In this document: piece after piece, positions 1 to 64,000 of the stretch
Layout of the letters: every line of letters begins with the position of its first letter
Position numbering within the stretch: position 1 is the stretch's first letter
DNA from: Eledone cirrhosa
Lineage: Eukaryota
Reading direction: 5' to 3'
DNA length: 64,000 nt
Assembly (NCBI GenBank): GCA_964016885.1
Contig: OZ024752.1
Span: 35,154,001-35,218,000, forward strand
Made by a program: the position numbers and the translations under genes
The notes under the pieces: model-generated
Told to the model about the DNA's origin: nothing
Seen by the model: the letters and a program-made list of their open reading frames with translations, nothing else
Databases searched by the model: none

Positions 1-375
1 GTGTGTGTGTGTATGTGTGTGTGTGTCTGTCTCTGTGTCTATGAGTATGTATATGTGTATGTGTGTGTGTGTGTGAGGATCTGAAAGTATATATGTGTGT
101 GTGTGTGTGTGAAAGAAACGACTAAGTTAATAAATATAGATGGTTAAAATATCCATGCTTTAAATCCTCTTTTTCTTTTCTTTTTAAACAAATCCCCACC
201 ACCACCATCAATATCACCACCACCACCACCACCAATATCACCACCACCACCACCACCAATACCACCACCACCACCACCCTCTTGCAAACGGAGAAATAAT
301 ATCGGGAACTCCAAAAAAAAAAAAAAAAAAAAAAACAGAGACAGGAGTGTGTGTGTGTGTGTGTGTGTGTGGTGG
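1..375. repeat. (GT)n, (CCA)n and poly-A microsatellites
   Basis: Directly visible simple repeats. Confidence 0.95.
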
Positions 376-411
376 GGGGTTAACAATATTATATTTAAAA
401 GATGTCCTTAC

Positions 412-475
412 CTGTTGTACAATAAACTAACAAAGGTAAAACACACTTCCATTGAAGGTAATCAAACATTTCCAT
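412..475 (-). CDS. Possible first coding exon (signal-peptide-like) of a gene running off the left end
   Basis: Minus strand reads ATG..MEMFDYLQWKCVLPLLVYCTT+G followed by a strong donor CAG|GTAAGG (phase 1). Hydrophobic short exon; no downstream exon in the window to confirm it. Confidence 0.35.
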
Positions 476-674
476 CCGATTTCTTTTGTTATGAGTTGTT
501 ATGAAATAAATTAATAAGTTAAATGAAGAAAACCACCCCCAGAAATACGGAAGCACGTGAATACGTGTATATCAAGAGACAGGCGACCAAAGTACCAAGT
601 TCTTATCTATACTATATACTATAACACCCCACTTTCTCTCGTCCTATAGCTTTCTATCGCCCCTCCCTCCCGCC

Positions 675-721
675 CTCTCTCTCTCTCTCTCTCTGGTTAT
701 ATATATTTATCTATATATCTT

Positions 722-758
<37 letters not shown>

Positions 759-861
759 CTTTCTCTTGCTCTCTCTCTCTATATATATATATGTGTGTGT
801 GTGTATGTTATAAAAGTGTGTGTATGTTATCAAAGCTATATATATACATATATATATATGC

Positions 862-911
<50 letters not shown>

Positions 912-912
912 G

Positions 913-1009
<97 letters not shown>

Positions 1010-1018
1010 ATATACATG

Positions 1019-1087
<69 letters not shown>

Positions 1088-1121
1088 ATATACATGTATA
1101 TATATATATATGTATGTATAT

Positions 1122-1173
<52 letters not shown>

Positions 1174-1182
1174 ATATACATG

Positions 1183-1237
<55 letters not shown>

Positions 1238-1358
1238 ATATACATGTATATATATACATATGTATATATATATATATATGTATATATATATGTATGTATA
1301 ATGTATGTATATATATGTATATATATATATGTGTGTATATATATATATGTATATATAT
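675..1358. repeat. (CT)n then long imperfect (TA)n/(TACATG) microsatellite
   Basis: Directly visible; accounts for the YI-rich ORFs. Confidence 0.97.
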
Positions 1359-1385
1359 CGTTCACTTTCACTCACGTTAAGACGT

Positions 1386-1530
1386 TGGTGGTGGTAGTGG
1401 TGTTGGTGGTGTTGGTGGTGGTGCTAGTGGTAGTGGTGGTAGTGGCGGCGGTGGCGGTGGTGGTGGTGGTAGTGGTGGTGGTGGTGGTGGCGGCGGTGAT
1501 GATGGGGATGGCGATGGTGGTGGTGGAGGG
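1386..1530. repeat. (GGT)n trinucleotide repeat
   Basis: Directly visible. Confidence 0.95.
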
Positions 1531-1634
1531 GACATAAATTAAAGACGGCTGATGTCAATTACTTTACAGTGTTCCATTCAAATCTTGTTAGTTTGATTTT
1601 TATCTCTCACCCTTCGTTGTTTTAAAAATAGGGA

Positions 1635-2985
1635 TATACCAGTAATATGTTAGTAATATACCAGTAATATACCAGTAATATGTTAGTAATATACCAGTAA
1701 TATACCAGTAATATGTTAGTAATATACCAGTAATATACCAGTAATATGTTAGTAATATACCAGTAATATACCAGTAATATGTTAGTAATATACCAGTAAT
1801 ATACCAGTAATATGTTAGTAATATACCAGTAATATACCAGTAATATGTTAGTAATATACCAGTAATATACCAGTAATATACCAGTAGTATATCAGTAATA
1901 TGTTAGTAACATACCAGTAACATACCAGTAATATACCAGTAACATACCAGTAATATGTTAGTAATATATCAGTAATATACCAGTAATATGTTAGTAATAT
2001 ATCAGTAATATACCAGTAATATGTTAGTAATATACCAGTAATATGTTAGTAATATACCCGTAATATACCAGTAATATGTTAGTAATATATCAGTAATATA
2101 CCAGTAATATGTTAGTAATATACCAGTAATATGTTAGTAATATACCAGTAATATACCAGTAATATGTTAGTAATATATCAGTAATATACCAGTAATATAC
2201 CAGTAGTATATCAGTAATATGTTAGTAACATACCAGTAACATACCAGTAATATACCAGTAACATACCAGTAATATGTTAGTAATATATCAGTAATATACC
2301 AGTAATATGTTAGTAATATATCAGTAATATACCAGTAATATGTTAGTAATATACCAGTAATATGTTAGTAATATACCAGTAATATGTTAGTAATATATCA
2401 GTAATATACCAGTAATATGTTAGTAATATATCAGTAATATACCAGTAATATGTTAGTAATATACCAGTAATATGTTAGTAATATATCAGTAGTATATCAG
2501 TAATATGTTAGTAATATACCAGTAATATGTTAGTAATATACCAGTAATATACCAGTAATATGTTAGTAATATACCAGTAATATGTTAGTAATATACCAGT
2601 AATATGTTAGTAATATACCAGTAATATACCAGTAATATGTTAGTAATATACCAGTAATATACCCAGTAACATACCATACCAGTAACATACCAGTAATATA
2701 CCCAGTAATATACCCAGTAATATGCCAGTAATATACCCAGTAACATACCATACCAGTAATATACCCAGTAATATGCCAGTAATATACCCAGTAACATACC
2801 ATACCAGTAACATACCAGTAATATGCCAGTAATATACCCAGTAACATACCATACCAGTAACATACCAGTAATATGCCAGTAATATACCCAGTAACATACC
2901 ATACCAGTAACATACCAGTAATATGCCAGTAATATACCCAGTAACATACCATACCAGTAACATACCAGTAATATGCCAGTAATAT
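1635..2985. repeat. 11-12 bp minisatellite (AGTAATATACC / AGTAATATGTT and variants)
   Basis: Tandem units; variant set switches near 2650 to AGTAATATACCC/AGTAACATACCATACC/AGTAATATGCC. Confidence 0.97.
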
Positions 2986-3129
2986 ATATAAATGTTTCGT
3001 TTTATTTTACAAAGCTATTTATACAAAAATAAAACAGTTATTAAAGGGGACAAAAGAGAAAGAAAGAAGAAAAATAAAAAAGAATCAAGCAACGAAAGAA
3101 TGAGAGAGAGAGAGGGGGGGGCTCACTAC

Positions 3130-3260
3130 CCGCACCCTTCTTCTTCGCCTTCTTTCTTACTGGGAGGGTCGTGAGGGAGCACAGTCCTAAAAACACTCCT
3201 TCCAGCGGGTCCTCACAGAAGCAGCCGTCTCCTAATTGGTAAGGCATTACTGGGGAGAAA
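3130..3260 (-). mobile_element. 3' end of an RTE/Rex3-like LINE family (same family as 25430-25750 and 26755-27040)
   Basis: Reverse complement aligns by eye to GCTTCTG..GAAGGAGTGTTT..CACGACCCTCCCA at 25665-25730. Confidence 0.55.
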
Positions 3261-3559
3261 GGCCAAAGACACCCCTGTGTTAACAGCCACCCCACCTCAC
3301 GGAGCTCTCTTCTCAAGCGGAGCACCGTTCACTGAAATTAACTGTATAAAAACTGGGCCCACGCCTTGTCAAAACACACACCCACAAATACTCTCTCCTT
3401 CTCCCTCTCATATATTTACTTAAAGTCGTTTTTTCTTTTCTTCTCCCACACTCGTTTTATCATTCTGCTCTTCTTGTGTTTTTTTTGTTTTTTTGTTTCC
3501 TTTCAAAACAACAAACTTGGTATCAAGGGCCGAGTCAGTGAGAGGTTTCAGTAAAAAAT

Positions 3560-3752
3560 AATTGTTTTTACTATTGGTACAAGGCCAGCAATTACTCAGT
3601 ACATTACTGGTACTTTATTTTATCGACCTCGTAAGGATGAAAGGCAAAGTTAACCTCGGCGCGATTTGAACTCAGAATGGCAAGGGCCGTAACTCTATGC
3701 GTCAAAGCATGGCGTCCGACCCTCTACCAATTCTGCCAGTTCACCGCCCTTT
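3560..3752 (-). mobile_element. tRNA-derived SINE, family A
   Basis: A-box-like TGGCAGAATTGG, B-box GAGTTCAAATC, shared core TTTGCCTTTCATCCTTACG..GTCGATAAAATAAAGTACCAGT; many copies in the window. Confidence 0.85.
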
Positions 3753-3789
3753 CAGTAAAAAATAATCTTCATAAATTTTTCATATTTAA

Positions 3790-4010
3790 CCCTTTAACAT
3801 CTACATTACTCTATATTTATTGTTATATTTTCACGGTAAACACTTTGTTTCACATAACAACCTCACATAATATCAAATCTATGAGATTTTGAAATTATTT
3901 ATTTTGAGAACAATAACTTAACATAAGTATGAGCAGCCAGTTTGGGCCAGTTTGAACAGAAATAGGTGAGAGAATTCTGGCCAGATAATGTTGGTTTAAA
4001 TGCTAAAGGG
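3790..4010. mobile_element. piggyBac-like MITE (TTAA|CCCTTT...AAAGGG|TTAA)
   Basis: Terminal inverted repeats with TTAA on both sides; multiple copies in the window. Confidence 0.85.
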
Positions 4011-4089
4011 TTAATTCCAGTAACTCTCTTAGAAATTCTAAATACTTACAAAGATATAGAAAAGGTTTTGTTTTTTGTTTTTTTCATCG

Positions 4090-4470
4090 TCTCATCTAAG
4101 AACCGCTCGCTCTCCGACAGGTTTGCGGTCGTGCCCCTAGCAGTGGAGACTTCTGGTGTCCTTGGCCCTAGGGCTACCTCTCTACTTACCACCATAGGCA
4201 CTGAGCTGGCCAGCCGCAGGTGTGAGCCTCGCGAGATGGTATGGCTCTTCCAGCGCATCTCCCTTACCATCCTCCGGGGAAACGCCTTCTTCATTCTGTC
4301 AACCGGGGCCGGTGGGGCGGCCAGCACGTGGGACCCCACTTGCTCATAATACAGAAAGATGGGGAGGGCGAGAGAGATGGAGGCGATGGCAGTGGGCGTT
4401 CGGCTCTTCTGTGTCCGGACCTGATGTGCAGCGTAGGGACTTGATGTGTCCGTAGGGAGGTAGTGATTCA
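4090..4470 (+). mobile_element. 3' fragment of a restriction-like-endonuclease non-LTR retrotransposon (CRE-like)
   Basis: GC-rich island translating FAVVPLAVETSGVLGPRA...LFQRISLTILRGNA, the typical RLE C-terminus (PxAxETxG...LxQRISxxxxRGNA), then stop and short 3' UTR. Confidence 0.7.
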
Positions 4471-4605
4471 TACATATATATAAGTATTATATTGTTCACT
4501 AACAGAAACATCAGCCAAACGAAGTGGTTCCGTAAAACCATAATAAATACCTACCGACAACTATCAGGTTTGATAAGGATACATATTTTGTGATTATTAC
4601 GTCTG

Positions 4606-4650
<45 letters not shown>

Positions 4651-4659
4651 TATATATGG

Positions 4660-4860
4660 TGGCTGCCAACTCGTTTTCGAGTACGGCCACTACTTTATAT
4701 CCATGTAGGAGAACCTCTACTGATGCGCTGAACGAGTGTGACTTTAGTCCAGCCAGCGACTTGAAAACTCTGGTACAAACACTACACTTGTGACAATTAC
4801 TGACACATAGTGCTGGGCCCATTGTACCCTGTGATGACAAGTGCAGAGAGATCTCCAGAT
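4660..4860 (-). mobile_element. RTE LINE C-terminal zinc-finger relic
   Basis: CSVCTRVFKSLAGLKSH resembles the terminal CxxCxRxFxSxxGLxSH motif of RTE/BovB ORFs. Confidence 0.5.
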
Positions 4861-5436
4861 ATAAAGCAATGCCTGTGCCGTGAGGCTTTTATAGTGAGCA
4901 AAGGCAATGCACAAAGCCAGTCCCACTCTCTTAACCAAGATGATATTTAGCAAAAAGAAGAACAAGTCAACATCATTGGATACCATCAGGGTTGCAGGTG
5001 TTATATCAGAGTTTTCTTTCTCCTAGAATTCTGCCTTGACAAAGGCTAAGGGGTCATCTCTTCCGGTGATTTTGGATGGCCATTGACTCTTAAGAGCTCC
5101 TTTGCCCTTTGACAGGTTTTGTTTTTAGTCCTGCAGGATGTCCAAAGTCACCCTCCTCACCAAGAAACCTTGGTGGGGTTGCCAGTTTAGTCGCCAACGA
5201 CCCGACCATGAGACAGGTTGTACTGGGATACATGTTACCAGTAGCACCAACTATATATATATATATATATATATATCACGAGTGATAAAATTTGCTCTGA
5301 ACGAACTACCCGTGTCTGAAGGAACCCGCAGCCGAAGAATCAACCAGATCCATACAGGGACCGTGTCTCGAGCTACCTGACGGCGAAACAATTGTAACAC
5401 ATCACTGATTTTTCGTTTTCTTTATACTGTATATAT

Positions 5437-5492
<56 letters not shown>

Positions 5493-5496
<4 letters not shown>

Positions 5497-5950
5497 GTAA
5501 TCTGAGTTTTTCGAATATTAATAATAACATTCGATTCATTTGCAATTATGCAAACAAGCCTCAATTTTATAGCCATGTCAGTAGAATGAACCCTTCATTC
5601 TTGCTCTTGTGTTGGCATTTGTTTGCATAAATGCAAATGAATCGAATGTTATATTCGAAGGGCGGTGGATTTGGAGTGTCGGTAGAGGGCCGGACGCCAT
5701 GCTTTGTAGCATAGAGTTACGGTCCTTTATGATCTGAGTTCAAATCCCGCCAAGGTTGACTTTGCCTTTCATCCTTACGGGGTCGATAAAATAAAGTACC
5801 AGTAATGCACTGGGTAATTGCTGGCCTTGTGCCTAAAGTACCAGTCACGCACTGGGGTCGATTTAATCGACTTTCCCTTCCGCCAAAATTGCTGACCTTG
5901 TGCATATATAAGAAACAATTATTAATATTCGAAAAACTCAGATTACATTT
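5493..5950. mobile_element. Palindromic MITE/foldback element interrupted by a family-A SINE
   Basis: Left arm AAATGTAATCTGAGTTTTTCGAATATTAATAA..GCAAACAA (5493-5560) pairs with 5614-5659 plus 5918-5950. Confidence 0.7.
5657..5918 (+). mobile_element. tRNA-derived SINE, family A
   Basis: AGGGCGGTGGATTTGG...GAGTTCAAATCCC...AAAGTACCAGT; ATATTCGAA repeated on both flanks (TSD-like). Confidence 0.85.
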
Positions 5951-6523
5951 GTTGTATTCAGCCATGTAGAGCGAAAATTTTCTTTTATATATATATATAT
6001 GTGTGTGTGTGTGTATGTGTGTGTGTAACTTCACGTGGGAACTGGCAGAGTCAGTGCGGGACTTACTTAAAAGCTATAGCTTCGAGCCACACATTCCCGG
6101 GGGCCTCTTGTGTGTGTGTGTGTATAAACTTCCATTGCTGTTTTAAAAGAAGTAAAAGAAAAGATGAAGGAATGAAGAAGTAACACATCAATTCTGGTCA
6201 GGAATATGTTTCAAGGAAATAAATCAACAATTAAATATCATTTATCATTTATCCATTTATATTCCGGCATCGCCCCAAGATTTGGTTACAATTTTATTTC
6301 ACTATTTTAGACAATGCTACCAAACTTAACATATGAAAGTCTCTTATTTCAGATATTTACAATTCTTCGTGGTATTAGCAGAACTTCACGTAGTTCCTTG
6401 ACTGGTTTCGAATAGAGAATAGTTTGAACAAAATATTCGACTTTTATAAATCGTTAATACGTTTAGCTCTTTTGAATAGCTTAAAATAACATCGACATCT
6501 GAATGAATATATATATATATATT

Positions 6524-6890
6524 CATATATACATGCACACATATATATGCACGTATCGGTTTACCGAACATTTATTATAATGCTCGAAACAAACCGCCCG
6601 AATTACGCTGTACAGTGTTTAGGCAACCACGTCACCTTCTTGTTCAACACTGACACAGGAACGATGTTCAATCATCTGGCAGGAATGTATACGATGCTGA
6701 CGATAGCTAATAAGCTTGAAACTAGTACATCGTTCCTGTGTCAGTGTTGAACAAGAAGGTGACGTGGTTGCCTAAACACTGTACGGCGTAATTCGGGCTG
6801 TTTGTTTGTTTACAAACAAACAAACCGAGCATTATAATAAATGTTCGGTAAACCGATACGTGCATATATATATGTGTGCATGTATGTATA
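6524..6890. repeat. Long near-perfect inverted repeat (arms ~140-160 bp, spacer 59 bp)
   Basis: 6524-6667 is the reverse complement of 6727-6890, apart from a few substitutions and an insertion in the right arm. Confidence 0.92.
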
Positions 6891-6986
6891 TATATACATA
6901 CTACTGTACGTCTGTATACATATATCTATGTACGTATACATACATACATACTTACATTTAAGTAATTCGTTTAATTCTATTCCATT

Positions 6987-7021
<35 letters not shown>

Positions 7022-7489
7022 ATACGCTATACATATATGTATATATTTCCTTTTTCTTAAATTACATGGCCTTATTTAATTTTTCAAAGAAACACTCACA
7101 CCCGATGAACTTAGAAAAATCTACTTATATGTATTTCCGTTTATTACAAACTATTTTTCTATTCAAATAATAAACATACATGTTTGTCTGAAATATGAGA
7201 CGCCAATTCTCTTTATACGCTGTTTAACTTCATAATTTATTTCAGACGTTATGGATAATAATGATTGTTATCGCTTTAATTAGCACAGTTAAGGAATCTT
7301 ATCAATAGCACTGCAAACAAAAATACTGCTCAGTTTTATATATTCTTGAACGTTGTACAAATATATGATAGGGAAAGGCGTACGACTTGGTGGTCAACGA
7401 ACTAGATTGGTAATCGCGAGGTTGCGAGTTCGATTCTTGAAAGTAAACTTTGGTGAATCTTTCCACCAAATATAATTTTAAAATGTAAA

Positions 7490-7915
7490 ATCGTCTGGCA
7501 ACTGACTTGGTAAACATCCACAAAATTATTAACCATCTTGCCAACAACAACCCTGAGCACGTTTTTGATTTTTGATGCACACACGTGCGCATGCCTACAA
7601 AGTCAGAAAACAGCACAGCTCCCTTTTTGACTTTCGGAAACATTTTTTCATGCTCAGAGTTGCTGAAGCATGGAACTAACTACCTGCATCAGTTGTTAGC
7701 TGCCGAGACACTGCATCCTTTAAAAATCTCCATGCTTCCTGAAATTCGCCAACACTATACCTGATATCACCCCTCCATACACATGCACACATGTATATCA
7801 TGACTCATACACTGTTCATTTTCCTGACATTTGTACATTATTCTATGTACTATACATGCACCTTTGATGAATTGTAGTGCACCTGAGCACTGTACAATAA
7901 TTTCATTATTATTAT
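7490..7915 (+). mobile_element. CR1/L2-clade LINE 3' fragment
   Basis: RLATDLVNIHKII...FRKHFFMLRVAEAWN*LPASVV..ASFK matches the CR1/L2 C-terminus; ends in (ATT)n. Reversed 3' ends recur at 20540-20760. Confidence 0.7.
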
Positions 7916-7996
7916 ATATAGCGAGCCTCTACCTTGGTTAAAACGGAGTTACCTGTAAAATATAGTACCTTAAAGAAAATGTTATATCATTTGTAT

Positions 7997-8230
7997 GAAG
8001 GCACGTGGCTTAGTGGTTAGATAATTTGATTCGCAATCATAAGGTTGCGAGTTTAATTACCGAACCGGGCGATGCATTATGTCCTTGAGCAAGACACTTT
8101 ATTTCAAGTTGATCTTTCTGCCAGGAATTACGGCCGGTGGTAGATAGTATCAGCAACAGAAAGACCAATGGAAAAATGGTTTCCTTGGTCCGATTTGACA
8201 AGTTCTGCCCCGCTCGGTAAGCGAATGAGA
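7997..8230 (+). mobile_element. tRNA-derived SINE, family B (CORE-like central motif)
   Basis: GTGGCTTAGTGGTTAG A box, B-box-like GAGTTTAATT, GTCCTTGAGCAAGACACTT; near copy at 32490-32700. Confidence 0.8.
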
Positions 8231-8327
8231 ACTGGGATCTTCTCGAACAAAACAATTCATATAATTCTAAAAGAAAATATGAAGAAAGTATAATCCCTTC
8301 TGTACTTAACTTGTCTATAATTGGCTC

Positions 8328-8483
8328 TACTTCTGGCACGAGGTCAGCAATTATCCCAGTGCATTACTGGTACTTTATTTTATCGACCCCTTAAGGATGA
8401 AAGGCAAATTTAACCTCGGCGGGTTTTGAACTCGGAAAGTAAAGGGCGGTAACTCTATGCTGCAAAGCATAGCGTCTGACCTT
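8328..8483 (-). mobile_element. SINE family A
   Basis: Same core motifs as 3560-3752. Confidence 0.8.
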
Positions 8484-8881
8484 CTACCGATACTGCCAAT
8501 CCTCTACTTGTCTAGAACAGACTTGTTTTTGTTAAATGACAGTCAAGAAGTTATTTCACAGAGGTGAGTGAGTTGACTAAAACAAGATAATAGCTAATAT
8601 GTACGTGTGTGTGTGTGTGTGTGTAGAGAGAGAGTAGGGTGATATATCATCACTATTATCTCGTTGTTTGTATTTTTTTCATGGTATCCATTTCTGACTC
8701 GGTGTCATCTTTATCAGTCAACCTATCTATTCATTTTGATGTGTAGACAACACAAGCGAATTAAACCTAGAAATATTATTTAGGAAACGAATTGACTGAA
8801 GCGAAAGGAAGTGTAAAAACAAGGAATGTGGAGGGATGTAAAAAGTCCTAAAAACAATGAAAGAAAATACCTTCACCTTAA

Positions 8882-9078
8882 CCCTTTAGCATTTAAATCG
8901 GCCCTATCAGGCCAGAATGTTCTCTCCTCTTTCTGTTCAAACCGGTCACTCATACTGACGTTAAGGTATTGTTCTCAAAATAAATAATATCAACATCTAA
9001 TAGATTCGATATTATGTAAGATAAAGCCTTTACCATGAAAATACAATAGTATATATGGAGTAATGTAATGTTAAAGGG
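8882..9078. mobile_element. piggyBac-like TTAA MITE
   Basis: TTAA|CCCTTTAGCATT...AATGTTAAAGGG|TTAA; an empty-site paralog lies at ~9186-9290. Confidence 0.9.
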
Positions 9079-11102
9079 TTAAGGAAATTTGCTTTATGAC
9101 TGTCTATTCAAAGATTATTGAAGGCAGAGAGTTGTCAGTCATTAGAACGCCGGATAGATGTGAAACTACATGAACCCTGAGAGGGAAGAAATACCTTCAC
9201 TTTAAGGAAATTTGCTTTATGACTGACTATCCATTAGATTTTATTGAAGGGGATGAATTGATAGAGTCGTTAGAACGTCGGATATGTTTTGTGGTATTCG
9301 TTCTGGTTCTTTGCTCTCTTGAGTCCAAATCCCACCAAGGTCAACTGTTCCTTTCATCTCTTCGAGGTCGGTTCTTCTTCTATATCCCCTTTTAATTTTT
9401 TATTCTTTCCCTGAAGATATCTGCTGCTTTCCGACCTGGAGGGATGGACTCAGCAAGGCTCTAAACTGCCCAAGAAACGCCGTATGATTATTCAGCGCAC
9501 CCACGGCACCATCAGCAGTTATGGGAATGACAAAAAAAAAAAAAGTCTTTTATCAGAGATGTCTATGATAAAAGCCCAGATGTATATAGTGTGATCTTGA
9601 TCGTAATTCATAATAACGATGTATATTAAAGTATATACGATATATCTATGTACAACATATATACGTCTCTCTACGACTATTTTAAGCTGTGATCATGACA
9701 TACATATCTCAGTAGCCGTGTGAGAACACCAGACACAAGTTTCAGGGTGTTTAATCCACCATCAGTGGCGTTTAGGTACTCGATACTGAGAGAGGAATAA
9801 GCTATAGCTTATATACCTTTTTGCATATAGTATGATCTTGACTGGTTTGGACTAATTAGCAGCACTAACATAACATGATGCATAATGAATGAATCACAAT
9901 GTTAGTACTACTACTAACTAGTCTTATACATATATAAACTCCTGGCTATTATATATTTAGTCCTGTGGTTGGTGTTAGGAAGGGCATCCAGATGTAAACA
10001 ACAACAAAAAAAAACTTCCAGAAACACTTCCGTACGAGCGAGACACGGTCTCCCGACGATTCCCGCATCAAATGGAACAAAACTGTCTAACCCATGCTAG
10101 CATGGAAGATGGTCGTTAAACGATGATATGTATAGTGTAATGTAGTGAATTTCGTAAAAGAAATTATATCCAAATTTGGCAAAGCACTCGACCCGAAGAC
10201 CGAGTTGTCATATACAAACTTAGGTAAAATTTATATTTTCATGTCGAATACGCAGGTTTCGTTGGGGGATTTGTTATGGGTGTTGTTAGAACTAAAGTTC
10301 TACTAGAGAATTATGAAAAGGAGAAACCTGAAGCGGCGGGGAGGGGTTCGATTGATTGCCAGTTAGATAATGGGGAATAACTCTTATGTAGACTTGTACA
10401 AAATAGAAAGAGGTTGTTCGTGCTTTGGGTTGGGAAATCTATTAGGTGGACTGCAAATATATGGCGGCGTGTTTATCTAAAAGGTTTCTTGGGTGCTAGA
10501 TAGGTATTATTCATAAACCTTTATGTTACAAATACCATCTTAATAATTGAAACAATTTTAGTAAATCCTTTCAAATTCTTCATTAATTTATTCAAATACA
10601 GTTTATTAGAAATATGCTAAGGATTAAAAAAAAAAAAGCAAAAATTGCCGTCCACCCTGTAAAGAGGTCGTGTTGATGACATGAAAGCGTACCCGAACCA
10701 CACTGTAGATGTGGTCATTTTGGTGTCACGATAAAACGCACCCAGACCATGGTGCAAATGTAGTTGGCATTAAGGGGAAACAGCCATAGAAACCAAGCTA
10801 GAAACAATTCTGTTTGAGCAAGGCATGGTCACCTGATCTGACTTGAGACAACCCGACTAACCCATACTATAGTGGAAAAAAAATAGACGTTAAATGATGG
10901 TGATTTAAGGAAAATTTTCCATCATCCCAGTATGTTAGTCAATCCCGAAAGAACAATCTAGAATACGATAAACTCACCCACATGCAGTCGTTTATAGATA
11001 TATAGCCACATGTTTAAAGATATTTACAAAACACACAGAAATTTCTACTGATAAATCTATTGTAGTAAAATCTACATAGTCTGGCTTGGTGCTGATTCAC
11101 AT

Positions 11103-11556
11103 AATTGTTTCTGATTTAGGCACAAGTCCAACAATATTGGGGGAGAGGAAAGTCAAATCAACCCTAGATCGTTACTGGTACCTTATTTTATCGACCCCCG
11201 TAAGGATGAAAGACAAAGCTAACCTCAGTGGAATTTGAACACAGAGCATAGATTTCTAACTATGCCATAAATCATTTTGTTCGATGCTCTACGGATTCTG
11301 CTGCTAATCCACATAAAATATATATTTATAGCAGAAAAAAAACAAAAAACACAAGTTGAACAATTGTGTGGTGGTGGTGGTGGTGGATGTCGATTAAATG
11401 AACTTCAGTGTATTACTGGTACTTTATTTTATCAACCCCGTAAGGATGAAAGGCAAAGTTAACCTCGACAGGATTTGAACACAGAACATAAAGAGACATA
11501 ACTGTATACCACAAAGCATGCTGTCCAACATTATACCAATACTGTCAAGCCACTGC
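11103..11556 (-). mobile_element. Two degenerate SINE family A copies
   Basis: TTACTGGTAC..TTTTATC..CCCCGTAAGGATGAAAG core present twice. Confidence 0.75.
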
Positions 11557-11862
11557 TAATACATATAATGGCTATATTTATAGTGGGGAAAATAAAATAA
11601 ATATCTGTACCCCTGAAAGTAAACACAAGGCAGAGTTGTGATGGATTTATTGGAACCTGTATTTTTTATTTAGGCCATAATATTTATTGAGCTTTTTTCT
11701 CCTCTATACATTTATTCCTGAAAATGGTGGGTGGAGTGAAATAACAGTAGTATATATATAGAGAACAGTGAAATTTAACAGAATTCAAATGTGGAGCGGA
11801 ATCAATTAAAATAAGAGGAATTTGATGTTTGTATCAAGACAAACAATGACGGTAAACTTTAA

Positions 11863-12073
11863 CCCTTTAAACTGGCCATATCCAGCCAGAATTTTCTCAC
11901 CTCTTTCTGTTCAAACTGGCCTCGATTGGACCCTTATACCGATGTTAAGGTGTTGTTCTCAAAATAAATATCAACATCTCATAGATTCGATATTATGTGA
12001 GATAATAACATGAAATAAAGCTTTTACTGGGAAAATACAATAGTAAGTATAGAGTAATGTAAATGCTAAAGGG
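11863..12073. mobile_element. piggyBac-like TTAA MITE
   Basis: TTAA|CCCTTT...AATGCTAAAGGG|TTAA. Confidence 0.85.
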
Positions 12074-13187
12074 TTAAAATAAATATGAACATGGGTAAAT
12101 TTTACTCATTAGATCGCTTAATTAGAAAATGCATGAAATAATGGAATTATGTAGTTTTTATTATTTTTACTCAATGTATGTATCGTTAATGTATATACAC
12201 TGAAGTGAGGGGGGGGGGGGGGGGGGGGAGATTGTATGATATCAACAAAGGGAAACAGGTTAATGAAAATAAAGTCAACTAGGGTTCTGGATGAAGCTGA
12301 CTTACTTCAGTAATTACAGATTTAGACCAGAAAAGGAAAATCAAAAATATTACCATCAGTGTAAACACATCATTGACCAGGTAATACAAGAGGATTTTAC
12401 TTCAAAACAGGGATCAGCAATTTATTAAGTTATATCATATAGCTAATTTTCTCCACATTTATAGGAAATAGAATTTATTTTATTTAGTCATTAAAATTAT
12501 TTCTTGTTTTATATTTATATTTAGTTTCTTGTTTCATTTCACTATTTCTTTGTTAATTACTAGTTTGTTTGTTTTTTCTAAATATTTATCAAACAAAGAC
12601 AAACTCATTTCCCTGCCCCAACCAACAGGCTGCAACCATGCTAGGACAAAAATAAAAAAAGTTTTCTTTTTCTTTCTTGCAAACAAAATTATTTTTACAG
12701 AACCAATGTGAAGTATCTATAGGCAAATGTCTTTTAAAATTTTCTTCAGGTACAAGGTAGAAAAACACATTGTCATTCAGGCTCTAAAGATGGTAAACAC
12801 GAAATATGTTATAGAGTTAAAGAGTTAATCACCTAGCTATTAACATCGTTTTATTTTTTCCAAATCATGTTTTTTATTAAGACACCTAGCTATTAGAATC
12901 CTTAGGAACCACATTTGCAAAAACATAGTCCTTAATTTTTTTCAAATCATGTTTTTTATTAGGAATTGGCTGCAGAAAACAACATCTATGTGACATTACC
13001 CTGTATATTAAATTCATTTAATGAAATAAATAAACAACTCAACAATATGGTTTAAGGGAAGGAAAGGAAATTATGAAAAATAAACCAAATGGTAATGGTC
13101 ATGCAACATTGTATATTGCAATTGTGATATTCTTACTGTATATTATATATATATGCATGTTAGTATGTATGTATATATATATGTATA

Positions 13188-13220
<33 letters not shown>

Positions 13221-13414
13221 GTGTGTATATCATTGATAGGGATGTCGAAAGTTGTCATGTCTGAGTCCGCACTCCTTTTGTTTAATAAAAAAAGGGAGAA
13301 GAAAATTTAAAGAGGAAAAAATTAACAACTCCATCTGTCTTTTTAAAGAAGTCCAATATTTAATATCATTACAGTCAGATTCTTGAGTCTAACTGTTGCT
13401 ATGCTACATTGTCT

Positions 13415-13420
13415 TCATAT
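13415..13420 (-). CDS. EIF1A: eIF1A coding exon 6 (Ile + stop)
   Basis: Long pyrimidine tract ending TTTCAG|ATA TGA completes the acidic tail ...EEIDE-I*. Confidence 0.75.
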   Translation of the reverse strand: M

Positions 13421-13728
13421 CTGAAAGAAGAAAAAAAGAGGAAATTTTATATTAATAATTTCCTATATGAATTAAGATGAGAGCAATACATTCAGTAAAT
13501 AGTTATATAAATGTTATTTATTAAAACGCTTTGAATGCTAAAGGGTTAAATGAAACACACTTGTGGATTTTCAATACATACATGGTCCCGTAACTCCCAA
13601 AAGAGTCGTCGGGATGGCACAATGACATACATTGTTTCTAGGGCATTCTTTAAAACCTGGAGGAGCCCATCTCCTCAGATTTCTTCCAGAGAAGGAAAGA
13701 AAGTAAGAAAGAGATATAGAGGAAGAAT

Positions 13729-14062
13729 GGAGGCACATGGCTTAGTGGTTAGAGCATTGGCCTTGCAATCGAAAGGTTGTGAGTTCAATTCTCAGACTGG
13801 GTGATGTGTTGTTTCCTTGAGCAAGACACTTTATTTCACATTGCTCCAGTTTACTCAGCTGTAGAAATGAAATGATAGGGACTGGTGTCCCTATCATTCC
13901 ACTGCAAAGTGGTCGTGGAGGTGCCACAGCAAAAAAGCACCCAGCACTCACTGTAAATGAGGTTGGTGTTAGGAAGGGCATCCAGCTGTAGAAATCAAGC
14001 CAGAATCAGTTCCCGTCCCACCCTTGCAAGCAGGGAAAAAGCGGACGTAAAATGAAATGATG
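13729..14062 (+). mobile_element. Composite SINE family B: tRNA head, CORE-like motif, RTE-type 3' tail
   Basis: A/B boxes, CCTTGAGCAAGACACTT, tail ..GGAAAAAGCGGACGTAAAATGA; almost identical inverted copy at 58343-58682. Confidence 0.9.
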
Positions 14063-14176
14063 AATCCACCTCAGACCTTGACTGGCACTTTTTTTTTCCA
14101 ACTTCAAATGGATGAAAGGCAAAGTTGGCCTCAGAGTCCTAATCACCAGGCCATATACCATAAACATGTACGTCAA

Positions 14177-14357
14177 ATAATTGTTTCTACTTTAGGCACA
14201 AGGCCAGCAATTACCCAGTGCATTACTGGTACTTTATTTTATCGACCCCATAAGGATGAAAGGCAAAGTCAACCTCGGCAGGATTTGAACTCAGATCGTA
14301 AAGGGACGTAACTATGCTGGAAAGCATGGCGTCCGACCCTCTACCGATACTGCCAAT
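14177..14357 (-). mobile_element. SINE family A
   Basis: Family A core motifs. Confidence 0.85.
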
Positions 14358-15026
14358 GATGAGGAGACTTGTAGATTTAAGCCACAGTTTTTCTTATTCC
14401 ATAAGCAAACTTGAAAAATTGACCTCAGAGCACAGACTCGAAATAAATACTTGCAAGGTATTGTATTCAATGCGCTAACGACTATTTACTTACTGTATAC
14501 ACTCAAATCATGGAGCAGGTGCTCCATGAAATAGGAAAAAATCTAAACGCTGTTGATAAACTGGGGCAAGTAATCAACAGATTATGTTTAGATGGTGTGG
14601 CTTTGAAATTCTTGTGAAGTTTTAATATTTAGTTATTTAAAATGTTTTAAGTGTCGTTTAGAGCAGGCATATCAAACATGCAGCCAGCGGCCTTTTACAA
14701 TTCAAAACATAACAATATCAAAAGGTGAAATACGAATTTCACCTCCAAAGTAAAGCTAGTGTAATATTCACCTCCAAAGTGAAAATATTTTCGCACCTCA
14801 TTTATGGAGAATCTTGAAATTGGTGAAAATGGGCAAGATATTAACCTCCACCCCCTTTACCATTTTTTTTTTTTTTTTTGTCACAAATTTCTTGGCTTAT
14901 ATTATAAGAGTATATACGGTAGTTCAAGCGACACTCCATTTAATTCAATCAACTGCCCTTCAACAGATGTAAAGATTCACCTAGAAACTGAACATTTAAA
15001 TTTGAAGAAAAAATGTAAAATCTTAC

Positions 15027-15115
15027 CTCATCTATTTCTTCTATTTCATCACCATAATCATCAAAAGTGATGTTGTCATCTTCACCTTCTTCCCAAGCAT
15101 TCTCATTAATTTTAA
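15027..15115 (-). CDS. EIF1A: eIF1A coding exon 5
   Basis: TGCAG|(V)KINENAWEEGEDDNITFDDYGDEIEEIDE|GTAAG; acidic C-terminal tail. Confidence 0.92.
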
Positions 15116-15543
15116 CTGCAGAATAAAAAGAAATATAACATTTAAAAACATTTTTTAAAACAAAATAATTTCAATATAAAATACCTTTTATTTGCTAGCC
15201 TATTGGACATCCCTTCCTATTAGACAACCCCTGGTCTTACAAGAACATTTTGAGAAAAATAGAATTTATAGTACATTTCTTCATAAATTTATTAAAATTT
15301 ATAAAAAAATTTTTCTTAGAAAACTCGTTGATACAGGTGTATCAGATGCAGGGAATTTGTATATTTTTAGGGTGAAAAAAGTATCTGTCTCTAATAGGCC
15401 AGCAAATATGGTAATCTTTCCATTGCTGGTACTATCTACCACGGTATACCAGTCGCAACTCCTGGTAATAATTCAAATATAATTTTATATATATACATAC
15501 ATACATACATATACACACACATACATACACACAAAAAAATTAC

Positions 15544-15676
15544 CTGAATCAGGTAACTCTCCGTAAGCTCTTAAATTTCTAGCTTCATCTGGTGTGTATT
15601 TAAGGATTACATCTGCTTTTGCATCTTGATATTCCCGTAAACCCAACAATATGATATCTCCAGAATTTATCCATAC
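15544..15676 (-). CDS. EIF1A: eIF1A coding exon 4
   Basis: TTTTAG|[44 protein letters not shown]|GTAA; 133 nt. Confidence 0.97.
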
Positions 15677-16078
15677 CTAAAACAAAACATTAAATAGAAA
15701 AATTAGAAATTCTATGAAAATGTTCTCATATACATTTCATTCATAATGAAATCCTAGTTTAATATTTCATTTAAAGAAATAAAAATGAGTTGTAGAGCAA
15801 GATAACAGGATAACATCCATGAGTTCAGCTGAAGGAGTACTTGGGGACTCTCACCCCATGACCCTCCCAGAAATAAGTAGGTGAAGGAGGGTTGTAGAGC
15901 TTCACCTTTTGGATTCAATGTCTGTAGGACAGTGATTTGAAGTCTGTCTCTAGCCCAGCTCATCGGGTCAGTGCTTACCCTGGTTTCCATGGCGTTAATT
16001 AAATTTTAATACATAACATCATAAAATTTATATCAGAAACATTTTCATAAAAAATAAAAAAATTTGTTTGAAACTTGC

Positions 16079-16182
16079 TTTTTTTCTCAATTTCCCTCTG
16101 ATGTGACACAAACGCCTGTTTCCATCAAAACAAATGGCTTCTAATCGGCCATTTCCCAACATTTTGGCAACTTGTGCATATT
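16079..16182 (-). CDS. EIF1A: eIF1A coding exon 3
   Basis: TTCTAG|(E)[34 protein letters not shown]|GCAAGT; 104 nt, GC donor. Confidence 0.97.
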
Positions 16183-16686
16183 CTAGAAAAAAGGAAAAAA
16201 TCCAATTGTTTCACTAAACACCATATCTAACAATAAAAAATATGGATATAAAACAGTTAAAATAATAATTATTGGAACCAAGTTATTTTAACATTAATCC
16301 TTTTGATACCAAACCATCTGAAACCACTCCAGATTCTATGATACAGGAATCAATAATGAATCAATCGACAAGATCCCAGACCTCATTTGCTGACCAAGTG
16401 AGGGTGGAATTCATGAAATCGGACTAAAGAAACAATGTCTCAATTGGTCTTTTCATTGCTGATAACACCCCAGTCTGAGCGGTATCTCTCAGCTGTGACC
16501 TGCAGATGAAATGGTGATGGCATTGCCATGGACAATGCCCAGCAATACCTACTACAACAACCACTCCACCTCACAGGGCTCTTCAGGCAGTGTATTTCAT
16601 TAGAAATATGTTAACAAATGGGTTAACAAGGATATTTTTCTGGTTTCTCATACAAACTTTACAAGACAAATGAATAACTTGCTTAC

Positions 16687-16770
16687 CTTGACCATCTTCT
16701 TTGAAAACAAGTTCTCGTTTTACATCTTCACTTTCGTTTTTACCTCGCCTTCTATTTTTGCCTCCCTTTC
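16687..16770 (-). CDS. EIF1A: eIF1A coding exon 2
   Basis: TTTTAG|(G)[27 protein letters not shown]|GTAAGC; 84 nt. Confidence 0.97.
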
Positions 16771-17859
16771 CTAAAATAAGAAAATTTAGATATGAGATTA
16801 ACTGTTGATTTAGTGTTTTCATTAATTTTAATACATTCTTCAATAACATTTACAGCAAACAGAGCCTTTAAAACAGAGCCCTTAAAACAAAACAAAAAAA
16901 CCTTTCTCCCTTTACAACTAAGATGAGTATTCTGTTTATCATTGAGTAGTGATTTCTAGTCTTTTTAGCAAATTGTCCCTATAAGGCAGCGAATTGGCAG
17001 AGTCATTAGAATGTTGGATAGAATACTTTGGGTTATTCATTTTGACTCTCAGCTCTCTCAGTTAAAATTCTGCTGAGGTCAACTTTGCCTTTCATCTATT
17101 TGAGGCCAATAAAAAAAAGCACCAGTCAAGTACTGGGGTCAATTCTTTCTCACTTCTATTTCCTCACTATCCCTCTCTGGAAAAAATCAGCTGTATTCAA
17201 ACCTGAAGGGGAGAAGGGCTCTGCCAGGTTTTAAAAAATGCCCTAGATACACTGTATGTCAATGCAGCGCCCCTACGACTCTCTCGGGAGTTACGGGTCC
17301 ATATATACATTACATTGTATAAATCAAATTGTTATAAACCAGAAAACAGAAGAAAAAGTCACTGATTAATTCAACTTAATAAGTTAGTGTTTAGGCTACA
17401 AGGAAAGACCCTAAACCTATCATCACTGTCAGTGCATGTGATACACACTCATGGGAACATGCTGACCATTACTAAGATTTATAGTTGATATTAAGAAGTC
17501 CCGCTGTAAGAGCATTGAATGACAAAATTAGCAAACATCTAACCAGCCGCGTGTGTTGTGTATAAAGAACTGCGCCTTCTGTTTCACACTCAAACTGAAT
17601 ATTATCCAAGCTTGCACCTAAACTAGTTTCAAAACTTCATTAATCAGTTTGAGTTGACTGTAGCTGCTCTTCTCCTGTGAACCTTTGTCCTTGAAGCAGA
17701 TTCCAATGACATTGGGGATAAAACCTTGTATTATCTAATTACCTGGCACTGTACCAACATAACCTAATGCTTTCAACACTTCTGACTTTCCTTGATAGAC
17801 AGCAGATTTCTCTAACTATATCTCATTGATTGCTTTACTAGCTTGATTAGTTCCTAATT

Positions 17860-19300
17860 AAGAATGAGCCTCTATATCTAAATTTTGTTGGTCTGGAGAA
17901 GGCTTTTGATGGAGTACCACAATCTGTCATCTGGTGACCCTTAACCCTTTAATATTTGCATTGCTGTGGAGAGATGCTGTGCTGAATAGGACTCGCCCCA
18001 AGCAGGGAAAAACGGACGTAAAATGATGATGATTACTCTATATATACTATTGTATTTTTTGTGATAAAGGCTTTCTTTTACATAATTATCTCACATAAAA
18101 TCGAATATATGAGATTTTGATATTATTTATTTTGAGAACAATATCTTAACATAAGTATGAGTGGCCTGTTATGGCTAGTTTGAACAGAAAGAGGTGAGAG
18201 AATTCTGGCTGGATATAGCCGGTTTAAATGCTAAAGGGTTAACCCTTTAACATTTACAATATTCTATATTTACTATTGTAGTTTCACAGTAAAGGCTTTA
18301 TCTCACATAATATCAAATCTATGAGATTTTGATATTTATTATGAGAACAATACCTTAACATCAGAATGAGTGGCTAGTTACAGCTGGTTTGAATAGAAAG
18401 AAAACAGAAAATTCTGGCCAGATATGGCCAGTTTAAATGCTAAAGGGTTAAGGAAACTAAGTGTAGAAGAATGGCTTGTGAAAGCAGTGCAAGCCATATA
18501 CAGATGAGCTCTCAGTAAAATGAGAGTAGGAAATAATTTTAGTGAGGAATTCAAAGTACAGATAGGAGTGTATCAGGGTTCAGTTCTCACTTCATCATCA
18601 TCTAACATCTGCTTTCCCTGCCAGTAAGGGTTAGATCGGTCTACATAGACCAAGTTAGTACTGAAGTGGAGCCACTAACCTCCCTTGTCAGATCAAGTAG
18701 TCAGTATCCTGCTTACGTACAGTCATATCGAGTGCAGGGTAGAAGTTGTGGTGACTTTTGACATAATTGAAGGATCCTCCTAACCCCTTGTTTGACAAGC
18801 TTTCTACAGCTGAATGCCCTTAACATCAACCACTTTACAGTATGCACTGAGTGCTTTTATTGTGTAGACCACCAGCACTAGGGAGGCTGTCATGTCCTTG
18901 ACACAACTAAAAGGTCCTCCCAACCCTTTGTTTGGCAAGTTTTCTATGGCTTGGATACCCTTCCTATTACCAACCACTTTACCATCTTTCCATTCATAAA
19001 AGAGGAGTTTAAGACAGGTTGTCCATGGGAACTCCTGTATGTTGATGTTCTGGTTCTTATCACTGAATGTGCAAAAGAACTATAGGACAAATTCAGATTT
19101 TGGAAACAAAACTTAAAATCAAAGGGGCTGAGAATAAACTTAGCAAAAACCAGTGTTAATAAGTAGGAAAGAAGACAAGGCTCTGATTTCACCAGGCAAA
19201 GGTCCTGTTTGATATGCAGAAAAAAAAGTAGATGGAAACTCTAAACTATGTACACAAGAGGTGTAGTGAGATAGCAGACAGGCTATCAGGAAAGGAAGAT
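17860..19300 (+). mobile_element. Decayed RTE LINE reverse-transcriptase segment split by nested insertions
   Basis: LYLNFVGLEKAFDGVPQSVIW (17860-17940) / LRKLSVEEWLVKAVQAIY..GVYQGSVL (18448-18590) / EFKTGCPWELLYVDVLVL..GLRINLAKT (18995-19155), with internal stops. Confidence 0.85.
17945..18447. mobile_element. Two tandem piggyBac-like MITEs (17945-18238, 18243-18447) sharing one TTAA
   Basis: Junction ...AAAGGG TTAA CCCTTT...; outer TTAA at both ends. Confidence 0.88.
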
Positions 19301-19330
19301 TCTGTATGGCAGGATTTGAACTCTCAAACT

Positions 19331-19527
19331 ATAATAATTGTTTCTACTTTTTGGCACAAGGCCAACAATTACCCAGTACATTACTGGTACTCTATTTTAT
19401 CGACCCCGTAAGGATGAAAGGCAAAGTTAACCTCGGCGGGATTTGAACTCAGACTGTAAAGGGACGTAACTATGCTAGAAAGGATGGCGTCCAACCCTCT
19501 ACTGATACTGCCAATTCACCGCCCTTC
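19331..19527 (-). mobile_element. SINE family A
   Basis: Family A core motifs. Confidence 0.85.
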
Positions 19528-20119
19528 AAACTATAATAATAAAATTGAAAACATGATGGACAGCCTCTATCACAAATTTCATATTTTAATAGAAAGCACC
19601 AAAATTTACGTTTCTCTTTTCTCTCTGTTTGTTCATGACAAAATTAAGAGATCCTCTGGAAATAAATAAATACAATAAATTCATAGGCAATGTGCTTTTT
19701 TTTTTTTTTTTTTTTTTTTAAAACCAAAGTTAATTTTCTATATTTAACATTCTCTAAAAGTCTTAAAGGATAACGAAATAAAGACGTGGGCGTCTTCTCT
19801 TAACATCAAATGTTACAAATGTCAAATTAACTCCCCTTGTTGTAAGGAAAAGGACTTGCCACATGAAACAAACCGAAAACGTTGTAGTTGGAAATGTGAT
19901 AAATTTTTCCACACTTTGTTCTTATTAAATAAACTGAAATATATTATTGTTTTCTGACAAAAAACATGGACAGTTAATTTTATCATTTCTATTAGCAAAT
20001 AAACGTTAAGGAACAAATTCTTGTGTACGACGCCTAAATATTTTAGGGGGAAAAGCTTTTAAGATGCTACATCTTTAAAAAAAAACTACTCAGTTTTTTA
20101 CACAAGATTATACAATTAT

Positions 20120-20487
20120 ATGACCTCTGGCGTCACGCAGTAATACAGAGTACCCGACCTCCCATGGGTACAAGCTGAAGCATATAGACAATATGCCCAC
20201 ACACACCCCACTGCAAGGTGGTCGTGGAGGTGCCACAGCAAAAAAGCACCCAGCCCACACTGTAAAGTGGACGTGTAGGCGCCACGAAAAAGCACCCAGC
20301 ACTCACTGTAAATGAGGTTGGTGTTAGGAAGGGCATCCAGCTGTAGAAATCAAGCCAGAATCAGTTCCTGTATGAGCAAGGCATGGTCAGCCGACCAGAC
20401 ACTGCCCACAACAGGACAACCCGTCTAACCCATGCTAGCGTGGAAGAACGGACGTAAAACGGTGATGCTGATGATGATGATGATGAT
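20120..20487 (+). mobile_element. RTE LINE 3' end with internal ~46-bp AAAAAGCACCCAG repeats and (GAT)n tail
   Basis: Near-identical to 30380-30740. Confidence 0.8.
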
Positions 20488-21523
20488 ACACACACAAAGT
20501 ATACAATGGCATTGATATGTATATAAAACTTACTAGCATTTAAAATAATAATATTAATGAAATTATTGTGTACAGTGCTCAGGTGCACTACAACTCATCA
20601 AAGGTGCATGTATAGTACATAGAATAATGTACAAATGTCAGGAAAATGAACAGTGTACGAGTCATGATATAATAATAATAACAATAATGAAATATTGTGT
20701 ACAGTGCCCAGGTGCACCACAACTCATCAAAAAAGTCACATGTACAGTACATAGGGCAATGCACAAACATCATTTGTCACGATCCGTGCGATTGCCTTTG
20801 TATAATTTGTCTGTACGTGTGTGTGTATATATATACACACGCCCACAGTATCCAAAAGCAACTGTACAGGTCGTGTCAAGTGATATTAACATTTTTCTTC
20901 TGACCAGATGTATTAAACGGATACTAAAATAAATGTTTCTAAAGAAGTGCTAATATATGACCCTTTAATCCCTGCATATTAATGGTAATACTCAATAAAA
21001 TTAAAGGACGTGTCTTCACTCACTTTTCTTACGTCATTCCAGCCAAAACATAAACCACCTACGTCGGTCAGGAAGTACGTTTTCCAGGAAAGGTGGGAGG
21101 TGTGGGGGCCCGGGCCCGGAAACGGTTTTATCTTGAAACACACTGATGAAAAATATTTGTTTACATAACAATGATCTTTTTTACTCTGGAGGAATCCTCC
21201 AACCCTTTCCGACACTAGTCACATCTGACACCCAGCACTGGAGGCAGTAACTATCAATCCCAACAAAGATCTCCTAAATACAAAGACTGCCATTATCCTT
21301 TGAAACACAAGTGAGTTTAAAGAAGATTAAGCATTTGTGCTTACGTGCAAGTTTAGGAAATGCCTATAGTAAAAGGATCTTCGTCGTTCCAGAGTATATA
21401 CTCAGATTCCCTAGTATTAGCTGAATTCATACAAACGTATGCCAATCAAGCTTACAAGAGAATACGTTTATTTCTATGAATTAGATTGTCATTTTAGTTA
21501 TAAATCTGTTTTTGTACAAAAAA

Positions 21524-21604
21524 CGTTGACTCTGAGGAGTTTATAGCTCTTGGGAGTTTTTGTACAAAAAAACCCCAACAGCTGTGAACTCTTCAGAGTC
21601 AACG
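21524..21604. repeat. 81-nt near-perfect palindrome/hairpin in eIF1A intron 1
   Basis: CGTTGACTCTGAGGAGTTTATAGCT pairs with AGCTGTGAACTCTTCAGAGTCAACG; centre TTTTTGTACAAAAA. Confidence 0.9.
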
Positions 21605-22404
21605 GCCACCCACCCCAATTGTGGGTTAAATAGTCTCACCAACCCGTAATTGGCCCAGTGTGGTGGGTACGGCTACACCCCTGACATGATCAGAACTAAA
21701 CAGGAAACAGTGGACGTCAACCAGAGAAGGGTTCCCCCAACAGGAGTGGGAAGCACCTGGATTGGATTGAGGTCAACATGGAGGGTGGGGGGGCTTCTTC
21801 CAACAGGAGTCAGAAGAAGGAACTGGATTGGAGAGGAGAGTGCAAGGAGTCATATGTACCAAGGGAGATAATAAACTAAGCTGTGTTATAATAGACTAGG
21901 GGACACCTCAACAAATCCCGCTTGTCATTAGTACAGGTAAATGGTTAGAATCATTTATTATGACTCAGGCGATATTTGACGGAGAAAGCTTTGGATCTTA
22001 GCTATATTTTGGTAAATAAGTTCTTTAGTCCTAGGTCAACTCCGATAAAGAGCAATTATGATTAAAACGGGTGTAAAGAACGATCATTCCTTCGTTTTTT
22101 GTTTTTTTTTGTTTGACATTGTCTACTTAGATGCAAAAATCACACGTTGTGGTTTGACGATATGGCTGTTGCTTCTAGCAGGTCAAGCGACTGCATAAAC
22201 ATAGGGAATATTTTTAGATCCAGGAGTGAATTAATTACAAAGGCACAACAACCTGTGGTAGTACATTTGTGCTGAGAAAAATAATCAATTTTAATTTGAC
22301 AAATTTATAGATATTCAATTATGGATTTAGCCTTTGCTTTTTTTTTTTTTTTCCCCTTTGACTGGGGTGGGGGTTATAGACGTGGTAAAATATTGCCCCA
22401 CGTA

Positions 22405-22705
22405 CAGGGGATTCTTCATCCATGAAGTAAGTGTCTTGTTGGGATTTTGAAAATAATTTCAATCCATCTTAAGTGTACATAAATATATAACACATGGCGT
22501 CGGAGATCGAATCGCTTGAAATTAAAATTATTTACTTAAATAGAATAAATTAGGCAAACAATCTGAAAAGTTTTAATTCAGTTGCTTATAATTTTTTTTA
22601 AAGAATTATTTCAAGTGGTAAAATCTGGTTTACGAAGTCAACTAATAAGTTACTTTGGTAAAGAATTTGTAGTAGTTTCACGTCACAATTGTTGATATCA
22701 CCCTG
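22405..22705. mobile_element. Degenerate Tc1/mariner-type MITE
   Basis: TA|CAGGGGATTC... and ...GATATCACCCTG|TA: short imperfect TIRs. Confidence 0.45.
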
Positions 22706-22741
22706 TACAATCATATGAGTTCAGTTTACAATGTGATTAGT

Positions 22742-22772
<31 letters not shown>

Positions 22773-23463
22773 CATAATCGATCACAATATAAATATGTAC
22801 TGAGGTAAACACGACAAATAACAAATTTGTAATGACCTCACTGTGGTAAGTTGATCGTACAAAATAAAAAGTGAAAATTATTTGACACTTTAGCATAACT
22901 CTTAGAAGGGTATAACTAATAAGAATTAATAATTCTAAAGTTTCTAAATTAATGAACAATTATAAAAAATATATGAACTTTTAGCAATATCTGAACATAA
23001 AATAATACAGATAAACAGAAAATATTTGTAGTTATCAGCTAAAAATAATAAGTAACGAAGATTAAAGAGGACATTTTCCCAAATGTCGAGTTAAATAATG
23101 AAATATATAGCACATGTTATGCGAAAGTAAAGTTTTATAAAGATATAGTACAATATGGCTTCTGGTGTTTGTCGTTAGAAGATTACGTGACCAAATATTT
23201 ACTTCATTTATAATCTGATTTATTTTCTAACTATTAATTAAATACAGTAAGAGGAAAATAGTAGAGAATTATGTTATTTTCTCGAGGAATATTTGATCCG
23301 AAAGACGAAGAAATGATATGGCGATTCAACACTAGAAGATTCCATGCGGAGGGGAAAATAGTAATACACCGTGTGGAATTACTGATCCCTATAGTAAATT
23401 ATATTGATTTTAGATAAATATAGTAATCGAATTATATAATATAAAAAGCTTGTGAGTTATTAC

Positions 23464-23479
23464 CTTTATTCTTCGGCAT
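23464..23479 (-). CDS. EIF1A: eIF1A coding exon 1 (MPKNK-G)
   Basis: ATG CCG AAG AAT AAA G|GTAATA. The six exons sum to 432 nt = 143 aa + stop, in frame. Confidence 0.93.
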
Positions 23480-23544
23480 CTTACAGGTTCGTAAATGACT
23501 AGATAAAATAGACAAGGCGTCAAAATGTATGGAATGATGGGAAA

Positions 23545-23590
23545 TATCTAGAGAGGAAGTGACCTTTTAATTGTAAACTTCCGGTTTTTA
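23545..23590 (-). promoter_or_regulatory. Putative eIF1A core promoter: polypyrimidine (TCT/TOP-like) start and ETS-type sites
   Basis: CTTCCTCTCT on the minus strand at 23550-23559 and ACCGGAAGT at ~23577-23585, 70-105 nt upstream of the ATG. Confidence 0.45.
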
Positions 23591-23613
23591 ATGTAATTTA
23601 TTGTCTTATTACA

Positions 23614-23782
23614 TAGGAGAGTGGACAGAAAGTTCATTGGATTGACTAAGATATTGACAATGGAATAACCAAAATGAGGTTTATTTTTCAACAGTTATTA
23701 AAAAGAAACAATGCAGTTATTGATAAGAAGAGTTGAAATTAATGTATGCAAGATTTCACGGCTCTAGCATCACATCCTCGTA
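23614..23782. mobile_element. Truncated mariner MITE, inverted relative to 23936-24378
   Basis: Body (AAAATGAGGTTTATTTTTCAAC..GAGTTGAAATTAATG..CTCTAGCATCAC) matches 28542-28733. Confidence 0.7.
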
Positions 23783-23935
23783 TTTATTTAACCCGTTAGT
23801 TTTATCATATATATAATAAAACCCTTATCAAGTTAACTTTTGAAATGTGTTGGAGGGGGGTTGCTCTATCAGTAAAAAAAATATTTGAATTAACAAACTT
23901 CATTAATACAATGAATGCAATACACCGCTCATATA

Positions 23936-24378
23936 CGAGGGTGGGCTGAAAAGTTCATAGGATGACTATGAGGTAGTGAGGCTAGAGCTGTGAAATCTTG
24001 CATGCATTGATTTTTTATTATCAATAGCTGCAATGTTTCTTTCAGGGGACTATGTTGAAAAGTAAACCTCATTTGGTCAGACTATGAAGGAATGATGCTA
24101 GAGCTGTGAAATCTTGCATGCATTAATTTCAACTCTTCTTATTAGTAACTACATTGTTTCTTTCCAGGGACTATATTGAAAAATAAACCTCATTTGGCCA
24201 TATGGTCAGTCTATGAAGGAGTGATGCTAGAGCTGTGAAATCGTGCATGCATTAATTTCAACTCTTCTTATTAGTAACTACATTGTTTCTTTCCAGGGAC
24301 TATGTTGAAAAGTAAACCTCGTTTGGTCATTCCATGAGAGTATCTTGGTCAGCCTATTAACTTTTCAGCCGACCCTCG
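23936..24378. mobile_element. mariner MITE with ~26-bp TIRs, TA TSD and an internal ~115-bp triplication
   Basis: TA|CGAGGGTGGGCTGAAAAGTTCATAGG ... CCTATTAACTTTTCAGCCGACCCTCG|TA. Confidence 0.9.
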
Positions 24379-24464
24379 TATATGTCGAATTTTATAAAAT
24401 GTTCTTAATAGCGGCTACGATTTTAGAGAAACAGTATTTATTACATGTATCTCATCTTATTTAA

Positions 24465-24659
24465 CCCTTTAGTATTTAAATAGGCCATATCCGGCCAGAA
24501 TTCTCTCACCTCTTTCTGTTCTAACTGGCCGCTCATACTGATGTTGAGGTATTGTTCTCAAAATAATATCAAAATCTCATAGATTCGATATTATGCGAGA
24601 TAGTTATGCAAGATAAAGTCATTACCTCAAAAATAAAGTAGTATATATAGAGTAAAGGG
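24465..24659. mobile_element. piggyBac-like TTAA MITE
   Basis: TTAA|CCCTTTA...TAAAGGG|TTAA; body as in other copies. Confidence 0.85.
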
Positions 24660-24870
24660 TTAAAGAAATACTCCCTTGGACTCTTTGTATATTAATTCAA
24701 ACAAAATAAAAACTTAGCAAAATAATTCTTAAGAAGAAAAACACATCTATCAATATATATATTTAAGCTAGTATTGACATATTTAATGCAGGAAACATCA
24801 AAATTCTAGTTTAAAATAATTATGCAATGAGGAAAAGACAATAGCTCAATTACTAATATTATTTTAATTA

Positions 24871-25165
24871 AAGGCGGTGGATTGGCAGTATCAGTAGACG
24901 GTCGGACGCCATGCTTTCCAGCATAGTTACGTCCCTTTACGATCTGAGTTCAAATCCCACCGAGGTTGACTTTGCCTTTCATCCTTACGGGGTCGATAAA
25001 ATAAAGTACCAGTAACGCACTGGGATAATTGCTGGCCTTGTGCCTAAAGTAGAAACAATTATTTTAATTAACTTTGTCTTTCATCCTTACGGGGTCGATA
25101 AAATAAAGTACCAGTAATGCACTGGGTAATTGCTGGCCTTGGGCCAAAAGTAGAAAATTATTTTA
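24871..25165 (+). mobile_element. SINE family A with duplicated 3' half
   Basis: Full copy 24871-25063 followed by a repeat of CTTTCATCCTTACGGGGTCG..AGTAGAAA. Confidence 0.85.
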
Positions 25166-25429
25166 ATCATTGTGGTAAATACAGGAGACAACTCCTGATA
25201 TATTCTGTACTTAAACATCAGTGAAGCATACACTTCATCTTACTTGCTGAAGTAGTGATGAGATGTACAATAATGTTGGTGCTATCGTTTAGCTCTTGGC
25301 ATCTGCCTTGATCTTTTATAATTGCAACCAGAACTTGGATGCCTTATAGAAATATTTTACCCTTTGTGTACACTTTATGCGGCCAAAATAGAGTTCCTCC
25401 AAAGGGTTTATGGAGTCATGTTACTCAAT

Positions 25430-25750
25430 AGTGTGCATAACTTGGAGATCAGAGACTTGCTACTAATTCGAATTAAGAGATCACAGCACCAATATTACTG
25501 ACATGTGGTTAAAATGTCTCAGTGTGTGTGGGGGGGGGGGGGATTGCTGGACAGATCTTACAGAGGAAATCAACCAGTACGAGACCCCAAGTAAGATGGT
25601 TGGATAACATCCATGAACTTGGCTGGTCTCACATAGGGATCCAGCCATATCAATTGGAGATGGATGCTTCTGAAAGGACCTACTAGAAGGAGTGTTTGAG
25701 GATTCTGTGTCCCACGACCCTCCCATGAATAAGTGGGTAAAGAAGAAAAG
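25430..25750 (+). mobile_element. RTE/Rex3-like LINE 3' relic (second copy 26755-27040)
   Basis: RPQVRWLDNIHELGWS resembles the RTE C-terminal RPxxRWxDxI motif; colinear copy ~1.3 kb downstream. Confidence 0.6.
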
Positions 25751-25819
25751 AAGTATGCACCTTCTACCCATCTTTTACTTTGACTTCCTAGTTGCCAAGT
25801 CTTTGGGAAAATGGCCGAG

Positions 25820-26070
25820 CTTGTGACATCCCTAATCTGTATAGGCTCATGAAATCCCTATTTATATAGGCTTATGACATCCCAAATGTTTATAGGCTTA
25901 TGACATCCCAAATTTTTATAGGCTTATGACCCCTAATTTGCATAGGCTTATGATATCCCTATTTCATATAGCTTTCATTAGAGCCTTGTGAAATCAATTC
26001 AGCTGTTTGTCTGTTAATTCTACATATACATACTCGAATATAAGCCAAGAAATATGTGACAAAAAATTCC
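25820..26070. repeat. ~26-bp minisatellite (ATAGGCTTATGACATCCCTAATTTGT) plus conserved right flank
   Basis: About 6 units; the same block with more units is at 28157-28520. Confidence 0.9.
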
Positions 26071-27186
26071 TTGGATCTATAGTTACTATGGTTAAGTCTT
26101 GCTTTTGTCAGTGTTTAGTTCCAAATAAGTTTGAGCAATCGAATTGGGACTTCTTCATTGGTTCAACAGATGTATAACAATGGTATTGATAGGGAGTTAT
26201 GGGAGTATAAATATGAGAGGTGTATGTTATTTATATGGTACTTGTCGGCTTGGTGGAAATAGATATTGGGGAGGACGTACTCGGTCATGAGAGTAGTGCA
26301 ATGTGGTAGAAATATATAAAGGGTAAAGGATGAAAAATAAAATAAAACAAAGTAATGTTTTTACCCAGTATATTTCAACATATTTCAGGGCTAATGCCCC
26401 TTTCTCAAATGTAAAAAAACGAAAACAGTTCAAAATAAAATAGTGATGTTCTTCCCTAACTGGTCTAAGTGTCTAAAATATATTTATTTAGTTTGTTTAT
26501 ATAGATCATCATATAAAAAATAAAGTAGAATAAAACCCTGTCTCAAAACAGGGTAAAGATAATTACCTTGACATTTACAAAACCCCTACTTCGGCCACTT
26601 GTATTTGCCATCATATTCTTTAAGTCATTAACAAAGATTCAAGACCATAGGTAAAGGTTGGCATAAATGCTGAATTAAAGATAGCGAATTTGGCTTTTAC
26701 ACCTCTCTCTCTTCCAATTATTGATGGGTCTTTGGGACAAGATTACTTGATAGAGTTCATAGCTCAGAGATCAGAGTCGCTACTTCTCCAAATTGTGAGA
26801 TCACAGCTCTGATTCTACAGGCATGTGGTTAGAATATATTTGGAAAGAATTGCCAGACAGATTTTATGGGCAAAACCAACTGGCAAGAGACCCTGAGGTA
26901 GACCTTGAGCAACATGGTTGGATAACATCTATGAACTCGGCTGGTCTCACCTGAGGATTTAGCTGGATCAGTTGCTTCTGACAAGGAGTGTCTGAGAACT
27001 CCGTCTACACGACCCTCTCAGGAATAAAGAGGAGAAGAACAAGATTTACAACACAAGAATATATGAACAACATTAATTTGTAAGTTTTTTTATTGATTGA
27101 TTTACATTGAATATATATAATACCTTAATTATAGTTAAAACATCTCTGTCAATAAAATAAGAATGGGTTTTATAATGAATGATATA

Positions 27187-27606
27187 CAGGGTGTTTCAAA
27201 ATAAATTGATATCATTTGTCTTCCATAGTTGGACAAAGACTTGTTCTCAAGGTTGTCACATTAAAATATATATTGTGAAATAGTGTTATAATGTTGACAA
27301 ATTTTGAGGAATAAATCTTATGCTATCCAACATTAAGCCTGCTCAGTCTCATTGTCCTAGACTTTGTAGTTTCTGGAATATTTACATCTCAAATGATATC
27401 AAATGTTTTGAAACACCCTATATTATATATATATATTTACAGAGTGTAAATATCCCAGAAACTACCAATATATATTGTGAATTAGTGTTATAATGTTGAC
27501 AAATTTTGAAGAATAAATCTTATGTTGCTCAACATTAAGCCTGCTCAGTCTTGTTTCTGGGATATTTACATCACAAATGACATCTATTTTTTGTTTAAAC
27601 ACTCTG
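27187..27606. mobile_element. Tc1/mariner MITE (27187-27420) plus adjacent related copy (27440-27606)
   Basis: TA|CAGGGTGTTTCAAAATAAATTGATATCATTTG ... CAAATGATATCAAATGTTTTGAAACACCCTA|TA. Confidence 0.8.
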
Positions 27607-28156
27607 TACTTATAACAATGAAACACAAATGCTCTATTCACAGTTAATTGTTATACTTACTTACACTGCTGCAAGCAAGAGTGATTCAAAATATATCCTT
27701 AAACTATGGTGACAAATGACTTAGCTACAAGGAGTCAATATTGGAGGCGAGTTGAAGGTGTCATGGCAAATATTTTTATAAAAGAGACATGATCTGTGAA
27801 AAAATAAGCTATTTGTTTTGTTGAATATATAGTTTTGCTGAGAAGAAACTTGTATTTTATATAAAAGTTTCAAACTGAAAAATATATTTAACAACACAAA
27901 TAAAGTTCAGTGCCAAAAGGCAAGAGCTTACTTAACTTTAAAATGTAGCAGTATTTATGCAATATTGAAAAAAAATCTGAAATTATACTCAGATATGATA
28001 CATGGTATTTTTTAAACCAATACAAAAAATATATTTATTATCTTTACCTTTGAATGTTTAAGATGGATAAATTTTAGTCAACAGATTTTAATCTTCAACC
28101 AATGCCAGAATAATCTATTTTGGTATTTCTTGCCATGACTATTGAAATTTCATTTT

Positions 28157-28520
28157 AGGCTTATGACATCCTTAATTTGTATAGGCTTATGATATCCCTA
28201 TTTATATAGGCTTATAACAGCCCAAAGTTGTATAAGTTTATGACATCCTTAATCTGTGTAGGCTCATGAAATCCCTATTCCTATAGGCTCATGAAATCCC
28301 TATTTATATAGGCTTATGACATCCCTAATTTTTATAGGCTTGTGACAACCCTAATTTGTATAGGATTATGACAACCCTAATTTATATAGGATTATGATAT
28401 CCCTATTTCATATAGCTTTCATTAGAACCTCATGAGATCAATTCAGCTGTTTGTCTGTTAATCCTACATATCATACATATCATATATAAGCCAAGAAATA
28501 TGTGACAAAAAAAAAAATAA
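28157..28520. repeat. ~26-bp minisatellite block, paralog of 25820-26070
   Basis: About 10 units, same flank TAGCTTTCATTAGA..CAATTCAGCTGTTTGTCTGTTAAT. Confidence 0.9.
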
Positions 28521-28541
28521 AAATAAATATCGATGGTAAAA

Positions 28542-28733
28542 TGAGGGTCGCAGAAAAATTCATAGGCTGACCAAGATATTCTTGGAATGATAAAATGAGG
28601 TTTATTTTTCAACATAGTTCCTAGAAAGAAACAATGCAAGTATTAATATGAGTTGAAATTAATGCATGCAAGATTTCACAGCTCTAGCATCACTCCTTCA
28701 TAGTCAGCTTATGAACATTTCAGCTGACCCTTA
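28542..28733. mobile_element. mariner MITE, single-unit form of the 23936 family
   Basis: TGAGGGTCGCAGAAAAATTCATAGG ... CTTATGAACATTTCAGCTGACCCTTA. Confidence 0.8.
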
Positions 28734-29071
28734 TATTCAAGTATATACACTAAGTTTAACAATTATTACAGTGGCTGTTGTGTTGTGTTGTGTTGCCAAT
28801 GAAAATATCTCAAGTACCACAAGACTTCTGCAAAGTATATATATCAGTTCAACATCTGTAACAGACCTTATAAAAGCAAGCCAAATGATAAGTTATTCAA
28901 CAATTTAGGTGAGAGGGAGAAGTAGATTGACATCATTCTGATCAAGATGTGAAATAAATAATTCTCTGGAAGAGAATTGCCTCAACTTAAAATAATATTG
29001 AGTGAATTCAAACAGAAAAACAGACAGGTAAATATATTTATATAAAGAGAAAGATAAATGGAAAAAGCATG

Positions 29072-29668
29072 GGTTAGGCGAGTTTTCCTGTTGTGAGACA
29101 AGTCAGACGAGTTTTCCTGTTGTGAGACAAGTCAGATCAGATGACTGTGTTAGACGAGTTTTCCTGTTGTGAGACAAGTCAGATCAGGTGACTGTGTTAG
29201 ATGAGTTTCCCTGTTGTGAGACAAGTCAGATCAGGTGACTGTGTTAGATGAGTTTTCCTGTTGTGAGACAAGTCAGATCAGGTGACTGTGTTAGATGAGT
29301 TTTCCTGTTGTGAGACAAGTCAGATCAGGTGACTGTGTTAGACGAGTTTTCCTGTTGTGAGACAAGTCAGATCAGGTGACTGTGTTAGATGAGTTTCCCT
29401 GTTGTGAGACAAGTCAGATCAGGTGACTGTGTTAGACAAGTTTTCCTGTTGTGAGACAAGTCAGATCAGGTGACTGTGTTAGACGAGTTTTCCTGTTGTG
29501 AGACAAGTCAGATCAGGTGACTGTGTTAGATGAGTTTCCCTGTTGTGAGACAAGTCAGATCAGGTGACTGTGTTAGATGAGTTTCCCTGTTGTGAGACAA
29601 GTCAGATCAGGTGTCTGTGTTAGATGAGTTTTCCTGTTGTGAGACAAGTCAGATCAGGTGACTGTGTT
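29072..29668. repeat. 47-bp minisatellite, ~12 copies
   Basis: Unit GTTAGATGAGTTTTCCTGTTGTGAGACAAGTCAGATCAGGTGACTGT. Confidence 0.97.
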
Positions 29669-30289
29669 GTGTTCATACAGAACTGTTTCTGGCCTTCTAA
29701 AGTTTACTAACATGTTGAAAGTCTTAGAATGGGTGGGTGTAATATTAGCAATTTAACAGTGTTACTTCTGATGACTAGCATAGAAGGTGCTGCCATTAAA
29801 TTTATGAGATAGAGTAGGGGGAACTTGGGGCCCTCAGTAGAAGTTACTGAGGTGTTGAAAGTCAAGGAATAGGTTGGGTATAATATTAGTAATTTACTTA
29901 TCTGAGTGGAGAAAGCAGAGTTATTCCTAATGACAGGCATAGCAGTGCTGCCATTAAATACTTAAAAGGCAAAGAAGATATTAGATTTTGTAACAAATCT
30001 TAAAATTAGTTGTAACATTTACCACTTTTAGTATTAGTACAGAACTATCAACTCTATTTTGAATTTGTTTATCAAGAGAAACTTTTGTTAGGTTCCTATG
30101 TGCATATGTTTGGGTAGATAAAGAAAATTCTGTGGATGAATAACTTAAAAGATTTGCTCAAGTTATAGCTGAGCAGGATGAAAGGAGTGTTAAGAACATT
30201 TGTAAACAGATTGAAAAATTTAATGTTAATGTATACGTCCACTAAACGTCTGTCCTCAGTTTTTTTTTTTATTTCTTCATCTAGTCCTA

Positions 30290-30740
30290 TCGGAGTGGGG
30301 AGACCGAAGAGGACCTGGGATCAGGTGACAAAAGCCGACCTTACCCAATTACACCTCTCAAAGGCGATGACACACGACCGTGACCTCTGGCGTCACGCAG
30401 TAATACAGAATACTCGACCCCCCACGGGTACAAGCTGAAGCTGAAGCATATAGACAATATGCCCCCACACCCTCCCACTGTAAAGTGGTCGTGGAGGTGC
30501 CACAGCAAAAAAGCACCCAGCCTACACTCTAAAGTGGACGTGTAGGCACCACAAAAAAAAAAAAGCACTCACTGTAAATGAGGTTGGTGTTAGGAAGGGC
30601 ATCCAGCTGTAGAAATCAAGCCAGAATCAGTTCCCGTATGAGCAAGACAAGGTCAGCCGACCGGACACTGCCCACAACAGGACAACCCGTCTAACCCATA
30701 CTAGCGTGGAAGAATGGACGTAAAACGGTGATGATGATGA
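30290..30740 (+). mobile_element. RTE LINE 3' end
   Basis: GRPKRTWDQVTKADL..DRDLWRHAV is an RTE C-terminus; followed by the repeat-containing 3' UTR and (GAT)n tail. Confidence 0.85.
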
Positions 30741-30858
30741 GTCCCAGAAGTAATCTCTAACGTATTCAAGACCAGGTATCCACAGAAACTTCTGTAAGTA
30801 GATATCTTTCCACTCTATTGCAAATGTAAAACAACCACAGTAGAAGGTTTTATATTAA

Positions 30859-31069
30859 CCGTTTAGCATTTAACCCGGTCGAATCCAGTCAGAATTCTCT
30901 CAACTCTCTCTGTCCAAACTGACTGCTCATACTGACGTTAAGGTATTGTTCTCAAATTAAATAACATCAAAATCTCATAGATTCGATATTATGTGAGATA
31001 ATTATGTGAGGTAAAGCCTTTACCACAAAAATACAATAGTATATATAGAGTAATGTAAATGCTAAAGAG
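30859..31069. mobile_element. piggyBac-like TTAA MITE (degenerate ends)
   Basis: TTAA|CCGTTTAGCATTTA...TAAATGCTAAAGAG|TTAA. Confidence 0.8.
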
Positions 31070-31429
31070 TTAAAGATTAGAGTTGGTGTTCAAAGGCTTG
31101 ATGGAAAACAAATAAATTATTTTATAGAACCAATCACAAAAAAAACAGCCAAGAATATGAGGTAACATTTCTTGATATGCAGGAAGTACACAGAAACATA
31201 ATACAGTAACCTGAAAAAGTGCATTAGGATCTGTGCACAGATTGATATGGAAGTAATATTTTAAGTGAATATGATATATTTAACTAGCTGACAGCATAAG
31301 AAGTTATGTACTTAGGACTGTAGATAGTTTTTAATGTTTGCTGGAAGTTGTAGATATGCTCTGTTAAATAGTTGATATTATTTACAGATACATGTAGAGC
31401 TAATGATTGCATAATGACTAGAGTTTTAG

Positions 31430-31800
31430 AGGTTAAGAGAATGATTAGGGAAGCTATGTCTGTTGGTAATTAAAGGTGTTTTTCTCACAGTATGAGAGGG
31501 AGGCTTTATAAATAAGGCTTGCGTATAAAAGGTGTATGGTAGTGAAAGCAGAGGATTTACAGAAACTGGAAACAAATGAGTTGATGGTAATGGTAATCCA
31601 TTGGATGTGCAAGAAACATGAAAGGGCAAGTTAGGAAAGTGATTGGGTATTAAAAGCAAAGATCAAGAGTAATATAAATGGCTAGCTAATGCTTGCTGAG
31701 AGAACGTGCAATGGGTTGATGGGAGAAGATAATAAACATTACAGATGCAAACTAAGGAAGACTTGAGAGTTAGATTGGCTATACCTGAGAACTTTGAACA
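31430..31800 (+). mobile_element. Highly decayed RTE LINE fragment
   Basis: YGSE..EDLQKLETNE..HWMC resembles RTE LYGSETW..RLERxE..RWMC. Confidence 0.45.
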
Positions 31801-31944
31801 TATACAGAATTCAGACAAATGAAATATATATACATATATATATCCAGGGAGTGTAACGCGAAGTTACTGTAGGTTCACCCAGGTGAGCCCTCGATGTTTA
31901 GGTTCACATCAGTGGCAAGTTATAGAGCTAAACAGAGTGTAATA

Positions 31945-32136
31945 TAATTGTTTCTACTTTTGGCACAAGGCCAACAATTACCTCAGTGCATTACTGGTAC
32001 TTTATTTTATCGACCCCGTAAGGATGAAAGGCAAAGTTAACCTAGGCGGGATTTGAACTCAGAATAGCAAGGGCCGTAACTCTATGCATCAAAGCATGGC
32101 GTCCAACCCTCTACCGATACTGCCAATTCACCGCCC
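31945..32136 (-). mobile_element. SINE family A
   Basis: Family A core motifs. Confidence 0.85.
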
Positions 32137-32293
32137 AGCGTGTAATATAATACAAGGACGATTTGTTAAGCCTTCATTACGTTTATTGATTGGTGACGCA
32201 CGCGTTTCGCTATTGATCAGCTCACGGTTCAATCTGTAGCGATCTGACCCGACTCTGGAATCAAAAGCTTGTTGGATCTCTGCTGTTATAAAG

Positions 32294-32330
<37 letters not shown>

Positions 32331-32489
32331 TTTGCTTGATTAACAAGTCTGATCTGCAGACAGGGCTGGAGTTGGGGTCTATATAGATCCTGAATCACCC
32401 ATCTGGGAAACATTCTTAACTATGTATAGTCAGTAAAGACATAGGTGTGAAACTTCACTTTATTTTCTATATATATATATATATATATG

Positions 32490-32700
32490 TGAAGGCGTGT
32501 AGCTGAATGGTTAGAGAATTGGATTCACAATATTGAGGATGTGAGTTCGATTCCTGGACCGGGCGATGCGTTATGTCCTTGAGCAAGACACTTTATTTCA
32601 CGTTGCTCCTTCTACCTGGAGTTGCGACCGATAGATAGTACTAGCAACTGGAAAGACCAACGGAAACATTGTTTCCTTGGTCCGATTTGACGAAAGTCGA
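32490..32700 (+). mobile_element. SINE family B
   Basis: GTAGCTGAATGGTTAG, GAGTTCGATTCC, GTCCTTGAGCAAGACACTT. Confidence 0.85.
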
Positions 32701-32979
32701 TCGATCCTATATATATATTATTTCACATCTCACTATAGTTTTCATCTTGTTATTTTCCATGTCATTTGTCTGTGCACCTCGGTATAAATGCGTTGTATCG
32801 CCAAACCAGTCCCAAACCAGTATTTTGATAATTAAGCTGGTGATAACAGTACTTAATATCGAATGTCAAAGCAGCACCGCAAGTACCTATTTTCAGACAC
32901 ACCGAGCCCAATGAAACATCTGTTAATACCTGGAATAAACCCTATTGTATAGCTTATCAGTGTTATTCTTCACTCCTTC

Positions 32980-33018
<39 letters not shown>

Positions 33019-34526
33019 CAGAGTCATCTAACACACACCAACATGAAAAATAAAAAAACAATATTAAAATAAATAATAATAATGGCTTCTGATTTAGACA
33101 CAAGGCCAAACATTTTTTGGACAAAGGAAAGTCGATTAAATCAACCTTAGTGCGTTACTGGTACTTTATTTTATTGACCCCATAAGGATGAAAGGTGAAG
33201 CTAATGTCGGCATGATTTGAACTCAGAATGTAAAGGGTGTCTGATCTACCGATACTGCCTATCCAGCACCCTCAATAATAATGAAGATCTTTTTCTCTTT
33301 GTATAGATCAAATAATCTGAAACATCACAAAAAACATCTTGCATGCTCAACCCAGTGAAATTCATGTAAACAGTAACCTTGTTTTACAAGTAAAATTCCT
33401 TTAAATGAAAAAATCCTGAATCTGATTGAAGCATGAGGGAAGAGGTTAAAAGACATGTAACTGAGAAAATTAAAAAGATACATCCAGATGTAAAAAGATA
33501 GCCCTAGGTGTAAAAAAGATAGCTTTAGATGATGTGAACTAAACGATTCAAGTATGAAGGTAGAGGTTAAAAGACATGTAACTGAGAAAATGAGAAAGAC
33601 AGCTCTGGATGTAAAAGAGAGCTCTAGATGTAGATAATATAAATTATATGATTGAAGTATGAACGTAATGGTAAAAAGATATGTTAACTGAGAAAATGAA
33701 AAAGATACCTCCAGATGATATAAACTATACGATTGAAGAATGATGGTAATGGTAAAAGATATGTAACAGAAAATTTAAAAGATAGATTCAGATAATATAA
33801 ACTATACAGCCAATATATTCATAATATTGTTGTTGTTTAGCCCTATGATGTTAGCCCTGATTGAGCAGACAAATCTATGATCAAAAACATTTTTAACTGT
33901 GACCATTCCACCATTTTTGTTGATGTTGTTTGGTAACATATAGTGTATCTAAAACAACTTTTGTTATAAAGACAGTAATGTGTGTGATTTGAAGGAGATT
34001 CAGCTGCTATATCTAGCAAGTTGAGCTACCACATAGCAGCTTCTCTCATAATAAATGTTGATCTCTTTTTCCCAGTACAAGCCTCAGAATATTCACAGAT
34101 AATGAAGGTTTACTCCAAAGTTAGTTTGTTTTTAGTTATGTGTTTTTTACATAACTTTTAAAGTTCAATATTTTTTTCAGATTTTCTTGTGTAAATATTT
34201 TTTTAGCGTGTATAATTAAGGAGGTTTTCCCCACCTCTTCCATTGAAATGTATAGTTTATTATTATTATTAAAAAGTTATGCTATCACAGAGAAAAAAAG
34301 TCATGAAAAACTCTGAATAGATTTACTAACTAACCAAACAATAACGTTACATTTAGAAAAATTCTTCACATTAGATAAAAATTTATAATTTCGTGAATAA
34401 GTAATGTGAAAGAAAAATAACTTTCATTCCTTTTTTCACATATGTTTATGTTTGGTTTCATTTTCGTATAAAATCTTTTTTAAAAATAAAATCATTAAGT
34501 AAAATTTTTTTTTTTAAATAAAATTA

Positions 34527-35611
34527 TCAAGTAATTTTGAAATAGTTTCCTTGAGATTCCACACATGATTCCATTCGCCGGAACCAGCTTTCAAAACAGT
34601 CATTCCAATCTTGAGGGGTTAGTAATGTAGTAGCTTGGACAAAAGCACTAATAGCATCTCCCGGCTTAGTAAATTTAGTTCCAATAAGTTCTTTTTTCAC
34701 TTTAGGGTATACAAAATAATCCCAAGGAGATAAGTCGGGACTATGAGTAGGATGTGTGATTAATTGAATGTTGTTTTCAGTAAGACAGTCCATAGTAACT
34801 GCAGCAGTAAGATCATTTACATTACTATGATGGATAAGAATACCTTGGAGTCCAGAATCTTGTCGTACTTCTTTGATTTTTTCAAATAATTCAGGTAGAC
34901 ATTTTGTTAAATACCAACTAGGATTAACTTTAAATTTGTCTTTGAGTAAAATTGCAGCAAGATTACCAGATTTATTAAAAAAATTTACAATAGTCTTTTT
35001 TTGGACATTTTGTGGATGTTTCCATTTAAGATAATAATCTTCATCAAGGAAAGTCCATACACTAGACGGCTTTTTAGATTCAGTATATTGATAAAGTTGG
35101 AATTCAACTCCAAGAACAATATTTCCAATCTTATGAGGAGAACCATTTTTAAACTTTTTTAGCATAAACTCACACCACTCCATCCTTGCCAACTTTTGTT
35201 CCTCACTTAAGATTTGGGGAACCCAGCACATGTTAAGTTTGCGAACATATAAATAATCGTGAAGGATCGATCGAACACTTTCTGATCCAATATTCAATAC
35301 AGTTTCTAGTTCTTTATAAGTTACCCTAGAATCTTCTCTTAGTAATAGTTTAATTGCTTCAATGTTCTGAGGTGTAATAGTAGCGTTAAAAGTTTCATTG
35401 TCCATACATTCATTAGTTTGTTCAAATTCTTTGAACCAAAATTCAACTGTACAATATGGAGGACTTTGGTCTTGGAATACTTCATGTAGTATTTCCTGAG
35501 ATTCTGAAATAGTTTTTCCCTCACAGTAATGTAAAAATATCATGTCTCGAAAGTCCCGATTTTGCAGTTTCATGGAAAAAACTTGCCTCTGCAGCCTAAT
35601 TTTATCAAGTT
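34527..35611 (-). CDS. mariner (DD34D-family) transposase-derived protein, catalytically degenerate; probably the main coding exon of a domesticated gene (ATG at 35573, frame open back to the acceptor at 35611)
   Basis: Uninterrupted 348-aa ORF with HTH-like N-terminus (TVEFWFKEF), WVPQIL (WVPHEL motif), IVLGVE (usually IxTGDE), HHSN (usually HDN), HSPDLSPWDY (YSPDLAPxD). Preceded by a ~20-T tract and CAG acceptor. Confidence 0.85.
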
Positions 35612-36179
35612 CTGAAAAAAAAAAAAAAAAAAAGACATTATAAGAGAAGGAAGTATATTTGGAATGTGGTTAGCAAAGTTTAGAATTGAAACAGAAATAT
35701 AAGCTAAGCCGTAATATTTATTATCTAGTCTAATAATAGGATGTATATACCCACTGAACAGAAAAAGATGGGTTTAGACGCCCCATTATTTAACTACAAC
35801 TTTGATAGGTTTCGGCCAGTATAGAACCACCTGGCACCACTATATTATAGAAAAAGAATATTACAGCATAGCTTCTATTTCTATTTCAATTATAAGAGTA
35901 AATTGAAAATGTTTTTTAAATACATAAATGAGTTTCATTAACTTAAAAAATATATATAATTAAAAACAAAAAATAAACAAAAACATTCTAATCCTTTTCA
36001 TACCAAACTGCCTGAAACCTCCCTGGATTTATGACACAAAATTATTCATTATAAAATTATTATCCTTATATTAAAATCTATCAGTCAATCAATATGTTGC
36101 ACTGCTTGTACAGATTCCCTTGACTTCCTGCTACCATCCAATTCACAGGGCATCATATAAGATGGGGGACCTTCACTTC

Positions 36180-39100
36180 AGGGATGGTACTACAATATCT
36201 TAGGTATCTCATATATAGACTAAACACATAAGATATGGACCACAACTGTAGAGATATAAAGATACAGGCACTAGAAATGGGGTGGTACTACAATATCTTA
36301 GGTATCTCATATATAGACTAAACACATAAGATATGGACTACAACTGTAGAGATATAAAGATACAGGCACTACAATATCTTAGGTATCTCATATATACACT
36401 ATACACATAAGATATGGACCACAACTGTAGAGATATAAAGATACAGGCACTACAATATCTTAGGTATCTCATATATAGACTAAACACATAAGATATGGAC
36501 CACAACTGTAGAGATATAAAGATACAGGCACTAGAAATGGGATGGTACTACAATATCTTAGGTATCCCATATATAGACTAAACACATAAGATATGGACCA
36601 CAACTGTAGAGATATAAAGATACAGGCACTAGAAATGGGATGGTACTACAATATCTTAGGTATCTCATATATAGACTAAACACATAAGATATGGACCACA
36701 ACTGTAGAGATATAAAGATACAGGCACTAGAAATGGGGTGGTACTACAATATCTTAGGTATCTCATATATAGACTAAACACATAAGATATGGACCACAAC
36801 TGTAGAGATATAAAGATACAGGCACTAGAAATGGGGTGGTACTACAATATCTTAGGTATCTCATATATAGACTAAACACATAAGATATGGACCACAACTG
36901 TAGAGATATAAAGATACAGGCACTAGAAATGGGATGGTACTACAATATCTTAGGTATCTCATATATAGACTATACACATAAGATATGGACCACAACTGTA
37001 GAGATATAAAGATACAGGCACTAGAAATGGGATGGTACTACAATATCTTAGGTATCTCATATATAGACTAAACACATAAGATATGGACCACAACTGTAGA
37101 GATATAAAGATACAGGCACTAGAAATGGGGTGGTACTACAATATCTTAGGTATCTCATATATAGACTAAACACATAAGATATGGACCACAACTGTAGAGA
37201 TATAAAGATACAGGCACTAGAAATGGGGTGGTATTACAATATCTTAGGTATCTCATATATAGACTAAACACACAAGATATGGACCACAACTGTAGAGATA
37301 TAAAGATACAGGCACTACAATATCTTAAGTATCTCATATATACACTAAACACATAAGATATGGACCACAACTGTAGAGATATAAAGATACAGGCACTAGA
37401 AATGGGATGGTACTACAATATCTTAGGTATCTCATATATAGACTAAACACATAAGATATGGACCACAACTGTAGAGATATAAAGATACAGGCACTAGAAA
37501 TGGGATGGTACTACAATATCTTAGGTATCTCATATATAGACTATACACATAAGATATGGACCACAACTGTAGAGATATAAAGATACAGGCACTAGAAATG
37601 GGGTGGTACTACAATATCTTAGGTATCTCATATATAGACTAAACACATAAGATATGGACCACAACTGTAGAGATATAAAGATACAGGCACTAGAAATGGG
37701 ATGGTACTACAATATCTTAGGTATCTCATATATAGACTAAACACATAAGATATGGACCACAACTGTAGAGATATAAAGATACAGGCACTAGAAATGGGAT
37801 GGTACTACAATATCTTAGGTATCTCATATATAGACTATACACATAAGATATGGACCACAACTGTAGAGATATAAAGATACAGGCACTAGAAATGGGGTGG
37901 TACTACAATATCTTAGGTATCTCATATATAGACTAAACACATAAGATATGGACCACAACTGTAGAGATATAAAGATACAGGCACTACAATATCTTAGGTA
38001 TCTCATATATAGACTATACACATAAGATATGGACCACAACTGTAGAGATATAAAGATACAGGCACTAGAAATGGGATGGTACTACAATATCTTAGGTATC
38101 TCATATATACACTATACACATAAGATATGGACCACAACTGTAGAGATATAAAGATACAGGCACTAGAAATGGGATGGTACTACAATATCTTAGGTATCTC
38201 ATATATAGACAAAACACATAAAATATGGACCACAACTGTAGAGATATAAAGATACAGGCACTAGAAATGGGATGGTACTACAATATCTTAGGTATCTCAT
38301 ATATAGACTAAACACATAAAATATGGACCACAACTGTAGAGATATAAAGATACATGCACTAGAAATGGGATGGTACTACAATATCTTAGGTATCTCATAT
38401 ATAGACTATACACATAAAATATGGACCACAACTGTAGAGATATAAAGATACAGGCACTAGAAATGGGATGGTACTACAATATCTTAGGTATCTCAAATAT
38501 AGACTAAACACATAAGATATGGACCACAACTGTAGAGATATAAAGATACAGGCACTAGAAATGGGATGGTACTACAATATCTTAGGTATCTCATATATAG
38601 ACTAAACACATAAAATATGGACCACAACTGTAGAGATATAAAGATACAGGCACTAGAAATGGGATGGTACTACAATATCTTAGGTATCTCATATATAGAC
38701 TAAACACATAAAATATGGACCACAACTGTAGAGATATAAAGATACAGGCACTAGAAATGGGATGGTACTACAATATCTTAGGTATCTCATATATAGACTA
38801 AACACATAAAATATGGACCACAACTGTAGAGATATAAAGATACAGGCACTAGAAATGGGATGGTACTACAATATCTTAGGTATCTCATATATAGACTAAA
38901 CACATAAGATATGGACCACAACTGTAGAGATATAAAGATACAGGCACTACAATATCTTAGGTATCTCATATATAGACTATACACATAAGATATGGACCAC
39001 AACTGTAGAGATATAAAGATACAGGCACTAGAAATGGGATGGTACTACAATATCTTAGCTATCTCATATATACACTATACACATAAGATATGGACCACAA

Positions 39101-42100
39101 CTGTAGAGATATAAAGATACAGGCACTAGAAATGGGATGGTACTACAATATCTTAGGTATCTCATATATAGACTATACACATAAGATATGGACCACAACT
39201 GTAGAGATATAAAGATACAGGCACTAGAAATGGGATGGTACTACAATATCTTAGGTATCTCATATATACACTATACACATAAGATATGGACCACAACTGT
39301 AGAGATATAAAGATACAGGCACTAGAAATGGGATGGTACTACAATATCTTAGCTATCTCATATATACACTATACACATAAAATATGGACCACAACTGTAG
39401 AGATATAAAGATACAGGCACTAGAAATGGGATGGTACTACAATATCTTAGGTATCTCATATATAGACTATACACATAAGATATGGACCACAACTGTAGAG
39501 ATATAAAGATACAGGTACTAGAAATGGGATGGTACTACAATATCTTAGGTATCTCATATATAGACTATACACATAAAATATGGACCACAACTGTAGAGAT
39601 ATAAAGATACAGGCACTACAATATCTTAGGTATCTCATATATACACTATACACATAAGATATGGACCACAACTGTAGAGATATAAAGATACAGGCACTAC
39701 AATATCTTAGGTATCTCATATATACACTATACACATAAGATATGGACCACAACTGTAGAGATATAAAGATACAGGCACTACAATATCTTAGGTATCTCAT
39801 ATATACACTATACACATAAGATATGGACCACAACTGTAGAGATATAAAGATACAGGCACTACAATATCTTAGGTATCTCATATATACACTATACACATAA
39901 GATATGGACCACAACTGTAGAGATATAAAGATACAGGCACTACAATATCTTAGGTATCTCATATATAGACTAAACACATAAGATATGGACCACAACTGTA
40001 GAGATATAAAGATACAGGCACTAGAAATGGGATGGTACTACAATATCTTAGGTATCTCATATATAGACTATACACATAAGATATGGACCACAACTGTAGA
40101 GATATAAAGATACAGGCACTAGAAATGGGGTGGTACTACAATATCTTAGGTATCTCATATATAGACTAAACACATAAGATATGGACCACAACTGTAGAGA
40201 TATAAAGATACAGGCACTAGAAATGGGATGGTACTACAATATCTTAGGTATCTCATATATAGACTAAACACATAAGATATGGACCACAACTGTAGAGATA
40301 TAAAGATACAGGCACTAGAAATGGGATGGTACTACAATATCTTAGGTATCTCATATATAGACTATACACATAAGATATGGACCACAACTGTAGAGATATA
40401 AAGATACAGGCACTAGAAATGGGGTGGTACTACAATATCTTAGGTATCTCATATATAGACTAAACACATAAGATATGGACCACAACTGTAGAGATATAAA
40501 GATACAGGCACTAGAAATGGGATGGTACTACAATATCTTAGCTATCTCATATATACACTATACACATAAAATATGGACCACAACTGTAGAGATATAAAGA
40601 TACAGGCACTAGAAATGGGATGGTACTACAATATCTTAGGTATCTCATATATAGACTATACACATAAGATATGGACCACAACTGTAGAGATATAAAGATA
40701 CAGGTACTAGAAATGGGATGGTACTACAATATCTTAGGTATCTCATATATAGACTATACACATAAAATATGGACCACAACTGTAGAGATATAAAGATACA
40801 GGCACTACAATATCTTAGGTATCTCATATATACACTATACACATAAGATATGGACCACAACTGTAGAGATATAAAGATACAGGCACTACAATATCTTAGG
40901 TATCTCATATATACACTATACACATAAGATATGGACCACAACTGTAGAGATATAAAGATACAGGCACTACAATATCTTAGGTATCTCATATATACACTAT
41001 ACACATAAGATATGGACCACAACTGTAGAGATATAAAGATACAGGCACTACAATATCTTAGGTATCTCATATATACACTATACACATAAGATATGGACCA
41101 CAACTGTAGAGATATAAAGATACAGGCACTACAATATCTTAGGTATCTCATATATAGACTAAACACATAAGATATGGACCACAACTGTAGAGATATAAAG
41201 ATACAGGCACTAGAAATGGGATGGTACTACAATATCTTAGGTATCTCATATATAGACTATACACATAAGATATGGACCACAACTGTAGAGATATAAAGAT
41301 ACAGGCACTAGAAATGGGGTGGTACTACAATATCTTAGGTATCTCATATATAGACTAAACACATAAGATATGGACCACAACTGTAGAGATATAAAGATAC
41401 AGGCACTAGAAATGGGATGGTACTACAATATCTTAGGTATCTCATATATAGACTAAACACATAAAATATGGACCACAACTGTAGAGATATAAAGATACAG
41501 GCACTAGAAATGGGATGGTACTACAATATCTTAGGTATCTCATATATAGACTAAACACATAAAATATGGACCACAACTGTAGAGATATAAAGATACAGGC
41601 ACTAGAAATGGGATGGTACTACAATATCTTAGGTATCTCATATATAGACTAAACACATAAAATATGGACCACAACTGTAGAGATATAAAGATACAGGCAC
41701 TAGAAATGGGATGGTACTACAATATCTTAGGTATCTCATATATAGACTAAACACATAAGATATGGACCACAACTGTAGAGATATAAAGATACAGGCACTA
41801 CAATATCTTAGGTATCTCATATATAGACTATACACATAAGATATGGACCACAACTGTAGAGATATAAAGATACAGGCACTAGAAATGGGATGGTACTACA
41901 ATATCTTAGGTATCTCATATATAGACTATACACATAAGATATGGACCACAACTGTAGAGATATAAAGATACAGGCACTAGAAATGGGATGGTACTACAAT
42001 ATCTTAGCTATCTCATATATACACTATACACATAAGATATGGACCACAACTGTAGAGATATAAAGATACAGGCACTAGAAATGGGATGGTACTACAATAT

Positions 42101-44070
42101 CTTAGGTATCTCATATATAGACTATACACATAAGATATGGACCACAACTGTAGAGATATAAAGATACAGGCACTAGAAATGGGATGGTACTACAATATCT
42201 TAGGTATCTCATATATACACTATACACATAAGATATGGACCACAACTGTAGAGATATAAAGATACAGGCACTAGAAATGGGATGGTACTACAATATCTTA
42301 GCTATCTCATATATACACTATACACATAAAATATGGACCACAACTGTAGAGATATAAAGATACAGGCACTAGAAATGGGATGGTACTACAATATCTTAGG
42401 TATCTCATATATAGACTATACACATAAGATATGGACCACAACTGTAGAGATATAAAGATACAGGTACTAGAAATGGGATGGTACTACAATAGCTTAGGTA
42501 TCTCATATATAGACTATACACATAAAATATGGACCACAACTGTAGAGATATAAAGATACAGGCACTACAATATCTTAGGTATCTCATATATACACTATAC
42601 ACATAAGATATGGACCACAACTGTAGAGATATAAAGATACAGGCACTACAATATCTTAGGTATCTCATATATACACTATACACATAAGATATGGACCACA
42701 ACTGTAGAGATATAAAGATACAGGCACTACAATATCTTAGGTATCTCATATATACACTATACACATAAGATATGGACCACAACTGTAGAGATATAAAGAT
42801 ACAGGCACTACAATATCTTAGGTATCTCATATATACACTATACACATAAGATATGGACCACAACTGTAGAGATATAAAGATACAGGCACTACAATATCTT
42901 AGGTATCTCATATATACACTATACACATAAGATATGGACCACAACTGTAGAGATATAAAGATACAGGCACTAGAAATGGGATGGTACTACAATATCTTAG
43001 CTATCTCATATATACACTATACACATAAAATATGGACCACAACTGTAGAGATATAAAGATACAGGCACTAGAAATGGGATGGTACTACAATATCTTAGGT
43101 ATCTCATATATAGACTATACACATAAGATATGGACCACAACTGTAGAGATATAAAGATACAGGTACTAGAAATGGGATGGTACTACAATATCTTAGCTAT
43201 CTCATATATAGACTATACACATAAAATATGGACCACAACTGTAGAGATATAAAGATACAGGCACTAGAAATGGGATGGTACTACAATATCTTAGCTATCT
43301 CATATATACACTATACACATAAAATATGGACAACAACTGTAGAGATATAAAGATACAGGCACTAGAAATGGGATGGTACTACAATATCTTAGGTATCTCA
43401 TATATAGATTATACACATAAGATATGGACCACAACTGTAGAGATATAAAGATACAGGCACTAGAAATGGGATGGTACTACAATATCTTAGGTATCTCATA
43501 TATAGACTATACACATAAGATATGGACCACAACTGTAGAGATATAAAGATACAGGCACTAGAAATGGGATGGTACTACAATATCTTAGGTATCTCATATA
43601 TAGACTATACACATAAGATATGGACCACAACTGTAGAGATATAAAGATACAGGCACTAGAAATGGGATGGTACTTATACACATAAGATATGTATCACAAC
43701 TGTAGAGATACAGAGATAGATATAGACATTATAAATGAGATGTTATCTCCAATATCTTAGGCATATCATATATAGGCACCATATCACATAATATATGAAC
43801 CCTCACTACAGAAATAGATAGAGGCACTAGAAATGTAATTGTACTAGAATATTTTAGGTATCTCAAATATAGACTATACACATAATATATGAACCCTCAT
43901 TACAGAAATAGATATAGGACCTAGAAATGAAATGGTACCCCAATATCTTAGATATCATATAAAATATGGACAACAACTGTAAAGATATAAAGATACAGAC
44001 ACTAGAAATGAGATGTTACTCCCAATATCTTAGGTATCTCATATATAGACACCATATCACATCAGGTATG
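36180..44070. repeat. Satellite of 98-bp and 81-bp monomers (~7.5 kb homogeneous, diverged monomers 43680-44070)
   Basis: Unit CTAGAAATGGGATGGTACTACAATATCTTAGGTATCTCATATATAGACTAAACACATAAGATATGGACCACAACTGTAGAGATATAAAGATACAGGCA; the short form lacks the first 17 bp. Confidence 0.98.
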
Positions 44071-46044
44071 AACCCTTACAATTAATAACATTTTAAAAGC
44101 ATTTATAACTTTTAAGCTTTTAATAGAAGCTAAAAATTCAGGTTTGATCATTTATCAACTGATCAGTAGATAAAAACTTTGATGAATCGGCTCAAAACAA
44201 ATTTCCTTTTTTTAATTTCTAAATTAGACTTGAATTACATTTTTTAAAATTAGTTTTTTTTAGACCGTTTCCAGGTGATATTATTTCAACTAATGTTTAA
44301 TGATCTCATAAGTTACTGATGGCCTTCCAAGATCCAGGGCCTTCCCACTCCTGTTCGAGGAACCCCTCCCTGGTTGACATTCACCACTTCCTGTCTCTGG
44401 CCATATGGGGTCGTGGTATCGAGTTAGATCATCGATGACCACCCTCTGGTTCTTCTCCGCTGCCTTGGTGTCCATTCTGTCACTCAGATGGCTTTAGAGA
44501 TAGATAATACGACCCCCCCCCCCTCCTCTCGTTTCTACCCTAACCCGACAGCATGTCCACGAGTAAACATTTAATTAGTAGCCTACCTAGCAAAATAAGT
44601 GAAAAGACCACAACTATAAACAGCGTGAGCACTGTAATTGGCCCATGGTTTCATTAGCTTGCATCGCTGGGCCCTCTTTCTCCAATGAAGGAATAGGGTT
44701 CCATTCGCCCTTAATATGCTTGCTACATGAAAATATATATATAAATATTCAATTAAATTCTAATATGTATATATATATATAGGGGCTCAGCTACATACAA
44801 CCCAAGTAATCAAACATATAGCCGGCATTTATAGCAAAAATGGACATTTAAATTATTAAGGTCTTATACTTTCGGACAGGAACAGGTGCTCTTAACGCGA
44901 AAATATTTTTAACAAATATATCAATAAGAAAAATAGTATAATCGAAGGGAACTAGCATTGATCTGAGTCGGCAATTAGTAATGTGAAGAATTTATTTTAC
45001 TAGTTATTCCGCTGAGCGATGCTAAACCTGTCGGCTGGACTGGATTATCAATGAACATATTGATTAAATTATGAGAATTGTAAATAAAAATTATGCAATT
45101 AATTATATTTATTTATTTTAATGAGAAAATAGATTTAATAATATGTTTTCTGATTAATAATAAAATGGAAAAAATCAGCGAGAAAAGAATGGATGAACAA
45201 CGATGGATTTTACCGATAATTTCTTAGTTTACATGAATCAATTACACCGTTAGACAACATATAAAGTCGTCCACTAATATAAAGAATAAGTTTTAGAATG
45301 TAAATTAATTGTAATAATATATTAAAGCGTATAGGCATATTTTAATCAATGAATATATTTGACCAATTTAGATTCCTTCATTAAAAAAAATCCAATATTT
45401 TCTCAAGAAGCGGTAAGGGAACAAGGCATGGCTACATTATGGTATATTAAACATTATCACGGAATAAAACAGCAAATTAGTGAGGAAAAAATATCGTTTA
45501 AGTCATTATTTTAAGTAAATACAGCAAATAATACTGAATTTCTTCTTCAAATATAATATAGAAAATAATTGGAATTGTTAGTTTGATGAAAAGAATCGAA
45601 GTTAATTATTTTGCAGAATATTAGCAAGAGTACGTTCCCAGACTAGCAATTAGGCCATTCCATAAATATAGAAAAATAAAAAAACAACAACATAGACAAG
45701 AACAGCTATTTTAATTATTAAAATATAAACATGCATATTTAAAATAGAGCCATATATATATTTTTTAAAAGTAGTGTATTGCATAAACGACTATTAAAGA
45801 CAGATTTAGTTACACAGGCTAGGCTAGGCTACCTATGTAAGGCAAGTGCTCAAATTTTCAAAGGAAATTTTTTATAAATATATAAATGTATATATATATA
45901 AGTACAAAGCAAGCATACAACACACATATATATATAAGTCCACGAGGAGGAAATGCAATGTAAGCAGAGAAGGCAACAAAAATTCACCGAACATGTTACA
46001 TTCTTACAGGCAACTGTTACATGCTAACTACTACTGTACGTTAC

Positions 46045-46060
46045 CTTTCATTTTGGGCAT
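46045..46060 (-). CDS. Candidate start-codon exon (MPKMK-) for the mariner-derived gene; whole exon 46045-46121
   Basis: CTCTGCAG|...AAT ATG CCC AAA ATG AAA G|GTAACG; the phase-1 donor joins in frame with the acceptor at 35611. Another donor CAG|GTAATG at 46233 suggests a preceding leader exon. Confidence 0.4.
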
Positions 46061-47439
46061 ATTATAACACCTCGCTCCAAACTATGGAGCAGAGACATTA
46101 AACAAGCGAATAAGCACAACCCTGCAGAGCAATAGATGAATTATGGGAGATATTCTATAGTTCTTTATTTATTTATTTTTAATTTCACTTTTCTTCCCCC
46201 TGTTTTTCAGATGCTTTCGTGTTGTGACATTACCTGGTTTATGTGTAGTGGCATTTTAAAGCGGAACTTGCGTACTTATTTATATTAGAATGATTAAAAT
46301 TAATTTTAGGAAATAATATTTTTTTTAAATGATAATTTTTTTCTCAAATATGGCCTTAAATATTTTTTTTTACAAATCGAATTATGGCTTTAATTTGCTA
46401 AAACAGTTACCCATTATTTCAATTTCATAGATGTGTGTAAACATATATAGCAGGAGTATTGCTCCATAAACCATAAATAATTTTTCTCCGAAAATACAAT
46501 ATTCCCAATACATTTCCCCATTAAAATTGTTCAACCTCTTTCCTTCACGATTTATTTAATAATTTTAACCAATGTGAATTCAAAGATAATTTTATTTTAT
46601 TTTATTTAGAATATCAAAAAATATAACAAACGTCTCCTATAAAAATTATGCATTATACAAACATACAAGCACTGACTCAAATGGCAGTAGCACGAACATT
46701 TTTGAAAATACGGTATCATGAATTTGAAAGTTCTCTCTAAAAAATGTTTAGCTAGCTTACACGACATTTAAACTAACAATATATTTCAGGGCATTAAGGA
46801 AAAATAAATATTTCTTTCACAATGAAAAAAAAAACTACGGTAATCTTTGAGCTTATTTAAATGTCTAAATACAAGTTTCACGAGAAATCTTAAATTTTAT
46901 TAATTTATTAAATTTTTAATTTTTTTTTTATTAATTCTTAAAAGTCAAAATTAAAAAAAAATAATTCCATAAGAATTTAACATTAAGTTAACGCTAAATA
47001 ATAATTATTATTATACTAATAATTAATATCTTGGATAAGGAGGGTATTTTTCGTAATACTGAGTAATTTTAATTTCTATGACACATATTTCAGAGGAACC
47101 CCCGTAGAATATAAGATCCCGGCAAACCGAGACTGCAGCGTGGTTTCACTCTCGGTCGATTCCAAATTACATTGTGTCAATGTTCCTTAAATCCACATTT
47201 AATCACGATATACATATAGTGTTAGGGTTAAAAGTGGAAAATTGCGGCGTAATTGAAAAACGAAACTAATGATAATATAAAACTTAAATAACAATAGTCA
47301 TTTTTTTATACAAAATTTCACAATGTCATAAAAATCATCGATATTATATAAAAATTATTTAGCAGTATCTAATAAAAATAAAACTCTATTAAAGGGAAGG
47401 GAAAAAAGCAAATGAAAAGAAGAAAAGGAAAGAAATGAT

Positions 47440-47750
47440 TTAGGCACAAAGCCAACAATTTTAGGGGAGGGGAAAATCAATTAAATCGACTCAGTACATT
47501 ACTGGTACTTGTTTCTACTTTTGGCACAATGCCAGTAATTACCCCAATGCATTACTGGCCCTTTATTTTATCGACCCCGTAAGGATGAAAGGCAAAGTTA
47601 ACCTAGGCGGGATTTGAACTCAGGGCGTAAAGGGCCGTAACTATATGCTGCAAAGTATTCTGTCTAATAAAAAATATTTACTAATTTAGGCACAAGGTCA
47701 GTAATCTGGGAGAGGGGAAAGTAGATTATATCGACCCCAGTACTTGACCT
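47440..47750 (-). mobile_element. SINE family A copy and fragments
   Basis: Family A core motifs. Confidence 0.75.
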
Positions 47751-48619
47751 TTTTAAATTAGTACTATTTTGTTTTTAATTCAATACTTCAAAGTTAATTA
47801 CCCCCCCCCCCCATCCCGTCATACATTTTTGAATTTAAATTACTTGTGTTTATACTCGAAATATTAAGTATATTTTGTTAGCATTTAAAAGAATGTATGT
47901 GTGTGTATATGTATTTTTGGATAGGTTAAAATGTTTTCAGGATAATTTAGTTTCGGTAATTCAGTCAAGCCTAGTTATTTTTTTATGTTACACATTTTCG
48001 TTAATTTTTAATTACGCCGCAATATTCCACTTTTACCTTTCGCGGTACTTCGTTAAAAAAAAAAGCCAGAAAGGCGATGGAATTAGAGATACAAAAAAAT
48101 TATCTGCACTCTGAGACTAAAATCTCTTGCGTGATGACTTACGTTTCCTTCAGCTTGCTAGAAATATCAGCCAAATGTACCCCCCCCCCCCCGTCTCACG
48201 AATCGTATTAAAATAAATCAGATACACACTACAATCTCAGATATAGAAAAAAGACGGTTTGGTCACTGTTGGAACGCATTTGATTATAGGTGTGCTACCG
48301 CGGAAACTAGCTTTGCCTTTCATCCTTACGGATGTTTCGTCCTTCCAAGATCATTAAAATTAAGTGCCCATTATTTTTTTTGGGGGGGGGGGGATCATCT
48401 AGGGTTATCTACAATGTTCTCTTATTTAAAACACTAGGTTGTGATTTGAAGGAATATTTGCTGCTATTTCCAGCAGATCAAATGACCACCTTAGATGAAG
48501 GGATGACTCAAGAAAAAATAGATGTCTCTAATCACCTGGGACCAGCATCAATTGATAATTTAGATAGATCTAATAGATTTTTGTCGATATACTTTTTATT
48601 TAGGGGTGGGCCTCTGGTG

Positions 48620-48890
48620 AAGAATACTTGAACGTTTTCTCCATCACATAGCTTGCATGGCCCCTGGTTATTTGTGAGTGATAGCTTTTGCTAAGCAATC
48701 ACCTAGAGTCTAGATGTTGTAGTCCTGTTGATTTTTCTTGAGTCCTTATATGTGGGTGGATAGTGCCATTGCATTCCTTCGTGCTGGGGGAAGTGAAGTA
48801 TGCAGATGCTGGTTGTAACGTTGCTTGAAGCTGTTGGCTGTTAGACCAGTGTGTGCTTTATCAGTGGAGTTGGTCATGCCAAGAAATTCG
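48620..48890 (-). mobile_element. Penelope-like GIY-YIG endonuclease relic
   Basis: HTGLTANSFKQRYNQH...ALSTHI resembles YIGxTxxxFKxRYxxH...xLSxHIW; stops follow. Confidence 0.6.
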
Positions 48891-49059
48891 TTCGAAAGGA
48901 AGATTGGCTGAAATAAGATTACATGACATATCTTATTCTTTAGTTTCTTCTGCTCTGTATAAAGCATTAGATAACTACTATAGCAATTTTGATTAATGGG
49001 GGTAAGGTTGCTAATCTCGAATTCCATCCTCCCTCCCTTTTCAATTTAAGCATATTCAG

Positions 49060-49312
49060 CTTATAGGTACGTCTAGCACTGGATACACTGAGGTTCCCAA
49101 GGGTGTGTGGCTTTAAACTATAGCTTATTTAGATTATAGGTAAGTCTAGCACTGGATACACTGAGACTCCCCGAGGGTGTGTGGCTCTGAGTTATAGCTT
49201 ATTTAGATTATAGGTAAGTCTAGCACTGGATACACTGAGGTTCCCAAGGGTGTGTGGCTTTAAACTATAGCTTATTTAGATTATAGGTAAGTCTAGCACT
49301 GGATACACTGTG
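49060..49312 (+). repeat. 73-74 bp tandem repeat (~3.5 copies; partial copy at 49505-49548)
   Basis: TCTAGCACTGGATACACTG at 49072, 49145, 49219, 49292. Confidence 0.92.
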
Positions 49313-49741
49313 ATCCCAATGGTAGGGCCATATATCCTTATTGCATCACAGTATAAATGTAAATAAATACGTCGTTATGTGGAGCGCTGAGAACAATTAC
49401 ACGCAAAAACGAAACCACGTTTATGGTATAAATGGAGTCATTAGATTAATATTCTATTTAGGAAACCGAATGATTCTCGGCTTCGGAGTTAAGAATAATG
49501 TAAATATAGTTGCTTATTTAGATTATAGGTAAGTCCAACACTGGATGAAATAAAGTAACACAAAGCATTGACTCAGTCAATTTGCCGCTGACAGTATTAT
49601 GCGTTATTCGTCATAATTATGCAATACTATTCATCATAATGACGTAGTAGTTTAAAAAATTTGAATGCAGTTTGCAGTCATTTGACATTACTGTTCTTAA
49701 ATAAGCTAACAATTTCGTTAAAAGTTTTCATAGAAATAAGA

Positions 49742-50548
49742 ATGTCATTGCAAAGATATATCTTCAGTTTGCCAGGGTTTTATGAACGAGAAGTGTTACA
49801 GAAGAAAGTAAGAAATTATTTCAGACGCCATCAATTTAGCTCAGAAGAGCGTATGCTGGTTGTAGACTGGATGTTAGTATGTGTTGATTATTATGGGGTT
49901 TCTATTCAAGTGTTTTTCCTCGCAGTTTCTTATTTTGATTTATACATGTCTTGTAAAACGATACGAGCAGTTCATTCTATGAAACTGCAATGTGTCGCAA
50001 CATGTTGTATTTGGCTTGCCTTCATTATATTATCTCAAGATAAGAGAAAGGTGGAACATTTTCTTAATATGGTAACGAATGTAGACCCAGAGTCTAGCGT
50101 AGAAGAACTTCATCGTATGTACGCCTCACTGGTTCAACGTTTCCAGAGTAAACCGTATTTAGTTACACCTTATATGTTTCTTACGACCTATTTAATTATA
50201 CTCCGAATGGAAGCTAATCATTACTTAACTCCAATGTCCTACTACATATTGGAACTATCGCAATACGATGAGTATATTTGTGTAACAAACAGATTTAAAT
50301 CGAGTCTAATAGCTACGGCTGCTATTTTCACAGGATTAGTAGCTTTGAGGCTCACAAATACCTGGATTTCTGACTTATCTATGTTAACACCATATAGTGG
50401 AAAGGAGAAAGAATTAACACTTCTCCATCAGCGTATGTTGTATCTGCTAAAAATAGCCAACCCCAGATTACATAAGGCAGCATTCTTGAGACACAGCAGA
50501 CAAAATAAACATGCCGTTTCTTTGATTGATTATTCCTTTATTCAATAA
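49742..50548 (+). CDS. Divergent A/B-type cyclin-like protein, 268 aa, intronless CDS
   Basis: Cyclin box ERMLVVDWM (MRAILVDWL-like), FFLAVSYFDLYM, KLQCVATCCIWLA; second fold TPYMFL..YYILELS..FKSSLIATAAI..W..L..YS..; AATAAA overlaps the stop. Confidence 0.85.
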   Translation: MSLQRYIFSLPGFYEREVLQKKVRNYFRRHQFSSEERMLVVDWMLVCVDYYGVSIQVFFLAVSYFDLYMSCKTIRAVHSMKLQCVATCCIWLAFIILSQDKRKVEHFLNMVTNVDPESSVEELHRMYASLVQRFQSKPYLVTPYMFLTTYLIILRMEANHYLTPMSYYILELSQYDEYICVTNRFKSSLIATAAIFTGLVALRLTNTWISDLSMLTPYSGKEKELTLLHQRMLYLLKIANPRLHKAAFLRHSRQNKHAVSLIDYSFIQ

Positions 50549-52364
50549 AAGTCTTTCTATCATTTTTCTGACTTGTGATATCTCCTGTAATTTTGATATT
50601 TACGCTCTGCCTATATATTTATTACTTGACTTGTATTTCTCTTGCATGGTCTCGCTGTACGCTTGTCTTGCATCATATAGGTATAGACTCTATACGTATA
50701 TGATGCAAGACAAGCGTACAGCGTGGCGAAATTAATTCAATAACCCAAGACGAAATGTAAAAACCTCAACTCAATTTCATTTCTATTGCACCCACATTTA
50801 TAGCGTCCGAGATTTCAGGAACAGACATGCCTTGAACACGCACAGGTGTGCATGAATGTGCAAGACCGCAGACATATGCAGGTGTCTGCGTTATTGCACC
50901 CCAAATAATGCAGGTCAACTTAAGTTATGTGATTTTATCACAGAACATTCAGACTTAAAAAAAGTTTGTCATTTTGTGTGATCTTAAGTTCCAAGAAAGT
51001 CTGAACAAATTTCCAAGCCCACTGAAATTTCTCCGGGCCCACTCAAAATTGTCCCAGGCCCTAAAGAGGGCGACTGCAGTGAAAGCAGCTAGTTGGTCAG
51101 TCGTCCTCTTGTTTTTGATTTTCAGCCCCATAGATTTTATCTGTTATGTTCCTTTGTTATATTTCGAATACCTGCGGATTCATACGGAACTCGGTCATTG
51201 AAATGATAATAGTAAAATAAACCTTTCAAGGATTTACACCAGTCCAGCCTCCTGTTATTTTTTAATTATATATATATATATATATATATGTACGTGTTTA
51301 TGTATTTAAGTATACATATATTCTTTTACTGGCTTCAAATATTGCATCAACCAACACAGGCCTCACTGCCAACCAAAGATGATATGTTGGCCTAATAGGA
51401 GGTTAATTTAAGTTGAGGTATAATAATCATACCTCCTCTTTTATTTGGGTCAATTAAGCTACACAATGTGTCTTAATTGACCTAATGGTAGCCATAAGTA
51501 ACGCTATATTACTGATTGTAATATAGTATTGCTTAGAGATGCTAAGTTACTGTTAACATATTTAATGCAGGGAGTGTTGAAAAAAACAACTACATATATA
51601 AGTATGAAGTATGGAAAAAAAAACGATGTCAGCAAATGACTAACATTAGTTTCATTTTTTTTACCAAGCATATGAGACAACTCCAGTGATGTTTCAGTAG
51701 ATTCTGAGCTCATTAGTGAAGTCTTTATCATAGTGGCTGAAATAGCGATGGAATAATGTTTTCTTATTTAGGCAGAAGACCAACAATTTTGGGGAAGGTG
51801 GGAGTCGATTACATCGACTCCAGTATATTACTGGTACTTTATTTTATCAAACCCGAAGTCTGAAAGGCAAAGCTAACTTCAGTGAGAAAACATATTTCTG
51901 GATACACAATGTGCGAAAAGGAGATGGAATGGTATGTCATGGTTGGAGCGACATTTGATCACAGTCCTGCAAATCTAAGTGTTAAGTAATAACAAAAACA
52001 GTAAAACAATATTGATAATGAGGAATTTATTGAGATTACAACTCTTTTTTTAAACTATAAACTATGTTTTATTGGAAAAAAGAGAAGAGAGTTGGAATGT
52101 AGCAATATATAATCTTGTTGAATAAATAACAAAGACTGAATAAATATTGAACTGAATTAATAACAATGTAGCGATGAATATTGGGTTGGATAGAAATAAC
52201 AGAACTGAACTAAAAGAAGCAATGTCTAGACAAAAACAAAAACAATAACCAAAAACAAAACAAAAACTGAAAAAAAAGATGTACAATAAAATTTTGATGG
52301 GAATTTTAGGATGATTGTTTTTTTACTTACATTATTTCCGACAAAATGTTAAATAATAATACTA

Positions 52365-52960
52365 ATTGTTTTCTTTTTTGCATCAGGCCAGTGTATTACT
52401 GGTACTTTATTTTATCGACCCTGTAAGGATGAAAGGCAAAGTTAACCTCGGCGGGATTTGAACTCAGAATGGAAAGGGCCGTAACTCTATGCGTCAAAGC
52501 ATGGCGTCCGACCCGCTACTGATACTGCCAATCCACAATAATAATAATTGTTTCTACTTTTGGCACAAGGCCAGCAACTACCCAGTGTATTACTGGTACT
52601 TTATTTTATCGACCCCGTAAGGATGAAAGGCAAAGTTAACCTCGGCGGGATTTGAACTCAGAATGGCAAGGGCCGTAACTCTATGCCTCAAAGCATGGCG
52701 TCCAACCCGCTACCGATACTGCCAATCAACAATAATAATAATATTGATTTCTAGTATAGGCACAAGGCCAGTAATTTGGGAGGAGGAGAAAGTCAATTAA
52801 ATTGACCCCAGAACATTACTGGTACTTTATTTTATCGACCCCCGTAAGGTTGAAAGGCAAAGCTAAACTCGGCGGGATTTAAACTTATATTGTAAAAGGC
52901 CGTAACTCTGTGCTGCAAAGCATGGTGTCCAACACTCTACCGATACTGCCAATCCACCCA
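52365..52960 (-). mobile_element. Three tandem SINE family A copies
   Basis: Head-to-tail copies separated by (AAT)n. Confidence 0.9.
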
Positions 52961-53169
52961 CTTTATGCAAATGAGATAATACAAAATATGATTGTGTGTT
53001 GTGTGGTATCTAATTATAAAAGTGCGTAAACCATACCACCAAGGTTTTAAACAAACAACAATGGTGAGAATGATAATTAATAAGTGTTGGTGCTACAGGA
53101 GAGTATAGCTAGAACATGCCATAGGAGTTAGTGCTGATGTCACATTAAAATACACTCAGTACACTGTAA

Positions 53170-56100
53170 ATTGGTGGTGCTGGTTCCACATAAAATACAC
53201 CCAACACATTCTATAAAGTGGTGGTGCGGGTTCCATGATAAAATACACCCAACACATTCTATAAAGTGGTGGTGCGGGTTCCATGATAAAATACACCCAA
53301 CACATTCTATAAAGTGGTGGTGTGGGTTCCATGATAAAATACACCCAACACATTCTATAAAGTGGTGGTGCTGGTTCCACATAAAATACACCCAACACAT
53401 TCTATAAAGTAGTGGTGCTGGTTCCACATAAAATACACCCAACACATTCTATAAAGTGGTGGTGCTGGTTCCATGATAAAATACACCCAACACATTCTAT
53501 AAAGTGGTGGTGTGGGTTCCATGATAAAATACACCCAACACATTCTATAAAGTGGTGGTGTGGGTTCCATGATAAAATACACCCAACACATTCTATAAAG
53601 TGGTGGTGTGGGTTCCATGATAAAATACACCCAACACATTCTATAAAGTGGTGGTGTGGGTTCCATGATAAAATACACCCAACACATTCTATAAAGTGGT
53701 GGTGTGGGTTCCATGATAAAATACACCCAACACATTCTATAAAGTGGTGGTGTGGGTTCCATGATAAAATACACCCAACACATTCTATAAAGTGGTGGTG
53801 TGGGTTCCATGATAAAATACACCCAACACATTCTATAAAGTGGTGGTGTGGGTTCCATGATAAAATACACCCAACACATTCTATAAAGTGGTGGTGTGGG
53901 TTCCATGATAAAATATACCCAACACATTCTATAAAGTGGTGGTGTGGATTCCATGATAAAATACACCCAACACATTCTATAAAGTGGTGGTGTGGGTTCC
54001 ATGATAAAATACACCCAACACATTCTATAAAGTGGTGGTGTGGGTTCCATGATAAAATACACCCAACACATTCTATAAAGTGGTGGTGTGGGTTCCATGA
54101 TAAAATATACCCAACACATTCTATAAAGTGGTGGTGCTGGTTCTATGATAAAATACACCCAACACATTCTATAAAGTGGTGGTGCTGGTTCTATGATAAA
54201 ATACACCCAACACATTCTATAAAGTGGTGGTGTGGGTTCCATGATAAAATACACCCAACACATTCTATAAAGTGGTGGTGCTGGTTCCATGATAAAATAC
54301 ACCCAACACATTCTATAAAGTGGTGGTGCTGGTTCCACATAAAATACACCCAACACATTCTATAAAGTGGTGGTGCTGGTTCCACATAAAATACACCCAA
54401 CACATTCTATAAAGTGGTGGTGCTGGTTCCACATAAAATACACCCAACACATTCTATAAAGTGGTGGTGCTGGTTCCATGATAAAATACACCCAACACAT
54501 TCTATAAAGTGGTGGTGCTGGTTCCACATAAAATACACCCAACACATTCTATAAAGTGGTGGTGCTGGTTCCACATAAAATACACCCAACATATTCTATA
54601 AAGTGGTGGTGCTGGTTCCACATAAAATACACCCAACATACTCTATAAAGTGGTGGTGCTGGTTGCATGGTAAAATACACCCAACACATTCTATAAAGTG
54701 GTGGTGCTGGTTCTATGATAAAATACACCCAACACATTCTATAAAGTGGTGGTGTGGGTTCTATGATGAAATACACCCAACATATTCTATAAAGTGGTGG
54801 TGTGGGTTCCATGATAAAATACACCCAACACATTCTATAAAGTGGTGGTGCTGGTTGCATGGTAAAATACACCCAACACATTCTATAAAGTGGTGGTGTG
54901 GGTTCCATGATAAAATACACCCAACACATTCTATAAAGTGGTGGTGTGGGTTCCATGATAAAATACACCCAACACATTCTATAAAGTGGTGGTGTGGGTT
55001 CTATGATAAAATACACCCAACACATTCTATAAAGTGGTGGTGTGGGTTCCATGATAAAATATACCCAACACATTCTATAAAGTGGTGGTGCTGGTTCTAT
55101 GATAAAATACACCCAACACATTCTATAAAGTGGTGGTGCTGGTTCTATGATAAAATACACCCAACACATTCTATAAAGTGGTGGTGTGGGTTCCATGATA
55201 AAATACACCCAACACATTCTATAAAGTGGTGGTGCTGGTTCCATGATAAAATACACCCAACACATTCTATAAAGTGGTGGTGCTGGTTCTATGATAAAAT
55301 ACACCCAACACATTCTATAAAGTGGTGGTGCTGGTTCCACATAAAATACACCCAATAACATTCTATAAAGTGGTGGTGCTGGTTCCACATAAAATACACC
55401 CAACACATTCTATAAAGTGGTGGTGCTGGTTCCATGATAAAATACACCCAACACATTCTATAAAGTGGTGGTGCTGGTTCCACATAAAATACACCCAACA
55501 TATTCTATAAAGTGGTGGTGCTGGTTCCACATAAAATACACCCAACATACTCTATAAAGTGGTGGTGCTGGTTGCATGGTAAAATACACCCAACACATTC
55601 TATAAAGTGGTGGTGCTGGTTCTATGATAAAATACACCCAACACATTCTATAAAGTGGTGGTGTGGGTTCTATGATGAAATACACCCAACATATTCTATA
55701 AAGTGGTGGTGTGGGTTCCATGATAAAATACACCCAACACATTCTATAAAGTGGTGGTGCTGGTTGCATGGTAAAATACACCCAACACATTCTATAAAGT
55801 GGTGGTGTGGGTTCCATGATAAAATACACCCAACACATTCTATAAAGTGGTGGTGCTGGTTCCATGATAAAATACACCCAACACATTCTATAAAGTGGTG
55901 GTGCTGGTTGCATGGTAAAATACACCCAACACATTCTATAAAGTGGTGGTGCTGGTTCTATGATAAAATACACCCAACACATTCTATAAAGTGGTGGTGT
56001 GGGTTCCATGATAAAATACACCCAACACATTCTATAAAGTGGTGGTGTGGGTTCTATGATGAAATACACCCAACACATTCTATAAAGTGGTGGTGCTGGT

Positions 56101-56400
56101 TCCACATAAAATACACCCAACACATTCTATAAAGTGGTGGTGCTGGTTCCACATAAAATACACCCAACACATTCTATAAAGTGGTGGTGTGGGTTCCATG
56201 ATAAAATACACCCAACATATTCTATAAAGTGGTGGCGCGGGTTCCATGATAAAATACACCCAACACATTCTATAAAGTGGTGGTGTGGGTTCTATGATGA
56301 AATACACCCAACACATTCTATAAAGTGGTGGTGTGGGTTCCATGATAAAATACACCCAACATACTCTATAAAGTGGTGGTGCTGGTTGCATGGTAAAATG
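53170..56400. repeat. 47/48-bp minisatellite (~67 copies)
   Basis: Unit CCATGATAAAATACACCCAACACATTCTATAAAGTGGTGGTGTGGGTT and a 47-bp CCACATAAAA variant. Confidence 0.98.
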
Positions 56401-57267
56401 CATCCTGGATTTTCAGTGAAGTGGTAGTTCTGGTGCCATGATAAAATGCACCCAGTTGCACACTGTAAAGCAGTAGTACTGAGAAACCATGCCAAAATGG
56501 AATGTATGAGCAAGACATTTATCCTGGATGGAAAAAGGACGTAAAACAATGGGTGATTATGATGGTACATCTCAGTACTTTAAATAGCTTGAAGGATATA
56601 ATAGCTGAGTGATTAATATATTAAGATGCTGGCTTATATTTAATAGGTCTGTATGTTCCCATAACTTCTGAGGGAGTTGTAGGGGTGCCATATTGACATA
56701 CAGCATTTATAGAACATTATTTAAACCTGGCAGAGCCTATCTTCTCTCCAGGTCTGAATACAGTAGATATCTTCCAGAGAAGGAAGAAAGTGAGAGAAAG
56801 GGAGTAAGAAAGAACCATGATCTATATTTATTAGGTCTAACTTCTCTAAAATGCATTACTTCCCTTGACACAATCTTCCAAGCTGAAAAATATGCATGGC
56901 TTCCATATTTCACAATTGATTAAGATTTTTTTTAAATTATAAAAATTAGCAATAAAATTTGATATAAGTATTTGAATTTGTAAAAATATCTCAATCAACA
57001 AAAGCGTGGGCAAGATGATAAGATAAAAATATCACAGAACAACATGTATAAGTCTTAAAAATAATATAAAAACATCACTAATAACTGTAACACTTTGATG
57101 TTACAAGTTCAAAGCCGAATATATAATAGTATATTATGAAGACAGTAGTACCTTTAATTTTACACTTAGCATTTTATATTTTAATACCCTGATGCTAAAC
57201 CTTTTGTCATTACCAAATACCATGGTAATGACTTTATCATTTGTGAAGTAGCAACAATCTTTTTTTT

Positions 57268-58223
57268 TTACATTTTTTTTTCTGCTCCTGACTTGTGAGC
57301 TCCTTTGGACTTTGGAGTCGAAAGAGAAATCTTTGACACTGATTGAGACAGATGTCTTTGATAAAACATTTCTTCGTCTTCATGATTTTTTTTTGGTTTC
57401 AAACAATCTTTATAATCATTGCTTAGACTTTTCTGAATTACAAACTGCAATTTTGGAGATACTTTTTTGTTCTGTTTATCTACATTCTTTTGTTTAGTGT
57501 TGGGAGTAACCGGTTCTTTTTTAATATCCTTCTTCTTTTTTGCACAATGTTCCTGGAAAACTAATTCACCATTTTCAGCATTTTTCTTCCAGTTCATAAA
57601 ACAGTGCTCCTTCTTTAGAGCTTGTATTACCTGATTTTGCTCCCCACCACTTTTGCCTAGTTTTGTATTACAGTCTCTACGAAGAATAGTTTTACTTATG
57701 TTGTTATTAACTTTTGTTTTCACAGCCTTACTGTCATTCACGGTTGGTTTGTTCGTCTGATTTTTCACCTTTTGTTTTTGCTTCGTAGCATTATTAACAT
57801 TTGTCTTATTTCGTTTGTTCATAGAACGTAAGGTAACAACTTTGTAGAAACCTTCTTTGAACTCACAATCATTTTTAGATTTCATAAAAGAATACTCATT
57901 AGCCAGACTGTAATAAAGCTGTTTGTTCTTATTTACTTTATTTTCTTTGCATGGCTTTTGACTCTGCTTCACATTCTGGTTGTTTGTTATTCCATTAGGT
58001 TTACAATCCCGAGTATTTTCTTTGCCACTCTTCAATTCATTGGAATTACGATTATTAATAGTATTATTAGGCTTGCTTTTATTATCTTTTTTCACTTGTT
58101 TATTCAAAAAAGCATAATATATTGCTTCAGCTGAAATTTGAGAAAATTTTGTTTGCAGAATCTTACTGTCTCGTTGTAAAGCGTTGTATAAATCTTGCTT
58201 CCTTTCTGTTATCATGGTGATAT
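57268..58223 (-). CDS. Lys/Asn-rich uncharacterised protein, probable terminal coding exon (ATG at 58215)
   Basis: 948-nt non-repetitive ORF in AT-rich DNA; acceptor TATTACAG 8 nt upstream of the ATG; no domain recognised. Confidence 0.55.
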
Positions 58224-58342
58224 CTGTAATATAATATAATAAAATATATGTTACAATTAATTGGTGTTATAAAAATTAAGTTAAGAAAACATTTAGAAGA
58301 TAAAAGGTATACTTAGAATAAATATTCAGTATTATACACAAC

Positions 58343-58682
58343 CATCATCATCATCATCATTTTACGTCCGCTTTTCCCTGCTTGCAAGGGTGGGACGGGA
58401 ACTGATTCTGGCTTGATTTCTACAGCTGGATGCCCTTCCTAACACCAACCTCATTTACAGTGAGTGCTGGGTGCTTTTTTGCCGTGGCACCTCCACGACC
58501 ACTTTGCAGTGGAATGATAGGGACCCCAGTCCCTATCATCTCATTTCTACAGCTGAGTAAACTGGAGCAATGTGAAATAAAGTGTCTTGCTCAAGGAAAC
58601 AACACATCACCCGGTCTGAGAATTGAACTCACAACCTTTCGATTGCAAGGCCAATGCTCTAACCACTAAGCCATGTGCCTCC
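58343..58682 (-). mobile_element. Composite SINE family B, near-identical to 13729-14062
   Basis: The incidental 79-aa antisense ORFs of the two copies differ at one residue; (ATG)n tail. Confidence 0.9.
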
Positions 58683-58720
58683 ATCTATTTGATAAATCTC
58701 TATTCAGTATTTATAAAACA

Positions 58721-58811
<91 letters not shown>

Positions 58812-59284
58812 GAATGGTCACTATTCTATTTTTACTTCAGCTTTGTTATTAGTTCATCAAAGCTCTTTCGTCATACATTCTGTAACCTCCTCAATGACTA
58901 TTTGTTCTTCTTCTCTGTGTCTTCTTTACTTTATATATGTGTAATTATGTGTGTGTCCATGTCTATTTTTACATTTGTGTATATGTTTATGTTCTACAAC
59001 TTAACAATTTGACAAAACAAAGATTGATAAAACATACTGGGGCCAATATGATTGACTAAATGAAGGTGGTGCCCCAGCATGGCCACAGTCTACTGAAATC
59101 AGTAAAAGAAGAAATTAAATTAAATTAAATTAAATTAAATTAAAAAAAAATTATCAAAAGCCCCATTTATCTCAAGGAACCCCAGAATATTTTTGCAGGA
59201 CCCATTTTTGGAAATACTACCCTAATAAATACTAAAATGAGTCAGAGTATTTTTGTTTGGATATTTTCAGTTACATTCCACAAA

Positions 59285-59508
59285 CTAAAAAAGTCTAAAG
59301 TCTGCCTCGAGCCCCATAGACTCATCCGGCTGGTGCTTATCTCAGGTTTTGTGGTATGAAGCAACTGAGAATACAAGACTCCTCCCCACCCCTGGATAGA
59401 ACACCAGTCCATTGCAGGGTTAATCCCCCAGCTATTGCTGCTGGTACTCATTTTCAGTTGAGTACACTGGAGCAACAAGAAATGAAGTGTTTTGCTCAAG
59501 AACATAAC
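59285..59508 (-). mobile_element. Body and tail of a family-B-type SINE whose head is tandemly amplified
   Basis: Minus strand: GTTCTTGAGCAAAACACTTCATTTCTTGTTGCTCCAGTGTACTCAACTG..., contiguous with the last 87-bp unit. Confidence 0.8.
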
Positions 59509-62500
59509 ACACAATCCAGTCTGAGAATCAAACCCACAACATTATGATCATAAGTCCAACACCCTTACCACTAGGCCACATATGTTCACACAACACCCCA
59601 ATCCAGTCCAGCAATCAAACCCACGACATTATGATCATAAGTCCAACACCCTTACCACTAGGCCACATATGTTCACACAACACCACAATCCATTCCAGGA
59701 ATCAAACCCTTGACATTATGATCGTAAGTCCAACACCCTTACCAGTAGGCCACATATGTTCACACAACACCACAATCCAGTCCAGGAATCAAACCCACAA
59801 TATTATGATCGTAAGTCCAACACCCTTACCACTAGGCCACATATGTTCACACAACACCACAATCCAGTCCAGGAATCAAACCCTTGACATTATGATCGTA
59901 AGTCCAACACCCTTACCACTAGGCCACATATGTTCACACAACACCACAATCCAGTCCAGGAATCAAACCCACAACATTATGATCATAAGTCCAACACCCT
60001 TACCACTAGGCCACATATGTTCACACAACACCACAATCCATTCCAGGAATCAAACCCTTGACATTATGATCGTAAGTCCAACACCCTTACCAGTAGGCCA
60101 CATATGTTCACACAACACCACAATCCAGTCCAGGAATCAAACCCACAACATTATGATCATAAGTCCAACACCCTTACCACTAGGCCACATATGTTCACAC
60201 AACACCACAATCCAGTCCAGGAATCAAACCCTTGACATTATGATCGTAAGTCCAACACCCTTACCAGTAGGCCACATATGTTCACACAACACCACAATCC
60301 AGTCCAGGAATCAAACCCACAACATTATGATCATAAGTCCAACACCCTTACCACTAGGCCACATATGTTCACACAACACCACAATCCAGTCCAGGAATCA
60401 AACCCACGACATTATGATCATAAGTCCAACACCCTTACCACTAGGCCACATATGTTCACACAACACCACAATCCAGTCCAGGAATCAAACCCACAACATT
60501 ATGATCATAAGTCCAACACCCTTACCACTAGGCCACATATGTTCACACAACACCACAATCCAGTCCAGGAATCAAACCCACAACATTATGATCATAAGTC
60601 CAACACCCTTACCAGTAGGCCACATATGTTCACACAACACCACAATCCAGTCCAGGAATCAAACCCACAACATTATGATCATAAGTCCAACACCCTTACC
60701 ACTAGGCCACATATGTTCACACAACACCACAATCCAGTCCAGGAATCAAACCCTTGACATTATGATCGTAAGTCCAACACCCTTACCACTAGGCCACATA
60801 TGTTCACACAACACCACAATCCAGTCCAGGAATCAAACCCACAACATTATGATCATAAGTCCAACACCCTTACCACTAGGCCACATATGTTCACACAACA
60901 CCACAATCCAGTCCAGGAATCAAACCCTTGACATTATGATCGTAAGTCCAACACCCTTACCACTAGGCCACATATGTTCACACAACACCACAATCCAGTC
61001 CAGCAATCAAACCCACAACATTATGATCATAAGTCCAACACCCTTACCACTAGGCCACATATGTTCACACAACACCACAATCCAGTCCAGCAATCAAACC
61101 CACAACATTATGATCGTAAGTCCAACACCCTTACCACTAGGCCACATATGTTCACACAACACCACAATCCAGTCCAGCAATCAAACCCACAACATTATGA
61201 TCATAAGTCCAACACCCTTACCACTAGGCCACATATGTTCACACAACACCACAATCCAGTCCAGGAATCAAACCCTTGACATTATGATCGTAAGTCCAAC
61301 ACCCTTACCACTAGGCCACATATGTTCACACAACACCACAATCCAGTCCAGCAATCAAACCCACAACATTATGATCATAAGTCCAACACCCTTACCACTA
61401 GGCCACATATGTTCACACAACACCACAATCCAGTCCAGGAATCAAACCCTTGACATTATGATCGTAAGTCCAACACCCTTACCACTAGGCCACATATCTT
61501 CACACAACACCACAATCCAGTCCAGGAATTGAACCCACGACATTATGATCATAAGTCCAACACCCTTACCACTAGGCCACATATGTTCACACAACACCAC
61601 AATCCAGTCCAGGAATTGAACCCACAACATTATGATCGTAAGTCCAACACCCTTACCACTAGGCCACATATGTTCACACAACACCACAATCCAGTCCAGG
61701 AATCAAACCCACGACATTATGATCGTAAGTCCAACACCCTTACCACTAGGCCACATATGTTCACACAACACCACAATCCAGTCCAGGAATTGAACCCACA
61801 ACATTATGATCGTAAGTCCAACACCCTTACCACTAGGCCACATATGTTCACACAACACCACAATCCAGTCCAGGAATTGAACCCACAACATTATGATCGT
61901 AAGTCCAACACCCTTACCACTAGGCCACATATGTTCACACAACACCACAATCCAGTCCAGGAATCAAACCCACGACATTATGATCGTAAGTCCAACACCC
62001 TTACCACTAGGCCACATATGTTCACACAACACCACAATCCAGTCCAGGAATCAAACCCACAACATTATGATCATAAGTCCAACACCCTTACCACTAGGCC
62101 ACATATGTTCACACAACACCACAATCCAGTCCAGGAATCAAACCCACAACATTATGATCATAAGTCCAACACCCTTACCACTAGGCCACATATGTTCACA
62201 CAACACCACAATCCAGTCCAGGAATCAAACCCATGACATTATGATCGTAAGTCAAACACCCTTACCACTAGGCCACATATGTTCACACAACACCACAATC
62301 CAGTCCAGGAATCAAACCCACGACATTATGATCATAAGTCCAACACCCTTACCACTAGGCCACATATGTTCACACAACACCACAATCCAGTCCAGGAATT
62401 GAACCCACGACATTATGATCATAAGTCCAACACCCTTACCACTAGGCCACATATGTTCACACAACACCACAATCCAGTCCAGGAATTGAACCCACAACAT

Positions 62501-64000
62501 TATGATCGTAAGTCCAACACCCTTACCACTAGGCCACATATGTTCACACAACACCACAATCCAGTCCAGGAATCAAACCCACAACATTATGATCATAAGT
62601 CCAACACCCTTACCACTAGGCCACATATGTTCACACAACACCACAATCCAGTCCAGGAATCAAACCCATGACATTATGATCGTAAGTCCAACACCCTTAC
62701 CACATGGCCACATATGTTCACACAACACCACAATCCAGTCCAGGAATCAAACCCACGACATTATGATCGTAAGTCCAACACCCTTACCACTAGGCCACAT
62801 ATGTTCACACAACACCACAATCCAGTCCAGGAATCAAACCCATGACATTATGATCGTAAGTCCAACACCCTTACCACTAGGCCACATATGTTCACACAAC
62901 ACCACAATCCAGTCCAGGAATCAAACCCACAATATTATGATCGTAAGTCCAACACCCTTACCACTAGGCCACATATGTTCACACAACACCACAATCCAGT
63001 CCAGGAATTGAACCCACGACATTATGATCATAAGTCCAACACCCTTACCACTAGGCCACATATGTTCACACAACACCACAATCCAGTCCAGGAATCAAAC
63101 CCACGACATTATGATTGTAAGTCCATCACCCTTACCACTAGGCCACATATGTTCACACAACACCACAATCCAGTCCAGGAATTGAACCCACGACATTATG
63201 ATTGTAAGTCCAACACCCTTACCACTAGGCCACATATGTTCACACAACACCACAATCCAGTCCAGGAATCAAACCCACAACATTATGATCATAAGTCCAA
63301 CACCCTTACCACTAGGCCACATATGTTCACACAACACTACAATCCAGTCCAGGAATTGAACCCACGACATTATGATTGTAAGTCCAACACCCTTACCACT
63401 AGGCCACATATGTTCACACAACACCACAATCCAGTCCAGGAATTGAACCCACGACATTATGATTGTAAGTCCAACACCCTTACCACTAGGCCACATATGT
63501 TCACACAACACCACAATCCAGTCCAGGAATCAAACCCACAACATTATGATCATAAGTCCAACACCCTTACCACTAGGCCACATATGTTCACACAACACCA
63601 CAATCCAGTCCAGGAATCAAACCCACGACATTATGATTGTAAGTCCAACACCCTTACCACTAGGCCACATATGTTCACACAACACCACAATCCAGTCCAG
63701 GAATCAAACCCACGACATTATGATTGTAAGTCCATCACCCTTACCACTAGGCCACATATGTTCACACAACACCACAATCCAGTCCAGGAATTGAACCCAC
63801 GACATTATGATTGTAAGTCCAACACCCTTACCACTAGGCCACATATGTTCACACAACACCACAATCCAGTCCAGGAATCAAACCCACAACATTATGATCA
63901 TAAGTCCAACACCCTTACCACTAGGCCACATATGTTCACACAACACTACAATCCAGTCCAGGAATTGAACCCACGACATTATGATTGTAAGTCCAACACC
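59509..64000 (-). repeat. 87-bp satellite made of a tRNA-derived SINE head (>=51 copies, runs off the window)
   Basis: Minus-strand unit TGTTGTGTGAACATATGTGGCCTAGTGGTAAGGGTGTTGGACTTAYGATCATAATGTYGTGGGTTYRATTCCTGGACTGGATTGTGG. Confidence 0.95.

Follow-up and report, generated by a model that had tools for sequence, protein, structure and literature searches.

Host-transposase fusions have been catalogued mainly in tetrapods. In SETMAR/Metnase and KRABINER, a full-length mariner with the fold of the protein described here was captured by last-intron splicing, and the fusions use the transposase for DNA binding (bioRxiv 10.1101/2020.05.07.082677). In CSB-PGBD3, the primate ERCC6-piggyBac fusion, a domesticated transposase provides a chromatin-remodelling gene with an alternative exon at its 3' end; the abstract reporting it makes no mention of a disarmed sister gene elsewhere (PMC2268245). 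Paralogs without a catalytic site beside a paralog that has one are represented by the PiggyMac-like proteins of Paramecium, piggyBac derivatives of a ciliate for which binding and function were shown (PMC6143343). Stand-alone, conserved genes that descend from Tc1/mariner elements occur in invertebrates as Drosophila CG4570, CG14478, cag and toy, which keep a DNA-binding or a catalytic module (PMC13548663). Octopus pogo, THAP and ZBED-type factors were covered in a study whose accessible text contains no SMARCE1, SETMAR or HTH_48 (PMC10027918), and the intron-bearing Tc1 group of bioRxiv 10.1101/656579 is reported in its accessible part to be absent from cephalopods.

The gene analyzed here is located in a 64,000-nt stretch of the Eledone cirrhosa genome, hereafter called the window (Table 1). 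As originally predicted, its mariner ORF (34527-35573, minus strand) comprises 348 intact codons, with zero internal stops in the window ORF listing. The protein shows the domain order of a full-length mariner transposase, i.e., two HTHs, WVP linker, clamp loop and RNase H-like domain, and resembled Mos1 (PDB 4U7B, 3HOS) both in sequence (E 5e-23) and, by its predicted model, in structure (E 1e-22; TM of 0.90 to the catalytic domain 2F7T). A first model from 5 sequences was poor (pLDDT 51) and was replaced by one from an 84-sequence alignment (pLDDT 88.9), in which both HTHs were modelled with high confidence. The proposed profile search recovered HTH_48 with E 3e-7, which exceeds the Pfam cut-off, and no transposase family was found in 13 further ORFs scanned in the window.

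Table 1. Features of the mariner-derived gene, with positions counted from the first nucleotide of the window.
Feature	Position	Strand	Remarks
AATAAA/ATTAAA, the sole one <1.2 kb past the stop	34256..34261	-	weak, A/T-rich context
Large last coding exon	34527..35611	-	12-codon leader and 348-codon mariner-derived ORF
Catalytic position 3, Asp retained	34719..34721	-	Glu in Argonauta
Catalytic position 2, Ser for Asp	34824..34826	-	Ser in 4/4 orthologs
Catalytic position 1, Val for Asp	35106..35108	-	Val in 4/4 orthologs
Phase-1 AG acceptor with polypyrimidine tract	35612..35633	-	sequence; use inferred from ortholog gene models
Predicted intron, 10,433 nt	35612..46044	-	~7.9 kb is a 98/81-bp minisatellite (36181-44076)
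Start exon, 77 nt	46045..46121	-	in-frame stop, then ATG 46060, five-residue lead; single-copy in genome
Candidate untranslated first exon	46234..46270	-	good donor, short out-of-frame uORF; putative 5' extent

Compared to Mos1, the window gene has a V/S/D triad, no GRP-type linker and no TIRs, and is single-copy. Codon reading placed the three catalytic positions as first proposed, with 34 residues between the second and third, and the columns were confirmed by the Mos1 alignment (E 5e-23) and by 78 mariner rows with consensus Asp at 92-94%. The GRP minor-groove linker, likewise said to be lost, was found to be deleted in the alignment to mariners. Thus, by the features of an autonomous mariner, the bipartite HTH and the RNase H-like fold are present, and the D,D(34)D triad is absent (V, S, D).

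The expected copy number of one was borne out. Only one of 40 DNA matches of the ORF in the genome was full-length, the other 39 touching merely its A/T-rich first 90 nt, and among the matches listed, a protein search of the genome returned the gene itself, a single paralog at 47% and 114 further matches at 27-34%. Between 33900 and 36150, none of the 23 inverted repeats, almost all of which are A/T-rich, was a TIR-like pair, while a like scan showed clear TIRs on most of the ordinary mariner copies L013-L030. Both terminal inverted repeats with TA duplication and a near-identical multicopy status are therefore absent from the ORF. Its neighbours in the window were identified as eIF1A and a cyclin ORF, and the ORF listing of the 30 kb past the right end of the window contained no evident host gene that could be joined to the acceptor by splicing.

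Intact orthologs were found in Octopus vulgaris (89% identity) and Argonauta hians (86%), with the identifiers CAI9721525/6 and GAB1597971.1, respectively, and as Logan P0001; they comprise 361-413 aa, with HTH_48 as the sole domain. The open frame had been offered as evidence for domestication. The frame is intact, but this evidence is weak, since 29 of the 114 other genomic mariner matches listed also contained no internal stop. These stop-free copies would suit a transposon fossil without activity, or a silent pseudogene, with a frame open by chance, as would the observation that no run on record as RNA is listed for the ORF, which carries no weight either way. The window-ORF word shares were 0.05-0.08 in 14 runs guessed to be RNA, which likewise carry no weight, and 0.43 of the sampled words in run X18, to which DNA carry-over could contribute. 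A fossil is nevertheless hardly credible: three other database proteins, 86-89% identical, are equally intact and share the derived residues, its silent sites are saturated relative to the paralog and yet the frame is open, and about 11 stops would be expected at just 0.2 neutral changes per site. Domestication of the ORF is considered nearly certain, and the original prediction of a domesticated, single-copy, disarmed and lineage-restricted gene is supported by copy number, intact octopod orthologs and the lost triad.

A TTCAG acceptor immediately precedes 35611, and its position and phase equal those of the acceptor of the paralog. The start exon has AG/GT ends; 16 nt separate its ATG from the donor, which is in phase 1. 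Its five residues are identical to the opening of P0002 (Argonauta) and P0005/P0006 (O. vulgaris), and the predicted protein length of 366 aa is that of P0006. In both named gene models (O. vulgaris, Argonauta), the exon with the 46060 ATG is joined to the 35611 acceptor. Thus, the proposed acceptor and start exon read as described and are matched by orthologs of two species, and it is likely from these gene models that the window gene is spliced from 46045 to 35611, the short start exon lying 10 kb upstream. Of the two upstream exons put forward, only this one was matched as a coding exon. The exon from 46234 is noncoding for the window protein because the 46060 ATG is immediately preceded by an in-frame stop, and both ATGs found in 46234-46420 open other frames that close after 10 and 14 codons. 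The gene has no in-frame host domain and is therefore not SETMAR-like in architecture; no SET family was found, neither on the window protein and its orthologs nor on P0012 or P0162. SETMAR, which had been named as precedent for mariner domestication, differs from the window gene, which has a five-residue lead in place of a host domain and has lost two Asp and the linker.

Among the matches listed, the sole close relative of the window gene in the genome is the 47% paralog on contig C8, on another chromosome. It is a transposase exon inside the last intron of SMARCE1/BAF57 and keeps all three aspartates. The host gene was identified by a match to human SMARCE1 (E 1e-5) and by O. bimaculoides SMARCE1, which maps to the C8 locus in 12 pieces at 69-98%. 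The upstream SMARCE1 exon ends in phase 1, which suits the transposase exon as well as the native last one. SMARCE1 spliced into the transposase exon was present in contigs of two studies: in 2/4 runs aligned to the C8 exon, a contig started at the acceptor and carried 26 nt of loose sequence, which in X18 was the exact SMARCE1 exon end 2,955 nt upstream and in X1 resembled that end. In addition, the 1243-aa Argonauta model GAB1609329.1 unites an HMG box with HTH_48. Of 139 differences in the C8 exon, 40 were listed, and 31 of these are at third codon positions (p 1e-8). Octopod SMARCE1/BAF57 thus carries in its last intron a mariner transposase that serves, by in-frame splicing, as an alternative last exon and keeps D,D,D.

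Longer fused forms sought with the C8 exon were absent from 2,463 candidates, and a protein search with the SMARCE1 exon returned 2 proteins, neither of them fused; these blanks are due to clustering, since the fusion came to light solely as a member of a cluster. An inverted pair of 27 nt that flanks the C8 exon was considered as a dispersed TIR and rejected: it gave one match per strand, both being its own arms, and is therefore no repeat family. The full-text literature searched, with few subscription journals among it, contained no paper on the window gene or on a SMARCE1-transposase fusion; gene lists in supplements of cephalopod genome papers could include them. CSB-PGBD3 resembles the C8 paralog as a domesticated terminal exon, but its transposase is piggyBac rather than mariner and its host an ATPase rather than the BAF subunit SMARCE1 (PMC2268245).

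In a tree with 16 other mariners, the window clade and the SMARCE1-exon clade were sisters (100/100), and grouping of the window gene with either of two free mariners was rejected (p-AU 2e-6 and 1e-4). Across the trees, sampling covered 18 of the 114 genomic copies and the first 45 full-length sequences of 150 representatives; 14 of the latter and 2 genomic copies entered this one. The window gene is the sister of the SMARCE1 transposase exon, with which it has the phase-1 acceptor and the leader peptide in common. The paralogs differ by a pS of 0.82 (saturated) and a pN of 0.31 over 360 codons. The window protein differs from that of Argonauta (86%) about as little as the C8 exon does (89%), and selection on the window gene may be gauged indirectly from protein divergence and paralog pS/pN.

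The tree shows sisterhood only and no direction of copying, and KRABINER owes its acceptor to the transposon itself (bioRxiv 10.1101/2020.05.07.082677). Separate captures of an acceptor-bearing mariner family are therefore possible, as is a stand-alone gene copied into SMARCE1; this alternative touches the copying step only, its odds overlap those of the others, and we consider it the less probable course. Against it, the leader before the transposase ATG is kept at the protein level in both paralogs with silent codon changes, the two stop at the same residue, and the nearest free mariners, which are 36-41% identical, begin with a Met of their own. Moreover, of 66 mariner-conserved columns, the SMARCE1 copy retains 47 and the window gene 38, by which the former is nearer to the ancestral state. 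The window gene was thus likely born by duplication of the SMARCE1 transposase exon. In this scenario, a mariner would first have been captured in the last intron of SMARCE1 as an in-frame alternative last exon with D,D,D intact, and the window gene would have arisen as sister of that exon, the exon and its acceptor probably being copied to another chromosome and gaining a five-codon start exon. The copy was then stripped of two catalytic Asp as well as the minor-groove linker, and its N-terminal domain turned acidic.

The triad is D,D,D in 3/3 paralog rows and V,S,D/E in 3/3 window-clade rows, and the stem of the window clade is twice as long as that of the paralog (0.59 vs. 0.28), with later change about equally slow. 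The DNA-binding region has a net charge of -7 to -8 in 4/4 window-clade orthologs (-8 in the window protein), in contrast to +3 in the C8 paralog and a median of +4 and minimum of -3 in 45 other mariner rows, 3 partial rows of <95 residues having been dropped. The two Asp and the minor-groove linker were lost, and the acidic N-terminal domain was gained, after the split.

These features bear on the DNA-binding or regulatory host protein initially proposed. On such a reading, a stand-alone regulator would read DNA with its HTHs, perhaps old mariner ends, in competition with the SMARCE1 fusion. HTH1 and HTH2 are nearly unchanged across orthologs (50/53 and 38-40/43 identical), HTH_48 exceeds its cut-off, and both HTHs are modelled with confidence. 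However, the minor-groove linker is deleted, the inter-HTH linker being the part that contacts the minor groove (PMC4505599), the charge is below that of all 45 other mariner rows, and recognition helix plus linker carry -5 vs. a minimum of -2 in other mariners. Among the matches listed (116 and 90; best candidates scored), no close transposon family was found as a source of sites. The domesticated gene was thus correctly foreseen, but DNA binding is the weak part of the proposal, and such a regulator is considered unlikely.

The favoured reading, to which we assign a probability of roughly 0.45, takes the ORF for the large last exon of a disarmed, single-copy gene of mariner origin, intact in several octopods, whose product is predicted to pair with protein and neither to cut nor to read DNA. 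In Mos1, over 70% of the dimer's interface is contributed by WVPHEL and the clamp loop (PMC4013102). Between the window protein and O. vulgaris or Argonauta, respectively, and with region boundaries chosen post hoc with the alignment in view, identity was 15/15 and 14/15 in the WVP linker, 30/32 and 29/32 in the clamp loop, 50/53 and 50/53 in HTH1, 40/43 and 38/43 in HTH2, 8/14 and 7/14 in the inter-HTH linker, and 60/73 and 58/73 in the C-terminus. The dimer-interface segments thus appear to be among the most conserved parts of the protein. Conservation of HTH1 and HTH2 is also compatible with retained DNA binding.

Since mariner dimers join via the N-terminal domain, the WVP linker and the clamp loop, all highly conserved here, the window protein may pair with the SMARCE1 fusion's transposase domain, damping or positioning it. 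The paralog is the simplest candidate partner because of shared ancestry. Between the paralogs, only 6/15 residues of the WVP linker and 16/32 of the clamp loop are identical; cross-pairing may therefore have disappeared, and a homodimer or a different partner would fit equally. A scaffold or adaptor that acts as a homodimer in a new role unrelated to SMARCE1, its acidic N-terminal face binding basic partners, among them histones or other DNA-binding proteins, would accord with interface segments conserved in the window clade and diverged from the paralog, with the long stem after the split and with the acidic domain in 4/4 orthologs; no result indicates a partner for it, and we regard it as improbable. 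Equally doubtful is a two-gene octopod module in which the SMARCE1 isoform would bring a D,D,D transposase to BAF and the acidic sister, as dedicated dimer partner, would replace a homodimeric DNA-cutting enzyme by a half-active or DNA-blind heterodimer, steering the sites that an octopod-specific BAF binds or nicks. We know of no DNA elimination in octopods. For the pairing step, the PiggyMac-like proteins provide a model, but they are piggyBac proteins of ciliates with demonstrated binding, whereas binding of the window protein is predicted only (PMC6143343). The Drosophila genes keep one module, whereas the window protein keeps the whole fold with apparently both working surfaces lost (PMC13548663).

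The annotations 'SETMAR-like', 'hypothetical' and 'serine-rich adhesin' of these proteins are hereby corrected. A core BAF subunit of octopods captured a mariner, and a second conserved gene consists of this transposase deprived of cutting and probably of DNA reading. The aftermath of the capture would be a duplication into armed and disarmed partners, for which the ciliate PiggyMac is the best-known precedent. The pair is thus a candidate for a lineage-specific change to octopus chromatin remodelling.

The ORF of the window gene encoded 348 amino acids without a stop, and its sole Pfam family was HTH_48 (E 3e-7). Among solved structures it came closest to Mos1 (E 5e-23) and to the transposase domain of SETMAR; identity with SETMAR was rejected, since Pfam showed HTH_48 alone. 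A stop-free frame by itself is not rare, being found in 29 of the 114 other mariner matches of the genome. Val, Ser and Asp stand at the catalytic positions, the latter two separated by 34 residues, while Asp occupied the three columns in 92–94% of 78 other mariner rows. In the same alignment, the GRP-type linker was deleted. None of 23 inverted repeats formed a TIR-like pair around the ORF, and TIRs were present on most of 18 ordinary mariner copies of this genome. The intact frame, incomplete triad, lost GRP motif and missing TIRs of the original prediction were all recovered, as was HTH_48 in the HMM search it had proposed. The ordinary copies belong to two young multicopy families with intact triads and TIRs, 27–34% identical to the window protein, several of them with open frames.

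Searched at the DNA level, the 3.0-Gb genome contained a single full-length match, which was the locus itself, as expected for a single-copy gene; the other 39 of 40 matches were confined to the A/T-rich first 90 nt. The start-exon region was likewise unique. The protein search returned the gene itself, one intact 47% paralog (contig C8) and 114 matches at 27–34%. An autonomous mariner was rejected on the Val/Ser/Asp triad, missing TIRs and single copy. Intact orthologs were found in Octopus vulgaris (CAI9721525/6, 89%), Argonauta hians (GAB1597971.1, 86% aligned, 84% by BLAST) and as a Logan protein (89%), and in all four orthologs Val stands at the first catalytic site and Ser at the second. 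A near-length search, with 4 hits out of 1,415 candidates, yielded no orthologs beyond octopods; as the 49% paralog also escaped it, the range across taxa is to be read as a minimum. The Argonauta ortholog carries the database name 'serine-rich adhesin for platelets-like isoform X6', perhaps, as a guess, taken from a Ser/Thr-rich isoform of the SMARCE1 fusion described below. With a single copy, no TIR-like pair and intact orthologs sharing Val/Ser, the claim of domestication is borne out, and we put the probability of a domesticated transposase gene at about 95%. Selection and expression are supported indirectly.

Features of the window and of the SMARCE1 locus (L012 and L043 are pieces of the latter)
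Feature	Position	Strand	Remark
Window ORF	34527-35573	-	translation
Splice acceptor	before 35611	-	sequence, as originally predicted
Start exon, 77 nt	46045-46121	-	in-frame stop, then ATG at 46060, phase 1
Minisatellite, 98/81-bp unit, ~7.9 kb	36181-44076		most of predicted 10.4-kb intron
Cyclin-like ORF, 268 aa, intronless	49742-50548	+	Cyclin_N and Cyclin_C (Pfam)
eIF1A exons	14952-16210	-	Pfam eIF-1a on two of three pieces
Lys/Asn-rich ORF, 315 aa	57268-58215	-	no Pfam match, no usable Atlas match
SMARCE1/BAF57 splice to mariner exon	L012:1457-2562 (G000:C8:10569418-10570523) + L043:5682-6462		alternative last exon
Inverted pair, 27 nt, 81% complementary	L012:1332-1358 + 2712-2738		flanks SMARCE1 transposase exon, 1.4 kb apart

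Both named ortholog models open with the five residues encoded by the start exon, joined to the same leader, which matches the predicted 46045->35611 splice. Because the start exon holds an in-frame stop followed by a phase-1 ATG, the predicted product comprises 366 aa. Of the two upstream exons proposed in matching phase, the start exon stood, but 46234+ could only be untranslated, and a host-transposase fusion was rejected for the window gene itself on the same stop. The cyclin-like ORF lies head to head with the window gene, ~3.5 kb from its 5' exons; it is possibly a retrocopy, and the two may share a promoter region.

The C8 paralog sits in the last intron of SMARCE1/BAF57. The O. bimaculoides SMARCE1 maps over C8:10523558-10561524 in 12 pieces, and an exon upstream of the copy matches human SMARCE1. 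A 781-nt Thr-rich SMARCE1 exon ends in phase 1, compatible with the transposase acceptor (10569418) as well as with the native last exon (10571087). When 1.84 billion representatives were searched by profile, XP_014783185.1 of O. bimaculoides ranked first (644 bits, next 337; 93% identity to the C8 exon), and the Argonauta protein clustered with it, GAB1609329.1, is a 1243-aa model with HMG box and C-terminal mariner. The O. bimaculoides exon is annotated as a separate 'SETMAR-like' gene and has no SET domain. In two of four runs compared, a contig starts at the C8 acceptor with a 26-nt loose end: that of X18 (zero differences from this genome) equals the end of the SMARCE1 exon lying 2,955 nt upstream, and that of X1 (different organism and study) resembles it. 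The other two cover the exon in part, acceptor not included. Third codon positions hold 31 of the 40 exon differences listed, of 139. The exon keeps D,D,D in 3/3 species, with other active-site neighbours differing. It is a fusion of the CSB-PGBD3 type (PMC2268245); in the literature searched, of limited coverage, no description of this fusion or the window gene was found. The inverted pair, roughly at expected transposon-end positions, lacks TA flanks and found no repeats elsewhere; it could be a TIR relic, RNA pairing affecting last-exon choice, or chance.

The window and SMARCE1-exon clades were sisters with 100/100 support, both with 18 genomic copies and with 16 nearer mariners, and judged from sequence this relationship is virtually certain. 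Trees joining the window clade to one or the other of two close free mariners were rejected (p-AU 2e-6, 1e-4). Since silent sites between the paralogs are saturated (pS 0.82, pN 0.31), the split is old, and it predates the Argonauta-Octopus split because both genes occur in Argonauta. The paralogs share acceptor phase, final residue and a leader that precedes the transposase Met and shows silent codon changes. KRABINER illustrates that an acceptor can come along with the transposon (bioRxiv 10.1101/2020.05.07.082677). The window stem is longer (0.59 vs 0.28 changes per site), and 38 of 66 mariner-conserved columns are kept, vs 47 in the SMARCE1 exon. Copying of the SMARCE1 exon would be the simplest account, and we infer this direction as somewhat the likelier one.

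The AlphaFold model of the window protein (84 sequences, pLDDT 88.9) matches Mos1 along its length, which predicts a preserved fold; confidence is lowest at the shortened inter-HTH linker. In Mos1, it is this linker that binds in the minor groove, and Lys44 and Arg48 are the HTH1 residues that read bases (PMC4505599); these two align to Cys and Phe here, and the paralog differs there too. The original prediction of DNA binding is compatible with HTH_48 and conserved HTH1 (50/53 identical among orthologs), but the GRP-type linker is deleted and the net charge of the DNA-binding region is -7 to -8 in 4/4 orthologs and +3 in the paralog; 45 other mariners have a median of +4 and a minimum of -3. 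In Mos1, the WVPHEL linker and clamp loop supply over 70% of the dimer interface, and the N-terminal domain additionally joins subunits head to head (PMC4013102). These parts rank among the best conserved: orthologs are identical at 50/53 of HTH1, 14-15/15 of the WVP linker and 29-30/32 of the clamp loop, against 7-8/14 of the inter-HTH linker and 58-60/73 of the C-terminus. Loss of two catalytic Asp and of the linker, the acidic DNA-binding region and conserved dimer parts favour a pairing protein, which would neither cut nor read DNA. Drosophila mariner-derived genes retain one working module (PMC13548663), whereas the window protein seems scaffold only. Its likeliest partner would be the SMARCE1 fusion, a tentative assignment by analogy; identity between paralogs (WVP linker 6/15, clamp loop 16/32) counts against cross-pairing. 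PiggyMac-like proteins (PMC6143343) may provide the model for such a partner role.
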